Shown piece after piece: positions 1 to 64,000 of a DNA stretch of 64,000 nt. Position numbers and translations under genes: made by a program. Source of the stretch: Tricharina praecox. Its lineage: Eukaryota. Position 1 is the first letter of the stretch; the number at the start of each line of letters is the position of its first letter. The DNA is taken from the NCBI RefSeq assembly GCF_024521635.1, contig NW_026250407.1, positions 496,001 to 560,000 on the forward strand, written 5' to 3'. The notes below the pieces were generated by a model. It saw nothing but the letters and a program-made list of their open reading frames with translations, searched no databases and had not been told where the DNA came from.

Positions 1-84
1 CCTGTGCTCTGCTCTGCGTTCTGATCTTCGGCCCCCTCCCCCCTCCGCCGTCCGACAACACCTATCGCATTCAGTCAGGCCGCC

Positions 85-2391
85 ATGTTCAGCTTCTCGA
101 AGAAATTCAGTCGGAGCAAGAGGGGCGGTTCAGGGGTCGATAAGGACCGTGAAGTCGGCCGCGGAGGAGAACGACTGGGTGTAGGAGTATACACGGGAGG
201 AGGAGCAGGAGCAGGAGCAGGAGTAGGAGCAGGAGGAGGAGGTGCAGGCTCGACGGTATCGCTGCCAACACTGTACGGCCGTCGCAGCCACTCCGCGCAT
301 TCGAACAAGACATACGGGGAGCCGGTATCTCCCACGACGACGCTGCCTACGCACCGATTTCCGCCGCTCAATTCGCGCTTCGATCCCGAGGCCCCACATG
401 CGCACAACACCACGCCGGTGCGACGAAACAAACCGCTCGAGCGACCGAAAACTTTCTACCGACTGTTTGGTTTTGGTACCGACCCGAATAGTGGCAGTGA
501 CGCCGACGCGGCTTCTGGACCGATTAGCTGGGCCGACGACCCAAATGCGCCATCGCCTGTTGCACTTCCGCATAAGGCACTCGCGTTGCTGGGCATCAGG
601 GAGACGTCTGCTGGCTTCCGTATGCCCGCGTCGCCAAAACCATGCGACCATCTGAACGACTTCGAGGACAACGAACTCCAAAGTAGCAATCGACGACTGC
701 CTTGCTTCAGCGAGCTGACCTACACGCCGATCGAAGTGCCCCCTGCTCCGGAGCGCCTCTATTTCCGTCCGCAATCTCTATGCTCCTCGTTTTCCGCGAC
801 ATCGACAGGAACGATAGCGACGACGGTGACGTCGATGACGGCTACCTCGCCTTCGCTTGGGGACCCGGAGGAGTATGGGACGTTCAGCTCGGGTTCTACG
901 GTAAAGGCGCAGGAGATTAGCATGTTGAATCTGGATGACTCGGACTCAGAAGAAGAAGAAGAAGAAGAAAAAGAAGAAGAAGAACAAGAACAAGGGGATC
1001 TGTTAGAGTCGACGGATATGTTTGTAGGCAAAAGAACAACTACACCTGCTCCCGAGCTTCCAGTAGAGATTGCCATGCGGATTTGCGATTTCTTCGTTAC
1101 CGAGACGCATCAAGAAGATCTGGGCCAAGACGAACGGCATGAGCGCTGTCCCAACTGTGACATCCACACGCTGTGGGCCCTTGCCCTGGTATCACGTTCG
1201 TGGAACAGAGCCGCGACTCAAACACTCTATCGAACGGTGTCATTGGACTTTGGATACTATTCCGAGCCTACGCGCGACGAGGATGGCAAGGGGGTAGCTC
1301 CGGAATTCGTACCGTATACCACTTGCCGTGGCCATGCCGGTGCAGCACTACACACAAAGATCGACATCCAAGCGAAACTACAGCTCCTCTACCGAACGAT
1401 CTGGGATTCGCAGGGCGATATCGGCGAGCGCATCAGAGGAATCAAGCTCCCGCGCAGGTTGTTCTCAATTACCAAATACCCACTCTCGGCGATCCTGCAG
1501 AAATGCCCGAATCTAGAATTTGTCGACCACGCGATAGCCTCGGGAAGTCCGGAGGACCTCGTATCGACACTGTCGAACTTAGTCCAGATGAGACGCTGGA
1601 CCTGGAAGCGCGAAACGGGGGTGAAATACGAGCAGTGCAAGGTACGACAAAAGCGAATGACCGCGATGGTCGACATGCAAAAGAACATGCCGGGGCCGCC
1701 CCTTGCGATCGCCATCACCGTCTTCCCCCTCTGGACGAAACTCCGGCATCTGGAGCTCAACAACCTACGACGTGAGGACATCCCGGACGAGTTCGACTTC
1801 TGCGCGCTCAGCAGCCTCGAATCAGTCACCTTATGCAACCTCTGCATCATGGACCGAAACCCGGAAGCAGGGTTTCTCGAGCGCCTGCCGGCATTGCGAC
1901 GGCTGAAGATCGAAATGTGCCTCTTCATCAGCGAGGAGCGGATATTCGCATACCTGCAGCAGAAGGGCCACAAGATGACGCACCTCGAGCTGCGCAATTC
2001 GGCGATGCCCATGCACACCCTCTACCGACTGCTCGCGAGCACGCCGTCGATCGTGCGCTTCTCGATATCGAATGCACCCCCGGTGCCGCCGTTCTCGGGC
2101 CCCGACCTACCCACCGGCTTCACGCCTACCCTGCCACGGCTACCCGCATTGAAACGGATCACGGTCGATATGAAGCCGCTGCGCGAGAGCTTCGGGTTCC
2201 TACTGAGTCTCATCGAAGACCGGGAGAAGACTCCAATGCTGGAGACGATGCGCATGGGCTTCGAGGCGGCCGGCAAACGCATCGACCTCGGCCGCGGCAG
2301 CCGCGCGATGGACGTCGAGGAGATGCGGATGGAGGTTAGGTTACGGACCGAGTGTCTGTTTAGTAATGTCCAGCTGCGACTGCTGGAGTAG
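85..2391 (+). CDS. F-box-like / LRR (RNI-like) protein with a disordered, acidic N-terminal half
   Basis: 768-aa intronless ORF with good ATG context (gccgccATG). F-box-like start LPVEIAMRICDF...LALVSRSWNRAATQTLYR, followed by LRR-like repeats (LRHLELNNL, LESVTL, LRRLKI, MTHLEL). Confidence 0.7.
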   Translation: MFSFSKKFSRSKRGGSGVDKDREVGRGGERLGVGVYTGGGAGAGAGVGAGGGGAGSTVSLPTLYGRRSHSAHSNKTYGEPVSPTTTLPTHRFPPLNSRFDPEAPHAHNTTPVRRNKPLERPKTFYRLFGFGTDPNSGSDADAASGPISWADDPNAPSPVALPHKALALLGIRETSAGFRMPASPKPCDHLNDFEDNELQSSNRRLPCFSELTYTPIEVPPAPERLYFRPQSLCSSFSATSTGTIATTVTSMTATSPSLGDPEEYGTFSSGSTVKAQEISMLNLDDSDSEEEEEEEKEEEEQEQGDLLESTDMFVGKRTTTPAPELPVEIAMRICDFFVTETHQEDLGQDERHERCPNCDIHTLWALALVSRSWNRAATQTLYRTVSLDFGYYSEPTRDEDGKGVAPEFVPYTTCRGHAGAALHTKIDIQAKLQLLYRTIWDSQGDIGERIRGIKLPRRLFSITKYPLSAILQKCPNLEFVDHAIASGSPEDLVSTLSNLVQMRRWTWKRETGVKYEQCKVRQKRMTAMVDMQKNMPGPPLAIAITVFPLWTKLRHLELNNLRREDIPDEFDFCALSSLESVTLCNLCIMDRNPEAGFLERLPALRRLKIEMCLFISEERIFAYLQQKGHKMTHLELRNSAMPMHTLYRLLASTPSIVRFSISNAPPVPPFSGPDLPTGFTPTLPRLPALKRITVDMKPLRESFGFLLSLIEDREKTPMLETMRMGFEAAGKRIDLGRGSRAMDVEEMRMEVRLRTECLFSNVQLRLLE

Positions 2392-3754
2392 GAGTGATTA
2401 ATTCCAGGTATTAATTTTTTTTGTAGTGCTGTACATATTGAGGGTAGTGTTTTTACTTTTCGTTGGCGTTTTCTTTGGATACCTACAATTCTTTTTCATG
2501 TTTGTTTGTTGTTTTTGCCGGCGGGCGTTTTGTTTCTGGTTTTTCAAGCTTCTCTGCATGGTCTACTTGCTTGCTTCCTTGCTTGCTTCAGTATTCTTTT
2601 CTTTTCTTTTCTTTTCTTTGAGAAGCACTCACCTATGCTCATTTAATTTTTTATCTACCATATCGACAGATGAGGATGATGTTCCCTCAAGTTTCTTACC
2701 GTACTGGCGGCCGGTGTAATCAAAACTTCAAAAGCGTTGACTGTGGCTGGCTATATTTCTTCTTCTCATACACCGTGACAACCACCATCAACCCCCATAC
2801 CCCATAGCGAATGCCGAGGCCACGGTCCCTAACCCGACTGGTAGACTCAAGTGTCCGGGATCCGTTCGTACCACTCACCTACCTGGACGATATAGGTCGT
2901 TCTCGAATCCGATCGAACCAAGAAACCAAGACGGCTGGTTGAGTCTTGGTGATACCGCCGCCGTCTCGGATCCTGCACGATTCTGGATTTTGGAGACGAG
3001 GACACGGCTTCGGTCTCGGGTGTGGCTGTGGCTGGCCGTCTTCTATGAATCCATGGTAACAAGTCTGCATGCTACCGGTGGTATCGTCCCGTGCCGTCTC
3101 ACTCACTCGCTTACTGGATCATACCGGTTGGCGGCACATGTATAGAGAGCACCGAGGAAAGTTGGAACACCGCTAACAAAGGTACCGTACCTACAGGCTG
3201 AGGCTACCGCTATTCGAACTCGCGAAAGTATGTACGCGAGCGATGGCTCCAAGAGTCCACAGAGGTGCGCGATGCTGGGATTCGACCCCCACTACAGCGG
3301 CCCCGCCACGGCCTACGGGTTCAAGGTGCTCCCATGACCTGCATTGAGTAACAGAACTCGATCCGTGCCATGTGTAGACGGATGGTTGGTATATGCGCTC
3401 CTCTGGTGGGCCCAATGTTCCTCACGCTGTACCTAGCTATGCTGACGATGCCGATGGTGCTGATTTTCTGCAGCTCGCTCACCCACTCTCACTCGTACCT
3501 ATGCGTGGAAACCCCGCTGCAATGTGCATCACAACGGGATTCAAACATCTTTGGGCTGCACATGTGTCTCATCACTCCGAGTTTCATCCATGACGACTCC
3601 GAGCGAGCCGTTATTTCGTCCAGTGATCCCCTTCACGAATCCCGATGAAACGAATCATCAGTTCCGTAGATACAGTAACTCTACCCCGTCCCCGTCCGAA
3701 CCAGACAACAAACTTTTGTTCAAATAACCAGCCCTTATGCTCGAGCTTATTTAA

Positions 3755-3933
3755 TGAAACAAGAAAACGAAAAAGGAAAAGGAAAAAAAGAAAATTGAAA
3801 AAGGAAAGAGAAAAAGGAAAATGAAAAAGGAAAACGGAAAAGAAAGAAAAAAAAGGAAAAAAGAAAAAAGGAAAAGGAAAAGGAAAAGGAAAGGAAAAGG
3901 AAGAGGAAAAGGAAAAGGAAAAGGAAAAGGAAA
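3755..3933. repeat. Polypurine low-complexity tract, (GGAAAA)n-like
   Basis: About 180 bp of almost pure A/G downstream of NAT1. Confidence 0.9.
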
Positions 3934-4108
3934 GTCTTGCAGAATTTAGCAAGTCTAGTATAGCTCCCCAACGCACGAGAAAACGGCTCGCAAGAGATGT
4001 TCCCAAACCTAAAGGTCTGGCGATTCAATTTTCATGCCCATGTCCATTCTCGCTCCCCCAGCCCAAAGATCCAATGCTCGCTTTTTTGCCCTATCCAATT
4101 CTAATCCC

Positions 4109-6748
4109 TTACTGAGTCTTCTTGAACACCTTGGCAACGGGGAATTTGCTAGCAGCCTTCTCCTTGTACTCCTTCTCGTCCACCCGAAGCGCATGCAAGA
4201 GCTTCAGTCCCTCCACCGCGTCGGTCAGGGTGATGTTTTCATCGTCCAGTGTCGACAGGAGGATAGACACATCCTTCTCTTCTGGTCTGAAAAGATGACG
4301 TATCCGCAGGGCTATGATCCCGTTAGCTCAAGTTAATATGGATGGATATAGTAGGGTTGGTTACCAGAACGAACATGCGCAAAACTGTTCTTGTTGCTCT
4401 CCAAGAAGTCCTCGTTGCACTTGGACAGATCTGTGTCCTTGGATAGAACCTTCTCAACCCCCTCAAGCAGCGCATCTCTCGACTCGGGAGCCTTGAACTC
4501 TTCGTCCTCGGACAGGAGGTTGACAGCGTGACGCATTCTGATCTTGCACTCATGTACTCTAGGATCTTCTGGTGCCAACTCGATCGCCTTATTCAGGCAT
4601 TGGAGCGCCAGCGTCCATTTACGCCTGCGCAGCTGAACCTCGAATCCGGCCAACTGGGTTTCTAAATGCTCCGGAGCATTCTCCAACAGAGGCTTGAGCC
4701 ATTTGGCGGCTTCCTCCAGTGGCTTGTCCGTGCGGGCCAACTGGATTCCGTGGGGATCCGCATCCACTTTCTTAACCTCGGGATCCGCCACCTGTGCGTT
4801 TTTATTCTTTTCCTCCTTCTTTGCCACCGCATGAGCAGCAGCCCTCTCCTGTGCCTTCTGTGCCTCCTTCTTCGCCTTCTTCATCGCGCGTTTGCGGTCC
4901 GCATCCGGCATGGACTCGTACTTCGCTGCTTCGCCGTCTGCCATAGCGCCTTGGGCAAGGACTGGAATGTCGATGAGCTTAAGGTAAGCTTGGATGGCGC
5001 CCAACGCCGCGCGTGAAAACATCGGGTGAGAGCGGAGAGTGTCTTCCCACTTCAACATGTCGATGTAAGCCCTGATCTGGCCCTTCCTGAGGGAGAAGGG
5101 GTGGAAGTCGATTTGGTCCTCTGTCCAAACTTCGAAGATCGTCCAGAGGGACTGGTATCGCTTCAATGCGAGACCGAGCTGGTTCTGTCGGAGGTAGGAT
5201 TCCGCGTCTTCGGCGATGTACCAGACGCACTGCATTTCCAAGAGGTCGCCAAGCGGCCCGCCAACGGCTTCGCTCCTAGTGAACAGGCTCATCGTCTTCA
5301 GTGCCTCGTCGTTTTGGTCGTTGCGGAGCTGGTACTTCGCAGTCTTGGTATTGATGTATCGGTCGCTCTTATCCAGGTTACGCGCCTCGTCCATCTTTTG
5401 TGCGGCTTTTTGAAGGTCCCCGGCGTGCTTGTATACCCTAGCGACGGTCATATGCAGCTCCACGGTTTCCGGCGCAAGTTCAAGTGCTTCGTTGAGGTAC
5501 TCGAGTGCCTTGTCCATGTTCCGTGTGCGGTAGTGATCGTAGTGCTGAGTAAGGAAATACAGCGTCCACAGTCTGAAGAGCGAAGGTTTCGATGAACCGT
5601 TAGATTCACCAGATGCTACCTCCGTTTTCTGCGATTCATAATACGAGTTGACGAGATCGAATATTGTTTCCCGCTTGGCAGTATCGGCGTAGAGGGCCCT
5701 GATGTTGGCGAATGTCGACGGGACTCCCTTCTTCAACTTAGCCTGCAGGTAGGTGTCTGCCGCTTGCCGGAACTCGTCACCGTCGAGGAAATCCAGGGGA
5801 ATTCGTCTCGGTGCGTCGCTTCTCTCGAATTTGCTGGCATATTCGTCGTAAAGCGCCTTGGCTTCCTTCCGGTTATCGGCCTCAATTCCCATAGCCTTCT
5901 CCAGCCCTGTGTAGTATGCTCGTTGCTCGGGGTTCCTGTCGAGCAGTGCCCTGTAGGCTTTCTGAGCATCCTCATTCCGGCCCAGCTTCAGCAGGTACTC
6001 CGCCCTGCTCTCCAGCAACGCAACCTTGTCCAGACAGTTCTTGGCGATAGTCTCCAGATGCTCCAGCGCCCTTTCAGTGTCTCCAGACTCCGCAATGATC
6101 CTGTTCCTGTACAAGCATGCCTCCCAGTGCTCGGTGTCCCACTTCGGCACCTTCCCCTCGACTGTCGACTCGTATTTAACCAGGACCTTCTCCGCTTCGT
6201 CGTACTGGCCGCCCAGGTGGTAAGCGATCGCGACGGCCGTCCAGTTCTGTCTCAGCTGCGGACGAGTCTGCAGAATCGTCTTGCGCGTCTCCACCAAACC
6301 ATCGTAGTTCCTCATCTGGATCTGCAGCAGGGCAAGATCCCGCAGGATCTGCTGCGAGTCTGGCTCGAACCGCAACGCCATCTTGTAAGCTTTGATCGAC
6401 TCCTCATAGTTCTTCTCTGACTTGTAGAGAAGACCGTAAACATGCCAGCAGACGTGAGACTTCATGTCGTACTTCAGCGCTTCCTTGGCGATCGCAAAGG
6501 CTTCCTCCGTTTTACCCAACGAGTTGGTTATCAATCCCTTCATTGCTAGGGTCTCGCCGTGCTTCGGGTTCTTTCGTAGGATTTGCTGCGAGTGACAGTT
6601 AGTGCGCCTGACTTCTTCTCGACAAGCGGAGTTGGAGTTGGTAGCTGACATCGCACGCCTTCAGGCCCTTTTTGTATTGCTTCTGTTCATAGCACTTGAC
6701 CACAGTGCGGAATAGGGCGGCATCTTTCGATGCTAAAAGGGTCGGCAT
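4109..6748 (-). CDS. NAT1: NatA N-terminal acetyltransferase auxiliary subunit (TPR protein)
   Basis: Exons 6748-6650, 6585-4365 and 4311-4109 with GT-AG introns and CTAAC branch points. Spliced N-terminus [50 protein letters not shown]; conserved SHVCWHVYGL, DRYINTK and EDQIDFHPFSLRKG motifs. Confidence 0.96.
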
Positions 6749-7591
6749 GGCGACGGTGGAGGAGGTGGAGGAGGATGAGCGTGCCGGTTCAAATTATTGT
6801 ACGTGGAGGAAGCTTTTGGTGATCCCTGTGGATTCATTAAATAACCTGCGCTGAGTAAAGAGGGGGGAATTTCCCTTACCGTGATAATGAGGATCTCACG
6901 GTTCACAGGTTGAGACACTGGATGAAAGTTGCTGACTCGGCGGCACAGGTCTCGGTGGAGGGGATGAATTGAAGAACGTGGATGAAATTGTGGGGTGGTG
7001 CTCAATGAGTGGGGCTGAGACCCACCTAAAAACCGGGTAAGTGGCTGATCCTAGGCCACCATTTGACTCCGTCGGCGGTCAAGCTTGAGCTCATGGCTGT
7101 CAAGTTCCAAGGCATTACTGTCAAAGCTCAATAACATAAAAAGTTCCTTTTTCAGGTGTATCTAGCATATCAATTGAACTATAATAGCGATATTCAGGCG
7201 ACCTTAACTCGGTTACCGTACGATACTATGTCACGTGACCGGACGGACAGCTCACCAGAAATCACCCTACGTCTCCCCACATTCAGAAACCCGATATAAA
7301 CAGCCACTCTCGTCAGAGCTTGCACTTCTTTACAGACTACAGTTTAGACACCTGTCGGCTCACTTTAACATGCACTTTCGTCAAGGACGCCATGTTCCTC
7401 ATTGGCACCCAAGTAACATAGGTACACAACCATCAAGCAAAGAGATAATATTCATATTAGTAAGGAAAGACTGCGGATCCTTCAAGTTCAAATTCATATG
7501 CTAAACACCCTCCAAAGAATGACAAATTCGTGGTCAAAAATACAAATCCCGATAAAAGCAAATACTCAAACTCCGACTCCCTCATCACTAC

Positions 7592-8825
7592 CTAGTATCG
7601 ATTGGTGCTTAGTCCCGACCGATACTCATCGCATTCCTCGAGGAAACGGTGGATTCCTTGCAACCCACCGTAGTCTCCGGAGCTGCTTGACGAGATTAGT
7701 CCAGGACTCGCTAGCATGACCGGCCTATCGGCAGGATCGAAGTAGTAATCCTCTTCGCCCAGCGACTCGGACCCAGTGATTCGCGATTTGATTTCGTCTT
7801 CGAAGCCGTCTTCCGAGTAAGTTGATGATAAGGGCGGCGAGTCACTCATCATCTCTTGCCAGGTGACTGATCCCGGAGCTAGCATGCCAAACATGAAGCG
7901 CTCCTCCTCATGAACGACGCCACGCTTAACACCTACTTCATCACAAAGCTTCTCGACAAAATCTTTTTCACATCCACGGAAGTGAACTCTCAGGATGTTA
8001 CCGGAAGGTCCGGCAAGCGAGACTGGGAGATCTCCCAAGGTGCTCAAACTCCGGATGTCGGCGTTGACGGCAACAAGAGTTCCCATCATAGCACCGAAGT
8101 CGGCAGTAAGGTCTTTGAGGAAATCCTCATTGTCGAGAGACCGGTGGACGGCGCTAAGTGGGCTGATGCAAGTCATGGTCGGCGACAAGTCGAAGTCGAC
8201 GTATGCGCCCGGTGCGTTTGATTGGGCTAAAGAAGCAGCAAGCTGGGCTCGCACACTAATGGGTCCCATCTTGCTGTTTTGGCGAAGGTAGTTGTCCTTG
8301 CCAGAGTTCACGAAGGCTCGCATGGCGCATGAGACTTGGCCGAAGACCTGGGCTGGAGCCGCGGGGCCATGTGAGAAGAAGCGAGCACCGCCACCGAGAG
8401 AGTAGCCCATCGTCGATCGCGGGATGGCACCACCAGTGAGCGTCGGTCGAAGAGTGGAAGCGAATGGAGTAGTCAACCTCCCAGCGACTGAGATTCGAAC
8501 AGCCGGCTGACGAGTGGCACGCGGTGCGACCTCGCCAGCGAGGCGAAGGATGTTCTTTACCGAAGTCGAGTACCAGCGACCACCAATCCTCTGACGGATA
8601 GCTGGGTGGAGGTGGGCATTACGCGGGACCGTTGCATAGATTGGTTCGAGGACTTTGGCAGCTGTTTGAGGTGCTGCGAGACGAGACTTTAGCACCGTGA
8701 TGCCGCGTTGCACTACGGCACTGCATGATGGTCAGCGGAAGCTCCCTAGAGCTAATAAACGCCACTTAGAGGAGCATAGCTACATACCGTAGCATGCGGA
8801 GGGGTACGTGTACCCCGGGCCCCAT
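7592..8825 (-). CDS. Conserved fungal protein, stationary phase protein 5 (SPG5)-like family
   Basis: Exons 8825-8788 and 8720-7592 (GTATGT...GCTGAC...CAG). Motifs RFFSHGPAAPAQV..VSCAMRAF, GAYVDF and LGDLPV resemble this family as I recall it; family name from memory. Confidence 0.7.
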
Positions 8826-9303
8826 GATTTTTGGTCGAGTTTGGAGAAAGGTGGTTGTTTAGGTGAGTAGAGAGGTTTGGGACGAGATAGTTGTGGAGAA
8901 GGAGAGGGGTTCGGGGGATAGATATGGCCGAGCTTGCTTGTAACAGGATGTGGCAACTGCGCGCTGAGCAAGAAACACAGCCTGCCAAGGGTCTCCGGAA
9001 TGCGGCTTAGGTGGCTTAGGTGGCTTAGGTGGCTGCTGAGAATTTAGCCGACGGCGCCAAGACACGCCAATGAGATCGAAACATCAAAGTTCGATTTTTT
9101 AAAGAGAACTTTTCCTCCGTCTTCACTGCCATCCTCTCCACCATCCGCAGCAACAACAACGAATCACCGCAACCGCACACATTCTCTGCCGTTGTCACTA
9201 CCATTCCAGCTACCATTGGTCTAATGAATAGCTAAACCTACAGCAATTGTTTGACTGAGTATGTCTTCTCCAACCATTTGTCTCGCCAGCCATGCTTCAT
9301 TAA

Positions 9304-9377
9304 GTGATGATACACAAAACATTGAACAATCCAACTCCTATTTTTCTGTGAGGACGATGCCTCAGGGCTTTCTCTGA
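9304..9377 (+). ncRNA. Box C/D snoRNA 1; D' guide to the LSU rRNA helix 92 region (predicted Gm, SNORD69-like)
   Basis: C box GTGATGA 9304, D box CTGA 9374, C' GTGAGGA 9348, terminal stem ATTAAG/CTTGAT. Guide TGAACAATCCAAC is complementary to conserved LSU GUUGGAUUGUUCA. Confidence 0.8.
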
Positions 9378-9621
9378 TCTTGATCATTTACGGTTTTGCT
9401 GCAGTACCAGTTGGGAACATTCGCTAATGTTACAACAGGAGGACAGAAGAGACATGAAAATGTTAACGTTTGTGAGGCCGGCAGTTTCACACCATTGAGC
9501 CATGTGGCTTCAGATGGCCCACTTTTCCGGCATTTGAACTACATGGTTTGATCTTGACAGGTTGGTAACCCCGCATCAATCGCCCCGCAATTGTGCCCGA
9601 ATATCACCCCCTCCCGTTGGG

Positions 9622-9704
9622 TTGATGATACCTTGACATGCTTTGCTCTTTCGGAATATATTTTGTCGAACCTTGTCTATTTTATAAGTTTCAGCCTTGT
9701 CTGA
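9622..9704 (+). ncRNA. snR41: Box C/D snoRNA 2, snR41-like (18S Gm1126, yeast numbering)
   Basis: C box TTGATGA, D box CTGA 9701, perfect terminal stem CGTTGG/CCAACG. Guide TAAGTTTCAGCCTTG is complementary to 18S CAAGGCUGAAACUUA; the D+5 position falls on a G. Confidence 0.88.
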
Positions 9705-9834
9705 CCAACGTCTTTGCTACTCGCATTATTACTTGACGCTTCCTCAATCGTTACTTCGATGATGGCTAACCCGAGTCTACTCTCTAGGTACATACATTAT
9801 CCTCATCTCCTCAATTACTGCAACTATCAATCAC

Positions 9835-9954
9835 ATGACGAATTTTGAACGAACGGGCGGACATATCACTTCCTCTCACCGCTTGCGGTAGCAGCGCCCA
9901 ATGTACAACCGGGTTGCCGGGAGGGGGCATTTGATGATTTCGATCGTCACCTGA
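9835..9954 (+). ncRNA. snR70: Box C/D snoRNA 3, snR70-like (18S Cm1639)
   Basis: C box ATGACGA, D box CTGA 9951, C' TTGATGA 9931, 8-bp terminal stem TATCAATC/GATTGATA. D' guide ACGGGCGG (9853-9860) pairs with 18S CCGCCCGU; accessory TGTACAA pairs with the adjacent UUGUACA. Confidence 0.82.
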
Positions 9955-10129
9955 TCCGATTGATACTGTTGCTATTTTGCATCACTGGCAAATCGACTAT
10001 TGGCACGTACGAGGTGCTAACTTTCCGCTCGCCATAGAACACTGGAACACACACTACTTGCCGTGTGCGAGCATCACATGTGGTACGTGTTCATACTCCC
10101 ACCCCCTTTTTTCCATACTCAAGCCCTTT

Positions 10130-10252
10130 ATGATGATACTTTACAAATATGTATTCACACTGTCTTACCTTCTTTCCCACCGCTTGCGGTAACCGCGTCT
10201 CATTCACACCGAGGCGCCGGGATGGGAGTCTTGATTATACCTCAACTACTGA
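10130..10252 (+). ncRNA. Box C/D snoRNA 4 carrying the snR51-type LSU Um2729 guide
   Basis: C box ATGATGA, D' CTTA 10164, C' TTGATTA 10231, D CTGA 10249. Guide GTATTCACACTG (10151-10162) is complementary to LSU CAGUGUGAAUAC. Confidence 0.8.
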
Positions 10253-10435
10253 TCCTACCCTGCATCCTTTGTTATCATGAATCAGCACAACGTAAGAGTT
10301 CAAGTGCTGACAATTCTCCTCAAGTACCCTCAACCAATAGCCCACGTTGTATTACAGCGGGGAAGCGGCCCCCAAATGCCGCTAGAGTTGCATGGTTAGT
10401 TCTTATCCTCCCCCACCATTGCAGCCCCCAGTCAA

Positions 10436-10506
10436 ATGATGAAAATATCTTTTTTGGGTGATCCTTCGGGAGAAGAGCCTTCCAAAATCTGATTTAATGA
10501 GCCTGA
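10436..10506 (+). ncRNA. snR51: Box C/D snoRNA 5, snR51-like (18S Am100)
   Basis: C box ATGATGA, D box CTGA 10503, perfect terminal stem CAGTCAAA/TTTGACTG. Guide CTGATTTAATGAGC is complementary to 18S GCUCAUUAAAUCAG; the D+5 position falls on an A. Confidence 0.88.
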
Positions 10507-11372
10507 ATTTGACTGCTTCCTTTACATATCCTTATCTTCCCATGTCAACTTTATTAGCACTTAGCTAACTAGATTAAAGACAGGGCAATTACTCACCAAG
10601 AGCTGTGTGGAAACACAGTTAACTACGATTAACAATTAAATTCGTTTGTCACTCGTTTACCTGCATTGTGTGATCACCACTTATGAGACATCGATTGCCT
10701 GACCAATTGGTCGCACCGCCCCATTGCAAGTGACGCATGGAGAGAGGTGAAGAACGGAGTGACTCTCCTATCAGTCTGGCATTTGTGTGTACAGCACCGA
10801 AGGAAACCTACCTACGCGTGCTGAAGGAATTTATTCTATCGTGCCAAGATGAATACACTCGTACCCTACGAACACCACCTCCTAATAATTGGAGGATGGC
10901 GTACCTAAGGTCCGATACATATTTTTGTGCTGGGGTTTGGGATCCTTTTTCTGAAGAGTTTGGCGTTTCGTTGGACACTGATATGATATTGAGGGTCTTA
11001 ATCACCACGACACTTTCCATTTCATAGACAGAATATAATTGAATTGAATTGACTGAGCAAATCTTGAACTGTGCCTTTTAACTTCCATCACAATCTTAAT
11101 GACTCGCTTGACAGGTGACCCCTCTCATCGGCCACTCGGCCCGCCCAGTTGCATTCGGTGAGCCGCACTAGGTACATCAACTGGTATTACTCCACCATAC
11201 GAGGGAATCATTAAATACAATAAAAATGTTCAACCGAGGAATTCCCCGACGAATCACAAACATTCCTCGACATCCCCATATGTAGAGTAGTCAATCCAAC
11301 CCAACCCAAATGATCCAAACTCCAGCCCGCCCAACCAAGTCATCCAGCCATAACTAAAGCACAATGAAACCA

Positions 11373-12181
11373 CTACACCAACTCCCTCAAGTACCTCTCG
11401 ACGACGCCCGCCACGCGCTCACAGCCCAGCACCTCATCATGTCGTCCCACGACCTTAACGACCCTCAACCCGCCGCCCACGCCGATCGTATCCTCACACC
11501 TTCCTTTCATCTCCTCGGTCTGCCGCCAGCTCAGTAGCTCATCGCTATCGCTCTGCGCGAGCACCACGAGGCCCGTATACCCGCCCAGCGCCAGCGGCGC
11601 CGGCCACCCCGCCTGCTCCGCGCCAAACGCCCCCTCCACGAACCCCCGGTAGTCCGGGTACTCCGCCACCAGCGCCCGGAGATCGTAGATCCCCTCAAGG
11701 CCGTAGATTGCCCGCGGGGGGTGCTGCGCACTGGCGAGCGCCTGGAACGCCAGCGTCGCACCGGCGGAGTGCCCAACTAGAGCGTACTCGCGCATGCCGT
11801 AGTGCGTGCGCAGGTGCTGAAGTGCGGCCTGTACGTCGTCTATGTGGTCCGGGTGCCGGATTGGGGAGGGGTGGGAGCTGGATAGGCGGTAGTTGAGGGA
11901 TGCGGCGTTGATGGGCATGGGCAGCGAGGCGCTGAGGAGGTGGTTGATCAGCGGGTTGCCGGCTGAGCAGGTGATGCGGGGGTCGCGCCAGGCGCCGCCG
12001 TGTATGAAGCTGTGACACCGAGTCAGCGGGATCGTCTACGGAGGGGGGGAGGGGGAAAGTACATCACCCATAATGCGGACGGCGACTTGGTGAGGTGGTA
12101 GACATCGAGGGTTTGGAGCTCGTGGGAGGCGTATGATACAGTCGTCTTGATAGCTTCTATATCGACTCTGCTCGTTGCCAT
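11373..12181 (-). CDS. BNA7: Kynurenine formamidase (alpha/beta hydrolase)
   Basis: Exons 12181-12063 and 12009-11373, 251 aa. IFIHGGAWRDP oxyanion motif, GHSAG nucleophile elbow, GIYDL, C-terminal GRHDE. Confidence 0.9.
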
Positions 12182-12810
12182 CGATTGAGTGCTGCGGGTT
12201 GATAAGGCTGATTGAAGTGAGTGTTCGAGCGACGGAGGTTGCCGCTTGTTATCAGGGATGGTCTTGGCAGGATCGAAGGGAGTGCAGACTGTTCCCGAAG
12301 GCTGTCAGGAGCTTCGGGGTGGTCGGGGGCTTTATATACACGTGGCCGCCTTATCAGTCGCGTAGAGAGGTAAGGTAGCTTCGAGCTGTGTGATGCAGCT
12401 TCCCTCCGGATCGATGCACTCAGCATGGCCAGCTGAGCGACATGTTGAACGTCGGTCGGGATGCGTTAATGCAGGTTCGTTCGCCCTGGCTGTTGGGTTG
12501 GGGTCAGGTGCCTTGCATGTCCAGGTTATGTGCCGTGCCGTAGGCTTGGACGTACTACGTACTCCTGTCAGACAGCAGCAGTGCGGTCACTGGCGGCCAC
12601 CGCCCATGTTTGGAATCGAATGCCCGGCTCACGCCGGTGGTTTGCGATTCGGTACGTAGTGAACACCATCGTTCGTATCGAAAACAACACCCAGCGGAAG
12701 GTGATAAATGAACAAGTAGGTAGATAACAATGCACGAACAGATTTGTCAACCGGGGCCCGGAAAGCCATGAAAAAAAACATTAAAAACGAATCCTCTTCC
12801 CAAATGCCGT

Positions 12811-13951
12811 TTAATTATTGGGGCCAGCTCCACCGAATCCACCGGGTCCGCCGGGTCCGCCGGGGAAACCACCTGCTCCGCCAGCTCCACCAAGGCTACC
12901 AAGGATGTTCTGAGCCCTAGTCGTAAAAAGTCAGCACGGTCCCTCGTTCTTAGTCCAGGGCGGGGTAGAAGCCATACATCGCAGCAAACTGGGGGTTCTG
13001 CATAAGGCCCGCGATCTCGCTCATGTCTGGCATACCCTGACCACCGAGGAGTCCCTTGAGCATGTTCTGCATCTCAGCCGGGTTACCGAGCTTCTCCTTC
13101 GCAAGATTTGCGAGCATGGGGTTGTTGAGCATGCTCGCCATGTCGAAACCGCCTGGACCTCCCGCACCAGGCCCGCCACTGCTAGGTCCTCCCCGGCTCG
13201 TGACGGCCTCCTCGGCATCGACCCTCTTCTTGGCTGTTTCGTATCCGACCTTCATTAATGGAGTTCCGCCGTTGCCCTCCGCGTCGATGCCGGCCTTGTA
13301 CGCCTCCATCGCTCCACGGTTGTCGCCCTTGGAGTATCTCGCGTGTCCCAGGCGCGACCAGGCCTTGCTGTATGAAGGATCGGTATCAACGGCGGTCTCG
13401 GCGTCCCTGATCGCAGCATCATAGTTTCCGGTATTCGAGAACGCCGCAGCACGGTTCGAAAGGTAAATGGGGTTGTTGGGGTGGATGTTGAGAGCTTGGG
13501 AGTAGAAATCGATAGCGCCAGTGTAGTCTTTCTTCGACATGGCAGCATTTCCTTGGCTCTTCAAAGCTTCGGCCTCTGCCTTCTCAGCATCGGTTGGCTG
13601 CTTGGTACCGGCACCGGCAGCGGGGGTGGTGGAGGCCGCAGGCTTCGGTGTTGTCTTGCCCTTCATCTTCTCGAATACGCTGTAGATGGCCACGAGTGAC
13701 TGGCCGCCGAGGGCATCGGCAACAGCGGCTTTATCCTCGGGATCGACTTTGAACGCATCCGCGATGCATTGGGTAGCGACCTCTATGGACTCCTTCTCGT
13801 CGGGGCTCAGGGTGCCGTCGGTGGTAGAGGTGGTAAGAAAGTCGATGACCGCGAGCGCGAGTTTCTTCTTTGATTCGGTGCTCTATAATAACCCCATTTC
13901 ATCAGAAACTTGCCGGCAAACAGAGAATAGGGGAGTCAGTGATATTACCAT
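12811..13951 (-). CDS. SGT2: Small glutamine-rich TPR co-chaperone of the GET pathway
   Basis: Exons 13951-13949 (ATG only), 13882-12978 and 12916-12811. N-terminal dimerisation domain KKKLALAVIDFL...ESIEVATQCIADAF, three TPRs (YLSNRAAA, YSKAWSRLG) and an STI1-like C-terminus. Confidence 0.93.
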
Positions 13952-15331
13952 CTTTGCGTTCGTGGTTCTGTAGTAATAGTTGAAGGCGTTGATGAAATCC
14001 TTCGAATCGAGCGAGCGAACGAGGGACGGTAATGTGTGGGGCAAGGCAATAAAGAGGGGCGGAATGTTCTCGAGCTGGGGTTAGCGCCACCACCGCCACG
14101 CCACCCCTCGGAGAGCATGTGCTTCCCCCGGGAAGTGACGATCGACGAGCCGAGATAAGCAGATCTACCCGTTCCACAACTCGTGGCAGGCGCAAAGTAT
14201 CCGCAAAACGAGTTTCTGTTCTCGATTCGATGTCCACCAACACTCCCCTAACTAGTGTATATGTAGCAAATGCCTGTCACGATATGTAACAAGGGAAGCA
14301 TGCATAGATACGGATGACCCAAGCTCTTGTAGCGACGAGATTCAGTAAAGCACACGCTTTGACTCGGTCCATCGGTAGGTTAGATGAAGCTCGTGGCCCA
14401 AAGGGTCTCTGTCGCGATCTTCTCCATCCACTATTCGACGACTGCAGTCAAAGATTTAGTTCATTGCTCGAGCTCTCTAGTATTCCTTCCCTTTAGATGA
14501 TATGGATGAAGATTAGCGTGTTATGTCTAGAAGTTATGCTGTTTGAGATATGTCTATACGAAGCAAATGATTCTTGACAATTAACACGCTTTCAGTATGC
14601 TAGATTTTACCATTCCTGGGGCTGCCATGTGAGGAGCCTGTCTCAGAAGTGCCAACCGCACCATTCGCTCTACCATAGGGATGCCACCCGTACCGCCCCG
14701 CCCCGTCCCGTCCGTCTGTCTTTCTCTGACATCTCCCGGACAACCCGCACGATTTCGGAGGGCCGAAGAGACTGCGCCCACATTCCCGGAACGAGGCATG
14801 ATTCTAGAGTATCACAACCCGGGTCTCAGTCCTGGAGACCACCTCATCTACCCGAATACGCCTCCCACACGACCGATACATAGACGGAAGAATGATTGAA
14901 CGGCCCGTTGCGATCTCTCGTTGTGGTGCCCGTCAGCTCAGTAGTTGCGGGAAAAAAACACATCCATTACCGATCTGCTTGTCTCTTAGGTAGTCTTGGG
15001 GAACCGTATGTAGAGCCTGCATGGGATTGAGGTTCGAACCTTGAACTATATGATATTCCTCTCGTCAGAGCTGTTCTTCATCTCGCTAAATGACATCCTA
15101 TCTCTCCGCACTCGGAAATGCATCAACTCGGCATCCGACAATCTCAGTCGGCCCTGAAAGAGTATCCAAAGACGGGCAGATGGGCGGGAGAGCGGGAGCT
15201 TATCCGTTATGCAAATCGAACCCCGGTCTACAGACGAGGTTAGTCTTAGATGCCCGGATTTTGGGCTCGAATAACTGTGCTTGAGGAGCTATTATTCCAA
15301 GCCGCTTGGCGGTTTTCTTCCAAGCCGACTC

Positions 15332-15388
15332 ATCCAAGCGTCTCACACGTATCCAAGCGTCTCACACGTATCCAAGCGTCTCACACGT
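15332..15388. repeat. 19-bp tandem repeat x3 (ATCCAAGCGTCTCACACGT)
   Basis: Three perfect copies read directly. Confidence 0.95.
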
Positions 15389-15861
15389 AAAACCTCGTAC
15401 ATAACTCGAGTGTGTAGCAGTTCGAGGACAGAAATGCTGGGGATGCATAAAAATTCACTCGACTATGCTGGTTTTTGGGACTTTGGTTTTCTTCGTTATT
15501 TCCCGCAAGCCGCGAACATCCTCATGAGGACATGTGATGTGTAATGTGTGCAGCTCGGTGGATTCAACAGCTTGAATGGCAGACTGTGGGAACGAGTGTG
15601 TTCTTGTGAGCATTCCACTAGCCGTTCGGAGGACAGGTGGTCGGTGCTTGCAACATTCGGTGCGGTAGCGGGTCAAAGTTCGGTTTTCTTTCGTATCACT
15701 CGGACAACAATGCGGCGCATATGGTCTTGGAACTTGAGCATCACGGTGTTTAACATGCGGCACTCAGCAAGTGATCATTCCATACTACCGGTCACCGCAC
15801 TTGAGCAAACAGTAACACCCCAGCCTTTAGTCACCACCGCCAGCCTAACGTGATGTTCAAT

Positions 15862-16500
15862 GAAGGCTGAGTATCAGAAGACGGACCGCAGAGCAGGATG
15901 CCTCAATGAGCGGATACTGACATACTGTTTACGATGAATGCTGGAGCTCGAGGGGATCAATCAAGCTACCTAGACAGCCTGGTTTTCAACTTCGAGTTAT
16001 GGGGATACGGTGGTGTGAGTAGAAGCGGGTGATGAGTCATGAACGATAATCATACATTCCTGTCACTCTATCCAATCTGTGAGTTATCACTCAATCAGTT
16101 GACCGAGAGGTTCATGTATCCCGCAAAGAAAAAATTGCGGTGTGTAGACTGCATAATAGACGGTCGGCGGGGGTGAACACGGCTTTCACTCCTCATTTGA
16201 CCGCTCTAGTTATCCGTGTTTATTTCTCGTTCACTCCGGACGTCCACTACCGGCAATAACACATGCTGCCATCATTCCGAGCCTTTGCAAAAAATAAAAA
16301 TAAATGTCCCACATCATTCCAAGCTTGTACTCCTTGTTGTTGCGAGCAATCATTGTTGTTGCCAGCACTCGATTCTTCCAAGCTCAACTGGGCTCTTCCA
16401 AGCCCGCACATGTTGTCGTTCCAAGCCCGCATTTCAAAATACACTCCACAAAACCCTCTGTTACATGGTGGGAACTGTATTGCTTGAATATCGGCATCTA
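15862..16500 (+). repeat. Dispersed repeat, copy A (probable TE relic or solo-LTR-like)
   Basis: Aligns by eye over its length to the reverse complement of 54465-55082, e.g. shared CGGTGGTGTGAGTAGAAGCGGGTGAT, CGCAAAGAAAAAATTGCGGTG and TTTGACCGCTCTAGTTATCCGTGTTTATTT. Confidence 0.9.
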
Positions 16501-16636
16501 AGTCTGGCAGAACTTTCCTTGCCACGTCCGTCATTACCAGGAACTCCAGGATCGCATCGCTGTAGTACTCATTATATTGGCGGAGGCGCTCCTCTAAAAG
16601 TGTAGGATGCGTCCTTCATGTCACGCATCGAGTGAT

Positions 16637-16920
16637 CAGTGCAGGCAACAGCCCGAAAAGCCCATGGGCTGGGCTGGGGCTGGTGGGCTGATCTGATAGC
16701 CCGGGCTATCAGTTGGGCTGGGCGGGCTGGATCGTAGAGTTGATAGGGTAACTCTACGACAATAGATAGGAAAAACGTTGGTCAACGAAGAGTAGCAGTG
16801 TGAGGCATCATAACAACTCACTCGCTGCAGCCGGGCTGCCAAGACCAGCCCAGCCCGGGCTGGGCTCCACGCGCCGGGCTGCGGGCTGACTTTGATTGGG
16901 CTGGGCTGTTGCCTGCACTG
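16637..16920. mobile_element. hAT-type MITE, 284 bp
   Basis: Perfect 18-bp TIRs CAGTGCAGGCAACAGCCC / GGGCTGTTGCCTGCACTG; perfect 8-bp TSD CGAGTGAT (16629-16636 and 16921-16928); many subterminal GGGCT/AGCCC motifs; no transposase. Confidence 0.93.
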
Positions 16921-18200
16921 CGAGTGATATCTCAAGTGTTACTGTGCACATATATACCTACTGGGATATCTCCGTGTGCACAGTTCGAGATTCACCACGG
17001 ACGATCGGGATGCGCGCATCGCTCATTGCGAGCCAATACCAGTACATGCAGTCGTCATGTACCTATACAAGCGGAACTAGCAAAAGCCACGATCTCAGCG
17101 ACGGGTGCGGTGCGAGGCCGCGACATAGGGGAGTGCAGCGCCGTCGAGCCCATTGCCGAAACACCATGCGGTCGGGGAAAAAGGTGCGTAAATTTTTTAT
17201 AATCTAGATCAGCTCTCTACGTGCAATAGGTACTGAAGAAAAATAAACGAACAAGTACCTGCAGCCGGTGCGCCCACGTGTTTCCTGGCTGTCAACCATG
17301 TCCGTCATATTGATTTTATAAAAACTGTCTTTCAGCCAAAGTAGCTCAACTGAATTAAAATTCTTCTGGCAGCACCTCTCCCGGCCAGGTGTCTTGGCTT
17401 TTTGCACTCGGCGACTGGGGTTCGATTCGTGGTTGTGGTTTCTTCTTTTTTGGTTTACTACCCATGTATAGTACTCCACTTACCCTCCGCAAAAACATAC
17501 ATATCCCCAGTGAATTATTGGTACGCTTGTTTCCTGGGTGGATTTGTGTGTCTCGGCTTCTCAAGCTCTTCCTCGGATCCGGCCCTTCCAATCCGCCCAC
17601 CTATTCCGCGACAACCCGCGTTCCAAAACCTCGCTCCGACCCCGGATGCTGGTTACAGCCTTACAGGGCGGTGGTGATGGTGCAGGAAATACAGTACGGT
17701 ACCTGTCGATCCGACTGTTCGGCTTGGAATCTGGATGCCCGGAGGCTACCAAAGTACCTAGGTATGCAACAGCGCCAGGCGGGCGAGCGGGCGGGCCGAC
17801 GGATCCGTGGTGGATGCTCGAAAGTGGCAGTGGCAGTCAGTGGCAGCAGTACCGTAGTGGTGTCAAAAGTTTAAAGACCGAGAAAGCCCACCGAGAAAGC
17901 CCAAAGGTGTCCGGAACTTGGAAGAAGCGGTTGGCCGCGGTTGACCGTTGATCTTTGATCGTTGATCTTGGCGCGCAAAGGTAGGCGAGAGGTTGAATAA
18001 GTAAACAAGTAGGTGAGGCGATCTATGGGTACGTAGCCGGTACGTACGTACGGTGCAGTCGAGTCGAGTCAGCTCCGCGCAGGAGGACCTGGGAAGAGAG
18101 GTGTTGGTCAAGCATATGGCCGTTGGTTTGGTTGGCCTTTGGAATTGAAACGTACATACATGGTAACATGATACCTCCCACTACACCAGCCAGCCGGAAA

Positions 18201-18319
<119 letters not shown>

Positions 18320-20312
18320 CCATTATATTTGGTGCTGGGCTGGACTGGACGAAACCCCGCTGGCTGCTTGCTGGCAACTATCAATGAGCCACGGCAAACA
18401 CTGGGCTGGTTTGTGGTCGACTGTTGACGTCTTTGGACTCCAGATTCCAAACGCTTGGAAGTTGGAACACAACACGGCTCGGAGGGAGTCTACGCCATCC
18501 GCCATCCCCTTGGTGCTTGTTGCTTGCCGATAGCCTCAGAGCACGAGCACTCGGACCCTGCCTGCGTTGTGAAGCCCAACTCATGGTGAGTGATAGTTCA
18601 AGAAGCATGAAATATATGCAGCTCTGGCCGCCACCAAGTTGCCAATCGCCAATCACCACGTTACGTGCGAGCCGGTGGGTAGCCATTCGTTGAGCGCCGG
18701 TTCAGCGGCGTAGGCCTGAGTTGAATCTCCCGTGGCGCTGGCCCTGCTGGGCGGATCTACATACGTCAACGCATTGTCCGATCTCGAGCTAGGTACTTGA
18801 AACTTGAGTGTGCACCTTGGGAGTGAGTGATGCACTATGGGTCACTCGATTCCATGCTTTGACTCTTTGATCGGCGACAATTTTGACGACAACGCACTTC
18901 TCTTGACCCCACAGCATAAATGCGGACTATACGGAGTATACGATACCGTACGATGATCGTCACATGCCTCTTGGCCCCAGCAGCGTATAGTAAATGCAGG
19001 CGGGCAGGCAGACGGGCAGTTGAAATTCTACGCGTGGTCATGGGGTACGATCGTACGGTACAGCTCGGAAATGATAAATCACAATTAACTCACGTGCAAA
19101 AGGTGGTTAGATGGCAAGGCTCCGAGACGCAGCAACAAGTTTCAACTCTCTCATGCGGGATCTCTATCTACAGGACGTCGGGGCCCAGCAACCGCCGACC
19201 GGAGCGATGGCGGGTTGTCACTCGGAAGGAAGGAAGGAAGGAAGCGCCTGTTCGCCATTCCATTTGCTCCGCGCGGAACGCGGAACGCTGAGCGCAGGCA
19301 CGCACGCCCGCCCACTCACCCTCGCCCTCACGTCCAGCTGCTGGGCATTGACGAGGGGATCGCTCGTGACCCATCCGGTCAAGGCTTCACCGCATCCACT
19401 CCACTCGATACCCATTTGTCGTAGAATGTCGATGTCGACAGTCGCAACGAAGCAATGCGACACACGGCACTGCCCATTGGCCGTGCACTCACTCGAGCGG
19501 GTGGCCCAGTCGACAGATCGAACCGCTGATCGAGGAAGGGACGGATGCATCTGCTGGGCCCGACCGCGGGGGAGGGGGGGCATGGCATGCGGCACATCGA
19601 TCGACGAGGACGACGACGACGACAACAGCAACAACACCGACACCGACAACGTTTCTTTTCCCATGATTGCTCCATGCTATAGCGGCCCCCGAAGCGTCGG
19701 AGAGTTTTGCCGGGCCCAACAATGCCATGGTCCGTGGTAACGAACGTTAGCTTACCTACATACATAGAGCACCTACCTAGGCAGCTTAGCGTGCATACGG
19801 ACAGACAGACAGACTGCACCAGCACCAGCACCAGCAACCAGCACCAGCATTCTTCGCGCTGGAGTTGGACGAGGGGAGCGAGGGAGCAATGCAATGCCGT
19901 TCGACACGTCGATGTGCCTCGCCGAAAAGAGAAGCGTCCTGCCTGGCCGGCCGTCAACGCCGACGAATATGCAGCGCGGGCTGAGAGGGTCGATAGGGCA
20001 TCAGACGGGGCATGTGTCTGCGTATGTATTTTGGAAATAGGTTGATTTGGGCTAGGCGGGAGGGAGGGGGGGGGGGGGGGGGGGGGGTGAAGCGAGAGGG
20101 GTGGGAGGGTGGGAGGGATGGAGATAGAGAGGAGGGGAGGAGGAGGAGGAAAGGAGGAATGGAGCAGGAATGGAGGATGCTTGCAGCCAGTGCAGCTAGA
20201 GTAGAGTACTCTGGGCGGTTGATGTCCACGGCCGCCTACCTACTTTTGCCTACTACTATGATGAGTACATATCATAGTACTTTGCTCGCCTATGCTGCTC
20301 CCGCACGGCAAT

Positions 20313-20372
20313 CCGCTCGCCTACTTCACTCCGCTCGCCTACTTCACTCCGCTCGCCTACTTCACTCCGCTC
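20313..20372. repeat. 18-bp tandem repeat, about 3 copies (CCGCTCGCCTACTTCACT)
   Basis: Read directly. Confidence 0.9.
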
Positions 20373-22707
20373 CGCTACTTTGCTGCCCGTCTTCGATGCG
20401 GAGCAGACAATCTCAATCTCGGGCCAGCGCCAGCGCAATCTTCAGGGGCTGCGCATGCGTGTATGGATAGTAGAGTAGTGTAGTCGACTGGAGGATCGTC
20501 GGCGTTTAGCTAAATGTCGTCGATTGGGTCTCTTGCAGACCACTTGCGTTGACTAGCTATCACCATCTTGGAAGAAACGTCTGCCATACCCACATCCACA
20601 TGGGCCGGCGATCTAGGCGGAGCATGCATGTACGGTCAACAGGCCACAACCCCACCAGCATCTCCACCACCGCCTGCACCACCACCACCGCCAACGGGAG
20701 TGTGTGTAGTCCGCAATCAAAAAATCACCAACTGCAGTCTGCACCCTGCATTCTGCAGTCTGCAGTCACGAAACGAATGCGGCGCTCTTCCTGCATCGCA
20801 CGAAAAGGAAGGGTCTGCACCTGCCATGAACCATGGCCCAGGAAATCCCTTGGGGCGCAAAAACGAACGAAAGAAGAGAAAGAGGAAAAAAGAAAACACA
20901 AGCAAGGAAAGGAAAGGGAAAAAAAGAACGCGGAACTGTTCATCCCCACCAGCCGATGCGGCGGCGCGACGAGCTCGAACCGATCCTGCGGCTCAGAAAG
21001 CAACCAACGCACCGAGAGGACGGAAGGTAACCAAACAGATCCTGCAGGCCAGCAGGCAATCAAGCAAGCAAGCATCGGCTCGAAGGCGAAACGTAAACGA
21101 GCACACTTCTTGCTGGCCGAAAACGGGACCCTTCGCTGGCGCCGGCCGATTGAACGAAGGCTGCCGAAGAGAGAGGGAAAGAGAGACAGAGGAAAAGCTA
21201 AACCGCCGAGCTTTCGACTTGCAGCCGGTTCGAGGACCGCTCTGGATATCGAGGGTCTACGGGATGCCCCAGGTCGACGGAGGGAAACACCGGCCTTTGC
21301 GAGCGTTGATAGCTAGCCCACTATCTGCGACCTCCACCAACTGCACTCTAGCTATCTACATGCCAAGTAGCTACGCGACCCCAGGTGAAACCCTGCATGC
21401 GCACTGCGGGAAAGCAGCTGTCAACTCTACCGATGTGACATGTCACTCTCAAACAGCTCTGGCTTCCCGACTTTTGTTTCATCGCCCCGTTCCCATCTAC
21501 TATTAGACTATGGGCCCAATCCACTGGCGAGCGGATCGCATCACTCATGGCCCACAGTACGGCATACCGATAACCTTACCACCCATACTATAGCTGGCGG
21601 ACCAGACGCGGGGTAAAGGTCATTGAAGGATCCTGTGATGTTGACGACCATTTGCACCCCACACACATACAGCTCCGGTTCTCTTCCCTTTCACTTGTTT
21701 CACTTGCTTCGATTGCTTCACTTGCATGGGGCAGGTCAGGAAACCACTCTAGCTCGCAGCTTCGACCGTTGCCCACGGCCTGGCCTGGGCACTGCCGAAT
21801 GTTTCCGCCGGCTCCACCACCACCACCACCACCACCACCACCACCACCACCACCACCACCACCACGTCCGCCGGCGTTTTGCGCGGTTTTGTGGACGAGA
21901 CTACTGAAAGGAGGGGGTATGTACTCTCCTCTCGCTCGCGATGCAGCCCGGATGCGAACATCGAAGGGCGGCGATCGAATATACCCCGACATCCATAACA
22001 CAGATCGAGTCGAGTTGAGTCGAGTCGAATGCAAAAGGCCGCGAGGCAGTGTGTACCTTCGACCAAGCCGGGAGGTTCTCGATACTTCGGCAGCTGATTC
22101 TCCTCTACATACACACATATATACTTCGCCCACAGGTAGGTGCTGCTGCTGCTCAGTGCTGGCTGGCTAGCTATGCTCGTGCATCGTTTCGCTTGATACG
22201 TACGAACGCTGGATCCATTGACGGTGGATGAGGGGTAACAGCCGCTAGTTAGAGCAGATATCTCTGGCTGTAAGTGCTGTCTCCCACGACCGTCCAGGGC
22301 TGGCTACGAACCCCGATCCTTCCTCCCTCGCACCTCCCCTCCCTCGCACCTCCCCTCCCTCGCACCTCCCCTCCCTCCCTCCATCCTTCCGTTCGTCTCC
22401 TGAGGGATATATTCATGTTTCCACATGACACGACACGACTAGGTTTTTTTTCTCTCTCTCTCCAGCCAGCCAGCCATTCGTGATGATCAAGTGCTGTCTA
22501 ACTACATACCTAACTAGTGGGAATATTCGCAATCAGACGCCTGGCCTGGCATGCAGCATTCGGACGAATGCGGCTTTTCTCCATCCTGCGCCATGCATGC
22601 ACGGTTTAGGGACTTGGTTCGGCTCGCAGATGCCTGAAGGGTCCGGTTCGTTCGTTCTGCTCGATATGTACGTGATATGAGATAGAAAGAAAGGTATGGC
22701 GAGAATG

Positions 22708-22708
22708 A

Positions 22709-22767
<59 letters not shown>
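22708..22767. repeat. (AAAG)n microsatellite
   Basis: Read directly. Confidence 0.95.
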
Positions 22768-23896
22768 CAAACAAGCAAGCAAGCACGAGAAACATAAGGG
22801 GGATGATATAGGTACCTGAGCACCTAAGATGTATAGTATGAAGTATGTATGTGTGCGAGTAAAGGCCTCGACATAGAGCATGTATACCCTCGAGCTCTGG
22901 CCAAACCGACGGCCGGACGCACAAGTGCCGATCACCATCTCAAATATCTCGAATATGTGGTTTGCAATGTGCATGAACGATGCCGAAGCAATGCGGAGGC
23001 AGGAAGCATATGCCATAGCATAGCAGCGAACGGAACCGGTGCAAAGCAGAGATCAAGTGTAGTCGCCAAAATACCTACTCTGTGTCTTGTACTTGTGCAT
23101 ACTTCCCCCCAGTTTCTCGCTGTGCGCACTGCGTGCGTGCGTGCTGGGGATGTGCTGGGGATTTATCCTGAGCTGGACGAAATGAATGGTTGTCTGAAAG
23201 CGGTGGGGAGGTAGCTGTGCTACATGCCTCGATGGTTACCGTGATAATCTTCAGTAGGTATCCACAGTACTGTCCGCAGCCCACTGTCCAGTGTCCACAG
23301 CTCCAGCCTAGGCTACATGTTTATCCAATCCGGTAGTTACCGTATCATAGCAATCATCAATGGAGTACAACACATACGCGAGGGCTTCTTGAAGATTGGA
23401 ACCATACATACTCCATACATACACACAGTAGGTACGACAAGTTTCCATCCATGGCCATCCATCCATGTCGGCGCTCGCCACTCGCATTCTACCCATTTCC
23501 AAACAAATGTTTTATACGATGTGTGGCTTCATACTTCGTACCTCATAGCTTATCGACTTCTCAGTTTGTCGCGGACCGCTAGTATATATACTGGAATACA
23601 TAGAGTACCCCGAACCCACTGGCACGGGCACGAGCACGGGAACGGGTGATCTCCCACTCCTCGGCCTTCTTCGGGTCCGGGCCCGGGTCCGGCGCGCTCC
23701 TCGGGGGCCCGGGGTGGTGGCTCGCCAACCGTCAACGTGTTTGACAGCCTCTGCCGCTGCCGCTGTCACAGACTCACAGTCGCTGCCGCAGACTCGCAGA
23801 CTCGCAGATGACCAAGGGGCGGCGGAATCGGCGAATCCGCGGGTGGATCGAAACAGGCTCGCACACCTGGCGACCTAGCGTAGAGTACACGGCTGA

Positions 23897-24042
23897 GCAG
23901 GCAGAGGCAGGTAAAGGCAGGCAGAGGCAGGTAAAGGCAGGTAGAGGCAGGCATGAAAGGTAAAGGCAGGTAGAGACAGGCAGAGGTGGGTAGAGGCAGG
24001 TAAAGGTAGGTAAAAGCAGGTAAAGGCAGGTAAAGGCAGGCA
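23897..24042. repeat. Degenerate GGCAGGTAAA/GGCAGA tandem array
   Basis: Read directly. Confidence 0.85.
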
Positions 24043-25787
24043 ATGGTCGGATTAAGGTGGATTAAGGTCGGATTAAGGTTTGGGGAGCCGCAGGGTCCCA
24101 CCCTCCTCCCCGCCACCGCGGCCCGCCTACTTACATACATTATACCAAGTAAGTACATACGGTACCATGCATCGTATCATATCATGGGATGGGATGCGGG
24201 ATGGTTGCATGTCTTTTTTGTTGTGGTGATGGCTCGTTGGAATGGGTGTCTTGATTCTTGAGTTCCTCGGGGGAGAGGGTGGGAGTCGTTGCGAGATGCT
24301 TCCTGGTATCATACCTGCTTAGAAATGTATGTGGTTATTCCACTGTAACTACATAAACCACTACCTACTTCGGTATAACTATAGCAGATCTCCTTACATA
24401 CTACACAACTCTCCTGGAATTAGGTATTTTGAGCCCACAGCCCAGTGACAACTTCCGGAACCCCACCATGTCAATCCCCCACAATCCCCTCGTTGCAAGT
24501 TGCAACCACTCTGGCTACTACATATAAGCATGTAGATTTCCGATGATCTTCCGTCAATCTGGGCCAAAGTAGGGGAGGGATGGAGGGAGATCTATCCACG
24601 AAAATCTCCCAGACCCCCAATGAATGAATGAATGAATGAATGAATGATCCATGGAAGATTCTTTAGAGTTGCTACCGCATTGAATTGAAATTTGAACGAA
24701 AGATCGAGAGACAGCAGCAGAAGCAGCAGCTGCTGCGGCGTCAATCCGTCCGGATGCAGTGCAGTGGGGTATGTAAATTACAAGATTAAGAGGGAGGGAA
24801 GTGACCGGAAGGGAAGAGAAGGGAAATTCCCAAGGGAAAATATTGGTGATTGCGCATCGTCCTCCTCATGCAGAATCACTGTTCATGGACGGTACGGAAC
24901 GGCCGATTTGTTCCCAAGGACATGTATGTAGGCAACTTTCCATCCCATGCCCCCCACGCAAGATACCGGTATGAAGATAGCGAGTACGCACGGGAGAGGC
25001 GAGGGAGCCTGGCGCCTCATTGAGGAGTCAGGACGACCGCTGGCTATGGCGGTCTACATGCCTACTTGAGTACCTACGTCCTGTCTACCAAGTATCTAAG
25101 TATTTACTTATGTAGAGGATGATATAGTGTTATAATCATCATTGATCACAAGAGGCGGACAGTTGGCTGTTGCCGTATCTATGAAAAATAATCACCAGGC
25201 TGCTGGGCTGTTGATGCCTACCTAAGTACCGGCATCCGTCGAGCAGCGAGTCGTCATGCCATCACGCACTCCAGCCCCGCCGCCGTAGCGAGCGAGGGGG
25301 CGGGTGAAGCTGGCGTCCTCCTTGGAGCTATGTAGGTAGCCAGTCCCCAATCACATCCCCACTCAAGCCATGGCTGTAGAGTACTGTACCTACACACGGC
25401 ATCCGTGCCCTCTCCGTGGTGCATAGGAACGCTCACAAACACTCACTCGCGCTTCCACTCCGTCCATTCTGTCGATAACGCGATACTCGATCGCAATTGC
25501 GATTGTGCTAGATAGTTATCTGCAGCAATACCGAACCTAATCGGTGCTGCGGCTGGCAGCCTGCGGAGCAAACGGCCGCAATCGCTTGTCTGGCTGGATG
25601 GCGCCGGAATAATGGGCAAGAGCTGTTCGAATGGCATCTAGGTAGGATTCTGGACATGTATGTACGAGCCACCTGCGGTGATAAGTGTGGAGTCACTGAG
25701 TGTGCAGTGGGAATAAGCAAAATTCCCCACGGAGCCTCGGAGGTACCATCTGTCCAGAGTCCAAGTGCATATTTCGATAACAGTTTC

Positions 25788-25825
<38 letters not shown>

Positions 25826-28800
25826 TTCCTTTCTTTCGTTTTGTTTTCATTTTCGCCATTTCTTTATCCAACTCTACTCACTCGCAATCTTACCCCCCAG
25901 CGCAGCCTTGGCTGGTTGCATAGAGGCGTGTATGTATGTAGATACTCCAAGAGCCCAAGTGGTGGTGGTCTGGAGGAGGGAGGAGGAGGGCGCATGGAGA
26001 AAACCTCCAGGGTAGCCGGATGTGGCAATCTTCCTGGTTCGAATCCAGCCCCCCGCCGCCCAGCCCATCAGCCCATCCACCTCCACCTCCACCTCCGTCC
26101 GTCCATCCAAGCATCCATCCATCACCGCTTCGCTTCATTCATTCATTTATTTTGCTGCGCCGCATGGATCCACACGCATACGCAGTATTGTTGGAGGCCA
26201 CTCCCTCCTGCCTTCCTATCGGCGACGAAGCCGAGGTCTACTCTCCCTTCCCTTCCCTCTAGCAAGGCGAGTGAGTGTGGGCGCTGGCCAGCCGCAACGC
26301 AACGCAACGCAAGCAATCTACCCTACATAACCACCCTCTAACTACCCCGCTTATCATCAACTGCGGAGTCCGGACGGTGCATACATATCGCATATCGTGG
26401 CTTGCGGGGATCCGCCGTCGCCGCCGACGGGGATGGGAAAAAGTGTTGCGCTCCGTCGTCGTCAACGCCACCCCCGATCACGAGCCAAGCCTTCACCACC
26501 ACCACGACCACCACCTCCACCTCCCCCACCGAAGTGCCCTGCACTGCACTGCACTGCCTTACATACCACATACCGCTATCTCCATACCTACTAGGTACCC
26601 AGATAGGTAGATGGTTACATACCTCCTCCCCTCCCCTCCAGAGTAACTACCTGGTAGTTAGCCTGCGCTGGTTTTGTATCCCATGGTTACTTACCCAGAG
26701 GTAGGTATGTCCATTGTCCTGCGGAGCTTGCGGTACGAGTACTAACTACGGTATATAGATTGCTTGCAGCGCAAATGTACCTACTTGGGCAAGGTCATGA
26801 CAAGCTGAGTCCAAGATACCGATACCGATACCGGTATCTATGTATGTACATACATACGAGGAAGCGTTCCTTCCTTCGGACATCAGGATCCGTTGTCTGG
26901 CCTGCTCTGCTGACGCGCGAGGGGGCGTGACGGCGGGGTAGTGGTGGTTTCAACTTTCCCGGCTTGTGCGGGGGGATATCAGTGATGATAGGTAGATATC
27001 CCTTGGTTTCCCCAAACTATCCCGCCACACCAGGAGCTTCTACCTACCGCACAGCAGCCCCGCGAGTCTTGCATCCTTCATACATACTACTGTATGGGTA
27101 TGTATGTATGTAGGTAGGCCACGGGTGCACTCGGTAAAGTGTGTCAGAAACTGCCGCCGCCGCTTGTGTCTTGTGTCTTGTGTGGTGGACTGTCCAGTCT
27201 TGACCGGGCGAAAATCACTCGCTCTGCTCAGTGCTCATGGATCAAGCTACCCATGATAGGCAAAGACTACCAAGTCACGGTGGTTGTTTATTTATACACA
27301 CACCTGTCACCTAACTACATTCTACGGCCCACGGTCCACGGCGATACAACGTTGAACATTGAACAAACACCCATTGCTTTCCTTTCCTTTACTGGGTTCG
27401 AAACAAGTGCTCTCTGTACATGATTAAAGAACCTAGATGTCTTTCCTTACGTGCTCTCTAGGGTCTGGAGTGCGCGGGGTAGAGCCTTTGCTCGCCTTGC
27501 TCGCCAGCCAGCTTACTCTATCACTCCATCACTCCATCACTATCACTCTATGACTCCACCACTGCATCCCTCCACCACGTGCTCCACCACCACTTCGCGG
27601 CGAATGCCGCCTGTCCGCTGCACTATCCCTCTTCCCTCTCCCCTCTCACCTCTCCCCACTTCGCGGCTGATTGATAACTCATGTATCTACTCTTACTTAA
27701 CTACTGCGTACTCTATCGCTGAGTCAGCAGGCCTCGGGCGCATTGCCGAGACTCCCGGCCGTTATACTATACTATACATAGCACGTTTTGCCATCGCCAC
27801 CACCGCCGCCCGCCCGACCGACCGACCGACCGAGAGAGAGCGAGCGCATTCCCGCGCAAGCCACCACTTATACATACTAGAGAGGTAGAGTAGGTATGTA
27901 AGTTGGTAGTGCATAGAACCCGCGGGTTCAAGCCTCACATGATATTTGATCCCATCGTCGTACATAAAGGCAAAGGCAAGGGCAAATTGGATTCGTACCG
28001 TGCCGTGGCGTGCGCCGGTAGGTACCTCCCCTCGCTCCGGCTCCAACCGGCCCTCCCCTTTCCACCTGCTCGAGTCGAGCCCGATGGGGCGGAGGGGGGC
28101 GGAGCGGAGCGGAAAGAGGTTACCAACTTACCATCGCACCGGCGAGGTGGAATATCTTGACTGTATAGTAGATTACGCACTCGTTGCCACCCGGGTAATT
28201 ACCTCTCTCTCTCTCTCTCTCGCTCTCCAGTCTGCGCTCCTGGAGCCTGGAGGAAACTCGGTCGCGTATGTACGGCAGTCACGTCCAGCCGCTGCAAGGT
28301 AGGTGAGAGTTTGGTGTGTGCAAAAAGTGGATCTGTTTTTGCGAGTCGATACGAAAACAGCCAACCAGCTAATCAGCCAACAAAGTCAAGTCGGCACCTT
28401 GGGTTTCTTGGCTGGCCTGGCTGGTCTGGATGGCTGGCTGGTGTACATACATGCATACGTACATCCACCCATCCATACATAAGTAGGTAGATTGAAGATG
28501 TGGATGTGGATGTGGATGTGGATATGGATGTAGATATGGATACCGTATGGATGTGGACATGGATATCATGGATATGGATGTAGATGCCTGCCTGCCTGGC
28601 TGCCTGCCGCAAGGATCGTTGTGCATACTGAATGAACGGCTGTCATGAAATTGCACTCAGGAACCGAAGCCTGGCTGCCTGCCTGATTGCCTGCCTGCAA
28701 TCGGCGGCTGGCCACTGGAGAGATATCCAACCGCATGGCGAAAAACAGTCATCGAGAGGGCGGGAGAGAGAGAGCCTACTGCTGGGGGCCTGTGGCGACT

Positions 28801-31800
28801 GCTGTGTTCGGGCTGGACTTAGAGCCTAGGTAGTTGAAGATTTATCGCCGCGCGTCCGCTGGACAATGGGCACTCCTCCTCCTCCTTCCATAAGGTAGTA
28901 CCGTGGAGGTGGTGGTGTTGGTGGTCGAGGTGGTGGAGGTGGTGGTGGCACAGCTCTCGCTCACTCGCTTCAAGTCCAAGTTCAAGCCCAACACTGCCTG
29001 CTGCTTGCTGACTGGCTGACCCTTAAACCCCAAATCCGCACTTTCCCAGTCCATCTGACTCCACCTGACGAAAAAGAGGGGTTCTTTTCCGCACTTTACC
29101 TGCTTTTCGACACTTTGCCCTTCATTTCCGCACTTCGCACCTTTGGTATGTCCGGGTTCCCGGATGAGCTCGGAGAATAAGAATGAGAATGGGAATCGCC
29201 AAATCGCCCAATCGCTCAGTCGTGTCCGGCCGGAAACGGAATCTGCTCGGTTGCCAGCCTCTGTTGTCGGCCGGCCTGTCAGCCCTCCAGCCAGCCAGTC
29301 AGCCAGCCAGCCAGCAAGCCACAGGCCCAAAAAATGTTTAGCCCCCATCCCAATTCCAATGCTGTTTCTGTTTCCGTTTCTGTTTGCATCCGGACGGCGG
29401 ATGGAATTCCTACATACATACCCTGCACAGTGCAAGGTCGTTTGGCTTTTTTTTCCTTCTGTTATATATCTACACCTTAGAGGAGGCTTGAGGCTTGGAG
29501 AGGAAAATGTACGTACCTAAGCAAGCCACAACTAGTCACTAGAGTGTCTAGATTATCAACTTGGCTAGGTGGGTACTTACATGCTAACGAACGACACGAA
29601 GGCTGAAACCGGTACATGACCAAATGTTGATGCAAGTACGCGCGTAACTACTCTTTTACTCTACGGCCACGAATGCTGCTGCTGGGACGTTCTAGGTAGG
29701 TATGGAGGAGATAACTGGTGCGAGGGCTCTCAGAGCAAGAGCAAGAGCAAGAGTAAGACTGAGACTGAGACCGAGAGAGCATCAAGCCGCCATAGCATAT
29801 GACCTGCCTAGGTAGCCAGACCAGAGCAACCCCACCGGGTCTACCCCATAGATAATTACCGCAGAACCGATGGGAGGGTAGTAGTTGTACCTACTCCACA
29901 TAGCCAGCCTCGCTGGCCGGCCCAATGACCGAGTGACAGCCGATGAGTGCCTGGTGATGTTGCGAAAGAGCTGCTCAGTCTGAAGGCTAGCTGACTGACA
30001 CGCAACTCCGTGCGCCCCTCCCCCCCTCCCCACACCCGAAGATTCTGAAACGCCGGTTTCCCCCTTTGGCGTCATGCAATGCAGCCACTATTTATCCCTC
30101 AAGGGGAGGGGCAGGAAGGGGGGAAGGATGTGGAGGGGGAGGGAGGTTCCGGATTGGAATACCGATACCATGTGTGTTGCTCGATCGATCACTCATCATT
30201 CGGGCCTGCTTTGGTTGGGTTGTGTTAGTTACGTGGGGCTCCCTGCCTTAGTATAGGTAGTAGAGTACTCGACGGAGTTGTCCGTGTCCGTGTCTGTCCG
30301 TGTGCGGGAGGGTGTGCCGAACGGAGAACCCCGGAAGGCTGGCTCAAGGGGGTGATCGGCAATGGGCATCCTCCCTCCCGATCATTACCGTACACGGCGA
30401 TGCGTGACGGCACCGCCGTGTAGAGTAGAGTACGGTGCTTTTGTAATAGGTACCACTTCCTAAATTTCCAATGTCCATGACGCTCGTTCGAGGGAAGGGG
30501 GGGAAGGGGGCGGTCAATGGTCATTCATCGGTGACATTGTACTAGCTAGTGCCTCCCTATGATGCCCCAGAGTTCAGATACCGTAGATCGAGCAGCACGG
30601 CGGCCGATGGAGTCGAAGGAATACCTACAGAGGTACTTATGCATGACTTATGCATGTACTCCACACACATACCTTATAACTCGAGAGAGTACGCTCGGAG
30701 CCGATCAAACGGTCTCTCCTCTCCGTCGGGTATGTATATGCATGCCTAAGTTTTTCCTGTTGGAACTTGGCTCCGCCTGCAGTGCCCAGTGCTCAGGGCC
30801 CAGTGGCCAGTGGCCCAGTGAGCGACGAGCGACGAACATTCCCATCGGGACGGCTCCAGCGAATCGATACTCTCGGGATGGATTGGCATCCCGATGCGGC
30901 AGAAGATTATCCGACTGTTTTTTTTACGGTGGTGGTTGTGGTGGTTGTGGTGGTTGTGGTGGTGGGGCAAAAGGGCAAAAGGCAAATGCAAAGGGCAAAA
31001 GACAAAGTGAAGGGGGGTGACTCGGTGGTGCATGCAAGAGGTCCGAGGCATCCATCCAGCCATCCAGCCAGCCTACCTACATACAGACCTCATCGACATC
31101 GGCCGTCCTTCCCTCCCCCTCCCCCTCCCTCTCCCTCTCCCTCCACTCCACTCCTTCCATCCTGCGTGTGTGCGCTTGCAGCAGCGCATTTGCTGCATCT
31201 TGGTAGATACGACCGAATCGCTATCCATCCGCATCGTCGTTAACTAGGCAGCTAGCGGCAAGACGCCGAACGCCTTACTGCTGCTCCCTCCCGAGTCCCC
31301 AGATCCGACGCGGGACTTCACTTTTCGTCCACCACCAGCCACAGCTAACTATAGCTACAGCCACAGCTACGAAAGGCGAAAGGCGAGACACTGCCAAGGT
31401 TCGGTCAGCTGCACGGGGTAGAGCACCAAGTACATCACCACTCTACGGGCATAGGTATGATATGCAGGCATCCTCCTCCCACGGGTTGCGGTCCAACTGC
31501 CATTGGCCCCCTTGATCATAGTCATAGTTACCGTGGTATATCTACCGCAGAAGAAAAAAAGAAGAAAGAAAAAAGATAGCGAAACTCAAAACTCGCTCTG
31601 GGCGTAAAACGGTGGGGGAAAATCAATTGCTTGCTTGCTTTTCTTTTTTTGATTAACTCGCGAGTCCGAAACGGTTTGCGGCGAGGGGGGGATATGCGAG
31701 TACTCAACTATGGCACTTGGATTGGCGATTGAGCGATGCGCATGCCACCGGCACTCTGGTGGAGGGGGGAGAGGGGCGCTCCATCCCATCATGATCCAGC

Positions 31801-32854
31801 GTTCCGTCTCGCTGTCTCGCACCTACATACCGGTCCCTACTCTAATAGCCATCGTGCGGTGCGCACGGGAGAGCTCGTCCGCCCGCGTGTTCGCTGTCGA
31901 TTCTCCTTACCTTGCCTTGCCTTGCCTTGTCCTCGTGTTAGCCACGCCTCTGCGTTCCGTTGGACAGCGATTGAGTGAATGTGTGATGAGTGATTGAGTG
32001 AGTGATGGATGACGCCGTCCCGATCACGAATCGTGAGGACGTTCGTTCCGTGCGGTCGACGGACGACGGTCGACGGTCGACGATCATCCCTCGGCGCCCC
32101 GCCAGCTGACCTTCCGCGAAAAGTCCCGATCATCACCACTCGAGTCGCCAACTTTACATATGACAACGAATTGTGTCGATCGCGGAGCTAGAGCCGCTGT
32201 TGCGTGTTGCGTGGGTGGTTGGTCGGGTTGGCGGGCGTGTGTGAGAGAGAGAGAGAGGTGTGTGTGAGAGTGTGGGTGTGAAGAGTTGTGTCTGTGTGTG
32301 TGCGACCTAGCATCCGCCGCTAGTTAGCCATGTAGTTCCTTTCGCTCGTTCGCCCGCTCGCTCGAACCCATCCATCCATCCCCCCCAAATCGTGGGTTGT
32401 GGCCTTTGCTGTGAACCGATATAGAAACGTTGGGGTCACTCCGATCCCTGCCCCGCGCCCCCCTAGCCAGAATGTGAGAGAACTGAAAGAAAAAAAACAT
32501 ATCCATCCGCGATGGGGTTTACGCCAGCCTATCACGATAGCAGAACTCGCTAACTAACTAAAGTCACTAAGGACTTCTTACTTGCTTTAGCACCTCCCAG
32601 AGGGAACGACGATGTCCCCATTCGACGATGCCATTCGACGATGCTTCCCCCCCATTCGACCGTCCGCCACACACACAAGAACACACACACAAGAACACGG
32701 CACCCACATACTCAGACACTCAAGTCTCACACACTCATTCACACTGACACAGCGCGCAGCCAGCCAGCCAGCCTCCACATCCACATCCACATCCACATCC
32801 CACAGCATGTCCAAACGACTTCCTGCAGACCAAGAAGTCCACCAGTGGAGCCTA

Positions 32855-32966
32855 CATACATACCTCATATCGTTCATACATACCTCATATCGTTCATACA
32901 TACCTCATATCGTTCATACATACCTCATATCGTTCATACATACCTCATATCGTTCATACATACCTC
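32855..32966. repeat. 20-bp minisatellite, 5.6 perfect copies (CATACATACCTCATATCGTT)
   Basis: Read directly; no spacers, so not CRISPR-like. Confidence 0.96.
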
Positions 32967-35900
32967 GCACGCACGCCCGCCCGCGTCCCCTCGGACAATG
33001 CCGAAATGTCCTAGCCATGGCCCATGACGCCGGGGAAAAGCCACTATCATAGCATGTATGGCGCCCACCAACATTGGCAGGTTTGGTTTCCGTCGCATCC
33101 CCGCCCTGCAGCATCTCGAGGTGGGCGGCATGTGGAGGGCATGTGGAGGTGCTATAGGTATGTACATACCTCGAATCCTCAACCGTGGGTATGGCGGATC
33201 GACTCGGTGCATCCGTCGATGATGACGATTATGATGATGTTGATAATGATGAACTGCACACGGATTTACGCCGCGTCCACAATGGCGACCGTCCCTCGCG
33301 GCACTGTTCACTGCGAGTACTCTACCTATAGCACCTATAGTACTCTACCTACGGTACCCAGCAGATACCTGCCGCTGCCGGAAGATTGGATGTGAGGGGC
33401 ACTGGTGACTGGAGGGCGCGCGACGCAGGCGCTCCCTGAATTGAATGACGATGGCTTCGATACCGGGAAAGTGGGCATGGGGGCAGGAACATCCAAGACC
33501 GGACCGCAGCAGCAGAAAGGAAGAAAAAAAATTAAAAATGTGACGGGTCGACGGACGGAGAGAAGGCAGCAGAGTGGAGATGGGAAGCTTTAGTTACATA
33601 TGCTACTTACATATCATACATACCTCCTCCTCAGCAGCAGCAGCAGCACCAGCGAGATCCAGGATCCCGAACTTGAGACACAGCCCAGCAAGACGAGACA
33701 GGTCCGGCAAAGGATCGCCACCTGCCACTCCCCTCGTGCCGGTGCAAGTACATAACCCCCCTTCCCCGCTAGTTAGTTGGTTGCGAATGCCGATCACGGA
33801 GAATGCCGTCTTGGTATCGTTGTCGTCGTCGTCGTCTGCGTCTCTCCGTCCGTCTCGACGCAACAAAGGAATAAACCCAACCCACAGCATGACATCACGA
33901 TGCATCCGCGCACCGAACAAACAAAACAACATCCGTTGCTCTACGGTACATACTGGTGCAGGGTCCCCAGGTCTTAGCAGCAGCACAGCAGCACAGCAGC
34001 AGCAGCAGGAAACTCTCCCACTGTCCGACTGCCCGTGCTACTACATACGACATACTCTATATTACATACCGGTACGGGTTGTCAACTATCTACTGGGTTA
34101 CATACATGGAGTACCACATACATGTGTACCAGCACCTGCCACCACCACCACCACCACGAGCTCCGCCGAGCGGAGCTTAGTTCACGCTGAACCCTTCAAC
34201 CTTTCCCTTGCATGTCGGTTCTTTGATGGATGCATGGTTGATGGTTGCTCAGGCTTGTGGGCAGGTACTAGGTAGCGCCCCGGCAACGGACTTGTGGTCC
34301 GGGTCAGCACTGCGTTCTGAGCCCCCCCCCCCCCCCCCCTTCGCGGCAGTAGCTGGGTATGATAGGAATTCCAAGTACCAGCGTATCTACTCTACTGAAT
34401 CTACTCTAACTACTGCCTGCTCTAACTGCTCTACCTCCTCTCCCTACCCTTGCTTGCGCAACCCCCCCCTCTAAATAATCCCCCGTCGTCGCGGTATTTG
34501 TTTACCCTATGTACCTTGTCCCTCTGGTCTCGCGCTGCATAGATATAGGCATGTATCATTGCATCCTGCTAACCGCGCCAGCAAGAGATGCAAAACGAGA
34601 TGAGCGCTGCTACAACCAGAGGTCTATTGATATCCGGCGACTCGGTGGGCATGAGTACACATTGTACACTACACTACACACGCCACACTGCTAACTAGCA
34701 CAACCACGATGCCTTGGCCAGCACATCGCGAGTCGGGGAAGAAGGAGCAGGAGGGAGCAGGAACGAAGCACCAACTCCAGATAAGTCTATTGCTCTAGCG
34801 ACGTCCTGTCGTGTGGCTCGGGATACCCGAGGCCCTAGTCAACCACCACAACCACAGCAACCAGCTAGTCGGAGTCGGAGTAGTTAAGGTTAACTAACAT
34901 TTGAAACCCTCCCACTCGCTGCCTTGATTCGATACAAGGGGGTGGGCCCGGTGGGGGCAGGGCGACTGCTCTACTCTACTCGCATACAGGACTACCTATG
35001 TTTGGCGGTGGGACTACATACAAAAGTATCTATCTACAGTAACTCACATACTTCCCTACGTACGTATGTACCTACATCTACGCGGCGTCCCCGTGTGGCG
35101 GCGAAGCCTTTCGCATATTGTCTGTCCATCCAGGTTGACATTGGCATGTTTCAACAAGGGTGCGCCCAAAAAAAAAAGGGTGTCGGGACTCAGCAGCCAC
35201 GACGTCCGGCGGCGGGCGGCAGGATGATGTCAGCGTCCGCGAAACCCTTCAGCCACACGTTCAATTACCTACATCCACATACTCTACATATTGACATATC
35301 CGCAGTGGCCCCACGGACGGATGTATAGATATCTATGGTGAACGTGATCACGAATATGGCCCCCCCTCCACTCCACCCTCCACCCTTCTCAATCGATCTG
35401 TCGCCGCAAAGTCCCCTTTGAGCGCCTCTCAGGCTCCTCTCCCTCGCTAGATAGCTAGCTACCTAGTTTATTCCCGCAATTGAGATGTGATATGTGTATC
35501 ATCCCTCCCTTTACCAGAGTACCTACTCTAGAGTACACCCTGTGAAAGAACAAAGGAAGGAACGAACCCTTCCTTTCGCTGATCGCACTCCCAGCCACCG
35601 CTAATTGGTCCGGAAGTCTCTTGCGCGCTTGTCTCCCTGCGCACCCTAAATCGCAAATTCCCCACCGTCCATCAGAGGAGTGGGAGCACCCCCCCTCCCC
35701 CCCCCACAACCAGATAAACCCCTGCAAAACAACAAGCAGGCAGAGGCAGGCAAGCAGGCAGGTAAGAAGCAAGCATGCGTACCTACCTCCCTAGCTAACT
35801 GTGCTATGCTGCTCCTGCATGCCATGCCATGCCCTTTACCTTCGCCTTCACCTTTCACCTTCACCATAGAATACCTTTCCCTTAGATGGATCCCCGGGGG

Positions 35901-38434
35901 CAGGCAAAGCAAACCAGCAGAAGGGTAGCCAGCCCACGACCGAACCAGCGAACGAACCAACGACCGAACCAACCAACGAACGAACCGGCGAACGAACCAG
36001 CGAACGAACCAACCGGCGACCGGTTATCAGAAACAGCCACATAGGATGTATCTCGATTTCGCGTCTAGTTAGTTAGCTAGCAGTAGTGGATTGTGGGTAG
36101 TGGGTAGGGTAATGCGTATCTGGTGGGTTGTTGGCTCGCGGTGCTGCGGCCGTGTACCGGTCGGCAGGCCGGCTCGCTCGCTCGCTCGCTCGCTGATGGG
36201 AGGGGACGGGGGGACAAGCACAGAAAGACCCTGTGGCTTGCTTGCTTGCTGGATGGCTTGCTGGCCGCTGGCTGGTAGGCTGGTAGATATTATCGTGGCC
36301 TGTGGCCTACCACACACACACAGATGGAGACAGACACACAGAGAGACACACGCACACACGCACACTGCCGGATCGATCCCCTCCATCGTCAGCGTCAGGT
36401 GCATTCCTGACCTTTCCCAGATCTACATACCGAACGTACGTAGAGTATGTGCGACACAGGACGCAGCTTCACCAGCCGTACACCATCCACAATCCATACA
36501 CTATCCGTAGAGTACTGTACATACGCTTCCTGTCTGTATCGAGTCTCGTCTCGTCTCGTCTCCTCTCGTTGAGGAGGACCAACCAATCCTTCGTTTATTC
36601 CCCGTCCGGCGTTCGTTCGTTCGATCTTTGGAACTTATGATACCTCGTCCCGACTACCGGCCATCGTGCACCGGTCAATGGCCGTGTATGATTCAAATTA
36701 TGTGTAGAGTAGAGTGTGTAGGGTGCGTAGAGTATGTAGACTGTAGAGTGTGTGGACTGTCGAGTGTGTGGACTGTAGAGTAGAGTAGAATATGTAGACT
36801 ATGCTTGTAGACTATGCGCGTGTGCGTTTGTGCGTTTGTGCGTTTGGGGGTGAGCGTGAGCGTGAGTGTGAGTGCGTGAGTGCGTGTGTATGAATATGTG
36901 TGTGGTATGTGTTTGGGTAGGTGTGTATGAATATGTGTGCGGTATGTGTTTGGGTAGGTATGTATGCAATGCGGATGGAAAGACGACCTACATACCATAC
37001 ATGACATACATGATGGATGATGGAGTATCTGCATCTCCACACTGCCCGCTTAACTGCCTGTCGGCCGGCTTGCTGCTCGTTCCCGTCTGGGGGAAGGGAA
37101 GGGGAGCATATCTGGAGTATCTAGGTACATGCCTTTGTACCTTCAGATCTACATACCTTCCTTCATCTTCATATCGACATACCTTCATACCTATAGACTT
37201 ACTTGGCAACCTACTCACCTACACATAGGACAGCCTTGGGCCTTCCTCCCTCACCTCCATCCATAAAACCCGAGCTATGGCTGGATGCCTGGATGTCTAC
37301 ATGTCTGTCTGGCTGTCCAACTGTCTGACTGATTGACTGTCTAGCTTTCTAGCTGCCTGTCTATCTGTCTTTCCGGCCGGTGTAAATAGTGCATAGTGTG
37401 TGCCTGACGAGAGCCCTCACTCACTCACTCACAAGAAGCAGAAAAAGCAAACCCAAAGCACCTCGAATCGTGCCCACTGTCCAATGGCTTATGTAGATAC
37501 CGTAGCTGGCAGCTGGGTTGCACACTGCCTTGCACACCAGTATTCGAGACGTTCCTTCCCCATGTAGTATACAATACATACAGCGTGTGCACGATGGAAA
37601 ATCCGTGATCATGATCGCAATTGTGATCGTGTTGAACTCCGAGCTTTTCTTTTCTCCAAAAAACTCCTCGTGCATGATATGCCCCACGGCTTCCCAACCC
37701 AACGACCTACATACACATATACATAATACGTACATACGCTATGATACATACTACATGGCTGATCCCGCCCAGCCTGGGATCACCCGTCTGTCCTACATCC
37801 ACATGCGTCCCCCATACATACCAAGACTGCGACTGCGAAGAAAACGGAAACAAAAAAAATATGACGCCCACCCCCAAAACCCAACCCAACCCAACCCAAC
37901 CAACCCAACCCAACCCAACCCAAACCGAACCCGAGCCCACGATACATAAGGAAAGATCGTCAGATACATTAAAGTTATTTTGACGCAGATACGGCAAAGT
38001 CGCATTTAGATTGGCGTAACCACCATATGTTGTAACCACACACACAACATAAGAAAGGATACAAGCCGAAACCTTTTTTGAAAGAAAGAAATACCCCCAG
38101 ACATCACAGGAAATGAATAATAAATAAAATAAAAAACCCCCAGTACATAACGCCAAAAGCCCCCAAGTAAACCGCAGAGTACCATCGTAGCCAGACCCTC
38201 CAAAAATATATAGATAGAAGAGAACGACATTACTGCGTTAAAGACGAAAGAGATGACGAAAGAAAAAGAAAAAAGTATCGGGCGCAAATATGGACAGACG
38301 AATGCAAGGTTTGTCGACAAAGGAGAGAGGCTGTCGTGCACAGCACCGGAAGCAACAAAAACCGTAGCGCATCTTGGTGCGGACGCAAGGTTGTTGAGCC
38401 CGACTCAGATCGCCATAGTGTGGAATGACGGCAT

Positions 38435-39409
38435 TCATGAATATCCGGAACACGCAACGTTTGCCAGCGCTGTCAGTCCGCCATCGGAGCCGAACGGTTC
38501 AAAGTAATTCGCGTACATGTACGGCGAAGGGACGTTGTAGCAGTGAGTGGGCTGCAGTGGTGTGGAATGTGTCGTCTGGATGGGAGTTTCGGCCGGTGTT
38601 CCGATCGTCATCTGGGGCGCCGGCGATGTCTCGGATAGGGTGAGATCGTTGGTCCGCTGTGAGGATACCGTGTCCGTCGACATCCTTCGCTGCGAAGATA
38701 GCGTTTCGGTCGACATCCTTCGCTTCCTGGCAGCACGCTTGTTTCCGGAGCCGCTCTGGTGGGTGCGATAGTGTTGCATGCAGTTGTCCTGCCTGCTGAA
38801 CCGTGCCGCGCAACCGGCATCGGGGCAGACGTAGTTCTTCTCGCCGGTGTGGATGCGGGTGTGGCGCGCAAGATGGCCGGACGTGGTGAAGGACTTACCG
38901 CAATGGCAAGTGTAGCGGCGGGATGACCGCTTCATCGCGGGGGTGGCGACGGTGGTCTTTGGCGAAGGCGGTGTCGAGATGGTGGTGGCGTGCGTGCTGG
39001 TTGGCGACAAGCTACCGTCCACCGAAGCGGCGGCGCCCATCACGGCAGAAGCAAGTACTGGGGAGCCCATGTCGGAGCCGTATCTGGTGTTGAAGATCAC
39101 AGTCTCGGGAACGGGCAGTAGCTTGTCGAGCGGCGGGAGGTGCATGTCCGGAGGCGTCTTCGGAGAATAGAGACCCTGGGAGGATACGGTGGCGAGCGAC
39201 GAAGTGGAGGAGCAGGTGGAACCGATCGAATCAGCTCGGAGGGGAGCGTACGGCCGGCGATAATCGGGCGACGGAGGAGGCGTGGGAGAACTGGAGGCGT
39301 ACGAAGGGGAAGGGTAGTCGAGTCCGTCGGCAAGCTTCTCGTCGGGCTCGCCGCAAAGCAAAGACACTCGTCGGCCAGACGAAGTGGTAACAGCCCAATG
39401 GGGGTCCAT
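38435..39409 (-). CDS. NRG1: C2H2 zinc-finger transcriptional repressor, Nrg1/Nrg2 family
   Basis: 324-aa intronless ORF. Two fingers, [50 protein letters not shown], match the Nrg1 signatures [10 protein letters not shown] and FSRxDNCxQH; C-terminal LTALANVA motif. Confidence 0.9.
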
Positions 39410-42400
39410 TACGTATGGTAGTGAAGGTGCGCGAGTGCTTGAGTGGTGTTCTGAATGGAGGGGTGAGCAGCGAGTGTTTTAACGGATGATGTGCAGCTGC
39501 GCAGACGGAGATCAAGTATCGGGAATGGAAAGTGAACCAGATTCTTGGGGCCGAAGAAGAACGACGGACGAGGGAGAGGGTGAATATATAACAGGACGGC
39601 TTCGAAGTTCGAAGGGGTAGTGGTGAAGGGGGGGCGGAGGAGGATGATATCGAGGCCGGGAAATGGGGACAGGATATAGATGGGCGGCGGAGGGGGCCCT
39701 GAGCAGTAATTAAAGCAGATGGGTTGGGGGGTGTGAGAATCCAATTGATGACGCCTGTTGGAGTACGTAGTGGGTAAGTGCGAGGTAGAGGAGGATGTGG
39801 TGGAGGAAGTGGTGGTGGTAGTGGTGGTAGTGATGGTGGTGGTGGCGGACAGCCTTTATGCACCTCCACGGGAGGAGACACAACCCTGACGCACATAGGC
39901 GGTAGTAGTTGCTAGGGAGAGGCGTAGTCCGTACTCCTAGCGGAGGAGGTGGTGGTGGTCAGTGCTTGGTAGTGGATGGCGGGGCGGAAGGGGAGGGGGG
40001 AGGGGGAGGGGGGGGGGTGGTGGATGGAGGGGGGTGGTGGAGGTGAATGAGAAAAGAGTGTGTGAGGGCAACGCTGTAAGTTATTGAGGTGCGAAAGACA
40101 GAGGCGGCGGTGGTGGTGGTGAGACCAGGGTGTAGGGGTGCATGTCCAAGCCCAAAATCACCCTCACCCTGAAGAGGCCTCGCAGTTCGTCTGGGACACA
40201 ACTTCCGCGCTGCATCACCCACCTGCCACCTGCATACTCACAATTTGTATCAAATCACTGCTATGCTGCTATGGCCATCCTAATTGCTAACTAGCTTCAA
40301 CGGGCTACCCTCACCACGCCGCCGCTGAAGAGAAAAAAAAGTTATTTTGCGAAAAGGCCACTCCGAGAACCCCCCGCAAAGACAGGACGGTGATTGCAGT
40401 GGTGGGCAACTTATGTAAGTCTGGAGAGAACGTACCAGAACGGCCTCGTCCCGGCGGCTCCGGAGAGGACTGAGGACTGACCAGTGAAGCACAGACTGTC
40501 ACTGCCGCCGACAATGCCGACGGGATCGGCTCTCCGGCCACAGAGTGCTCCGCTCCACAACACCGCAGCGCCACAGCATCACAGCACCTCAGTACGACAT
40601 CTGGCGACATGGTTCCATCAAGCTCCTTCATGGCCACAGCTTTTACGTATGTACACACCAGTGCTTCCGTTCGGCTGGACGGGTGAAGCAGCTCTCCACC
40701 ACATACATGCCTATCTGCCCACCTACCACCTACCCACCTACCACCTATACACCTACCACCTACCACCTACACACCTACACACCTACCACCTACCACCTAC
40801 TCACCTACCACCTACTCACCCTCCCACCTAATGCACTTGGTAAGTCCTTGGTAAGGAAGTTGGGTATGTACATGCCTGGGCATCTATCTATCCGACGGCG
40901 GTTCGCATCATCGATATCACTCAACCTCGAGCGCCAGTATGTCTGACATTCCCTGCGGCCTCTAAGGACGCCCCACCCCCCGTCCACTAGCCGAGGAGGA
41001 GCAGCCCGCACGCAAAGTACAGGCTGGCAGAGCAGCAAAGCACGCAAACCCCATGGCCATCATTCCGGACATACATAGAGTACATACAGGCCCAAAAGGA
41101 AGCGGCTGTTTTGCATCTGCTCCGACACCCCACAAAGAAAGTTTCTTCATCTTCTTTCCTAACGGACCCTACATCTCCGTTCTACATATGTACAAGGAAC
41201 CACAGACCCAGCAAAACACAGGCATGTCATGTCAGGCGAACGGACCAGCACGGAGGCAGGCAATTCACTCGAGCCGAGCCAATACCGTACGAACTTGCGT
41301 ATAGCACGCTCATCGGTATCACACGTACATACGTCGATACTCTACTACCGACCCGGACTCATGGCCCGTGTCTGCACTGATATATGTCGATACGATCCGA
41401 GGAATCCTCGTGCCCTTTCAGCTCCCCGCCCCCTAGTAGGTAAGCAAGTACCAGGCATGTACTCTAGCTGCCGTATGCTTTTCACTTTTCACCCACGAAG
41501 AAAGAAAAAAAATCGTGCTTCGTAGGTACCATCTCATGCACCCTCGAAACGGAGCCCACCCCACGGAGAAGAAAGAGCCATGACATTATCAGCATCACTC
41601 TCCGCGAGGCCCCGCACACGCACACGCACACACACACTCTCCCTCTTTCTATCTCTATCTCTATCTCTCTTCTCTCTCGCTTCTCTCTCCCCCTCGCCGT
41701 GCAAGCAAAGCGTGTGGCGCCGCGGGCTATGGCCAAGGGCGTGTCCCGGCGCCCGCGAAGGTCCGCAACGGCCAAAGAACCCGTTGCAACCTTACGAGCA
41801 GTGACCAAGAGTTGCGAGTATGTATAAAGTAGTTGCTTCCCTGTGCCATCCGACGGGTGCCTGTGTGAATAGAGTACCCAGGCAAGTTACAAGTACATCT
41901 GGATCTCTTTCTCCTCCACTCGGCACCCATCTCCGACCCGCCGTCTCATCCGTCCGTATGTGTGTATGTAGAGGATGTATGCATATACAGTACTTGCAGG
42001 TTCGAAGCTCCTCCTTCCCACGCACCTCACCCTTACCTTACCTTACCTTCCCTTACCTTCCCTTACTTACTCTACTTCGGGGTGCTTGGGATGCTTGGGA
42101 TGCGTGCGTGCTAACTTCTTATCTACAAGGCTGCCAGTTTTTCGCTCCCTCCTGCCTCCCTCCCGTCGGCCGTTTTCCTGTGCGCGTCCCCTCCCCCCTC
42201 CCCTCCCGACTCGGCCCTGTGCCTGTGCGACCCAAGACCTCTCGGCCTTGCAGAAGTACCCTAGCCAGAGGAGGGAGGGATGGAGATGGACAGAGAGAGA
42301 ATCGATTTATTGTCGCATTCGGACTAGAACTGTGGCACAGAGAGTCGAGCTTCCAAAACAAAAAAAGGAAAGGCCGGATCGAGTTCGAACAGTACTTTAT

Positions 42401-45400
42401 AGAATCTCGGTTGAAGCCTGAAGGCTTCGACTTCGGCCTGCCGTACTCTACGTAACGTCATCCCCCTCCCCCGAAAAAAGGCTCTCCTCCTCCTCCTCCC
42501 CTCCTCCTCCTCCCCTCCTCCTCCTGCTCCCCCCATCCTCCCCACCGGGGACGAAGACGAGGACTTTCCCTTCCCTTCCCTTTTCCCCGGTCCCTGGTCC
42601 GTCCCTCACAGCCAGAGCCAGCAGCCAGAGCCCGACCCCTGAGTCCTGGCTCCTGGCAGCCAATCGTCCCGCTCCTTCGCATCCCTTCCCTTCGCATCCA
42701 TCCCTTCCTTTTCTTCCTTTTCTTCCTTTTCTTCCCTCCCTTCCTTCCCTTCCCCGCGCTGCCGGTAGGCGGTACATACCTAGGCGGTGTTCATGTAGGC
42801 GGTGTATCATATCTACGTAGATTTACGTAGAGTACCTATGCCATTCCGCTGATTTCCCGATGATTTCCCGATCGATCATATCGGATCTTCTTGGCAGGGT
42901 CCCCTGGTCAGTGGTCCCTCCCCGGGCTATGTAGAGTATGGATATGATGTGATGTGACATGGCGGGATGCGAACTTTGAGGGGGCATGAAGGGATGTGAA
43001 GGGATATGACTATCGAACGAACGGAACGGGGCCGATGGAATTCAATCACCGCGGCCGTACCGCCGCCGCAGAGCATAGCACATCATGTTATGTCACAGCA
43101 CAGCAGCACATCATAGCACAGCGCAGCACCGCACTTCACAGAACTTCCCGCAGATCTAACGTAGGTGCTCTACCTTGTCTTTTGTCATACAGGCTAGGCG
43201 TGTGGCCGATAAATCGTGCCTCACCACCATCACGAATTATAGGTGCAAGGTGAGGCACCACTTACCCTTACACCCGAAGTCTGTGCCACTCGCTCGCTCG
43301 CTGGCGGCCAGCACGTATGTAGGTGTTGTACCTACCATGCATAACTGCATAAGTACCTACGCAGGTGATCGCGAAAGATCGTGAGAAAAAAGATCGTGAG
43401 ATGGCTTGCGACTTTCGACTTCGACTTCGTCCACATCCGGCTTTTCCTTTTCGGTGTAAGTGAAGCACCAGTACTACCTAGTAGTAGTTGAGGAGAAACC
43501 CGAGTTTTTAGGAGGTGAGTAAGTTGGAGGTGGGTTGCGGGTATGTCCGGCCAGTAAAATGGCGGTCAATGGAGGTCAATGTTCACGTTCATGTTCATAC
43601 GCCAGATGTCTCAGTGTTTCTTGTCGGCATGTACTCGAGTACCTGAGCACAATATGTAGAGTAGGTGCCTGGTACTCTTACTTCATGTAGATATTTGAGA
43701 TATGTGTTGAAGTCTGAAGACACGAAGACTCGCAGTATGCACATCACATACGCATAAGCATCTACAACCATCCTCCTCCCCCCCCTCCCCCGCAAACGCA
43801 AACCGCGAAACCCAAGGCTAACTTCCTCTAACCTCCCCTACTCCCCACTAAGCGAATCTCCATCCCCATCATACCCATCATATCTAGGTACTCTAGTACT
43901 CTAGTAGTTTTTCAGATTTCTTCTTCATCGCGATCAAATCGCGAATGCGGAAGCAACCGCCTACATATGCCCTCTACATACCTTGTATGCACCTGTACCT
44001 GTACCTAGCGCGAAGCCATTCCGCAGTCGGCAATCTCTTCGACTCGTCGACTCGTCAAGCGCAAAAACTCAAACCCCCACTACCACCCCCCGGAAATGGC
44101 AATCACAGAAATGGTAATCACGGTGCTTTCTCCCGATCCCTACCCAGGACTTCTCATGGTCGACCAGAGGAAAGGAATGAAGGGGAGGGGGGCAAACTGT
44201 ACAATACATAAGTAAGCGCTACCAACTACCGCCGATTCGTACCTAGGCAGAGAAAGCAGAGTAGAGTTCTATCGGTTACTCCGGAGGACTCCCGCTCGGC
44301 GCACGGCCTACCAGCGAGTCGGATAATTCGCTTCGCTTCTGCTCTCTGCTCTCTGCTCGGTGCTCGGTACATGGAGTGTGGTGCGTGGTGCGTGATGGTG
44401 CGTGGTGCGTGATGGTGCGTGGTGCGTGATGGTGCGTGGTGATGCGTGGTTGCTCGATTCCGATATCACAAATACAAATTTCACGGTTTGGACTGTGGAC
44501 TTCGAGGCGGTTGGTTGGTTGGTTGAATGGCGGAGGGCGCTTGCTCGCTACTCTGCTCTAGAGTGGAGTACCTGCGGTAGAGGATAGAGTGGAGCACATA
44601 GAATAGGGTATGGTAGGTACCTTGTGGCTAGATGTAAAGCTGTGCAGCTGTGGACGGCTCACGAATCACGATAGGTACCGTATGTGCTCGTGGAGTACCT
44701 AGAAATCTGAGGCCGAGTAGGTACATACAGCACCGGTATACCTCTACTTCTACATACCTCTACCGTACCCACCCTTGGCTTCCTGGAGCGTCCGAATAGG
44801 CGTCCTCGGCAGAAGCAGAAGCCAAAGCAAAAGTGAACTCTCGGCCGGGCCTCGCACGGAGAACCTGCGCAGCTGCGGCGTGCGTCGGCATGCGGCGTGC
44901 GGCGTAGGTATCCAGATTCCAGATTCCAGATTCCAGAAGCGGCAGCGCCGGGAGTCCGTGGGTCCGGGAGTCCGGGACGCCTCTTTCGGACGCACAATTG
45001 GTACATACATCGTACAGACCCGGGCGGGGATGCGGGCGGGCGGGGGAGGCGGACAAGTAGGTAGGTAGGCGTGTGGGTAGACAGGTAGGTAGGCAGAAAT
45101 TGGGCGGAAACGATGCCCCCTCCCCTCAATCGAGGTTGAAGGAAGGCTCGAGTCCGCGTCCCCCCCTCCCCCCTTCCCTTGGGCTTCGACTCCACATGGC
45201 CAGATGTTTTGCACTTTCCTTCTTTTTTGCACTTGTGGAGAAACGACGATGCAAGGGAGTGCAAGTCCTCTACGCTACTCTAAGCATTGGTATGAGGTAT
45301 GTGGTGTATGTGATGTGTGTAGTCGTGCGCTTCAGGTTTCGTTTGATACCTACATAATTGTCGTTGTGAGACAAAAACAAACGACAGGCTGCATTTGCTT

Positions 45401-46089
45401 CGCTTCCTTTCAGGCTTCGGCATTCGGCCTGCGGCACTCGCCTTCGCCTTCGGAGGGCCTGGCGTTGCATGCATACATCACATTAGGTTGGCCGTTGGCC
45501 GGACACCAACGACCACTGACCACCCCTCCCACCTGGTTACGGTGGCGGCGCCACAGCGGGGTAGAATCGTAAGACCGTAAGAGCTTGGCCTGATTGAAAA
45601 GTGCTGTTCCTTTATACAGACATGGAGTACATGGAGCACATGGAGGGGAACATGTGTGTATGTGTGATGTATGTACGTGCGGGAACTGGTGGACGGAGGC
45701 GTTGTCGTCGTGCTGCTGGCTGGGAAGGCACTGGACAGTACTGGACTGTGGACTGTGGACAAGATACATGCTCTGTGAATACCTATTCTGATAGTTAATC
45801 CTCATACATTTCTATATCTCACACAAAAGAAACCAACCAAACACGCTTACCCGTATCAACGCATTTCCTTTTTTCCGTTTTCTCATTTTTCATTTTAAGT
45901 TTAATTTTCCGCCGCTGCTGCTTCGTCATACATAACCCGGCTCAACGCTTTTTTTTCTTCCCCTTCCTTCTTGCTGGGAGCCCTGGGAGCCTGGGACGCG
46001 CACTGATTGGCCACACGGAAGACAGATCCGTCCAGTTTTTGGGGTTTCGATTATCCGTCCGTGTCGTGTCGATAGCTCCGATCACAAGC

Positions 46090-46332
46090 ATGTGTGTGTG
46101 TGTGTGAGTGTGAGTGTGTGTGTGTGAGTGTGAGTGTGAGTGTGTGAGTGTGTGAGTGTGAGTGTGTGTGTGTGAGTGTGTGAGTGTGGGTGTGTGTGTG
46201 TGAGTGTGTGTGGGAGTGTGTGTGTGAGTATGGGAGTGTGTGTGTGAGTGTGGGTGTGTGTGTGTGAGTGTGGGTGTGTGTGTGTGAGTATGTGTGGGTG
46301 TGGGTGTGTGTGTGTGGGTGTGTGTGTGTGTG
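46090..46332. repeat. Degenerate (TG)n/(TGAG)n tract, about 240 bp
   Basis: Read directly. Confidence 0.95.
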
Positions 46333-48173
46333 CAGGAACAAGGATACCCCCCCTCCCCCCCCTCTCGCCGCAGGCTGCAAGCTGCAGCAGCTCCCTTCCC
46401 TTCCCTTCGCTCCCCTCCCTCCCCCCCCTCCCCTCCACGAGCCGCCCATGGGGCCATGCGTCTACTCTACTCCACTGTAAGCCCGATTCGACGTGTGGGG
46501 GAAATGTGAGGAAACGCCATGGCCAGAATCCAGATACCGGTACATCCACACCCTCGCAACTTCGATGTCGATCCCATTTCCCATGTCCCCCCCCCCCCCG
46601 TCCCCCTCCCACCCCATGTCGCAGCCTCATAGACTCGCTCGCTCGCTCGCGGAGCACAGCAGTGACGTACGGTACCCGACGCCGGCTGCGGACTGCGGGC
46701 GGTAGGAGTGCGGGATGCGTCGCCAGCCGTTGCACGGACGGATCGATTGGATTGGATTGCAGGATTGGAGGGGAGGGGAGGGGACGGGATTGGGTGCTAG
46801 CCTGCCAACCTGCCAACCTACCTGCTAACCAACCTGCCAGCCGCCAGCCCGCCCGCCCGCCCACCCGCCCATCCGCGTCCGCGTCCACTTCCGCTTGCGA
46901 CTTGCGACTTGCGACGTGCCGCTGGACGACCGGACGGTGCCCACACGACGATACTTGCTTGCAACCGTTCACTCAAGCTCTCAGGCTCTCAGTAGCCGCT
47001 AACAAGCCACAGCACCGCTAACTACCTACATACCGTAGCTGCCGCAAGCACACACGAAATCTATACTCGACATACATATCCACATGTATATCGAGAGTAC
47101 TGCCGTCGTGTCTCACCCGTTCCCGGTTAACTGGTGAAGCGCGGATGGAGGAAGCATCCTGGGAGGAAACGGAGCACCCTTCCTTCCTTCCTCCGTCCCT
47201 CCCTCCGTCCCTCCCTCCATCGCGTGCTGTCGGCTGAGTTGAGTTGGATGTGTGTGTGAGAGGGACAGAGAGTGTGTGTGAGCTGGCGAGCTGGTGAGTG
47301 GTGGGAGCTCTTCGGGGGGGGGGGGAGGGAGAAACGGAAAATAGACAAGACAAGAAGAGACAAGGGACTCGGGAGCAGAAGTTTAGGGAACTTGGAAGGA
47401 AGGAATACCTAGGCACGAGTATCTACCCAGGTAAGTATCATAGGTACAGGTACATACAGACTCCCTACGTCGGTAAGTAAGGTAACTTGGTGCGCTTTCC
47501 GCTCCACCTAAATTTCGTCACTAGAGTACGGTAGGTACATCGCAGGCCAAACGGCCGGCAACCAAAAAAAAAAAACGCTGAAGAATCCTAGTCCTGGTCC
47601 TTGATCGTTTGATAGTTTGCTTGCCTACCTGCCTGCTTGCCTGCTTGCCTGCTTGCCTCGGAAGAAAGAAAGAGATGGGGAAAAAATAGTATGATGATGA
47701 TGGCCTCTGATGCTATCGAGCGCTGGAGAGCATTTCCGAAGGAACTACCTGGTAAGTTAGGTATGCAGTTAACAGGACGTGAGTGAGTCGTCATCACGCC
47801 CCCCCACCAACGTTGCAGAAAAATACTATGCCGATCACTCGAGCAAAACCTTGTCGCTGCGAACACTGTCCAGGTACGATAATAAAGTGCATGCCACTAA
47901 CGGCGTGGGATGACGTTTAGGCAACATTGGACCGCGAAACATGATCGCCAGGACATCACCGGACTTCGCGACGACGAGAGAGAGAGAGAGGGTGAGGGAG
48001 AGAGAGAAGGAGAGAGAGAAGGAGAGAGAGAGAGCAGGTATTCGGGAACTCAAGAATTATCGTGACACCAACCATCTTCGTGCCGGACGATCTTCCGGCA
48101 ATATCACCAACAACCAATCGGACTTTTCGGAAGAAAAAAAAAGTACATCGACAAACGTCCGAACCACACACAA

Positions 48174-49617
48174 TCAGGGCAGCCCGCGACCGGAATTCAC
48201 AGCAGTCGCCACTTGACTCGTGTTGGGCCGGTTCTCTGTCGCCGACACGCGTCTGTCAGTAAACAACACACCCACACACCCACACGCACGTACACACGTC
48301 TGCGGAAGAAAGAAAACATTCGAACCCACCGGCGTATCGTTCGTAGCTGTCGAGGTACAGGATATCGTCACTCGTCGTGTTCCTGACTGCCTCGTTCGCT
48401 TCCAATGCCTCGATCCACCGTCCCAATCTACTGCTCTTCTCGGAAGGAGGCCACCCCCTGTACGGCTGGAGAACCCGAGAGAAGCGCAGCAACCAAGGTG
48501 CAACCGATATGTCGACATATGTCATGGTTAGGCCCTGTACTCCTATCCGTTACGAACAATCCCGTCACTGACGCCGACTTTTCCAACTCACGAGAAAAAA
48601 CGGGCCATCTGGATGAGCGACATCGACGAGTTTGGAGACCTGTATGTATGGCTGCCGTCAGTACTGATCAATGTCCCTCCACAGCAGTCGAAATCTCGTT
48701 GTTGGAGGAGTGAGATTCCGAATCAGCTAGCCAGCCATGGCTGCGCACTCGCTCGGTGGATGATCTCGCGTCTGCAGACGTCCTAGCATCACCACATCGA
48801 GCCGAAAAGGAGGGCCGATTGGATGTTACGAACTTCACTCTTGAGCTCCTCGGCGTACTGGACTTGCGTCTGCGTCTCTTGGGCCTGAAGGAGGCGGTAG
48901 AATCCGGGGACTATGTTACGGTTGATCTTCGCTGACGTTATCTAACCGGCTCCGTATATTCTACAGCATGGCAGTTTTTGAGAAGGGAATCAGGGTGCTG
49001 GCTCTTACATGGTCCACCCATAGTCGGGTGCGTGCTCGGTCTCGCGGGTCCTTGGGGAGGAGGGGCATGCCGATACCGAGGTCTTCCAAGTACTCCAACA
49101 ATACTGTGCTCTCGTAGCAGCCCCAGCTTGTTTTTATTTTTCGTCAATAAGGATGGTCCTTCGAGGGTTTCCGGCATTCCGAATACTTACTCTCCGTGCT
49201 TCAATGCGGGGACCAGACCTCGGGGGTTGATGTCGGTGAGGAGCTTGGGTTTTGCATACGGATCAACCTGGTGAGGGGCGTCAAAAGACGAGACCAAACA
49301 ACAGAGCTGGAGGGCAGGTTAACTTCGATATACTGATAATCCATTCCCTTCAGCTCCAATGCTATCCAGACCCGTTGCACGAATGGACTGTTCGAACACA
49401 CTCGTCTCAGTAGGCATCCTTGCTCGAGGGGGCCCTCGAACATCGTCGAGGCAAGGAGGGCGAACCAGAAGCACCCGCCAAACAACTTCAGATCGCATTC
49501 CTTCGAGTGATCCTTCACGGTCTGTAAGGCCTGTCCTGTGGCCTTCTTGTGGTATGTTTTCTGTTGTTCCTTCCCACCGGCAGAATTAGCCGGATTTGAT
49601 GGGGAACCGTCAGACAT
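48174..49617 (-). CDS. Glutathione S-transferase, omega/tau-like (short isoform, or the C-terminal part of the fusion)
   Basis: Eight exons: 49617-49466, 49387-49324, 49267-49191, 49126-49009, about 48926 (or 48941)-48834, 48639-48592, 48534-48330 and 48235-48174. Spliced motifs GCFCPFVQRVWIALE, INPRGLVPAL, YESTVLLEYLED, GPFFLG..YVD. Confidence 0.9.
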
Positions 49618-50464
49618 GGCCAGAAGCACAGATACGGTCTCAGAGGTGAAGTGAGATAGTCGATCAAAGAAATTGAGGAGTCAAGTCGCAGCTGAGGGAG
49701 GTGGTGGTGGTTGCAGGTGCGCGGGGGTAAGACGTAGATAGAGAAATGGAGGTTTAATAGAAAGATAGGGATGGAGAAGTGGTGAGACAACTTGTATGCT
49801 CGTATCTTCACTGCCAGCAATCAAGGCTCGTTCTGGCTGCGGTCGCGACAGAGCGCGTAAGAAGAAGGAGAAGAAGCAGGGGAAGAAGAAGAAGAGAAGG
49901 AGGAGAAGGAGGAGGAAGAGGAGGAGGAGGGAAGAGGGACAGATATCTATTTGTTGGTTTACAGTGCAGAAGCCGTATCAATCAATCCGATTTCCCCGTT
50001 TTCCGCACATGGATATCTTGGTCCCCACGGTATTCGGAAGTTTCTGTCCGTCTTCCTCGTTTCGAGAAAACTAGGCGTCAATCTTTCCCGAGAGGAGGGA
50101 AAGGTAAAGCGATATGACGTGGCTTATACGCTTGCCGAAAAACTTGCTACGAACATCACCACCTCCACACCGGCTGAGTGGCCGCAGATCGCTCTGGCGG
50201 CGGCGCTCGGTTGGGTACGCCCAGTATATGTATCTACCCCCTCTCCTCTACTCCGGGCGAGCCCGCACGCACGCACGCACGCACGCCAACGCGCAAGCAA
50301 GCAGAGACAGACAGACGAAATCATGACATGGCTACAAAGGCACCGTCGGGTGCACTGATTGTGATGATGCGAGGCAGCCAATTGCAATATGGATGGCGTC
50401 CGGCAAACGGAAGGGAAGAACCGCGAGACCGACGACATAGGAGTGGGTGAGAAAAAAAGCGTAC

Positions 50465-51328
50465 CTGCTGTTTTTTCAATTCCTTGCTTCGCTTCAGTCG
50501 GTCCCTCTCAATCGAACTCCTCTTAATCGCATCGCTGTGCTCCAGACTGTGTCGGTGAACCTCTCCTAGGAATCCCGGGACACCGTATGAATCCAGTTCC
50601 GCGAGGAGATGTGCTACGCCGGAGGTGCTGTCGTGGCCGGAGAGGGCGTCGGTTTCATTTCCCAACAGGTTGTTGACTCCCATCGATAGGCCGTTGACCC
50701 CGTCTTCGAGCTGCTGCTGATTGTATCCAGGCTGCGCCCCGGATAGCAGCGTTTGCAGTTGATGCTGGGCGATCAGCTCCTCACGATTCAGCTTTTCGAC
50801 GATATAGCCGCCACCGGGCGTCGGCCTATGCAGGACCTCCCGCTTCACGCGTTCGATCGTATACATCTTGACCGGGACCAATTCGCCTCCTCCTCCTCCT
50901 CCTCCTCCTCCGCCGCCGCCGCCGCCGCCGCGTCGGTGCTCCACGGATTCGGTCACCTTGATCTTCATGTCACACAGATCCCGGTCTCGTGCGACTCGCT
51001 TGCGCTTTTTACGGTCCGGATTCTGAAGGGAGGGAGCCACGCCCGGCGGTCTCCCCTTGAGCCGACAGTCGTAATAATGCGTCTTGAAAGGACCATTCTT
51101 GGATGTCTGGGTGCTCCGGTGCGACCAGACGTTGTCGATGTGTGGCCAGTACGTCTTCCACCTGCGATATAATAAGCGAGGGCTCTCACCGAGAGGGGAG
51201 GTGGGGGGGGGGTTTATGCTATCATACTCGTCTTCGGTCATGACGAATGTCTCCGCAGCATGAAACAGCCGTTCTCGCCATTCCCGGAGGTTGGGAGGTG
51301 TCTCCTCGAGGCCATTTGGGGCGGCCAT
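50465..51328 (-). CDS. N-terminal exons encoding a putative WRKY/GCM1/FAR1-like Zn-binding domain, probably spliced to the downstream GST
   Basis: Exons 51328-51228 and 51161-50465. Pattern HYYDCRLKG...KKRKR...LCDMKIKV...YTI...HRH (C..C..HxH plus a basic NLS). Ends at a phase-0 donor CAG|GTACGC. Confidence 0.75.
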
Positions 51329-54300
51329 TCTTATGGGCTGTCGTCAAGATAACGATTGCAGTCTCACACTACGGCTCGGCAGGACTGGATAGGGACGGCG
51401 TTGACGGACGACGTTTGGAACTTCGATAATCTCGGGGGCTTCCGGGGAGGCTCCGGTATATGTCTGTTCCGACTATGGAGGCGGACGGGCGGGGAACGGT
51501 GGTGAAAGAGTGAGAGAGGGGGGGATGATGGCGATCGGGACTTATGTTGTAGTTACCGGGACGTCGAATCTACGATAAAAGATGTGGTGCTGCTGGGGGG
51601 GGCTAGGCGGAATGTGTCGCCTAGCAGGTAATGGGGCTGGGCTACAGCAGATAGCGGGGCGAGCCTGAGCGTCTAATTTCAAGAGCTATTGGGCGGGAGG
51701 AAGCGAAGTCATGAAGAGAAATGTACGCGGCGAGGTTGTGGCTTGGGGTTAACCACGGCAAAATGGAGACGCGCCAGCCGTGACCAGTGCTGCCGAATGG
51801 GGTCACGAGATTCGGGTCCAATTGCGCCACACAAGTACATGCCAGCCAGCACCGAAAGGTCACTGTCTAGCCCTACGGCCCAGCCCCTCGGACTTCGAAC
51901 ATCCAGCTCGCTTCGTACTTGCCGACGGCTGGACGCCACGACTCGGCAACCTTGAGAAACATATCGATTGGCCTCCTGGATACCGCGCAACATGAGCATG
52001 AGATAACATTGATTGGGGAGGGCTTTACCATACTCTACCATGAGCCGGCTGGATGCGCCGGTTTTGATTGGCGTGAATTATTGATTGATAACCGACGACA
52101 GACCGGCAGAAGACACCATGGCAAGCGGTGAATGGGACCATCGTCAAAGTGGCTGGTACGTGATACGACTCGGCTGGGAGATCACGGACGCCTCCAGATG
52201 TGACGGATCAGCTCCCAGGAAGCCCCCGGAAAGTTACTCCTGCTCCAACGCCACTCCCACCATCAACGCGGCATGCGGGGTCGGTCTTGAATAAACTACC
52301 TACTGCAACATGGGTATGCAGTTGGCTTGCTTCGGGTTTGTGGGCGGGAAGAGCACAGCCGTCGGAAATATGGTCCGAGAAGGTTCCATTTGGGGACAGT
52401 GGGGCGTGCTCAAGCATCTTTTTGCTTTTCCCGATCAGGATATCGTCCAACAGCCCGTCGAATCCTCAGGGTTGGTGGAGGACGGTGTATTCATACATAC
52501 CTTTCTACCCCCCGGCCAATCTTTCCTCCCAAGTGGTGTTGACGTTTTGTACTGTCATCCTATTGCCAGGGCATACCCAGTGTCGATGAAGAACAACTGT
52601 CATCTTCTTGCCAGGGCACCAATTATCCACGCATCCTCTCAGCCTTAGCCCCACACCCGGGAAGATCCGCGAGCACACCTGTCACGGCCGGTAGGCGTAT
52701 CTCGTCGATACCGCAACATCAAGCCGAGATGGGGTGGAGGCGTTTGCATGGCGGAAATGCGGTATGACGGAGCCCGACATACGGTACATACACACGACAG
52801 GCCCGCAGCTTAGTGCAATAACCCACAGCATGCACTTCGGATTCGCTCGGACGGACATATCACCATCATCAGTTACGCCCCGCGAAGTTGGGATGGCGGC
52901 CACCGGCAAGTTTTGATGGACGCTCCACGTCACATGCCATAGGAATTCTGCGGTGGAACCGCAGGCTGCGGGTTGGTCGGCCGATGGGAGGAACCGGGAC
53001 CATGAGAGGTGGCACATCTCCAAAGCAATTTCCAGGGATTCATCGTGAAGGGGCCAGCGCAATCATCCATGGTGTAGCCACCATACGAGTTATGCGATTG
53101 TTGCATCCAGATAACTCGCCATGATTAGCTCCTTGGGGGTTCCCAACCGGTTTCGCACCAATCGGCATCAAAATGCAAGGAGGCTGGCATCCTCATCACA
53201 ACAAGCATCTCCGCATTTCCGCCGTCGTCGCCGGGTTTGCCGCAGGATGTGGAGACCATTTCATCTCATGCACCGTGTAGCTACCGTACTGCAGAGGCTT
53301 CTGTGGCTGGATCTTAATATTCCAGGGAAGTGTTGCGCCTATCGAACGCCACCGATATCATGTACATAGGTCAAGATGATAATCTACGGGTATCCTACGG
53401 CTCTAGCAACCGAGCCCAGCAAAGTCGGTCTGGAAGGTGGCGTCTTGACGTCCGTGGGCATTTACTGTGGCGGTGCCGCTTTGCCGGTCGAAAAATGTGC
53501 GTATAGATACCTAGAACAGAGCCCTCAATACGAACACGAATGAATTGAATGATGCCCTACCGCTTGGTGCGGTTACTTGTGTCTAACCCGCCACAGTTCC
53601 CTCTGCACCACTTTTTTGTGGGTGGATCCATAGTGGCAGACATCTGTGACCCCACCACCGCCACACGTTCCGGTCTAGACGTCCGAGAAAGCAAGAAAAA
53701 ATGTACCCAAGTACTCTGCGCAAAAATCGCCACAATCAGCTGCGCTGCGCCACTTCCCGGGGATGGATGTGACCCATAGTTAGGCAAGGAACCGCAGTGA
53801 TCGACCGATTCTGCAGATCAACTTCCGAGTGGACCCTTTCCAGATGAGGCGGGGAGTTTCTCCAAGGTGCGCGTAAGAGTATGCAGGGACTAGAATCATG
53901 GAAACGCACTCGCGGGGCGGAATTGTGATACCCCCCCTCGCTCCCGGCCGCGTAGGTAGGCTATCATGGAAACGGAGTGGGTGGGTGTAAGTATATTGTC
54001 ATGATTTAGATAGCTCGCATGCAGTCACTGATTACTCCAAAAAAAACCAAAGGCAGTCTTTTCCGAGTGTGGGCGCGAGCAGCCACGGATGGTGGCGAGG
54101 AAAGCGGCGAGGTGACGACAAATGATCTCCCTCCAAGCAACGCCCAGAACGGAAAATGATAGCGTGGTTCCCGGGGGGGAGGGGGAGATCCCGCAGACAC
54201 ACCGGCACGGCATAGGTATGATGTCAACTTCCTGTGTGCACTACATCGGAATCTAGATACTGGGGAATTTTCGTCCGCGCGGGAAGCTACCGATTTTTCG

Positions 54301-54464
54301 TCGCCCGGGTGGAGCTAGGTAGTCGAGTGACACCATATGTCGATACCGGAGTGCGATCTTTACCATTCGGACTACCCAGGGGCTTCAAAATCGCTGAAGC
54401 GGGCATCTTCCTTTTCAAGATACTATGTACCGATCCCTTCCCGTTCGGTTCCTTTCCCATTCCC

Positions 54465-55082
54465 TAGTTGCCTCAATTCAATCAATACAGTTCCCACATA
54501 TAACAGGGTTTTGTGGAGTGTATTTTGAAATGTGGGCTTGGAAGAGCCGAGTTGAGCTTGGAACGTTCTGGGTCTAGAAAGAACGAACTTGGAAGATCGA
54601 GTGCTTGCAACAACAATGGGTGCTCGCAACAAGGAGTGCGAGCTTGGAATGGTGTGGGGCTTTTTTTCTCTCGTAAAGTAAGCTCAGAATGATATTATGT
54701 GTTATTGCTGGTAGTGGACGTAAGGAGTGGTCGACAAATAAACACGGATAACTAGAGCGGTCAAACGAAGAGTGAAAGCCGTGTACACACCTCTGGCCTT
54801 CTATTATGCAGTCTACGCACCGCAATTTTTTCTTTGCGAGATACATAAACCTCTGCGTCAACTGATTGAGTGATAGCTCACAGACTAGATAGAGTGATGG
54901 GAATGTATGATTATCGTTCATGACTAATCACCCGCTTCTACTCACACCACCGCATCCCCATGACTCAAAGTTGAAAGCCAGGATGGCTTGACTGATCCCC
55001 TCGAGCTCCAGCATTCATGGTGAACAGTATCCGCTCATTGAGACATCCTGCTCTGCAGTCCGTCTTCTGATGCTCAGCCTTC
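54465..55082 (-). repeat. Dispersed repeat, copy B (inverted relative to 15862-16500)
   Basis: Same shared blocks as copy A. Confidence 0.9.
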
Positions 55083-55092
55083 TCCCTATGGT

Positions 55093-56745
55093 ACAGGTAA
55101 TGGGACAGGGCCCGTTTTGTTGAATGGGCACGCATTTAAATCGGCTTCCGATATGTTTTCTGGCTGTAATTAGCCTCTATTTGGCTGTGAAAAGGCTGTG
55201 AAAAGGCTGTATCCAGGCTTAAAAGATTCAGAGGGCTCTAAGGTTTAAAGGGCGATACCTAGTACATACGGCTATAAAAGGGCACAGTTGCTCAACTGGC
55301 GTTGATAATAAATGGCTTTTAGGAGTTCATATGGCTGACATTGAGCAATTATACGAGTGCAATCTGCTGCTTGAAATTGCTGTGATTCTAGCTACTGCTG
55401 CTCGCCCAATATATATGCTCCCCTCCGCGCCCAAGCAAACCGAACCCTGCTTGTCCCAGCTCTCCCCCGCTCTCCCCCGCTCGCCGGCTTCCACCCCATC
55501 ATCTTAGCACACATTCAACATGACCGGGGTGCTCAATAGACTGTCTGCTAGTATCCGCAGCGAGTCAGGCCTGATACTGTAGGACGGCATAGGAGGAGTA
55601 GACGTACCGGTTGCAAGAGGGCCAGGTGCTGTTAGACAGCAAAGGAGGACGAGGATAGAGTGCTATTAGCGGCGATGACAGTGGGGTATCCGCAGCGAAG
55701 CAGGTCTGTAGGATAGCATAGGAGCATGATGCGTACCTGCTGTAAGAAGACCAGAGACTGCCAAAGAGCGAGCGGCGGCGAGGGGAAATACTGTGGGGCG
55801 GACTGATGGGGGAGCTGTAGCCTGTCAGTGAGAAGAGGAAGTGATGCAAGAGCTGTTGGCGAGCGGAAGTGATGCAGGAGCTGTGGGTGTGAGCAGGGGG
55901 ATGTGATGGAATAGCTGTCAGCAAGAGAGAGTGAGAGATAGATAAAAGGACTTGAAGGAAGAGATGTTCGCGGGAGAAGGAGTTGCGGTGGGAGAAGGAA
56001 GGGAAGGATGAGCTGTATGCAAGAAGAGGAGCTGTTAGCGAGATGAGGAAGTGATGGAGGAGTTGTGGGCGAGGGGAGGAAGGGAAGGAGGAGCTGTTGG
56101 CGAGATGAGGAAGTGATGGAAGAGCTGTCGGCGGGAGGAAGCGAATGTGGTTAGTAGTGGGCATCAACGTTGGCGGGCATGGCGGGGGGCATGGCGGGGG
56201 GCATGGCGGGGGCGGGGGGCATGGCGGGGGCGGCCGAATAAGGAGAAAATGCTCCATTTATAAATCGAAGCCCATTTTCACTCATGCCGGAAGCCTAATG
56301 AGCGGAAAGTTATCTTTTTACCAACGGATGCCCGAAGAGAGTGGTGGAAAGACATTGCATTTACTGCCAATGGCCAATTTACACCTCAACGCCAAATCTG
56401 GCCTCTGTCTATTCTTCACATTGAGTATTGACAGCCGAATTAGGTGAAAGAGCCCAATTTGAGTATTGTAAACTGGCCGCAATTACTACTAACCGCCCAT
56501 TGACTCGGCTCCGCCCAAATAAACATGGCGACTTGTACTCTATGAGGAAAAACGGCCAATTTACTGGCAGAAGCCTGAATTACCAGTGCAAATGAGCCGC
56601 ACTTTGTGCTAATAGCCAGTTTACATGCAGACTCGCATTCAACTAAAGGGGCCTCGTCCCATTCCCTGTATCCTAGGGTCTGCTGAGTGCCGCATGAAGA
56701 AGCCAAGCAAAGTGGGCGGAATCATGCGAGACGGCCCAATACCTA
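55093..56745. mobile_element. Possible degenerate non-autonomous DNA transposon relic with an internal purine-rich minisatellite
   Basis: Weak inverted ends (AGGTAATGGGAC vs reverse complement AGGTATTGGGCC); repeated GGCT.. motifs at the left end and GCCAATTTAC-like motifs at the right end; internal GAGGAAGTGATG.AAGAGCTGT repeats at about 55835-56140; no TSD found. Confidence 0.35.
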
Positions 56746-56941
56746 AGACAAGACAATTAACCTAGTTAAATACAATGCTAGGCCAGGCACCCCAGGCCCA
56801 GCTTGTACCCACTCGGCAGAAGATGTATCGGGAATTTCTCATCCTGTCAGCTACCGGTAGTTATCACTTATTCGGTTCAGCTGAAAGTTTTACAACTCGT
56901 CATAATATATCATTCACCTTGGCAGACCTGCACTCATATAC

Positions 56942-57589
56942 TGTAGCAAAAAGTGGAGGTTTATCGCTACGGTGATGAGACGGTTATTTGATGGCTAGTG
57001 TGGCGCTACCGTTATAAAAAGACCAGTGCAATCACTCAAAAATTTCAATCTCCTGAAAACGTAATCCGATAATGTTCACAGTGATGCCGCATCCGCTACA
57101 TTACGTCCTCAGGTTGCTGTAGCTGTTTAGATCTCGTTGTTTGGCTGCTACAAAAAGCAGATAATGTGATCGCGTTATGGGAATGGTGCTGTTGTTGTTT
57201 AACTCCCACTTGTTCAGAAAACCGCCAAGGTCTAGTAGCAGTGTCGGAGTTGATGGAAAACGTCGTCCTTCGACTACTTTTGAGGCTGAAAACGAGTTGT
57301 CTATTGAGTGCTGCTGGCTCAACTCCACCAAAGTGCGGCTATGGCGCTCCGGCAGTTAAAAGATTACGTGGTACGGCAAAAATGGTAGCCCTATCGTCTT
57401 ACTATGGCGTAACTGAGATCAAAAAAACCATTTCACTGCGTACCGAAATGTCAATACGCATTTTATTTACCAACGTAATCTAAAGACCGCCGTCATTGCC
57501 CGGAATACTCAATTATCATTTGCATTAACGTCAATGCGGTAACATCATCATAGCGCTACTGTTGCGATAAGACCCCATTTTTTGCTACA
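56942..57589. mobile_element. Degenerate MITE/foldback element, about 650 bp
   Basis: Imperfect 29-bp TIRs: TGTAGCAAAAAGTGGAGGTTTATCGCTAC vs reverse complement TGTAGCAAAAAATGGGGTCTTATCGCAAC; internal CGCTAC/CGTAAT repeats; AT-rich; TSD not intact. Confidence 0.6.
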
Positions 57590-58008
57590 AGATGTATCTA
57601 TCGCTATGCGGTATGTGCGAACAGCCTACATCTCAAATCCTACCGGCCCCGGCATTACTATAGTCGTTGCGGGAATTGTACATGAAATGCTGGCATTCCC
57701 GTGCTCTCGACGGTATTGATCGGGAAGCTCTATCCAGACCCTTAGCCCAACTGAAAGACTAGCACTCAATGGCACGATCACGTACCGAATGTCATACAGT
57801 CTTACCGGCTCTTTTCAAAAAATTATACTTGGAAGCCAAGTTCTTCCAACCACGGCACGAGTGCGCGTTCATGAGGTTACACCAACTAACTGGGAGCTAG
57901 CTCCCCGCGCCTGAGCTCGCCACCGCGACAGGGTTCCGTTTTGAACCCACCCGTCCTCCCCACAGCTCTACAGACGCTCCAGCAACACTCACGACACCAC
58001 CATTCACA

Positions 58009-59027
58009 ATGCCACGAAAAGCACCCACCACCACAGGCGGCTCGCCAACAGCAGCGGCAGCAGCAGCGGCGACAGCACCATCATCATCATCAGCCCCCTC
58101 CAAACTGCCTAAAAAGAAAGCCCCCGTCAAAAAGAAGCCCGAAGTAACCTCCATCGACGTACGTACCTGCACTTAGATAGATACCGCGTCCGTCCGTCCC
58201 CCCACTCTCCCCCTCCTTTTCCAAATGCTGAACCCATACGATGCGCCGCAATAGGACCTAGCCCTCCCGCGCTCCATCATAACGCGCCTCGCCAAATCCG
58301 TGCTCCCCGCCAATGCCGCGATCCAGAAGCAAGCGGTAGGAGCCATCTCGCAGTCCTCGACCGTCTTTGTCAACTTCCTCTGCGCGACGTGAGTCGCCCC
58401 GCCCACCACTGTCTCGCCCCCGCCAGAACAAAACGACAACTGATACTGCGAGAGAGACAGCGCGAACGATCTTGCGCATCGAGAGGGTCGCAAGGGTCTC
58501 AACGCTGCGGATATACTCACGGCAATGAAGCTGCTGGAGTTTGACGACTTCTCGCCGAGGATGGAGGCGGAGCTGGAATGTATTAGCTCCCCACGGCTCT
58601 CCCGCGTGTGCTGATGAAGGGCTGACGGAGTGTAGTGTTTCTGCAGGCGGAGGCGGCAAAAAAGGTACCCAAGGAGAAGGAGAATGAGAAAGAGAAAGAC
58701 GAGACGATAGGAGAAGCGACGCAGGAGCTGGATGAGACGGAGGAGGGAGAGGCTACGCCGGCAACAAAGAAAGCGAGGGTTGATGGATCCGGCGATCTTG
58801 AGGGATCGAGAACACAGGACAAGCCGGATTCAGAGTCGGAGGACGACGACGATGACGATGATGTCGATGTCGAAGCGTCTGACGACGATGCGGTTGTCTC
58901 TGACGACGAACCTGAAGACGAAATTGAGGCACATGGCGATACGGACAAGGAGGAGCTCGACGATCGCGATACAGTAGGAGGGGAGGATGTGGATGATGCT
59001 TTGGATGACGGCGCGCTGAGCGATTGA
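58009..59027 (+). CDS. DPB4: Histone-fold DNA polymerase epsilon subunit D / CHRAC subunit
   Basis: Four exons. Spliced TSIDDLALPRSIITRLAKSVLPANAAIQKQAVGAISQSSTVFVNFL...GRKGLNAADILTAMKLLEF histone fold, followed by an acidic tail. Confidence 0.88.
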
Positions 59028-59147
59028 ACGGAATACCATACCATGATCCAAGGCGCAATGGCATGAGTAATGTTACATGCTATACGAAGCAACGCCATCT
59101 ATCTACACAACAACACAAGCCATCCAAGAAATTGCCTTCCACTACTA

Positions 59148-60558
59148 CTACTCCTCCCCCGCACCTTCTTCCAGAAATTTTCCAAACTTCTCCAGGCGCT
59201 CAGCCTCCTCCGCGTCCGCGGTTTCGGCATTCTTTGTGGTGTGTTTTTTGAATTTCTCGTTGCCGTCTGCAATATATGCCTTCACCTGCTGTCCTGCAAA
59301 GAAGCGACCATCCATAAGCTGTATGCATAGTCAGTACATTGCCGTCCCCGATTTCACTGTCATGTCATTTCTATGGGGACGTACCTTAACGCATGCCTGT
59401 GCTCCCTGGGTATCCTTGAACTTGACGGTAACCACACCATCCTCTTCCATGTCGTAGAGCACAACGTTTGTAACGTCGCCCAACCGCTCGCACTCCTCTC
59501 GGACATCTTCCTTCAAATCCAGAACGAGTGATGGATCATCCTGCAGTACTACCGTCAGCATTGCCGTTATAGCTAGCACGCTCGGCAAAAAAGAAAAAAC
59601 GTTACCTCCAACTCCTTCAGAGTAAACATATGTTTCAAAATCACAAGCTTATCCCATTTCGTGGTGGTCTCGACGATCGCCGACGGATCATCGTCGTCCC
59701 AATCGGCCAGCTTGTTATTCAGCTTCTGCGTCTTTGCAATAATCTTCCTCTTCTCCTTCTTCGACGTCTTGACCGGCGCCTCCTGCTGGGCCTTGTAGCT
59801 GAAATCCGCCGCCTGCACCTTGATAGTCTCCGCTGGGGCGCCGCCAATCCTGAGCGGACTATCATCGAGCATCTGAATGGCGAGATTGACACTCTCAGGG
59901 CGGAAGTAGATAACCAGGGCATCGCCCTTCAGGGTCCCATCCTCATTCCTGTAGAGTTTTATCCTGGGCTTCCCGGTATCGATTTCCTCGGAGATGACTC
60001 CATACTTCGAGAAGACCTCTTTAATCTCGTCCTCGCCCGTATCGAGCGGGAGATTCGTAACATAAACCGCGGTATTCTTCCTTGGCTCCTTCTTCTCCGC
60101 GCCCGCCCGCGGCTTCTTCTTTTTTGGCAGATCCGCATCGTCCTCCTCCGCAGGCTGCTCGTCCGCATTCGACGTGTACACCTTCTCCTTCTTCCGCTTC
60201 CGTGGCGCTACCGCGGGCTCGCTCTCGTCTACCCCCGCGACTGCGTAGATCGCAGACTGCTGCTCCGCTAGCGACTCGTCGAGCTATGCGCGCGCACATC
60301 TGGTTGGGACCGTGAACTCTTGCGATGTGGGGGGGGGGGGGGGGGGGGGGAAGAACGTACTAAAACCACCCACCGCCGCAGCGCCTCGTCAAACGTGTAC
60401 TCGAGCCCGCCGTCCGTCTCCAGGACCCATTTGGAGTCTTGTCGCGACCAGGACACGCGCGGGTCCTGCGCAAAGTCCGAGACTGCTGTTGGGAAGCCCG
60501 CCGCGTCTACCGCTGCTCCTACTGGCGGTGGTGTAGGTGAGGCGGGGCTGTGCGGCAT
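59148..60558 (-). CDS. CUS2: U2 snRNP-associated splicing factor Cus2/Uap2/Tat-SF1 (RRM + UHM)
   Basis: Four exons. NTAVYVTNLP, PRIKLY...LKGDALVIYFRPESVNLA, KLADWDDD, VILKHMF, DLKEDVREECERLG, MDGRFFAG. Confidence 0.92.
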
Positions 60559-61524
60559 CGTGATCTTGGTGCGTGCGTGCGGGGGATGGAGGGGTGAGGG
60601 GCGCTGTGGGTGCGTGTGAGAGCGTGAATGGTGGTGTTGAGACCAACCCGTTGACGTTGACGGTGCTGCGCGACGCGGTTCCGGAGCTAATAGGTACGGT
60701 AGCTTACGAGACGTGGAAAGGAGCGCTATACTAGATGTGCTAAGTGGGTTTTACCCGGCAACCACGTCCTCCACGTTCCAACTCATGACCTGAGTGACCC
60801 CCACGACTCCAATGTCTGGGAAGCGTACATTCCTGGGTAGGTTAGCATGTAGATACCGAGAAGTACCCCCATACTTTTGCTTTCTCGTTCCAGACCGACC
60901 TTGAAAGTTGAAACACGGTACCATCACAGCATTACAAGACGAAAAATAAAAGAAAACACGTCCAGTTTTCATGAAAACACACGTCCATGTAATATTCCTC
61001 TCTCCCTCACTCACACGCACTCATAAGATCGCACTCGAAACCACCATCCACCCCCACCCCCACCCCCACCCCCCATCCCCACCCCCATGGATCCTGTACC
61101 TTGGTAGGGAGGCATCGACACCCCACGAGGCGAACACCACCACTAACCAACTACTCCAGGGCGATACTGCCAAAAACCGCAGCCCCAAAATCTGCAGCCC
61201 AAAACCATCCACTAGGTATGTAAAAAAAAAAGAGATGGACATGAAAAGCGAACGACATGATATGTAAACAGAAAATACGAGCAAAAGGTATCGTGCTAAA
61301 GAAACAGATAAATCCCCTACGGACAAAAAAATACATAACTTCGAAAAGCCCCCAGCAGATATTACAGACAAGAGAGAAAGCCCTAAGAAACCTTGAAAGA
61401 GAGGACGAAAGGAAGCCAAAGGAAAAGGGAACAAGTATCGCGCCTCGAAAAATTGAACATCATCTTTAAATTACACCCCACATAATCCGAGAGAGGAGAA
61501 ACATGTTGGTGTTTGTACCTGCAT

Positions 61525-63558
61525 CTATTTCTCGATGGGTTGACCCCGGGCCACCGATCCGGTTCCGTTGTCAGTCGAGAATTTTGGTACCGACTCATCC
61601 TCGGAGATCACCTCTCTGGTAAGCTCAACATAATCGTACTAAATCAAAAAAACACCCGGTCAGTAAGAATGTCCGAGGGGAAAAAAACAGTAGATGCCAT
61701 TCGGCTCGGAATTACTTACGGCAAACTCTCCAAGCTCAGCGTCGTCGATTCCAAGAACTTCGGCCTCCTCGCTAGCACGCAGACTCAGGCCCGGAATCAG
61801 GTTCATGATGAAGAGGATGATGCAAGTTCCACCGAAAGCATAGGCGAAACCAGCAACCGAGTCGGCAATCTGGTAGCCGAGCTGGACCCAGTGGTGGTTG
61901 ACCCATCCACCGGGAATCGAGGAGTAGCCATCGAGGTGCGCAATGTAATCACTGCGAAAAAGCAATCAGTGAGGATCCCATGACATTCGGAGGATGGACT
62001 TACGCGGCAAAGAAGGCCGTGAGAATGTTGCCAACGATTCCGCCGACACCGTGCTCCGCAAAGATGTCAAGGGCATCGTCGACTCCAATGACGAACTTGA
62101 GCTTGGTGGCATAGTTACATGCGGCTCCACCGACAACACCGTAGATGACAGCAGCCCACGGGGGAACCTAGGAATCCCGTTAGCCGTAATCCCGTAGTCT
62201 CTTAGCTGCCGCGGGGGTAGCTAGGTACTCACGTATCCGGATCCGGGAGTGATGGCGACGAGTCCGGCAATGACACCGGAGCAGAATCCAACGGTCGACC
62301 ACTTGTGCTCGAGACGGTAATCCAAAAGGCACCAAGTAATACCACCGACGGACGCCGACAAGTTGGTCACGAAAATGGCCATGACGGCACGCAGGTTCAT
62401 GGCCAGTGCGCTTCCTCCGTTGAACCCGAACCATCCGACCCAGAGGAAAACGGTACCGAGAACGATGTGGGTGACATTGTGCGGGCGGTAGTTCAGTTCG
62501 TGGGTTCCGTGGCCACGGCGCTTGCCGAGCATCAACGAGTAGGCTAGGGCCGCACATCCGGACGAGATGTGCACGGGCGTTCCACCGGCGAAGTCGAGGC
62601 CTCCCATCTTGAAGGACCATCCGGCAGGGTTCCATGTCCAACAGGCGATCGGATCGTAGATCAGGGTGGCCCAAACGAACATGAAGACGACGCAAGGCAA
62701 CATCCGACCGCGCTCAGCTGCGGCACCGATGGCAAGGGCCACACTATAATGCGGTTTCCCCCATGGTCAGCGACCGCAACCGCAATGATTCATTGGGGGA
62801 GGGGGGAGGGGGCTACTCGGTCTAGGTATAGTACGTACGTGATGGCCGAAAACATGCCTTGGTAGGCGGCGAACAAAAGGTCGGGGACCTTGGAACTCCC
62901 GACCGACGGCGCACCGAGGACATTTCGGAATCCGAAGTTGTCGAGGTTCCCAAGGAACTTGCCAGCGGAGTGACTGAAAGCGAGAGAGTATCCCCAGAAG
63001 AACCACTATCGGGCCACGAGGATGGCAGGAGCGCCAAGCAATCAGCAATTGAAATTCCATCTCAACCGGCGACAGTCTTTTTTCTTTTCTTTTTCTTTTT
63101 CCTTTCTTTCTTTCCCATTACGAGAGAATAATTCAAATTAGGTGCGGCTCCTTCCCAACCTACCTGAAAACTAACGACGGCAGTCGACATCATTGACAGC
63201 CATATAAGCGACAGGGCCGACTTTCTCCTTGCGAGGCCCGAGTAGAAGAAGCCTACGCCGGGAATCATCAACAGCACCAGCGCTGTCGACACCACGATCC
63301 AGGCCATATCGCCAGTCTATCGCACCACCGCACAAAACGCGCTGTCAACGTTCCGTGTCTCGCGCCGACCTCTCTCTCTCTCTAAAAGAGCGCAATGCAG
63401 AGAGGAGGGGGGAGGGGAAGAGCCGTGGCATCGGGAATACATACCTGGTACCAGACATTTAAGTCCTCGGTCAAAGAGTCGCCGCCAGTTTCGGTGTTTG
63501 AGCCATCGAATGCGTGCACGAGCGGAACATAGGGCAGTCCGGTGTATTCGGCGGCCAT
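61525..63558 (-). CDS. Ammonium transporter, Amt/Mep family
   Basis: About seven exons. GGDSLTEDLN, LVLLMIPGVGFFYSGL, GAAAERGR, DFAGGTPVH, LWVGWFGFNGGS, GLVAITPGSG, YDYVELTR. Confidence 0.95.
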
Positions 63559-63576
63559 GGTGAATGATTTTCGCCC

Positions 63577-63614
<38 letters not shown>

Positions 63615-64000
63615 GTCACAGTCACAGTCACAGTCTCAGTCTCTCAGTCTCTCTCTCTTTCTCTCTTTGTCTCTCTCAGTGGTCTGTCGGTCCGTCTCTC
63701 GGTGTTTCCTCTCGGAGTGTGTGTGTGAATGTGTGTGTGTTGTATCTGGCTGGCGGATCGAAAGCAACGGACGGACGGAATTAATTTTTTTCTTCGTTGC
63801 TGTCGTCGTCGGTGCGGCAAATAGACGTTGAAGCGTGGGATGATGCGATGGGGTAATAGAAATCCGAAGGAGGAGGGTGGTGGTGTTGGTGGTGGTAGTG
63901 GGAGGGTTCAGTTGAGTTTAAGGAACGGCAGGCACAAATGGCAAATGGCACGCGGGAGTTGAGTAAGAGGTAAGAGGAATGTGTGGAGGGGTTGAGGCAT

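What the first reader, a model, noticed from the sequence alone, without database searches (positions are those of the whole stretch)
9835..10506. snR51's two guides are split across two snoRNAs, one built on an snR70-like scaffold
Known: yeast snR51 guides both 18S Am100 and 25S Um2729. Seen: here the Um2729 guide is in snoRNA 4 and the Am100 guide in snoRNA 5. snoRNAs 3 and 4 share their D'-C' insert: identical CACCGCTTGCGGTA (9877-9890 and 10178-10191, an ACCG-CUUG-CGGU tetraloop hairpin), shared GCCGGGA and similar spacing. Where snoRNA 3 has an accessory guide (TGTACAA), snoRNA 4 has ATTCACAC, a repeat of its own guide. Inference: duplication or gene conversion followed by guide switching, i.e. 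a modular snoRNA scaffold.
Basis: partly seen in the sequence, partly recalled or inferred. Interest (0 to 1): 0.7.

Follow-up and report, generated by a model that had tools for sequence, protein, structure and literature searches.

The report
snoRNA built from two snoRNAs' parts
In this cup-fungus genome a small RNA that directs one chemical mark on the large ribosomal RNA carries the structured middle part of its neighbour, a different guide RNA, showing that such guides can evolve by swapping ready-made parts.

Summary
Window 9297-10515 holds five intron-encoded box C/D snoRNAs in one spliced non-coding host gene. snoRNA 3 (9831-9956) is the snR70 orthologue. snoRNA 4 (10126-10254) carries the LSU Um2729-type guide. 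snoRNA 5 (10429-10515) carries only the 18S Am100 guide. snoRNAs 3 and 4 share about 65 nt between D' and C' (local score 39; shuffles 15.2 +/- 2.2; 0 of 2000 reach it).

This domain folds into a three-helix junction. Covariation supports it: 90% of cells paired against 41-56% in slid controls, and 10 pairs changed on both sides. It occurs in snR70 of other fungi, and in snoRNA 4 of two further Pyronemataceae taxa from metagenomes.

The split of the guides is not new: N. crassa CD6, S. pombe snR51-I and human U41/U57 are in print. A. fumigatus and 14 metagenome loci keep both guides in one snoRNA, so the split here is probably derived.

The domain sharing appeared in no paper I could search. 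Gene conversion is not supported. The loop repeat ATTCACAC occurs only in this lineage and pairs with the same rRNA site as the guide, so an accessory-guide role is doubtful. Verdict: a new variant of a known kind, of moderate interest.

The parts
9142..10800 (+). Spliced non-coding snoRNA host gene. Exons 9142-9258, 9439-9558, 10036-10081, 10324-10393 and 10579 to beyond 10800; the 5' end is not defined. Introns 9259-9438, 9559-10035, 10082-10323 and 10394-10578.
   Evidence: GT..AG joints in RNA-derived contigs of three runs from three studies: 9258>9439, 9558>10036 (also 9558>9786), 10081>10324 and 10393>10579.
9297..9383 (+). snoRNA 1, box C/D (C box 9304-9310, D box 9374-9377). Its D'-side guide 9323-9335 is complementary to the LSU A-loop region. 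It resembles N. crassa CD17 / U45.
   Evidence: Weak Rfam match to snoR44_J54 (E 3.1). 13-bp complementarity to LSU 2917-2929 of L293. Liu 2009 Table 1 lists CD17 with 26S-Gm2875 in the same cluster.
9616..9709 (+). snoRNA 2, snR41 / Afu_455 / N. crassa CD9 orthologue (18S Gm1126-type D guide).
   Evidence: Rfam Afu_455 44.1 bits, E 1.5e-5; snR41 31.9 bits. 16-bp duplex with 18S 1125-1140 of L293.
9831..9956 (+). snoRNA 3, snR70 orthologue. C box 9835-9841, guide 9853-9860 (18S Cm1639 type), D' CATA 9862-9865, P1 9869-9877/9919-9927, P2 9878-9881/9886-9889 (loop CUUG), P3 9894-9899/9911-9917 with loop 9900-9910 holding TGTACAA, C' 9932-9937, D box 9951-9954.
   Evidence: Rfam snR70 20.8 bits, E 0.18. 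The guide pairs with CCGCCCGT and the loop with TTGTACA two bases upstream in 18S. A metatranscriptome contig joins 9956 to 9831, which gives both ends. Model R1 scores 90.6 bits.
10126..10254 (+). snoRNA 4, the LSU Um2729-type guide snoRNA with an snR70-type domain. C box 10130-10136, guide 10150-10163, D' CTTA 10164-10167, P1 10170-10178/10219-10227, P2 10179-10182/10187-10190 (loop CUUG), P3 10195-10201/10211-10217, loop 10202-10210 (ATTCACACC), C' TGATTA 10232-10237, D box 10249-10252. The ends are estimated.
   Evidence: 13-bp Watson-Crick duplex with a fungal LSU fragment, with the target U at the fifth position from D'. The same 11-mer guide sits before D' in 14 fused snR51-type loci. 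Model R1 scores 82 bits. An unbroken RNA-run contig covers 10106-10260. Orthologues in L204/L215 and L189/L211/L256. No Rfam match on this strand at E up to 10.
10429..10515 (+). snoRNA 5, snR51/SNORD57 orthologue that keeps only the 18S Am100 guide. Terminal stem 10429-10436/10508-10515, C box 10436-10442, D'-like GTGA 10458-10461, guide 10489-10502, D box 10503-10506.
   Evidence: Rfam SNORD57 29.4 bits, E 0.0012. 14 of 14 complementarity to 18S 97-110 of L293, with the fifth base from the D box opposite an A. No copy of the Um2729 guide.

Best explanation
Shown: snoRNA 4 is a working, intron-encoded box C/D methylation guide of a Pyronemataceae (Pezizales) fungus. Its 5' guide (10150-10163) pairs with the large-subunit rRNA at the site homologous to yeast U2729 and places that U five positions from the D' box (CUUA). 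Between D' and C' it carries a three-helix junction homologous to the one in the neighbouring snR70 orthologue: P1 closes the domain, P2 is a CUUG-capped hairpin and P3 is a hairpin with a variable loop.

Inferred: P1 brings the divergent D' and C' boxes together as the stem of a C'/D' kink-turn-like motif, so the domain serves as a portable structural cassette for a D'-side guide.

Inferred from distribution: an ancestor had snR41-snR70-snR51 with both guides in snR51. A duplication, or an unequal recombination joining an snR51 5' part to an snR70 3' part, inserted a new snoRNA plus intron between snR70 and snR51. The Um2729 guide was then lost from snR51 (snoRNA 5).

In snR70 the P3 loop holds GUACAA, which pairs next to the 18S target. 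In snoRNA 4 this loop is freed and drifts. The guide repeat seen in the window is a lineage-specific state of unknown value.
For: Similarity: score 39 against shuffles at 15.2 +/- 2.2, 0 of 2000 reaching it.

Structure: my three-helix model on 9 sequences gives 90.6% of 180 cells paired against 42-55% when partners are slid. Eight pairs change on both sides, against 1-4 in the slid controls. 0 of 500 shuffles reach the covariation score. RNAalifold predicts the same three helices on its own, with 19 pairs, 7 of them with double changes. On 12 distinct model-aligned sequences, 90.0% of cells are paired and 10 pairs change on both sides.

Specificity: the covariance model finds 19 hits in 254,393 bases from 78 sources. 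All 19 are snoRNA 3 or snoRNA 4 domains, including three snR70 domains not used to build it (E 2e-9, 8e-9, 1.7e-8). It finds nothing else in the window.

Orthologues: snoRNA 4 keeps the guide, D' CTTA and the domain in two other taxa whose loci are 75% and 57% identical overall. These taxa share the downstream kynurenine formamidase gene (81% and 62% amino-acid identity). The nearest named relatives are Trichophaea (window) and Wilcoxina (L189).

Target: 13-bp duplex with the fungal LSU fragment L296, with the U at position 5. The 11-mer ATTCACACTGT directly precedes D' in all 14 fused loci. Yeast snR51 guides U2729 and A100 (passage of PMC3938493). N. crassa CD6 guides 26S-Um2687.

Expression: the host introns are spliced as predicted, and a contig covers snoRNA 4 with its insert.

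Precedent: van Nues 2011 moved the snR70 D'-C' region into an artificial snoRNA, where it directed methylation; re-targeting its loop raised methylation five-fold (passages of PMC3116282).
Against: No methylation data exist for this organism. I could not obtain a Pyronemataceae LSU; the duplex was checked on a yeast-type fungal fragment (L296), and plant-type LSUs differ at two positions within the site. Only three taxa carry snoRNA 4, so its covariation rests on few independent events, and alignment A3 is fitted to the model. In L189 the C box reads GUGAUUA and the D box AUGA, both off consensus. N. crassa CD6 is given as 76 nt, not about 129 nt, so the domain may be absent outside Pezizales, or that RNA may be processed differently. 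Flanks give no signal on how the gene arose. The RNA contigs do not define the mature ends of snoRNA 4.
Confidence: 0.78

Rival explanations
1. The roughly 65-nt insert of snoRNA 4 is a small spliceosomal intron nested in the snoRNA, removed to give a short snoRNA of the N. crassa CD6 size. This follows the idea of an 'intron B' inserted into snR51 of Euascomycetes (Luo 2013).
For: Luo 2013 report an intron inserted into intronic snR51 between the antisense element and box D (sections 7 and 8 and passages of PMC3596301). The insert begins with GT (10162-10163), holds GGTAAC (10188-10193) and has an AG at 10227-10228. N. crassa CD6 is listed as 76 nt and 'exon-encoded'.
Against: The insert has the covarying three-helix fold of the snR70 domain, which nobody treats as an intron. 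The GT belongs to the rRNA-complementary guide and is equally present in fused snoRNAs without an insert. GTCTTA lacks the G at position 5 that four of the five host 5' splice sites have. The TAAC is not kept in L189, which reads GGTAGT. A contig from an RNA-derived run covers 10106-10260 unbroken. I could not see Luo's figures or supplements, so their intron B may be a different element.
Confidence: 0.05
2. The shared 14-mer and domain are kept alike by ongoing gene conversion between the two neighbouring snoRNAs.
For: The two copies lie 300 bp apart on one strand and share an exact 14-mer. The within-taxon paralogue identity in the window (71%) is the highest of the three taxa.
Against: Within-taxon paralogue identity (71, 63, 67%) is no higher than cross-taxon paralogue identity (57-70%). 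Orthologues of snoRNA 3 in the three Pyronemataceae taxa are 78-90% identical. In L204 the two hairpins differ (UUCG against CCUG loops), and in L189/L211 the closing pair differs. The window's 14-mer equals the one in snoRNA 3 of L189, so it is the conserved state.
Confidence: 0.07
3. The P3 loop of snoRNA 4 in the window (AUUCACAC) is a functional second rRNA-binding element. It would act as a landing pad that captures the target site and hands it to the guide, re-targeted as in the van Nues experiment.
For: There is an exact 8-mer copy of the guide core in the loop position where snR70 holds its accessory element. It gives an 8-bp match to GTGTGAAT of a fungal LSU. By my own arithmetic, not a tool result, an 8-mer of the 13-nt guide recurs somewhere in a 66-nt insert with probability about 0.005.
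Against: It pairs with the same bases as the guide (-1 to +6 around the target U), so both cannot bind one rRNA at once. Known extra base-pairing is to flanking sequence. The loops of L204 (the closest relative, sharing only CACAC) and of L189 have no complementarity next to the target.
Confidence: 0.12
4. snoRNA 4 is a decaying duplicate of snR70 with no function, and the Um2729 guide match is fortuitous.
For: It has no Rfam match. Its domain evolves faster than that of snoRNA 3 (61-75% against 78-90%). The boxes in L189 are off consensus.
Against: The 13-nt guide plus D' is identical in three taxa whose loci are only 57-75% identical overall. It equals the D' guide of 14 fused snR51-type loci. 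snoRNA 5 has lost that guide, so no other guide for this site is seen in the cluster.
Confidence: 0.03

Closest known systems
S. cerevisiae snR70 (Rfam RF01238) and its D'-C' stem-loop with extra base-pairing (van Nues et al. 2011, EMBO J, PMC3116282)
   Same: snoRNA 3 has the same 18S guide and a loop (GUACAA) that pairs just upstream of the target. snoRNA 4 has the same kind of structured D'-C' domain. The yeast domain was shown to work when moved into another snoRNA.
   Different: snoRNA 4 guides a different rRNA and site, and its loop has no conserved complementarity next to its target. Neither RNA reaches the Rfam threshold: snoRNA 3 scores 20.8 against 55 bits, and snoRNA 4 has no hit.
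S. cerevisiae snR51 / A. fumigatus Afu-277 (one snoRNA guiding LSU Um2729 and 18S Am100)
   Same: The same two guides, in the same snR41-snR70-snR51 cluster. snoRNA 5 keeps the C box, a GTGA D'-like box and the Am100 guide. The guide of snoRNA 4 equals the D' guide of the fused forms.
   Different: Here the two guides sit in two separate snoRNAs in separate introns, and the Um2729 guide is joined to an snR70-type domain.
N. crassa CD6 (Liu et al. 2009, PMC2780460; family CD_6 of Canzler et al. 2018), S. pombe snR51-I, human U41 (SNORD41) and U57 (SNORD57)
   Same: A separate snoRNA with a D'-side guide for the U2729-equivalent, in N. crassa in cluster III with CD9 and CD17. Human U41 and U57 carry the two guides separately.
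   Different: CD6 is listed as 76 nt and exon-encoded. snoRNA 4 is about 129 nt and intronic. I could not compare sequences, because no N. crassa sequence was at hand and the supplements were closed.
Guide translocations and recombinant snoRNAs in fungi (snR78/72 recombinant, Luo 2013; clans CD_5 and CD_19, Canzler 2018)
   Same: Guides move between snoRNA backbones during fungal evolution.
   Different: Those cases concern the exchange of guides between ordinary backbones. Here a large structured internal domain is what the two families share.

Membership tests
Box C/D snoRNA (snoRNA 4) | C box RUGAUGA near the 5' end and D box CUGA near the 3' end | tested here: met
   ATGATGA at 10130-10136 and CTGA at 10249-10252. 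Kept in L204. L189 has GUGAUUA and AUGA.
Box C/D snoRNA (snoRNA 4) | At least 10 bp of guide complementarity ending next to a D or D' box, with the target at the fifth position | tested here: met
   13 Watson-Crick pairs with the fungal LSU fragment L296, and the U opposite A10159 is the fifth base before CTTA. The organism's own LSU was not available.
Box C/D snoRNA (snoRNA 4) | Stable RNA of defined size bound by Snu13, Nop56, Nop58 and Nop1 | not testable with these tools
   The only support is a contig from an RNA-derived run covering 10106-10260. Contigs do not give ends or abundance.
snR70 (RF01238) | Guide for 18S Cm1639 (ACGGGCGG before a divergent D') | tested here: not met
   Present in snoRNA 3 (9853-9860). 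Absent from snoRNA 4, whose guide is TGTATTCACACTGT.
snR70 (RF01238) | Rfam gathering score (55 bits) | tested here: not met
   snoRNA 3 scores 20.8 bits (E 0.18). snoRNA 4 has no match at E up to 10.
snR70 (RF01238) | Structured D'-C' region whose loop pairs next to the target | tested here: inconclusive
   The structure is met in both snoRNAs. Loop pairing is met in snoRNA 3 (TTGTACA). It is not met in snoRNA 4, where the loop pairs with the guide's own site in the window and with nothing adjacent in L204 or L189.
snR51 / SNORD57 (RF00274 clan) | D-box guide for 18S Am100 | tested here: met
   snoRNA 5 matches 14 of 14 to 18S 97-110 of L293, with an A at the fifth position. SNORD57 scores 29.4 bits, below the gathering score of 47.
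snR51 / SNORD57 (RF00274 clan) | D' guide for LSU Um2729 in the same RNA (yeast snR51 form) | tested here: not met
   No copy in 10429-10515; the guide sits in snoRNA 4.
N. crassa CD6 family (CD_6) | D' guide for the U2729-equivalent, in the cluster with the snR41-II and U45-like snoRNAs | tested here: met
   Guide. Neighbours with CD9-type and CD17-type guides. Compared with Liu 2009 Table 1 and text.
N. crassa CD6 family (CD_6) | Length of about 76 nt and sequence similarity to CD6 | not testable with these tools
The length here, about 129 nt, differs.
Spliceosomal intron (for the insert 10164-10228) | Splice junction seen in RNA, a consensus 5' splice site and a conserved branch site | tested here: not met
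   An unbroken contig covers the insert, and no contig shows a junction across it (contigs can miss rare forms). GTCTTA lacks G at +5. TAAC is not kept in L189.

The most novel reading that the evidence does not exclude
The snR70 D'-C' three-way junction is a naturally transferable 'methylation cassette'. In Pyronemataceae it was joined to the Um2729 guide, creating a new snoRNA and letting snR51 drop that guide. In the window's lineage the cassette's loop has been rewritten to the new target (8 of 8 to GUGUGAAU, which contains the target U). This would be a natural counterpart of the laboratory re-targeting by van Nues et al., with the loop acting as a landing pad that captures the site before the guide takes over.
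Probability: 0.15. Interest if true: 0.6.

Novelty: new variant of a known kind. Interest (0 to 1): 0.4.

Why it matters
Methylation guides are usually thought to evolve by point changes in short antisense elements or by whole-gene duplication. Here a large, structured internal domain is shared by two snoRNAs with different targets. The yeast version of that domain has been shown to work when transplanted. This gives a natural example of modular assembly of a guide RNA, and a plausible route by which a two-guide snoRNA splits into two genes.

It offers a simple test system, since Pyronema-type cup fungi can be grown and transformed. One could ask what the three-way junction does for a D'-side guide with very divergent C'/D' boxes.

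It also exposes an annotation gap. None of the five snoRNAs reaches an Rfam gathering score, and snoRNA 4 matches no family at all.

Tried and rejected
**The window's own genome.** None is held.

**Getting rRNA by tools.**
- The 18S 14-mer in viral contigs gave 117 chance hits and no rDNA.
- ITS4-site and LR11-site primers in viral contigs gave 0 hits.
- The ITS4-site primer in genome contigs gave 62 loci of contaminant eukaryote rDNA in bacterial assemblies.
- Family search RF02543 on those genomes failed twice for machine reasons, so I used the LR11 primer as a pattern instead.
- Of the 20 genomes searched, 6 gave an LSU 3' part. Four are plant-type (CAGTACGAATAC), one is of another kind (L295) and one is fungal yeast-type (L296).
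- On the plant rDNA the 13-mer site matched with 3 mismatches, which is no better than chance (3 matches against 1.1 expected). That check says nothing.

**Flank similarity.** I compared the flanks to tell duplication from recombination. None was significant: downstream of snoRNA 3 against downstream of snoRNA 4 scored 13 against a shuffle mean of 16.

**Extra base-pairing of the snoRNA 4 loops next to the target.** None was found on L296.

**Junction across the insert.** The three runs laid report no junction across the snoRNA 4 insert. Contigs can miss rare forms, so this is not proof of absence.

**Other negative or unavailable results.**
- Earlier findings of this scan: nothing by place or by sequence.
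I therefore could not see the N. crassa CD6 sequence or what exactly Luo's 'intron B' is.
- L238 and L260 (divergent snR70) were left out of alignments A1 and A2 and were not found by model R1 at E up to 1.
- Short loci L261-L289 (300-nt flanks) added no further split-type locus.
- The taxonomy of the fused-type metagenome loci was not determined, because they hold only short ORFs.
Full report
**What is there.**
Window 9142 to beyond 10800 (+ strand) is a spliced, non-coding host gene. Contigs of three sequencing runs from three studies carry GT..AG joints at 9258>9439, 9558>10036 (and 9558>9786), 10081>10324 and 10393>10579. One run is on record as RNA; for the other two RNA is a guess, but they hold these spliced forms. 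Each of the four introns holds one or two box C/D snoRNAs.
- snoRNA 1 (9297-9383) has 13 bp of complementarity to the LSU A-loop region. It resembles N. crassa CD17.
- snoRNA 2 (9616-9709) matches Rfam Afu_455 (44.1 bits, E 1.5e-5) and snR41.
- snoRNA 3 (9831-9956) matches snR70 weakly (20.8 bits, E 0.18).
- snoRNA 4 (about 10126-10254) has no Rfam match on its strand at E up to 10.
- snoRNA 5 (10429-10515) matches SNORD57 (29.4 bits, E 0.0012).

No Rfam family reaches its gathering score anywhere in the window. The organism is a member of the Pezizales near Pyronemataceae. The NatA auxiliary subunit encoded at 4333-6651 is 80% identical to that of Trichophaea hybrida and 74% to that of Pyronema omphalodes.

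**The observation.**
The similarity between snoRNAs 3 and 4 is about 65 nt at 71-76% identity with constant spacing. The local score is 39, against a mean of 15.2 +/- 2.2 for dinucleotide shuffles (maximum 26), and 0 of 2000 shuffles reach it. The other nine pairs of snoRNAs in the cluster score 13-20. The similarity is limited to the region between D' and C'. The flanks and the 5' and 3' parts show none.

**Guides.**
- The guide of snoRNA 5 (10489-10502) is complementary to 14 of 14 bases of 18S 97-110 in a complete rDNA unit fetched as L293. An A lies opposite the fifth base from the D box.
- The guide of snoRNA 3 pairs with CCGCCCGT. Its loop element TGTACAA pairs with TTGTACA two bases upstream. 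This matches the arrangement described for yeast snR70 (passages of van Nues 2011).
- For snoRNA 4 I first obtained only plant-type LSUs, which differ at two bases within the site. A fungal, yeast-type LSU fragment (L296) reads TTTTCAGTGTGAATACAAACC.
- The guide of snoRNA 4 forms 13 Watson-Crick pairs with that fragment (12 in L189). The U lies opposite the fifth base before CTTA (10164-10167), which is therefore the D' box.
- The same 11-mer ATTCACACTGT, followed directly by GTGA, TTGA or ATGA, occurs about 53 nt upstream of the Am100 guide in 14 metagenome loci. These are fused, snR51-type snoRNAs.
- That yeast snR51 guides both A100 and U2729 is stated in a passage of PMC3938493.

**Relatives.**
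A scan of metagenome contigs with the 18-mer 'Am100 guide plus D box' returned 109 loci, 80 of them with full flanks. Nineteen hold the Um2729-type 11-mer:
- 14 are of the fused type.
- 5 are of the split type seen in the window: L204/L215 (75% identical to the window over the cluster) and L189/L211/L256 (57%).
- The other 90 show neither arrangement, and I did not classify them.

The split-type loci share the downstream kynurenine formamidase gene with the window (81% and 62% amino-acid identity). The L189 copy is closest to that of Wilcoxina mikolae (84%). All three split-type taxa are therefore Pyronemataceae-like. Fused-type loci L187/L188/L203/L219 and L238 share the start of the upstream gene with the window, so they are the same locus in other fungi.

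In both other split-type taxa, snoRNA 4 keeps the guide, the D' CTTA and the domain. snoRNA 5 there lacks the Um2729 guide but keeps a GTGA box at the D' position.

**The shared domain.**
The minimum-free-energy fold of snoRNA 4 gives a three-way junction:
- P1, 10170-10178 with 10219-10227.
- P2, ACCG-CUUG-CGGU.
- P3, 10195-10201 with 10211-10217, closing a 9-nt loop.

I tested this structure on an alignment of nine D'-C' segments: snoRNAs 3 and 4 of the three taxa, a variant from L211, and two fused-type snR70.
- 90.6% of 180 cells are standard pairs, against 42-55% when partners are slid by 1-3 columns.
- Eight pairs change on both sides, against 1-4 in the slid controls.
- 0 of 500 shuffles reach the covariation score.
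- RNAalifold predicts the same helices unaided.

Examples of compensation:
- The P2 closing pair is G-C, G-U (L189) or A-U (L211, L187).
- P3 reads GCGUCUC/GAGGCGC in the window, GCGCCC/GGGACGC in L204 and UGACUC/GGGUCA in L189.

A covariance model built from these nine sequences found 19 hits in 254,393 bases from 78 sources. All 19 are domains of snoRNA 3 or snoRNA 4. Three of them are fused-type snR70 not used for training (E 2e-9 to 1.7e-8). There was nothing else in the window, and the two most divergent snR70 (L238, L260) were missed. On the 12 distinct model-aligned sequences, 90.0% of cells pair and 10 pairs change on both sides. That alignment is fitted to the model, which favours the structure.

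**History.**
- In the domain core, orthologues of snoRNA 3 among the three Pyronemataceae taxa are 78-90% identical, and those of snoRNA 4 are 61-75%.
- Paralogues within a taxon are 63-71% identical, and paralogues across taxa 57-70%.
- The copy is therefore older than the three taxa, and there is no sign of continuing gene conversion.
- The fused form occurs in yeast, in A. fumigatus and in the 14 metagenome loci. A. fumigatus Afu-277 is 100 nt with predicted targets Um2706 in 26S and Am97 in 18S, and lies in the cluster with Afu-455 (Table 1 passage of PMC2377427).
- Separate guides are listed for N. crassa (CD6, 76 nt, 26S-Um2687, 'exon'), S. pombe (snR51-I) and human (U41) (Liu 2009 Table 1).
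- The split as such is therefore in print. In this lineage it is most simply a derived state.
- Whether snoRNA 4 arose by duplication of snR70 with guide replacement, or by unequal recombination joining the 5' part of snR51 to the 3' part of snR70, cannot be decided.

**The loop.**
In snoRNA 3 the P3 loop keeps GUACAA in all taxa. In snoRNA 4 it reads AUUCACACC (window), CGCCCACAC (L204) and CUUGAAACC (L189). The window's 8-mer equals the core of its own guide and pairs with GTGTGAAT at -1 to +6 around the target U, the same bases as the guide. The other two loops have no complementarity near the target on L296. An accessory-guide role like that of snR70 is therefore not supported. A lineage-specific role cannot be excluded.

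**The nested-intron reading.**
Luo 2013 (sections 7 and 8 and passages) describe an 'intron B' inserted into snR51 of Euascomycetes. I could not see their figures or supplements, so I cannot say whether it is this domain. Here the insert has the covarying snR70 fold. A contig from a run that holds spliced host transcripts covers 10106-10260 unbroken. The splice-like signals are weak or not conserved.

**Literature searches.**
- 'snR51, snR70, snoRNA' returned 12 papers.
- The Neurospora snoRNA search returned 98 papers, of which 15 were listed.
- 'snR70' alone returned 35 papers, of which 34 were listed.

I read passages or sections of seven papers. None of the passages seen describes an snR70-type domain in the Um2729 guide snoRNA. 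Titles of the rest do not suggest it.

**Verdict.**
The modular-scaffold inference is supported for the domain, but not for gene conversion or for the accessory loop. The finding is a new variant of a known kind (box C/D snoRNAs with exchanged guides), of moderate interest.

Noticed in passing
window 9786-9794: The 3' splice site of the snoRNA 2 intron (joint 9558>9786) is followed at once by GTACAT, the start of the snoRNA 3 intron. The two introns thus abut with no exon between them. Contigs show both the one-intron joint and the two-intron joint (9558>10036). This fits the 'intron-intron' clusters and stepwise or alternative-acceptor splicing described by Luo 2013.
   Followed up: partly
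window 9831-9956: A soil metatranscriptome contig joins 9956 back to 9831 (a permuted junction of 126 nt). These are exactly the predicted ends of snoRNA 3. It may reflect a circular or end-ligated snoRNA molecule, or a library artefact.
   Followed up: no
window 9003-9035 and 9040-9060: About 110 nt upstream of the first exon lie three tandem copies of GGCTTAGGT, which resembles a telomere repeat. They are followed by TTTAGCCGAC, which is also present upstream of the cluster in L189. These are possible promoter elements of the snoRNA host gene.
   Followed up: no
window 10450-10458 with 10482-10488: In snoRNA 5, the place where fused relatives hold the Um2729 guide is a U-run plus GG. It can pair with CCAAAA just before the Am100 guide (centroid fold). 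The U-run and the A-run are kept in all three split-type taxa.
   Followed up: partly
window 9938-9950 with 9836-9841: In snoRNA 3 the segment before the D box (TCGTCA) is complementary to the C-box region (TGACGA). It is conserved in all snR70 orthologues seen, and the Rfam snR70 model also draws this pairing. There is no rRNA target for this segment.
   Followed up: no
L118-L179, L180, L290-L296 (bacterial genome records): Sixty-two or more contigs in public bacterial and MAG assemblies carry eukaryote rDNA of plant type or fungal type. One is a complete 8.7-kb rDNA unit (L293). These are evidently contamination of those assemblies.
   Followed up: partly
window 4333-6651 (-), 11376-12035 (-): The neighbouring genes are the NatA auxiliary subunit (PF12569, E 1.8e-194) upstream and a kynurenine formamidase-like alpha/beta hydrolase downstream. 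The latter is syntenic with the snoRNA cluster in the two related taxa.
   Followed up: partly

What the first reader, a model, noticed from the sequence alone, without database searches (positions are those of the whole stretch)
48174..51328. Putative transcription factor-GST fusion, with a GST-only isoform starting inside a 904-nt intron
Seen: the upstream ORF has a phase-0 donor after KKQQ (GTACGC, 50464). The GST's first exon contains a branch point (GCTAAT, 49590-49585) and a CAG acceptor (49563-49561) in the same phase, giving ...ELKKQQ|KTYHKKATG... and a protein of about 500 aa. The intron is roughly ten times longer than most others here, has a pyrimidine-rich leader-like stretch on the sense strand, and holds an in-frame gccATG (49617) 57 nt before the junction. 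Known: C..C..HxH spacing with intervening beta-strands typifies WRKY/GCM1/FAR1/AFT DNA-binding domains; CPF marks Cys-dependent omega-like GSTs; Ure2 is a precedent for a regulatory GST fold. Inference: one locus yields both a cytosolic GST and a nuclear Zn-finger-GST chimera that could act as a glutathione/redox-sensing regulator. I recall similar long GSTs in other ascomycetes but no functional description.
Basis: partly seen in the sequence, partly recalled or inferred. Interest (0 to 1): 0.78.

Follow-up and report, generated by a model that had tools for sequence, protein, structure and literature searches.

The report
Zinc-finger–GST fusion gene, two isoforms
A soil cup-fungus gene joins a highly conserved, probably DNA-binding zinc-finger domain to a glutathione transferase across a 904-base intron that still holds the enzyme's own start codon, so one locus probably makes both a regulator-like fusion protein and the plain enzyme.

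Summary
RNA contigs from two studies join 50465 to 49560 (GT..AG, 904 nt). A second acceptor 9 nt upstream adds three in-frame residues. The products are 519 and 522 aa. The fusion is ancestral: 98 of the 120 listed long relatives carry GST Pfam domains, across Pezizomycotina.

The GST-only isoform (272 aa, ATG 49617) is likely but not proven.
- Contigs run unspliced from the intron into the GST exon.
- The intron is long (461-904 nt) in all related loci examined, and 11 of 12 keep an in-frame Met just before the acceptor.
- Many genomes annotate a GST-only protein with this start.
- No transcription start was seen.

A regulatory or redox-sensing role is inference. My searches found no paper on this architecture.

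The parts
51228..51328 (-). Coding exon 1 (ATG 51328-51326; 33 codons plus 2 bases). It encodes the conserved helix ...EWRERLFH... and the strand-helix unit that precedes the sheet.
   Evidence: Translation. RNA joint 51159/51226 (cut +2) in X1 and X2. Boundaries GTATGA..TCGCAG. RNA contigs extend upstream to at least 51735 (X1) and 51900 (X2).
51162..51227 (-). Intron 1, 66 nt, GT..AG.
50465..51161 (-). Coding exon 2 (P0001, 232 aa). It holds the putative zinc-finger core, a disordered linker, the HxH and a basic helix that ends ...SKELKKQQ.
   Evidence: translation. (invariant columns). (AF2 strands).
51065..51067 (-). Codon of Cys66 (end of strand 2, motif THYYDC), the first putative metal ligand.
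   Evidence: Invariant in alignments of 45, 57 and 39 sequences. One of only two Cys in the 266-aa N-terminal part.
50981..51010 (-). Basic run KKRKRVARDR inside the 30-residue insert between the two cysteines. Candidate nuclear localisation signal and/or DNA-backbone contact.
   Evidence: K51, K52, R53, R55, R58 and R60 of P0001 are invariant. Low pLDDT loop. Inserts of this kind are described for insert-type WRKY-GCM1 domains in PMC1702500.
50972..50974 (-). Codon of Cys97 (start of strand 3, motif LCDMKIKV), the second putative metal ligand.
   Evidence: Invariant.
50886..50931 (-). (GGC)n(GGA)n microsatellite encoding a run of 15 Gly between strands 3 and 4. Lineage-specific.
   Evidence: Absent from the 79%-identical relative L001.
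50549..50557 (-). Codons of His236-Arg-His238 (HxH), the putative second metal dyad. It is followed by the invariant SD..K motif.
   Evidence: H202 and H204 of P0001 are invariant.
49561..50464 (-). Long intron of the fused mRNA, 904 nt: phase 0, donor GTACGC, acceptor CAG. An alternative acceptor AAG ends at 49570, so that exon starts at 49569 and adds EQQ.
   Evidence: Joints 49560/50465 (mean word depth 113 in X1, 129 in X2) and 49568/50464 cut +1 (75 and 75). An unspliced contig 49542-50493 is also present in X1 and X2 (59 and 53).
49859..49939 (-). CT-rich tract on the sense strand (period 3/6/9), inside the intron and upstream of the leader. Candidate core-promoter element of the GST-only transcript (inference).
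   Evidence: The read tool skips it as a repeat, so contig ends beside it are not informative.
49618..49854 (-). Putative 5' leader of the GST-only mRNA. It contains no ATG; the nearest upstream ATG is at 50010.
   Evidence: RNA contigs cover 49685-49844 and 49466-49691 (X4) and 49701-49849 and 49476-49669 (X3) without splicing at 49560. The ATG-free run is 393 nt; 130 of 2000 shuffles reach it.
49561..49617 (-). Alternative first coding segment of the GST-only isoform (ATG 49617-49615, 19 codons, MSDGSPSNPANSAGGKEQQ). It is intronic in the fused mRNA.
   Evidence: Against the 59%-identity relative L004 this 50-nt bin is 66% identical and ungapped, versus 26-52% with gaps elsewhere in the intron.
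49466..49560 (-). GST exon 1: the N-terminal extension KTYHKKATGQALQTVK... up to the first two bases of the catalytic Cys codon.
   Evidence: It aligns to residues 8 onward of PDB 6srb_A through the Pyronema orthologue.
49324..49387 (-). GST exon 2: completes Cys298 of the CPF motif (T at 49387; Pro-Phe at 49386-49381), then ...VQRVWIALELKGMDYQYIE.
   Evidence: Pfam GST_N_2 27.8 bits (cut-off 25) and GST_N_3 24.3 bits (cut-off 22).
49191..49267 (-). GST exon 3.
   Evidence: Joints; model.
49009..49126 (-). GST exon 4.
   Evidence: Joints; model.
48834..48926 (-). GST exon 5.
   Evidence: Joints; model.
48592..48639 (-). GST exon 6.
   Evidence: Joints; model.
48330..48534 (-). GST exon 7.
   Evidence: Joints; model.
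48174..48235 (-). GST exon 8, ending ...NRPNTSQVATAVNSGRGLP, with stop TGA at 48176-48174.
47660..48173 (-). 3' untranslated region (at least; the end was not determined). It contains a (GA)n microsatellite at 47976-48034.
   Evidence: Contigs X1 record 1 and X2 record 5 run on from the last exon to 47660. TRF.

Best explanation
This is one conserved Pezizomycotina gene on the minus strand with two ways in.

**Shown.** Transcripts that start upstream of 51328 splice exon 2 across a 904-nt phase-0 intron to the GST exons. They encode a 519-aa protein, or 522 aa through an acceptor 9 nt upstream. The same architecture is annotated across the subphylum.

**Strongly inferred.** The intron preserves the promoter, the ATG-free leader and the start codon (49617) of an older stand-alone Omega-like GST gene. 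A second transcript from there gives a 272-aa GST-only protein. The fusion therefore arose when upstream exons were spliced onto an existing GST gene.

**Inferred from sequence, model and literature.** The 266-aa N-terminal part is a C..C..HxH zinc-binding four-stranded sheet of the insert-containing WRKY-GCM1/FAR1 kind. Its invariant polar and basic residues on strands 1-2, and its KKRKR-rich insert, bind DNA and probably carry the protein into the nucleus.

**Predicted.** The GST part keeps the catalytic Cys (CPF) and pairs as a classical GST dimer. The fusion would then be a two-headed DNA binder, and the GST-only isoform could pair with it.

**Hypothesis.** Glutathione, or a glutathionylated ligand or thiol, at the Cys-GST site modulates DNA binding or brings thiol-transferase chemistry to chromatin.
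For: **Fusion**
- RNA joints 49560/50465 and 49568/50464 appear in X1 and X2, from two studies, with GT..AG ends. All eight other introns are also spliced.
- The spliced frame is open for 519/522 aa.
- It aligns end to end with Pyronema domesticum P0126 (59% over 524 columns), Choiromyces P0124 (60%), Rhynchosporium P0172 (52%) and Coccidioides P0161 (50%).
- 98 of the 120 listed long relatives carry GST Pfam domains.
- The junction text ...KKQQ|KTYHKKATGQ matches Morchella (...KKVQ|KTYPKKASGQ) and Pyronema (...KKQQKQQKTYHKKATGQ).
- Unfused models such as Trichophaea P0004 simply read on past the donor into unconserved tails.

**GST-only isoform**
- Contigs of X3 (49476-49669) and X4 (49466-49691, 49685-49844) cross the acceptor unspliced, and X1 and X2 hold an unspliced 49542-50493 contig.
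- The intron is 461-904 nt in all 8 relatives examined, always at the same phase-0 site.
- An in-frame Met lies 36-66 nt before the acceptor in 11 of the 12 loci that have the motif.
- The leader peptide MSD(G/D)S..(N/K)PA is shared with L001 and L004, with third-position changes. Identity there is exon-like.
- A. nidulans AN5560 was remodelled from 647 aa (fused) to 289 aa (GST only). Rhynchosporium graminicola went from 616 aa to two genes of 373 and 303 aa.
- 71 of 120 GST-sized relatives start with M plus at most 30 residues before K[TS]YH by my pattern. Most of the 33 pattern misses printed look the same.
- A basidiomycete stand-alone GST with the same N- and C-terminal motifs is in supplement file 2 of PMC4470081.

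**N-domain**
- C, C, H and H are invariant, as are strand 1-2 residues (SHRSTQ, HY.DCR.KGRP.G), in alignments of 45, 57 and 39 sequences.
- AF2 of Tirmania P0127 has pLDDT 85.9, with strands 59-66, 72-80, 108-118 and 124-129.
- The nearest named ESM clusters are ALS2CR8, FAR1, GCM and ZSWIM3_N (0.76-0.85, leads only).
- PMC1702500 describes 20-70-residue positively charged inserts between the cysteines in the FAR1/MULE/Aft family, and says DNA contacts lie mainly on strands 1-2.

**GST part**
- Pfam GST_N_2 and GST_N_3 score above their cut-offs.
- With the Pyronema orthologue as query, 6srb_A scores E 8.9e-53, followed by TDR1, GSTO1, lambda GSTs and DHAR.
Against: **GST-only isoform**
- No transcription start, cap or strand information is available. 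Contigs cannot show one.
- The unspliced X1/X2 contig spans the donor as well as the acceptor. At least part of the intron signal is therefore plain intron retention or pre-mRNA.
- Rough depths fit retention. In X1, exon 2 is at 275 and the GST exons at 242, against 113 + 75 spliced plus 59 unspliced. The tool warns that contig depth cannot rank parts of a gene.
- One relative (L010) has ATA in place of the ATG.
- The ATG-free leader is not significant: 130 of 2000 shuffles match it.
- The conserved ATGTCTGAC overlaps a CTRAY-type branch-point consensus (recalled). Splicing signals could explain part of that conservation.

**N-domain**
- No Pfam family matches at E up to 10, in 0 of 39 members for WRKY, FAR1, GCM or AFT.
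- No PDB sequence match is meaningful; the best is E 1.2, to haemoglobin.
- Foldseek finds nothing at E of 0.001 or better.
- The model searched was the weaker one (pLDDT 60.9) and lacks exon 1.
- Strand 4 has Y/F where the insert family 'typically' has W.
- Zinc-site geometry could not be inspected.

**Function**
- DNA binding, nuclear location and any redox response are untested.
Confidence: 0.7

Rival explanations
1. The locus makes only the fused protein. Intron coverage is ordinary intron retention or unprocessed RNA. The in-frame ATG is kept by splicing signals (branch point, acceptor region) or by chance. GST-only database models are annotation artefacts caused by the long intron.
For: - The unspliced contig in X1 and X2 spans both donor and acceptor.
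- Rough depths balance without an extra start.
- L010 lacks the ATG.
- The ATG-free run is not significant, with 130 of 2000 shuffles matching it.
- ATGTCTGAC contains a branch-point-like CTGAC (the consensus is recalled).
Against: - The intron stays 5-15 times longer than its neighbours in every lineage examined.
- 11 of 12 loci keep an in-frame Met with an open frame to the acceptor.
- Leader peptides are conserved at the protein level within lineages. Examples are MSD(G/D)S... here and M(T/S)D.NQ(G/N)GD..KK in the many GST-only proteins printed.
- X4 and X3 contigs join the leader to the GST exon unspliced.
- Independent re-annotations in A. nidulans and Rhynchosporium chose a GST-only product.
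- A basidiomycete orthologue is stand-alone with a similar start.
Confidence: 0.2
2. These are two independent neighbouring genes, a small DNA-binding protein and a GST. The fused mRNA is an occasional read-through ('conjoined') by-product with no function of its own.
For: - Many genomes annotate two adjacent genes: A. cristatus SI65_00236 and SI65_00235, Coniosporium, A. tetrazonus, and R. graminicola in its new annotation.
- An intron-retaining RNA exists that would end the upstream protein at 313 aa.
Against: - Spliced fusion joints carry more word depth than the unspliced form in both X1 and X2, at 113+75 against 59 and 129+75 against 53 (a rough measure).
- Donor and acceptor keep phase 0 in all lineages.
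- The read-through tails are short and unconserved: VS-stop in L004, and unrelated tails elsewhere. The upstream protein therefore has no conserved end except through the splice.
- 98 of 120 long relatives are fused.
Confidence: 0.08
3. The N-terminal domain is not a WRKY-GCM1-type DNA-binding zinc finger. It is another small four-stranded module, for example a PUR/Whirly-like nucleic-acid binder or a protein-interaction or targeting domain. It would localise or regulate the GST enzyme rather than read DNA sequence.
For: - No sequence profile links the domain to any WRKY-GCM1 Pfam family.
- The HxH lies 16 to about 140 residues after strand 4, unlike classical WRKY.
Against: - Pur-alpha aligns at 4% identity, against 17-23% for five WRKY entries that are covered almost whole.
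- The only two Cys of the domain sit where the WRKY ligands sit, at the end of strand 2 and the start of strand 3. Like the HxH, they are invariant.
- The basic insert between the cysteines is a described trait of the FAR1/MULE/Aft branch.
- All named ESM neighbours belong to families commonly placed with FAR1/GCM. That ALS2CR8 and ZSWIM3_N are FAR1-like is recalled.
Confidence: 0.3

Closest known systems
Insert-containing WRKY-GCM1 zinc fingers (FAR1-like factors, MULE transposase DNA-binding domains, yeast Aft1/Rcs1 and Aft2, Candida Rbf1), as defined in PMC1702500
   Same: - Four-stranded sheet.
- One Cys at the end of strand 2, one at the start of strand 3, and a later HxH.
- A 30-residue, Lys/Arg-rich insert between the cysteines; the paper gives 20-70 residues.
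- The highest conservation is on strands 1-2, where that paper places the DNA contacts.
- A strand-helix unit precedes the sheet, as I recall for FAR1 domains.
   Different: - No detectable sequence-profile similarity to PF03101, PF03106, PF03615 or PF08731.
- Strand 1 reads (W/Y)SHRSTQ, not WRKYGQK.
- Strand 4 has Y/F rather than the typical W.
- The HxH is separated from strand 4 by a variable, partly disordered linker.
- The C-terminal partner is a GST, an architecture not mentioned in that paper ('glutathione' occurs 0 times).
Omega-class (Cys-type) glutathione transferases: PDB 6srb_A (deposited as 'Uncharacterized protein'), human GSTO1, Leishmania TDR1, plant lambda GSTs and DHARs
   Same: - Thioredoxin-like N-domain plus helical C-domain.
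- A CP(F/Y) catalytic-Cys motif.
- An N-terminal extension (..YH..ATG.A..TV) shared with 6srb_A.
- A predicted classical dimer.
- Such enzymes do thiol-transfer or deglutathionylation rather than conjugation (passage of PMC4470081).
   Different: In Pezizomycotina the enzyme gains a 266-aa (here) to more than 450-aa N-terminal region through an upstream promoter and a long intron. Activity of this subgroup is untested. AbGSTO1, characterised in PMC4470081, is a different CPW-type gene and not the orthologue.
GST-fold proteins that act in transcription: yeast Ure2p and bacterial stringent starvation protein A (SspA)
   Same: A GST fold used as a regulatory module. SspA chains, including RNA-polymerase complexes 6wmu_K and 7c97_I, appear among the sequence matches of the GST part (E 1e-16 to 1e-11).
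   Different: Ure2p and SspA regulate by binding other proteins and have lost the catalytic Cys chemistry (recalled). Here the fold keeps CPF and is covalently joined to its own putative DNA-binding domain.
Database orthologues annotated only as 'glutathione transferase': Pyronema omphalodes KAI5819841.1, A. nidulans AN5560, the A. fumigatus orthologue AFUA_4G11770, Coccidioides and Histoplasma entries
   Same: Same two-part architecture, the same junction and 50-60% identity end to end.
   Different: None of the source names printed mentions the N-terminal domain or the two products. Models flip between fused, GST-only and two-gene forms.

Membership tests
WRKY-GCM1 superfamily, insert-containing (FAR1/MULE/Aft) branch | Four-stranded antiparallel sheet core | tested here: met
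   AF2 of orthologue P0127 (pLDDT 85.9) gives strands 59-66, 72-80, 108-118 and 124-129. The window's own exon 2 model gives strands 13-19, 26-32, 65-77 and 94-106 (pLDDT 60.9).
WRKY-GCM1 superfamily, insert-containing (FAR1/MULE/Aft) branch | Two metal-chelating dyads: Cys at the end of strand 2 plus Cys at the start of strand 3, and a downstream H-x-H (or H-x-C) | tested here: met
   C66, C97, H236 and H238 (fused numbering) are invariant in alignments of 45, 57 and 39 sequences. They are the only two Cys in the 266-aa part. This is met at sequence and secondary-structure level only. The 3-D clustering of the four ligands and metal binding were not testable, because no coordinates are exposed.
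WRKY-GCM1 superfamily, insert-containing (FAR1/MULE/Aft) branch | Insert of 20-70 mostly positively charged residues between the two cysteines | tested here: met
   There are 30 residues between C66 and C97, with invariant K, K, R, R, R, R. The definition comes from a PMC1702500 passage.
WRKY-GCM1 superfamily, insert-containing (FAR1/MULE/Aft) branch | Conserved Trp in strand 4 ('typically', so a usual rather than strict trait) | tested here: not met
   Strand 4 reads MYTIERV here, and RTFTIEKV or RYYTIQRV in relatives. The position is aromatic but not Trp. The trait is quoted from section 10 of PMC1702500.
WRKY-GCM1 superfamily, insert-containing (FAR1/MULE/Aft) branch | Match to a curated sequence model (Pfam WRKY PF03106, FAR1 PF03101, GCM PF03615, AFT PF08731, FLYWCH PF04500) | tested here: not met
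   0 families for P0001 at E up to 1. 0 of 39 members match any of these at E up to 10. For this reason I do not file the domain as a member of any Pfam family. The claim is 'built and probably works like' one.
WRKY-GCM1 superfamily, insert-containing (FAR1/MULE/Aft) branch | Structural similarity to solved WRKY/GCM domains above background | tested here: inconclusive
WRKY-GCM1 superfamily, insert-containing (FAR1/MULE/Aft) branch | Sequence-specific DNA binding | not testable with these tools
   Needs DAP-seq, PBM or EMSA.
Omega-like Cys-type glutathione transferase | GST N-terminal thioredoxin-like domain and helical C-terminal domain | tested here: met
   The window's exon translation scores GST_N_2 27.8 bits (cut-off 25) and GST_N_3 24.3 bits (cut-off 22). 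Relatives carry PF13417, PF13409, PF02798 and PF13410. 90 PDB sequences match at E of 1e-5 or better with the Pyronema orthologue as query.
Omega-like Cys-type glutathione transferase | Catalytic Cys in a C-P-(F/Y/W) motif at the start of helix 1 | tested here: met
   CPF lies at residues 298-300, created by splicing 49466 to 49387. The Cys is invariant in A1 (C208 of P0127).
Omega-like Cys-type glutathione transferase | Homodimer through the classical GST interface | tested here: inconclusive
   Complex prediction on residues 172-429 of P0127, two copies: ipSAE 0.89 in three runs, best of 3 controls 0.00, 100% contact agreement, partner pLDDT at least 93. The mark was reached by 21 of 30 proteins solved as pairs of one chain and 0 of 23 solved as single chains. 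On eukaryotes it was 17 of 29 and 0 of 30. GST dimers are solved, so the pass may be from memory. The test used the Tirmania orthologue, not the window's protein.
Omega-like Cys-type glutathione transferase | Thiol-transferase, dehydroascorbate-reductase or deglutathionylation activity | not testable with these tools
   Needs an enzyme assay, with a C298S control.
Alternative-promoter (two-product) locus | Spliced mRNA joining upstream exons to the shared exons | tested here: met
   Joints 49560/50465 and 49568/50464 in X1 and X2.
Alternative-promoter (two-product) locus | Independent transcription start inside the intron, with its own first coding segment | tested here: inconclusive
   Contigs run unspliced from 49844/49849 into the GST exon. 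The Met and leader peptide are conserved. Contigs cannot show a start.

The most novel reading that the evidence does not exclude
Filamentous ascomycetes share an undescribed transcription factor. A transposase-type (FAR1/MULE-like) zinc finger was spliced onto an Omega-like GST early in the group's history. The catalytic-Cys GST domain serves as both dimerisation module and glutathione/redox sensor. The ancestral GST-only isoform, still made from the promoter trapped in the intron, tunes the factor by forming mixed dimers. This would be a direct link from glutathione chemistry to gene control, present in Aspergillus, Coccidioides, Histoplasma and many plant pathogens.
Probability: 0.2. Interest if true: 0.8.

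Novelty: new variant of a known kind. Interest (0 to 1): 0.62.

Why it matters
Fungal GST surveys treat these proteins as enzymes only. One survey cut the long forms down to the GST range for its tree: records SNOG_06949.3:414-606 and Lema_T051760.1:519-811 in supplement file 2 of PMC4470081.

The N-terminal domain is among the most conserved parts of the protein. It is about 65% identical over roughly 70 residues between cup fungi and Aspergillus. It has no Pfam family and, as far as my searches reach, no literature.

If it binds DNA, the fungi that include major human and crop pathogens carry an unstudied regulator wired to glutathione chemistry. A deletion strain, a localisation tag and a DAP-seq experiment in A. 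nidulans (AN5560) would test this directly.

The locus is also a clean example of how a fusion protein can arise while the ancestral gene survives inside the new intron. It explains why annotations of this locus disagree between genomes.

Tried and rejected
- **Own genome:** none is held for this window, so paralogues in the same organism could not be sought.
- **Earlier findings of this scan:** nothing by place, sequence or words.
- **Pfam on the N-domain:** no family.
- **Profile of 39 N-only proteins against PDB sequences:** only chance matches to haemoglobin at E 1.2-1.8.
- **Foldseek against PDB:** nothing at E of 0.001 or better.
- **Which model was searched:** the good model (P0127) was not searched, because its GST half would fill the list.
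- **AbGSTO1 as a characterised orthologue:** rejected. Its sequence in supplement file 2 of PMC4470081 is a CPW-type GST starting MAQVNGN.
- **Literature:**
  - AFUA_4G11770 / Afu4g11770 / AN5560: 0 papers.
  - 6SRB: 0 papers.
  - 'glutathione transferase' with WRKY, fungi and N-terminal domain: 14 papers, all plant work by title.
  - WRKY-GCM1, fungi, glutathione, and two further searches: nothing on this architecture by title or abstract.
  - Subscription journals are not covered.
- **Parts without RNA cover:** X4 has no contig upstream of 49844, and neither X3 nor X4 shows the 904-nt joint. Depth there is only 3-7, and the CT repeat at 49855-49937 is skipped by the tool. I draw nothing from this.
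- **ATG-free leader as a statistic:** 130 of 2000 shuffles, not significant.
- **Exon boundary error:** one boundary in my first model was off by one and was corrected from the RNA joint.
- **L013 donor:** my pattern placed it 6 nt early, and I moved it by eye to the GTGAGT.
- **L007:** gave no GST motif and turned out to be a decayed copy. It is left out of the 12-locus count.

Full report
**What is in the sequence**

The finding sits on the minus strand of a eukaryotic, intron-rich region. Reading 51800 to 47800 and translating shows two open stretches.

- An upstream frame starts at ATG 51328. It encodes ...WKTYWPHIDNVWSHRSTQ...THYYDCRLKGRPPG...KKRKRVARDRDLCDMKIKV...HRHSLEHSD...SKELKKQQ.
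- About 0.9 kb further on, a frame reads MSDGSPSNPANSAGGKEQQKTYHKKATGQALQTVK...LFGGCF. After a short intron this continues as CPFVQRVWIALELKG, a glutathione transferase.

- donor GTACGC at 50464;
- GCTAAT at 49590-49585;
- CAG at 49563-49561;
- gccATG at 49617;
- stop at 48176-48174.

**The junction is real**

One search found six runs that hold the stretch, and I laid four of them. X1 and X2 come from two studies. Their kind is only guessed as RNA, but every laid piece is 99% or more alike and all introns are removed, which DNA would not show.

Both runs contain a contig that skips exactly 904 nt between 49560 and 50465, with GT..AG ends on the gene strand. Both also contain a second contig that uses an AAG acceptor 9 nt upstream (exon start 49569), which adds EQQ in frame. 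The eight other introns are skipped as well.

With these joints I built the model in a script. An off-by-one was corrected. The model has:
- ten coding exons;
- introns of 66, 904, 78, 56, 64, 82, 194, 57 and 94 nt, all GT..AG;
- products of 519 aa and 522 aa.

One caveat applies. The shorter side of the 904-nt joints is 27 letters. That is expected for a bubble between two nearby acceptors in a k-mer assembly, but it is under the tool's 30-letter line.

**The fusion is ancestral**

Exon 2 (P0001) finds 360 relatives of 127-406 aa and 460 of 407-2000 aa. Of the 120 long ones listed, 98 carry Pfam GST domains, 21 carry none and 1 carries unrelated domains.

They include Pyronema, Choiromyces, Morchella, Tirmania and Peziza, which are the closest named relatives at 42-81% identity in the best local alignment. 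This places the window in or near the cup fungi. They also include Aspergillus, Penicillium, Coccidioides, Histoplasma, Blastomyces, lichen fungi, Leotiomycetes and Dothideomycetes.

The sequences read straight across the same junction. Examples are ...KEMKKVQ|KTYPKKASGQ in Morchella and ...KELKKQQKQQKTYHKKATGQ in Pyronema omphalodes. The latter matches the +3-residue acceptor seen here.

The spliced window protein aligns end to end with these (59-60% to Pyronema domesticum and Choiromyces, 50-52% to Coccidioides and Rhynchosporium). The 'unfused' models, such as Trichophaea hybrida at 288 aa and several metagenome proteins, simply run on past the donor into unconserved tails.

**The intron and the GST-only product**

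*RNA evidence.* X1 and X2 also hold an unspliced contig covering 49542-50493. Two soil metatranscriptome runs hold contigs that run from inside the intron through the acceptor into the GST exon: X3 at 49476-49669, and X4 at 49466-49691 and 49685-49844. This shows RNA that carries the leader and ATG 49617 joined to the GST exon. It does not show where that RNA starts. The X1/X2 contig also spans the donor, so some of the signal is plain intron retention.

*Related loci.* The comparative evidence is stronger. A metagenome scan returned 13 related loci in about five lineages, at 46-79% identity.
- In all 8 examined besides the window, the intron sits at the same phase-0 site and is 461-821 nt long. 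That is far longer than normal for these genes.
- In 11 of the 12 loci that have the KTYH motif, an in-frame Met lies 36-66 nt before the acceptor with no stop between. L010 has ATA instead.
- The leader peptide is shared with L001 (MSDDSPPKPADSAGGKGQQ) and L004 (MSDDSSSNPAAAPRADAGEEKQ), with several third-position changes.
- Against L004 the last 50 nt of the intron are 66% identical without gaps. The flanking exons are 58-78% identical, while the rest of the intron is 26-52% identical and heavily gapped.

*Other genomes' annotations.*
- A. nidulans AN5560 was first modelled as 647 aa (fused) and is now 289 aa (GST only).
- Rhynchosporium graminicola has an older 616-aa fusion and a newer pair of 373 and 303 aa.
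- A. tetrazonus has 428 and 258 aa.
- Among 120 GST-sized relatives of the A. tetrazonus protein, 71 begin with Met plus at most 30 residues before K[TS]YH by my pattern. Most of the 33 pattern misses printed have the same build. Leader peptides are conserved within groups, for example M.D.NQGGD..KK.
- A basidiomycete (Phanerochaete) protein in supplement file 2 of PMC4470081 is a stand-alone GST with the same K-S-Y-H start region and the same ...NRPNTSQVANAINSGRGLP end.

*Reading.* The simplest account is that a stand-alone GST gene acquired upstream exons, and that its old promoter, leader and start codon survive inside the new intron.

*Points against.*
- No start site was seen.
- L010 lacks the ATG.
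- The 393-nt ATG-free run is matched by 130 of 2000 shuffles.
- The conserved ATGTCTGAC contains a branch-point-like CTGAC.

**The N-terminal domain**

*Sequence.* It has no Pfam family and no PDB relative by sequence. A profile of 39 N-only proteins finds 604 cluster representatives at E of 0.001 or better, 383 of them at 1e-10 or better.

Conservation is extreme. T, Y, D, N, SHRSTQ, K, HY.DCR.KGRP.G, the KKR.R..R.R basic run, C..KIK..E and H.H....SD..K are invariant in 45 sequences from five classes. The 266-aa part has only two Cys, and both are invariant.

*Model.* AlphaFold2 on the compact Tirmania orthologue, using this alignment, gives pLDDT 85.9. The elements run in this order:
- a helix, then a short strand-helix unit;
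- four strands at 59-66, 72-80, 108-118 and 124-129;
- a low-confidence basic loop between strands 2 and 3;
- two helices following the HxH.

The Cys residues sit at the end of strand 2 and the start of strand 3. Those are the WRKY ligand positions.

*Literature definition.* PMC1702500 (passages; section 10) defines a WRKY-GCM1 branch that includes FAR1, MULE transposases, Aft/Rcs1 and Rbf1. It has a 20-70-residue positively charged insert between the cysteines and places DNA contacts mainly on strands 1-2. Both points fit here, where the insert is 30 residues. That paper never mentions glutathione.

*Fold searches.* These could only use the weaker model of the window's exon 2 (pLDDT 60.9).
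- Foldseek finds nothing significant, with WRKY chains at E of about 0.8-1.0.
- Language-model neighbours with names are ALS2CR8, FAR1, GCM and ZSWIM3_N at 0.76-0.85. All are below the 0.9 line, so they are leads only.

I put the WRKY-GCM1/FAR1-like reading at about 0.6. I do not file the domain under any Pfam family.

**The GST part**

- The window's exon translation passes Pfam GST_N_2 and GST_N_3.
- With the Pyronema orthologue as query, the best solved relative is 6srb_A (E 8.9e-53). It aligns from the YH..ATG extension to the C-terminus. Next come TDR1, GSTO1, lambda GSTs, DHARs and SspA.
- The CPF Cys is invariant.
- Two copies of the GST part of the Tirmania orthologue are predicted to pair: score 0.89 against a best control of 0.00, 100% contact agreement, pLDDT at least 93. 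The mark was reached by 21 of 30 solved pairs and 0 of 23 solved singles, and on eukaryotes by 17 of 29 and 0 of 30. GST dimers are solved, so this may be memory. It shows likeness, not binding.

**How it most likely works**

*Shown:* a spliced fusion mRNA, and an architecture conserved across Pezizomycotina.

*Strongly inferred:* a second, GST-only product from the intron.

*Inferred:*
- The N-domain is a zinc-stabilised sheet that binds DNA through strands 1-2 and the basic insert, which also looks like a nuclear localisation signal.
- The GST domain dimerises the protein and binds glutathione at a reactive Cys.

*Hypothesis:* thiol or glutathione state at that site changes DNA binding or delivers deglutathionylation to chromatin proteins, and the GST-only isoform competes by forming mixed dimers.

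*Rivals and my odds:* fusion only, with intron retention (0.2); two genes with a read-through by-product (0.08); N-domain not a DNA-binding WRKY-type finger (0.3).

**Known or new**

The proteins are in databases as 'glutathione transferase'. A GST survey even included two of them but used only the GST range.

Seven literature searches found nothing on the N-domain, the fusion or the two products. Subscription journals and bioRxiv supplements were not searchable. AbGSTO1, the one characterised ascomycete Omega GST I checked, is a different gene.

I rate the finding a new variant of known kinds: an insert-type WRKY-GCM1-like finger on a new partner, and an Omega-like GST with a new N-terminal module and a nested ancestral start.

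Noticed in passing
window 49561-49572: Two acceptors 9 nt apart (AAG ending at 49570 and CAG ending at 49561) are both used in X1 and X2, at mean word depth 75 against 113-129. They give 522- and 519-aa proteins that differ by EQQ. Relatives' models differ in the same way: Pyronema has three extra residues and Peziza five.
   Followed up: partly
L007:432-1001: A related metagenome locus (51% identity) carries a decayed copy of the N-domain. The basic insert between the cysteines is largely deleted, a stop codon sits inside the HxH motif, and no GST motif was found in the 5 kb downstream. It looks like a pseudogene or a broken duplicate.
   Followed up: partly
window 50886-50931: A perfect (CCT)8.7(CCG)7.3 microsatellite on the plus strand encodes 15 consecutive Gly between strands 3 and 4 of the N-domain. 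The 79%-identical relative has no such run, so the loop tolerates rapid length change.
   Followed up: partly
window 50321-50464: If the 904-nt intron is retained, the upstream frame runs on for 47 unconserved residues to a stop at 50323-50321. This gives a 313-aa finger-only protein. The retained form is present in X1 and X2 at roughly a quarter of the junction depth (a rough figure).
   Followed up: partly
window 48640-48833: One GST intron is 194 nt, two to three times the length of its neighbours. The reason is unknown.
   Followed up: no
window 47618-47658, 47976-48034, 48266-48285, 50264-50286: Several short microsatellites flank or sit inside the gene: (TGCC)n, (GA)n in the 3' UTR, ACACACCC repeats in the last intron, and (CGCA)n in the long intron.
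   Followed up: no
window 45940-46970: Long CA/TG-type low-complexity DNA gives His-Thr-rich pseudo-ORFs on both strands downstream of the gene. It is probably non-coding repeat.
   Followed up: no
P0138 and P0194: One relative (Phaeomoniella, 517 aa) also carries a glutaredoxin Pfam domain. One Talaromyces model of 1096 aa joins the N-domain to hexapeptide-repeat domains. The latter is likely a merged gene model.
   Followed up: no
window 48133, 50336, 51032: Soil metatranscriptome run X3 differs from the window at three single bases (G>A, A>G, G>A), each in one low-depth contig. This is a near-identical strain or assembly error.
   Followed up: no
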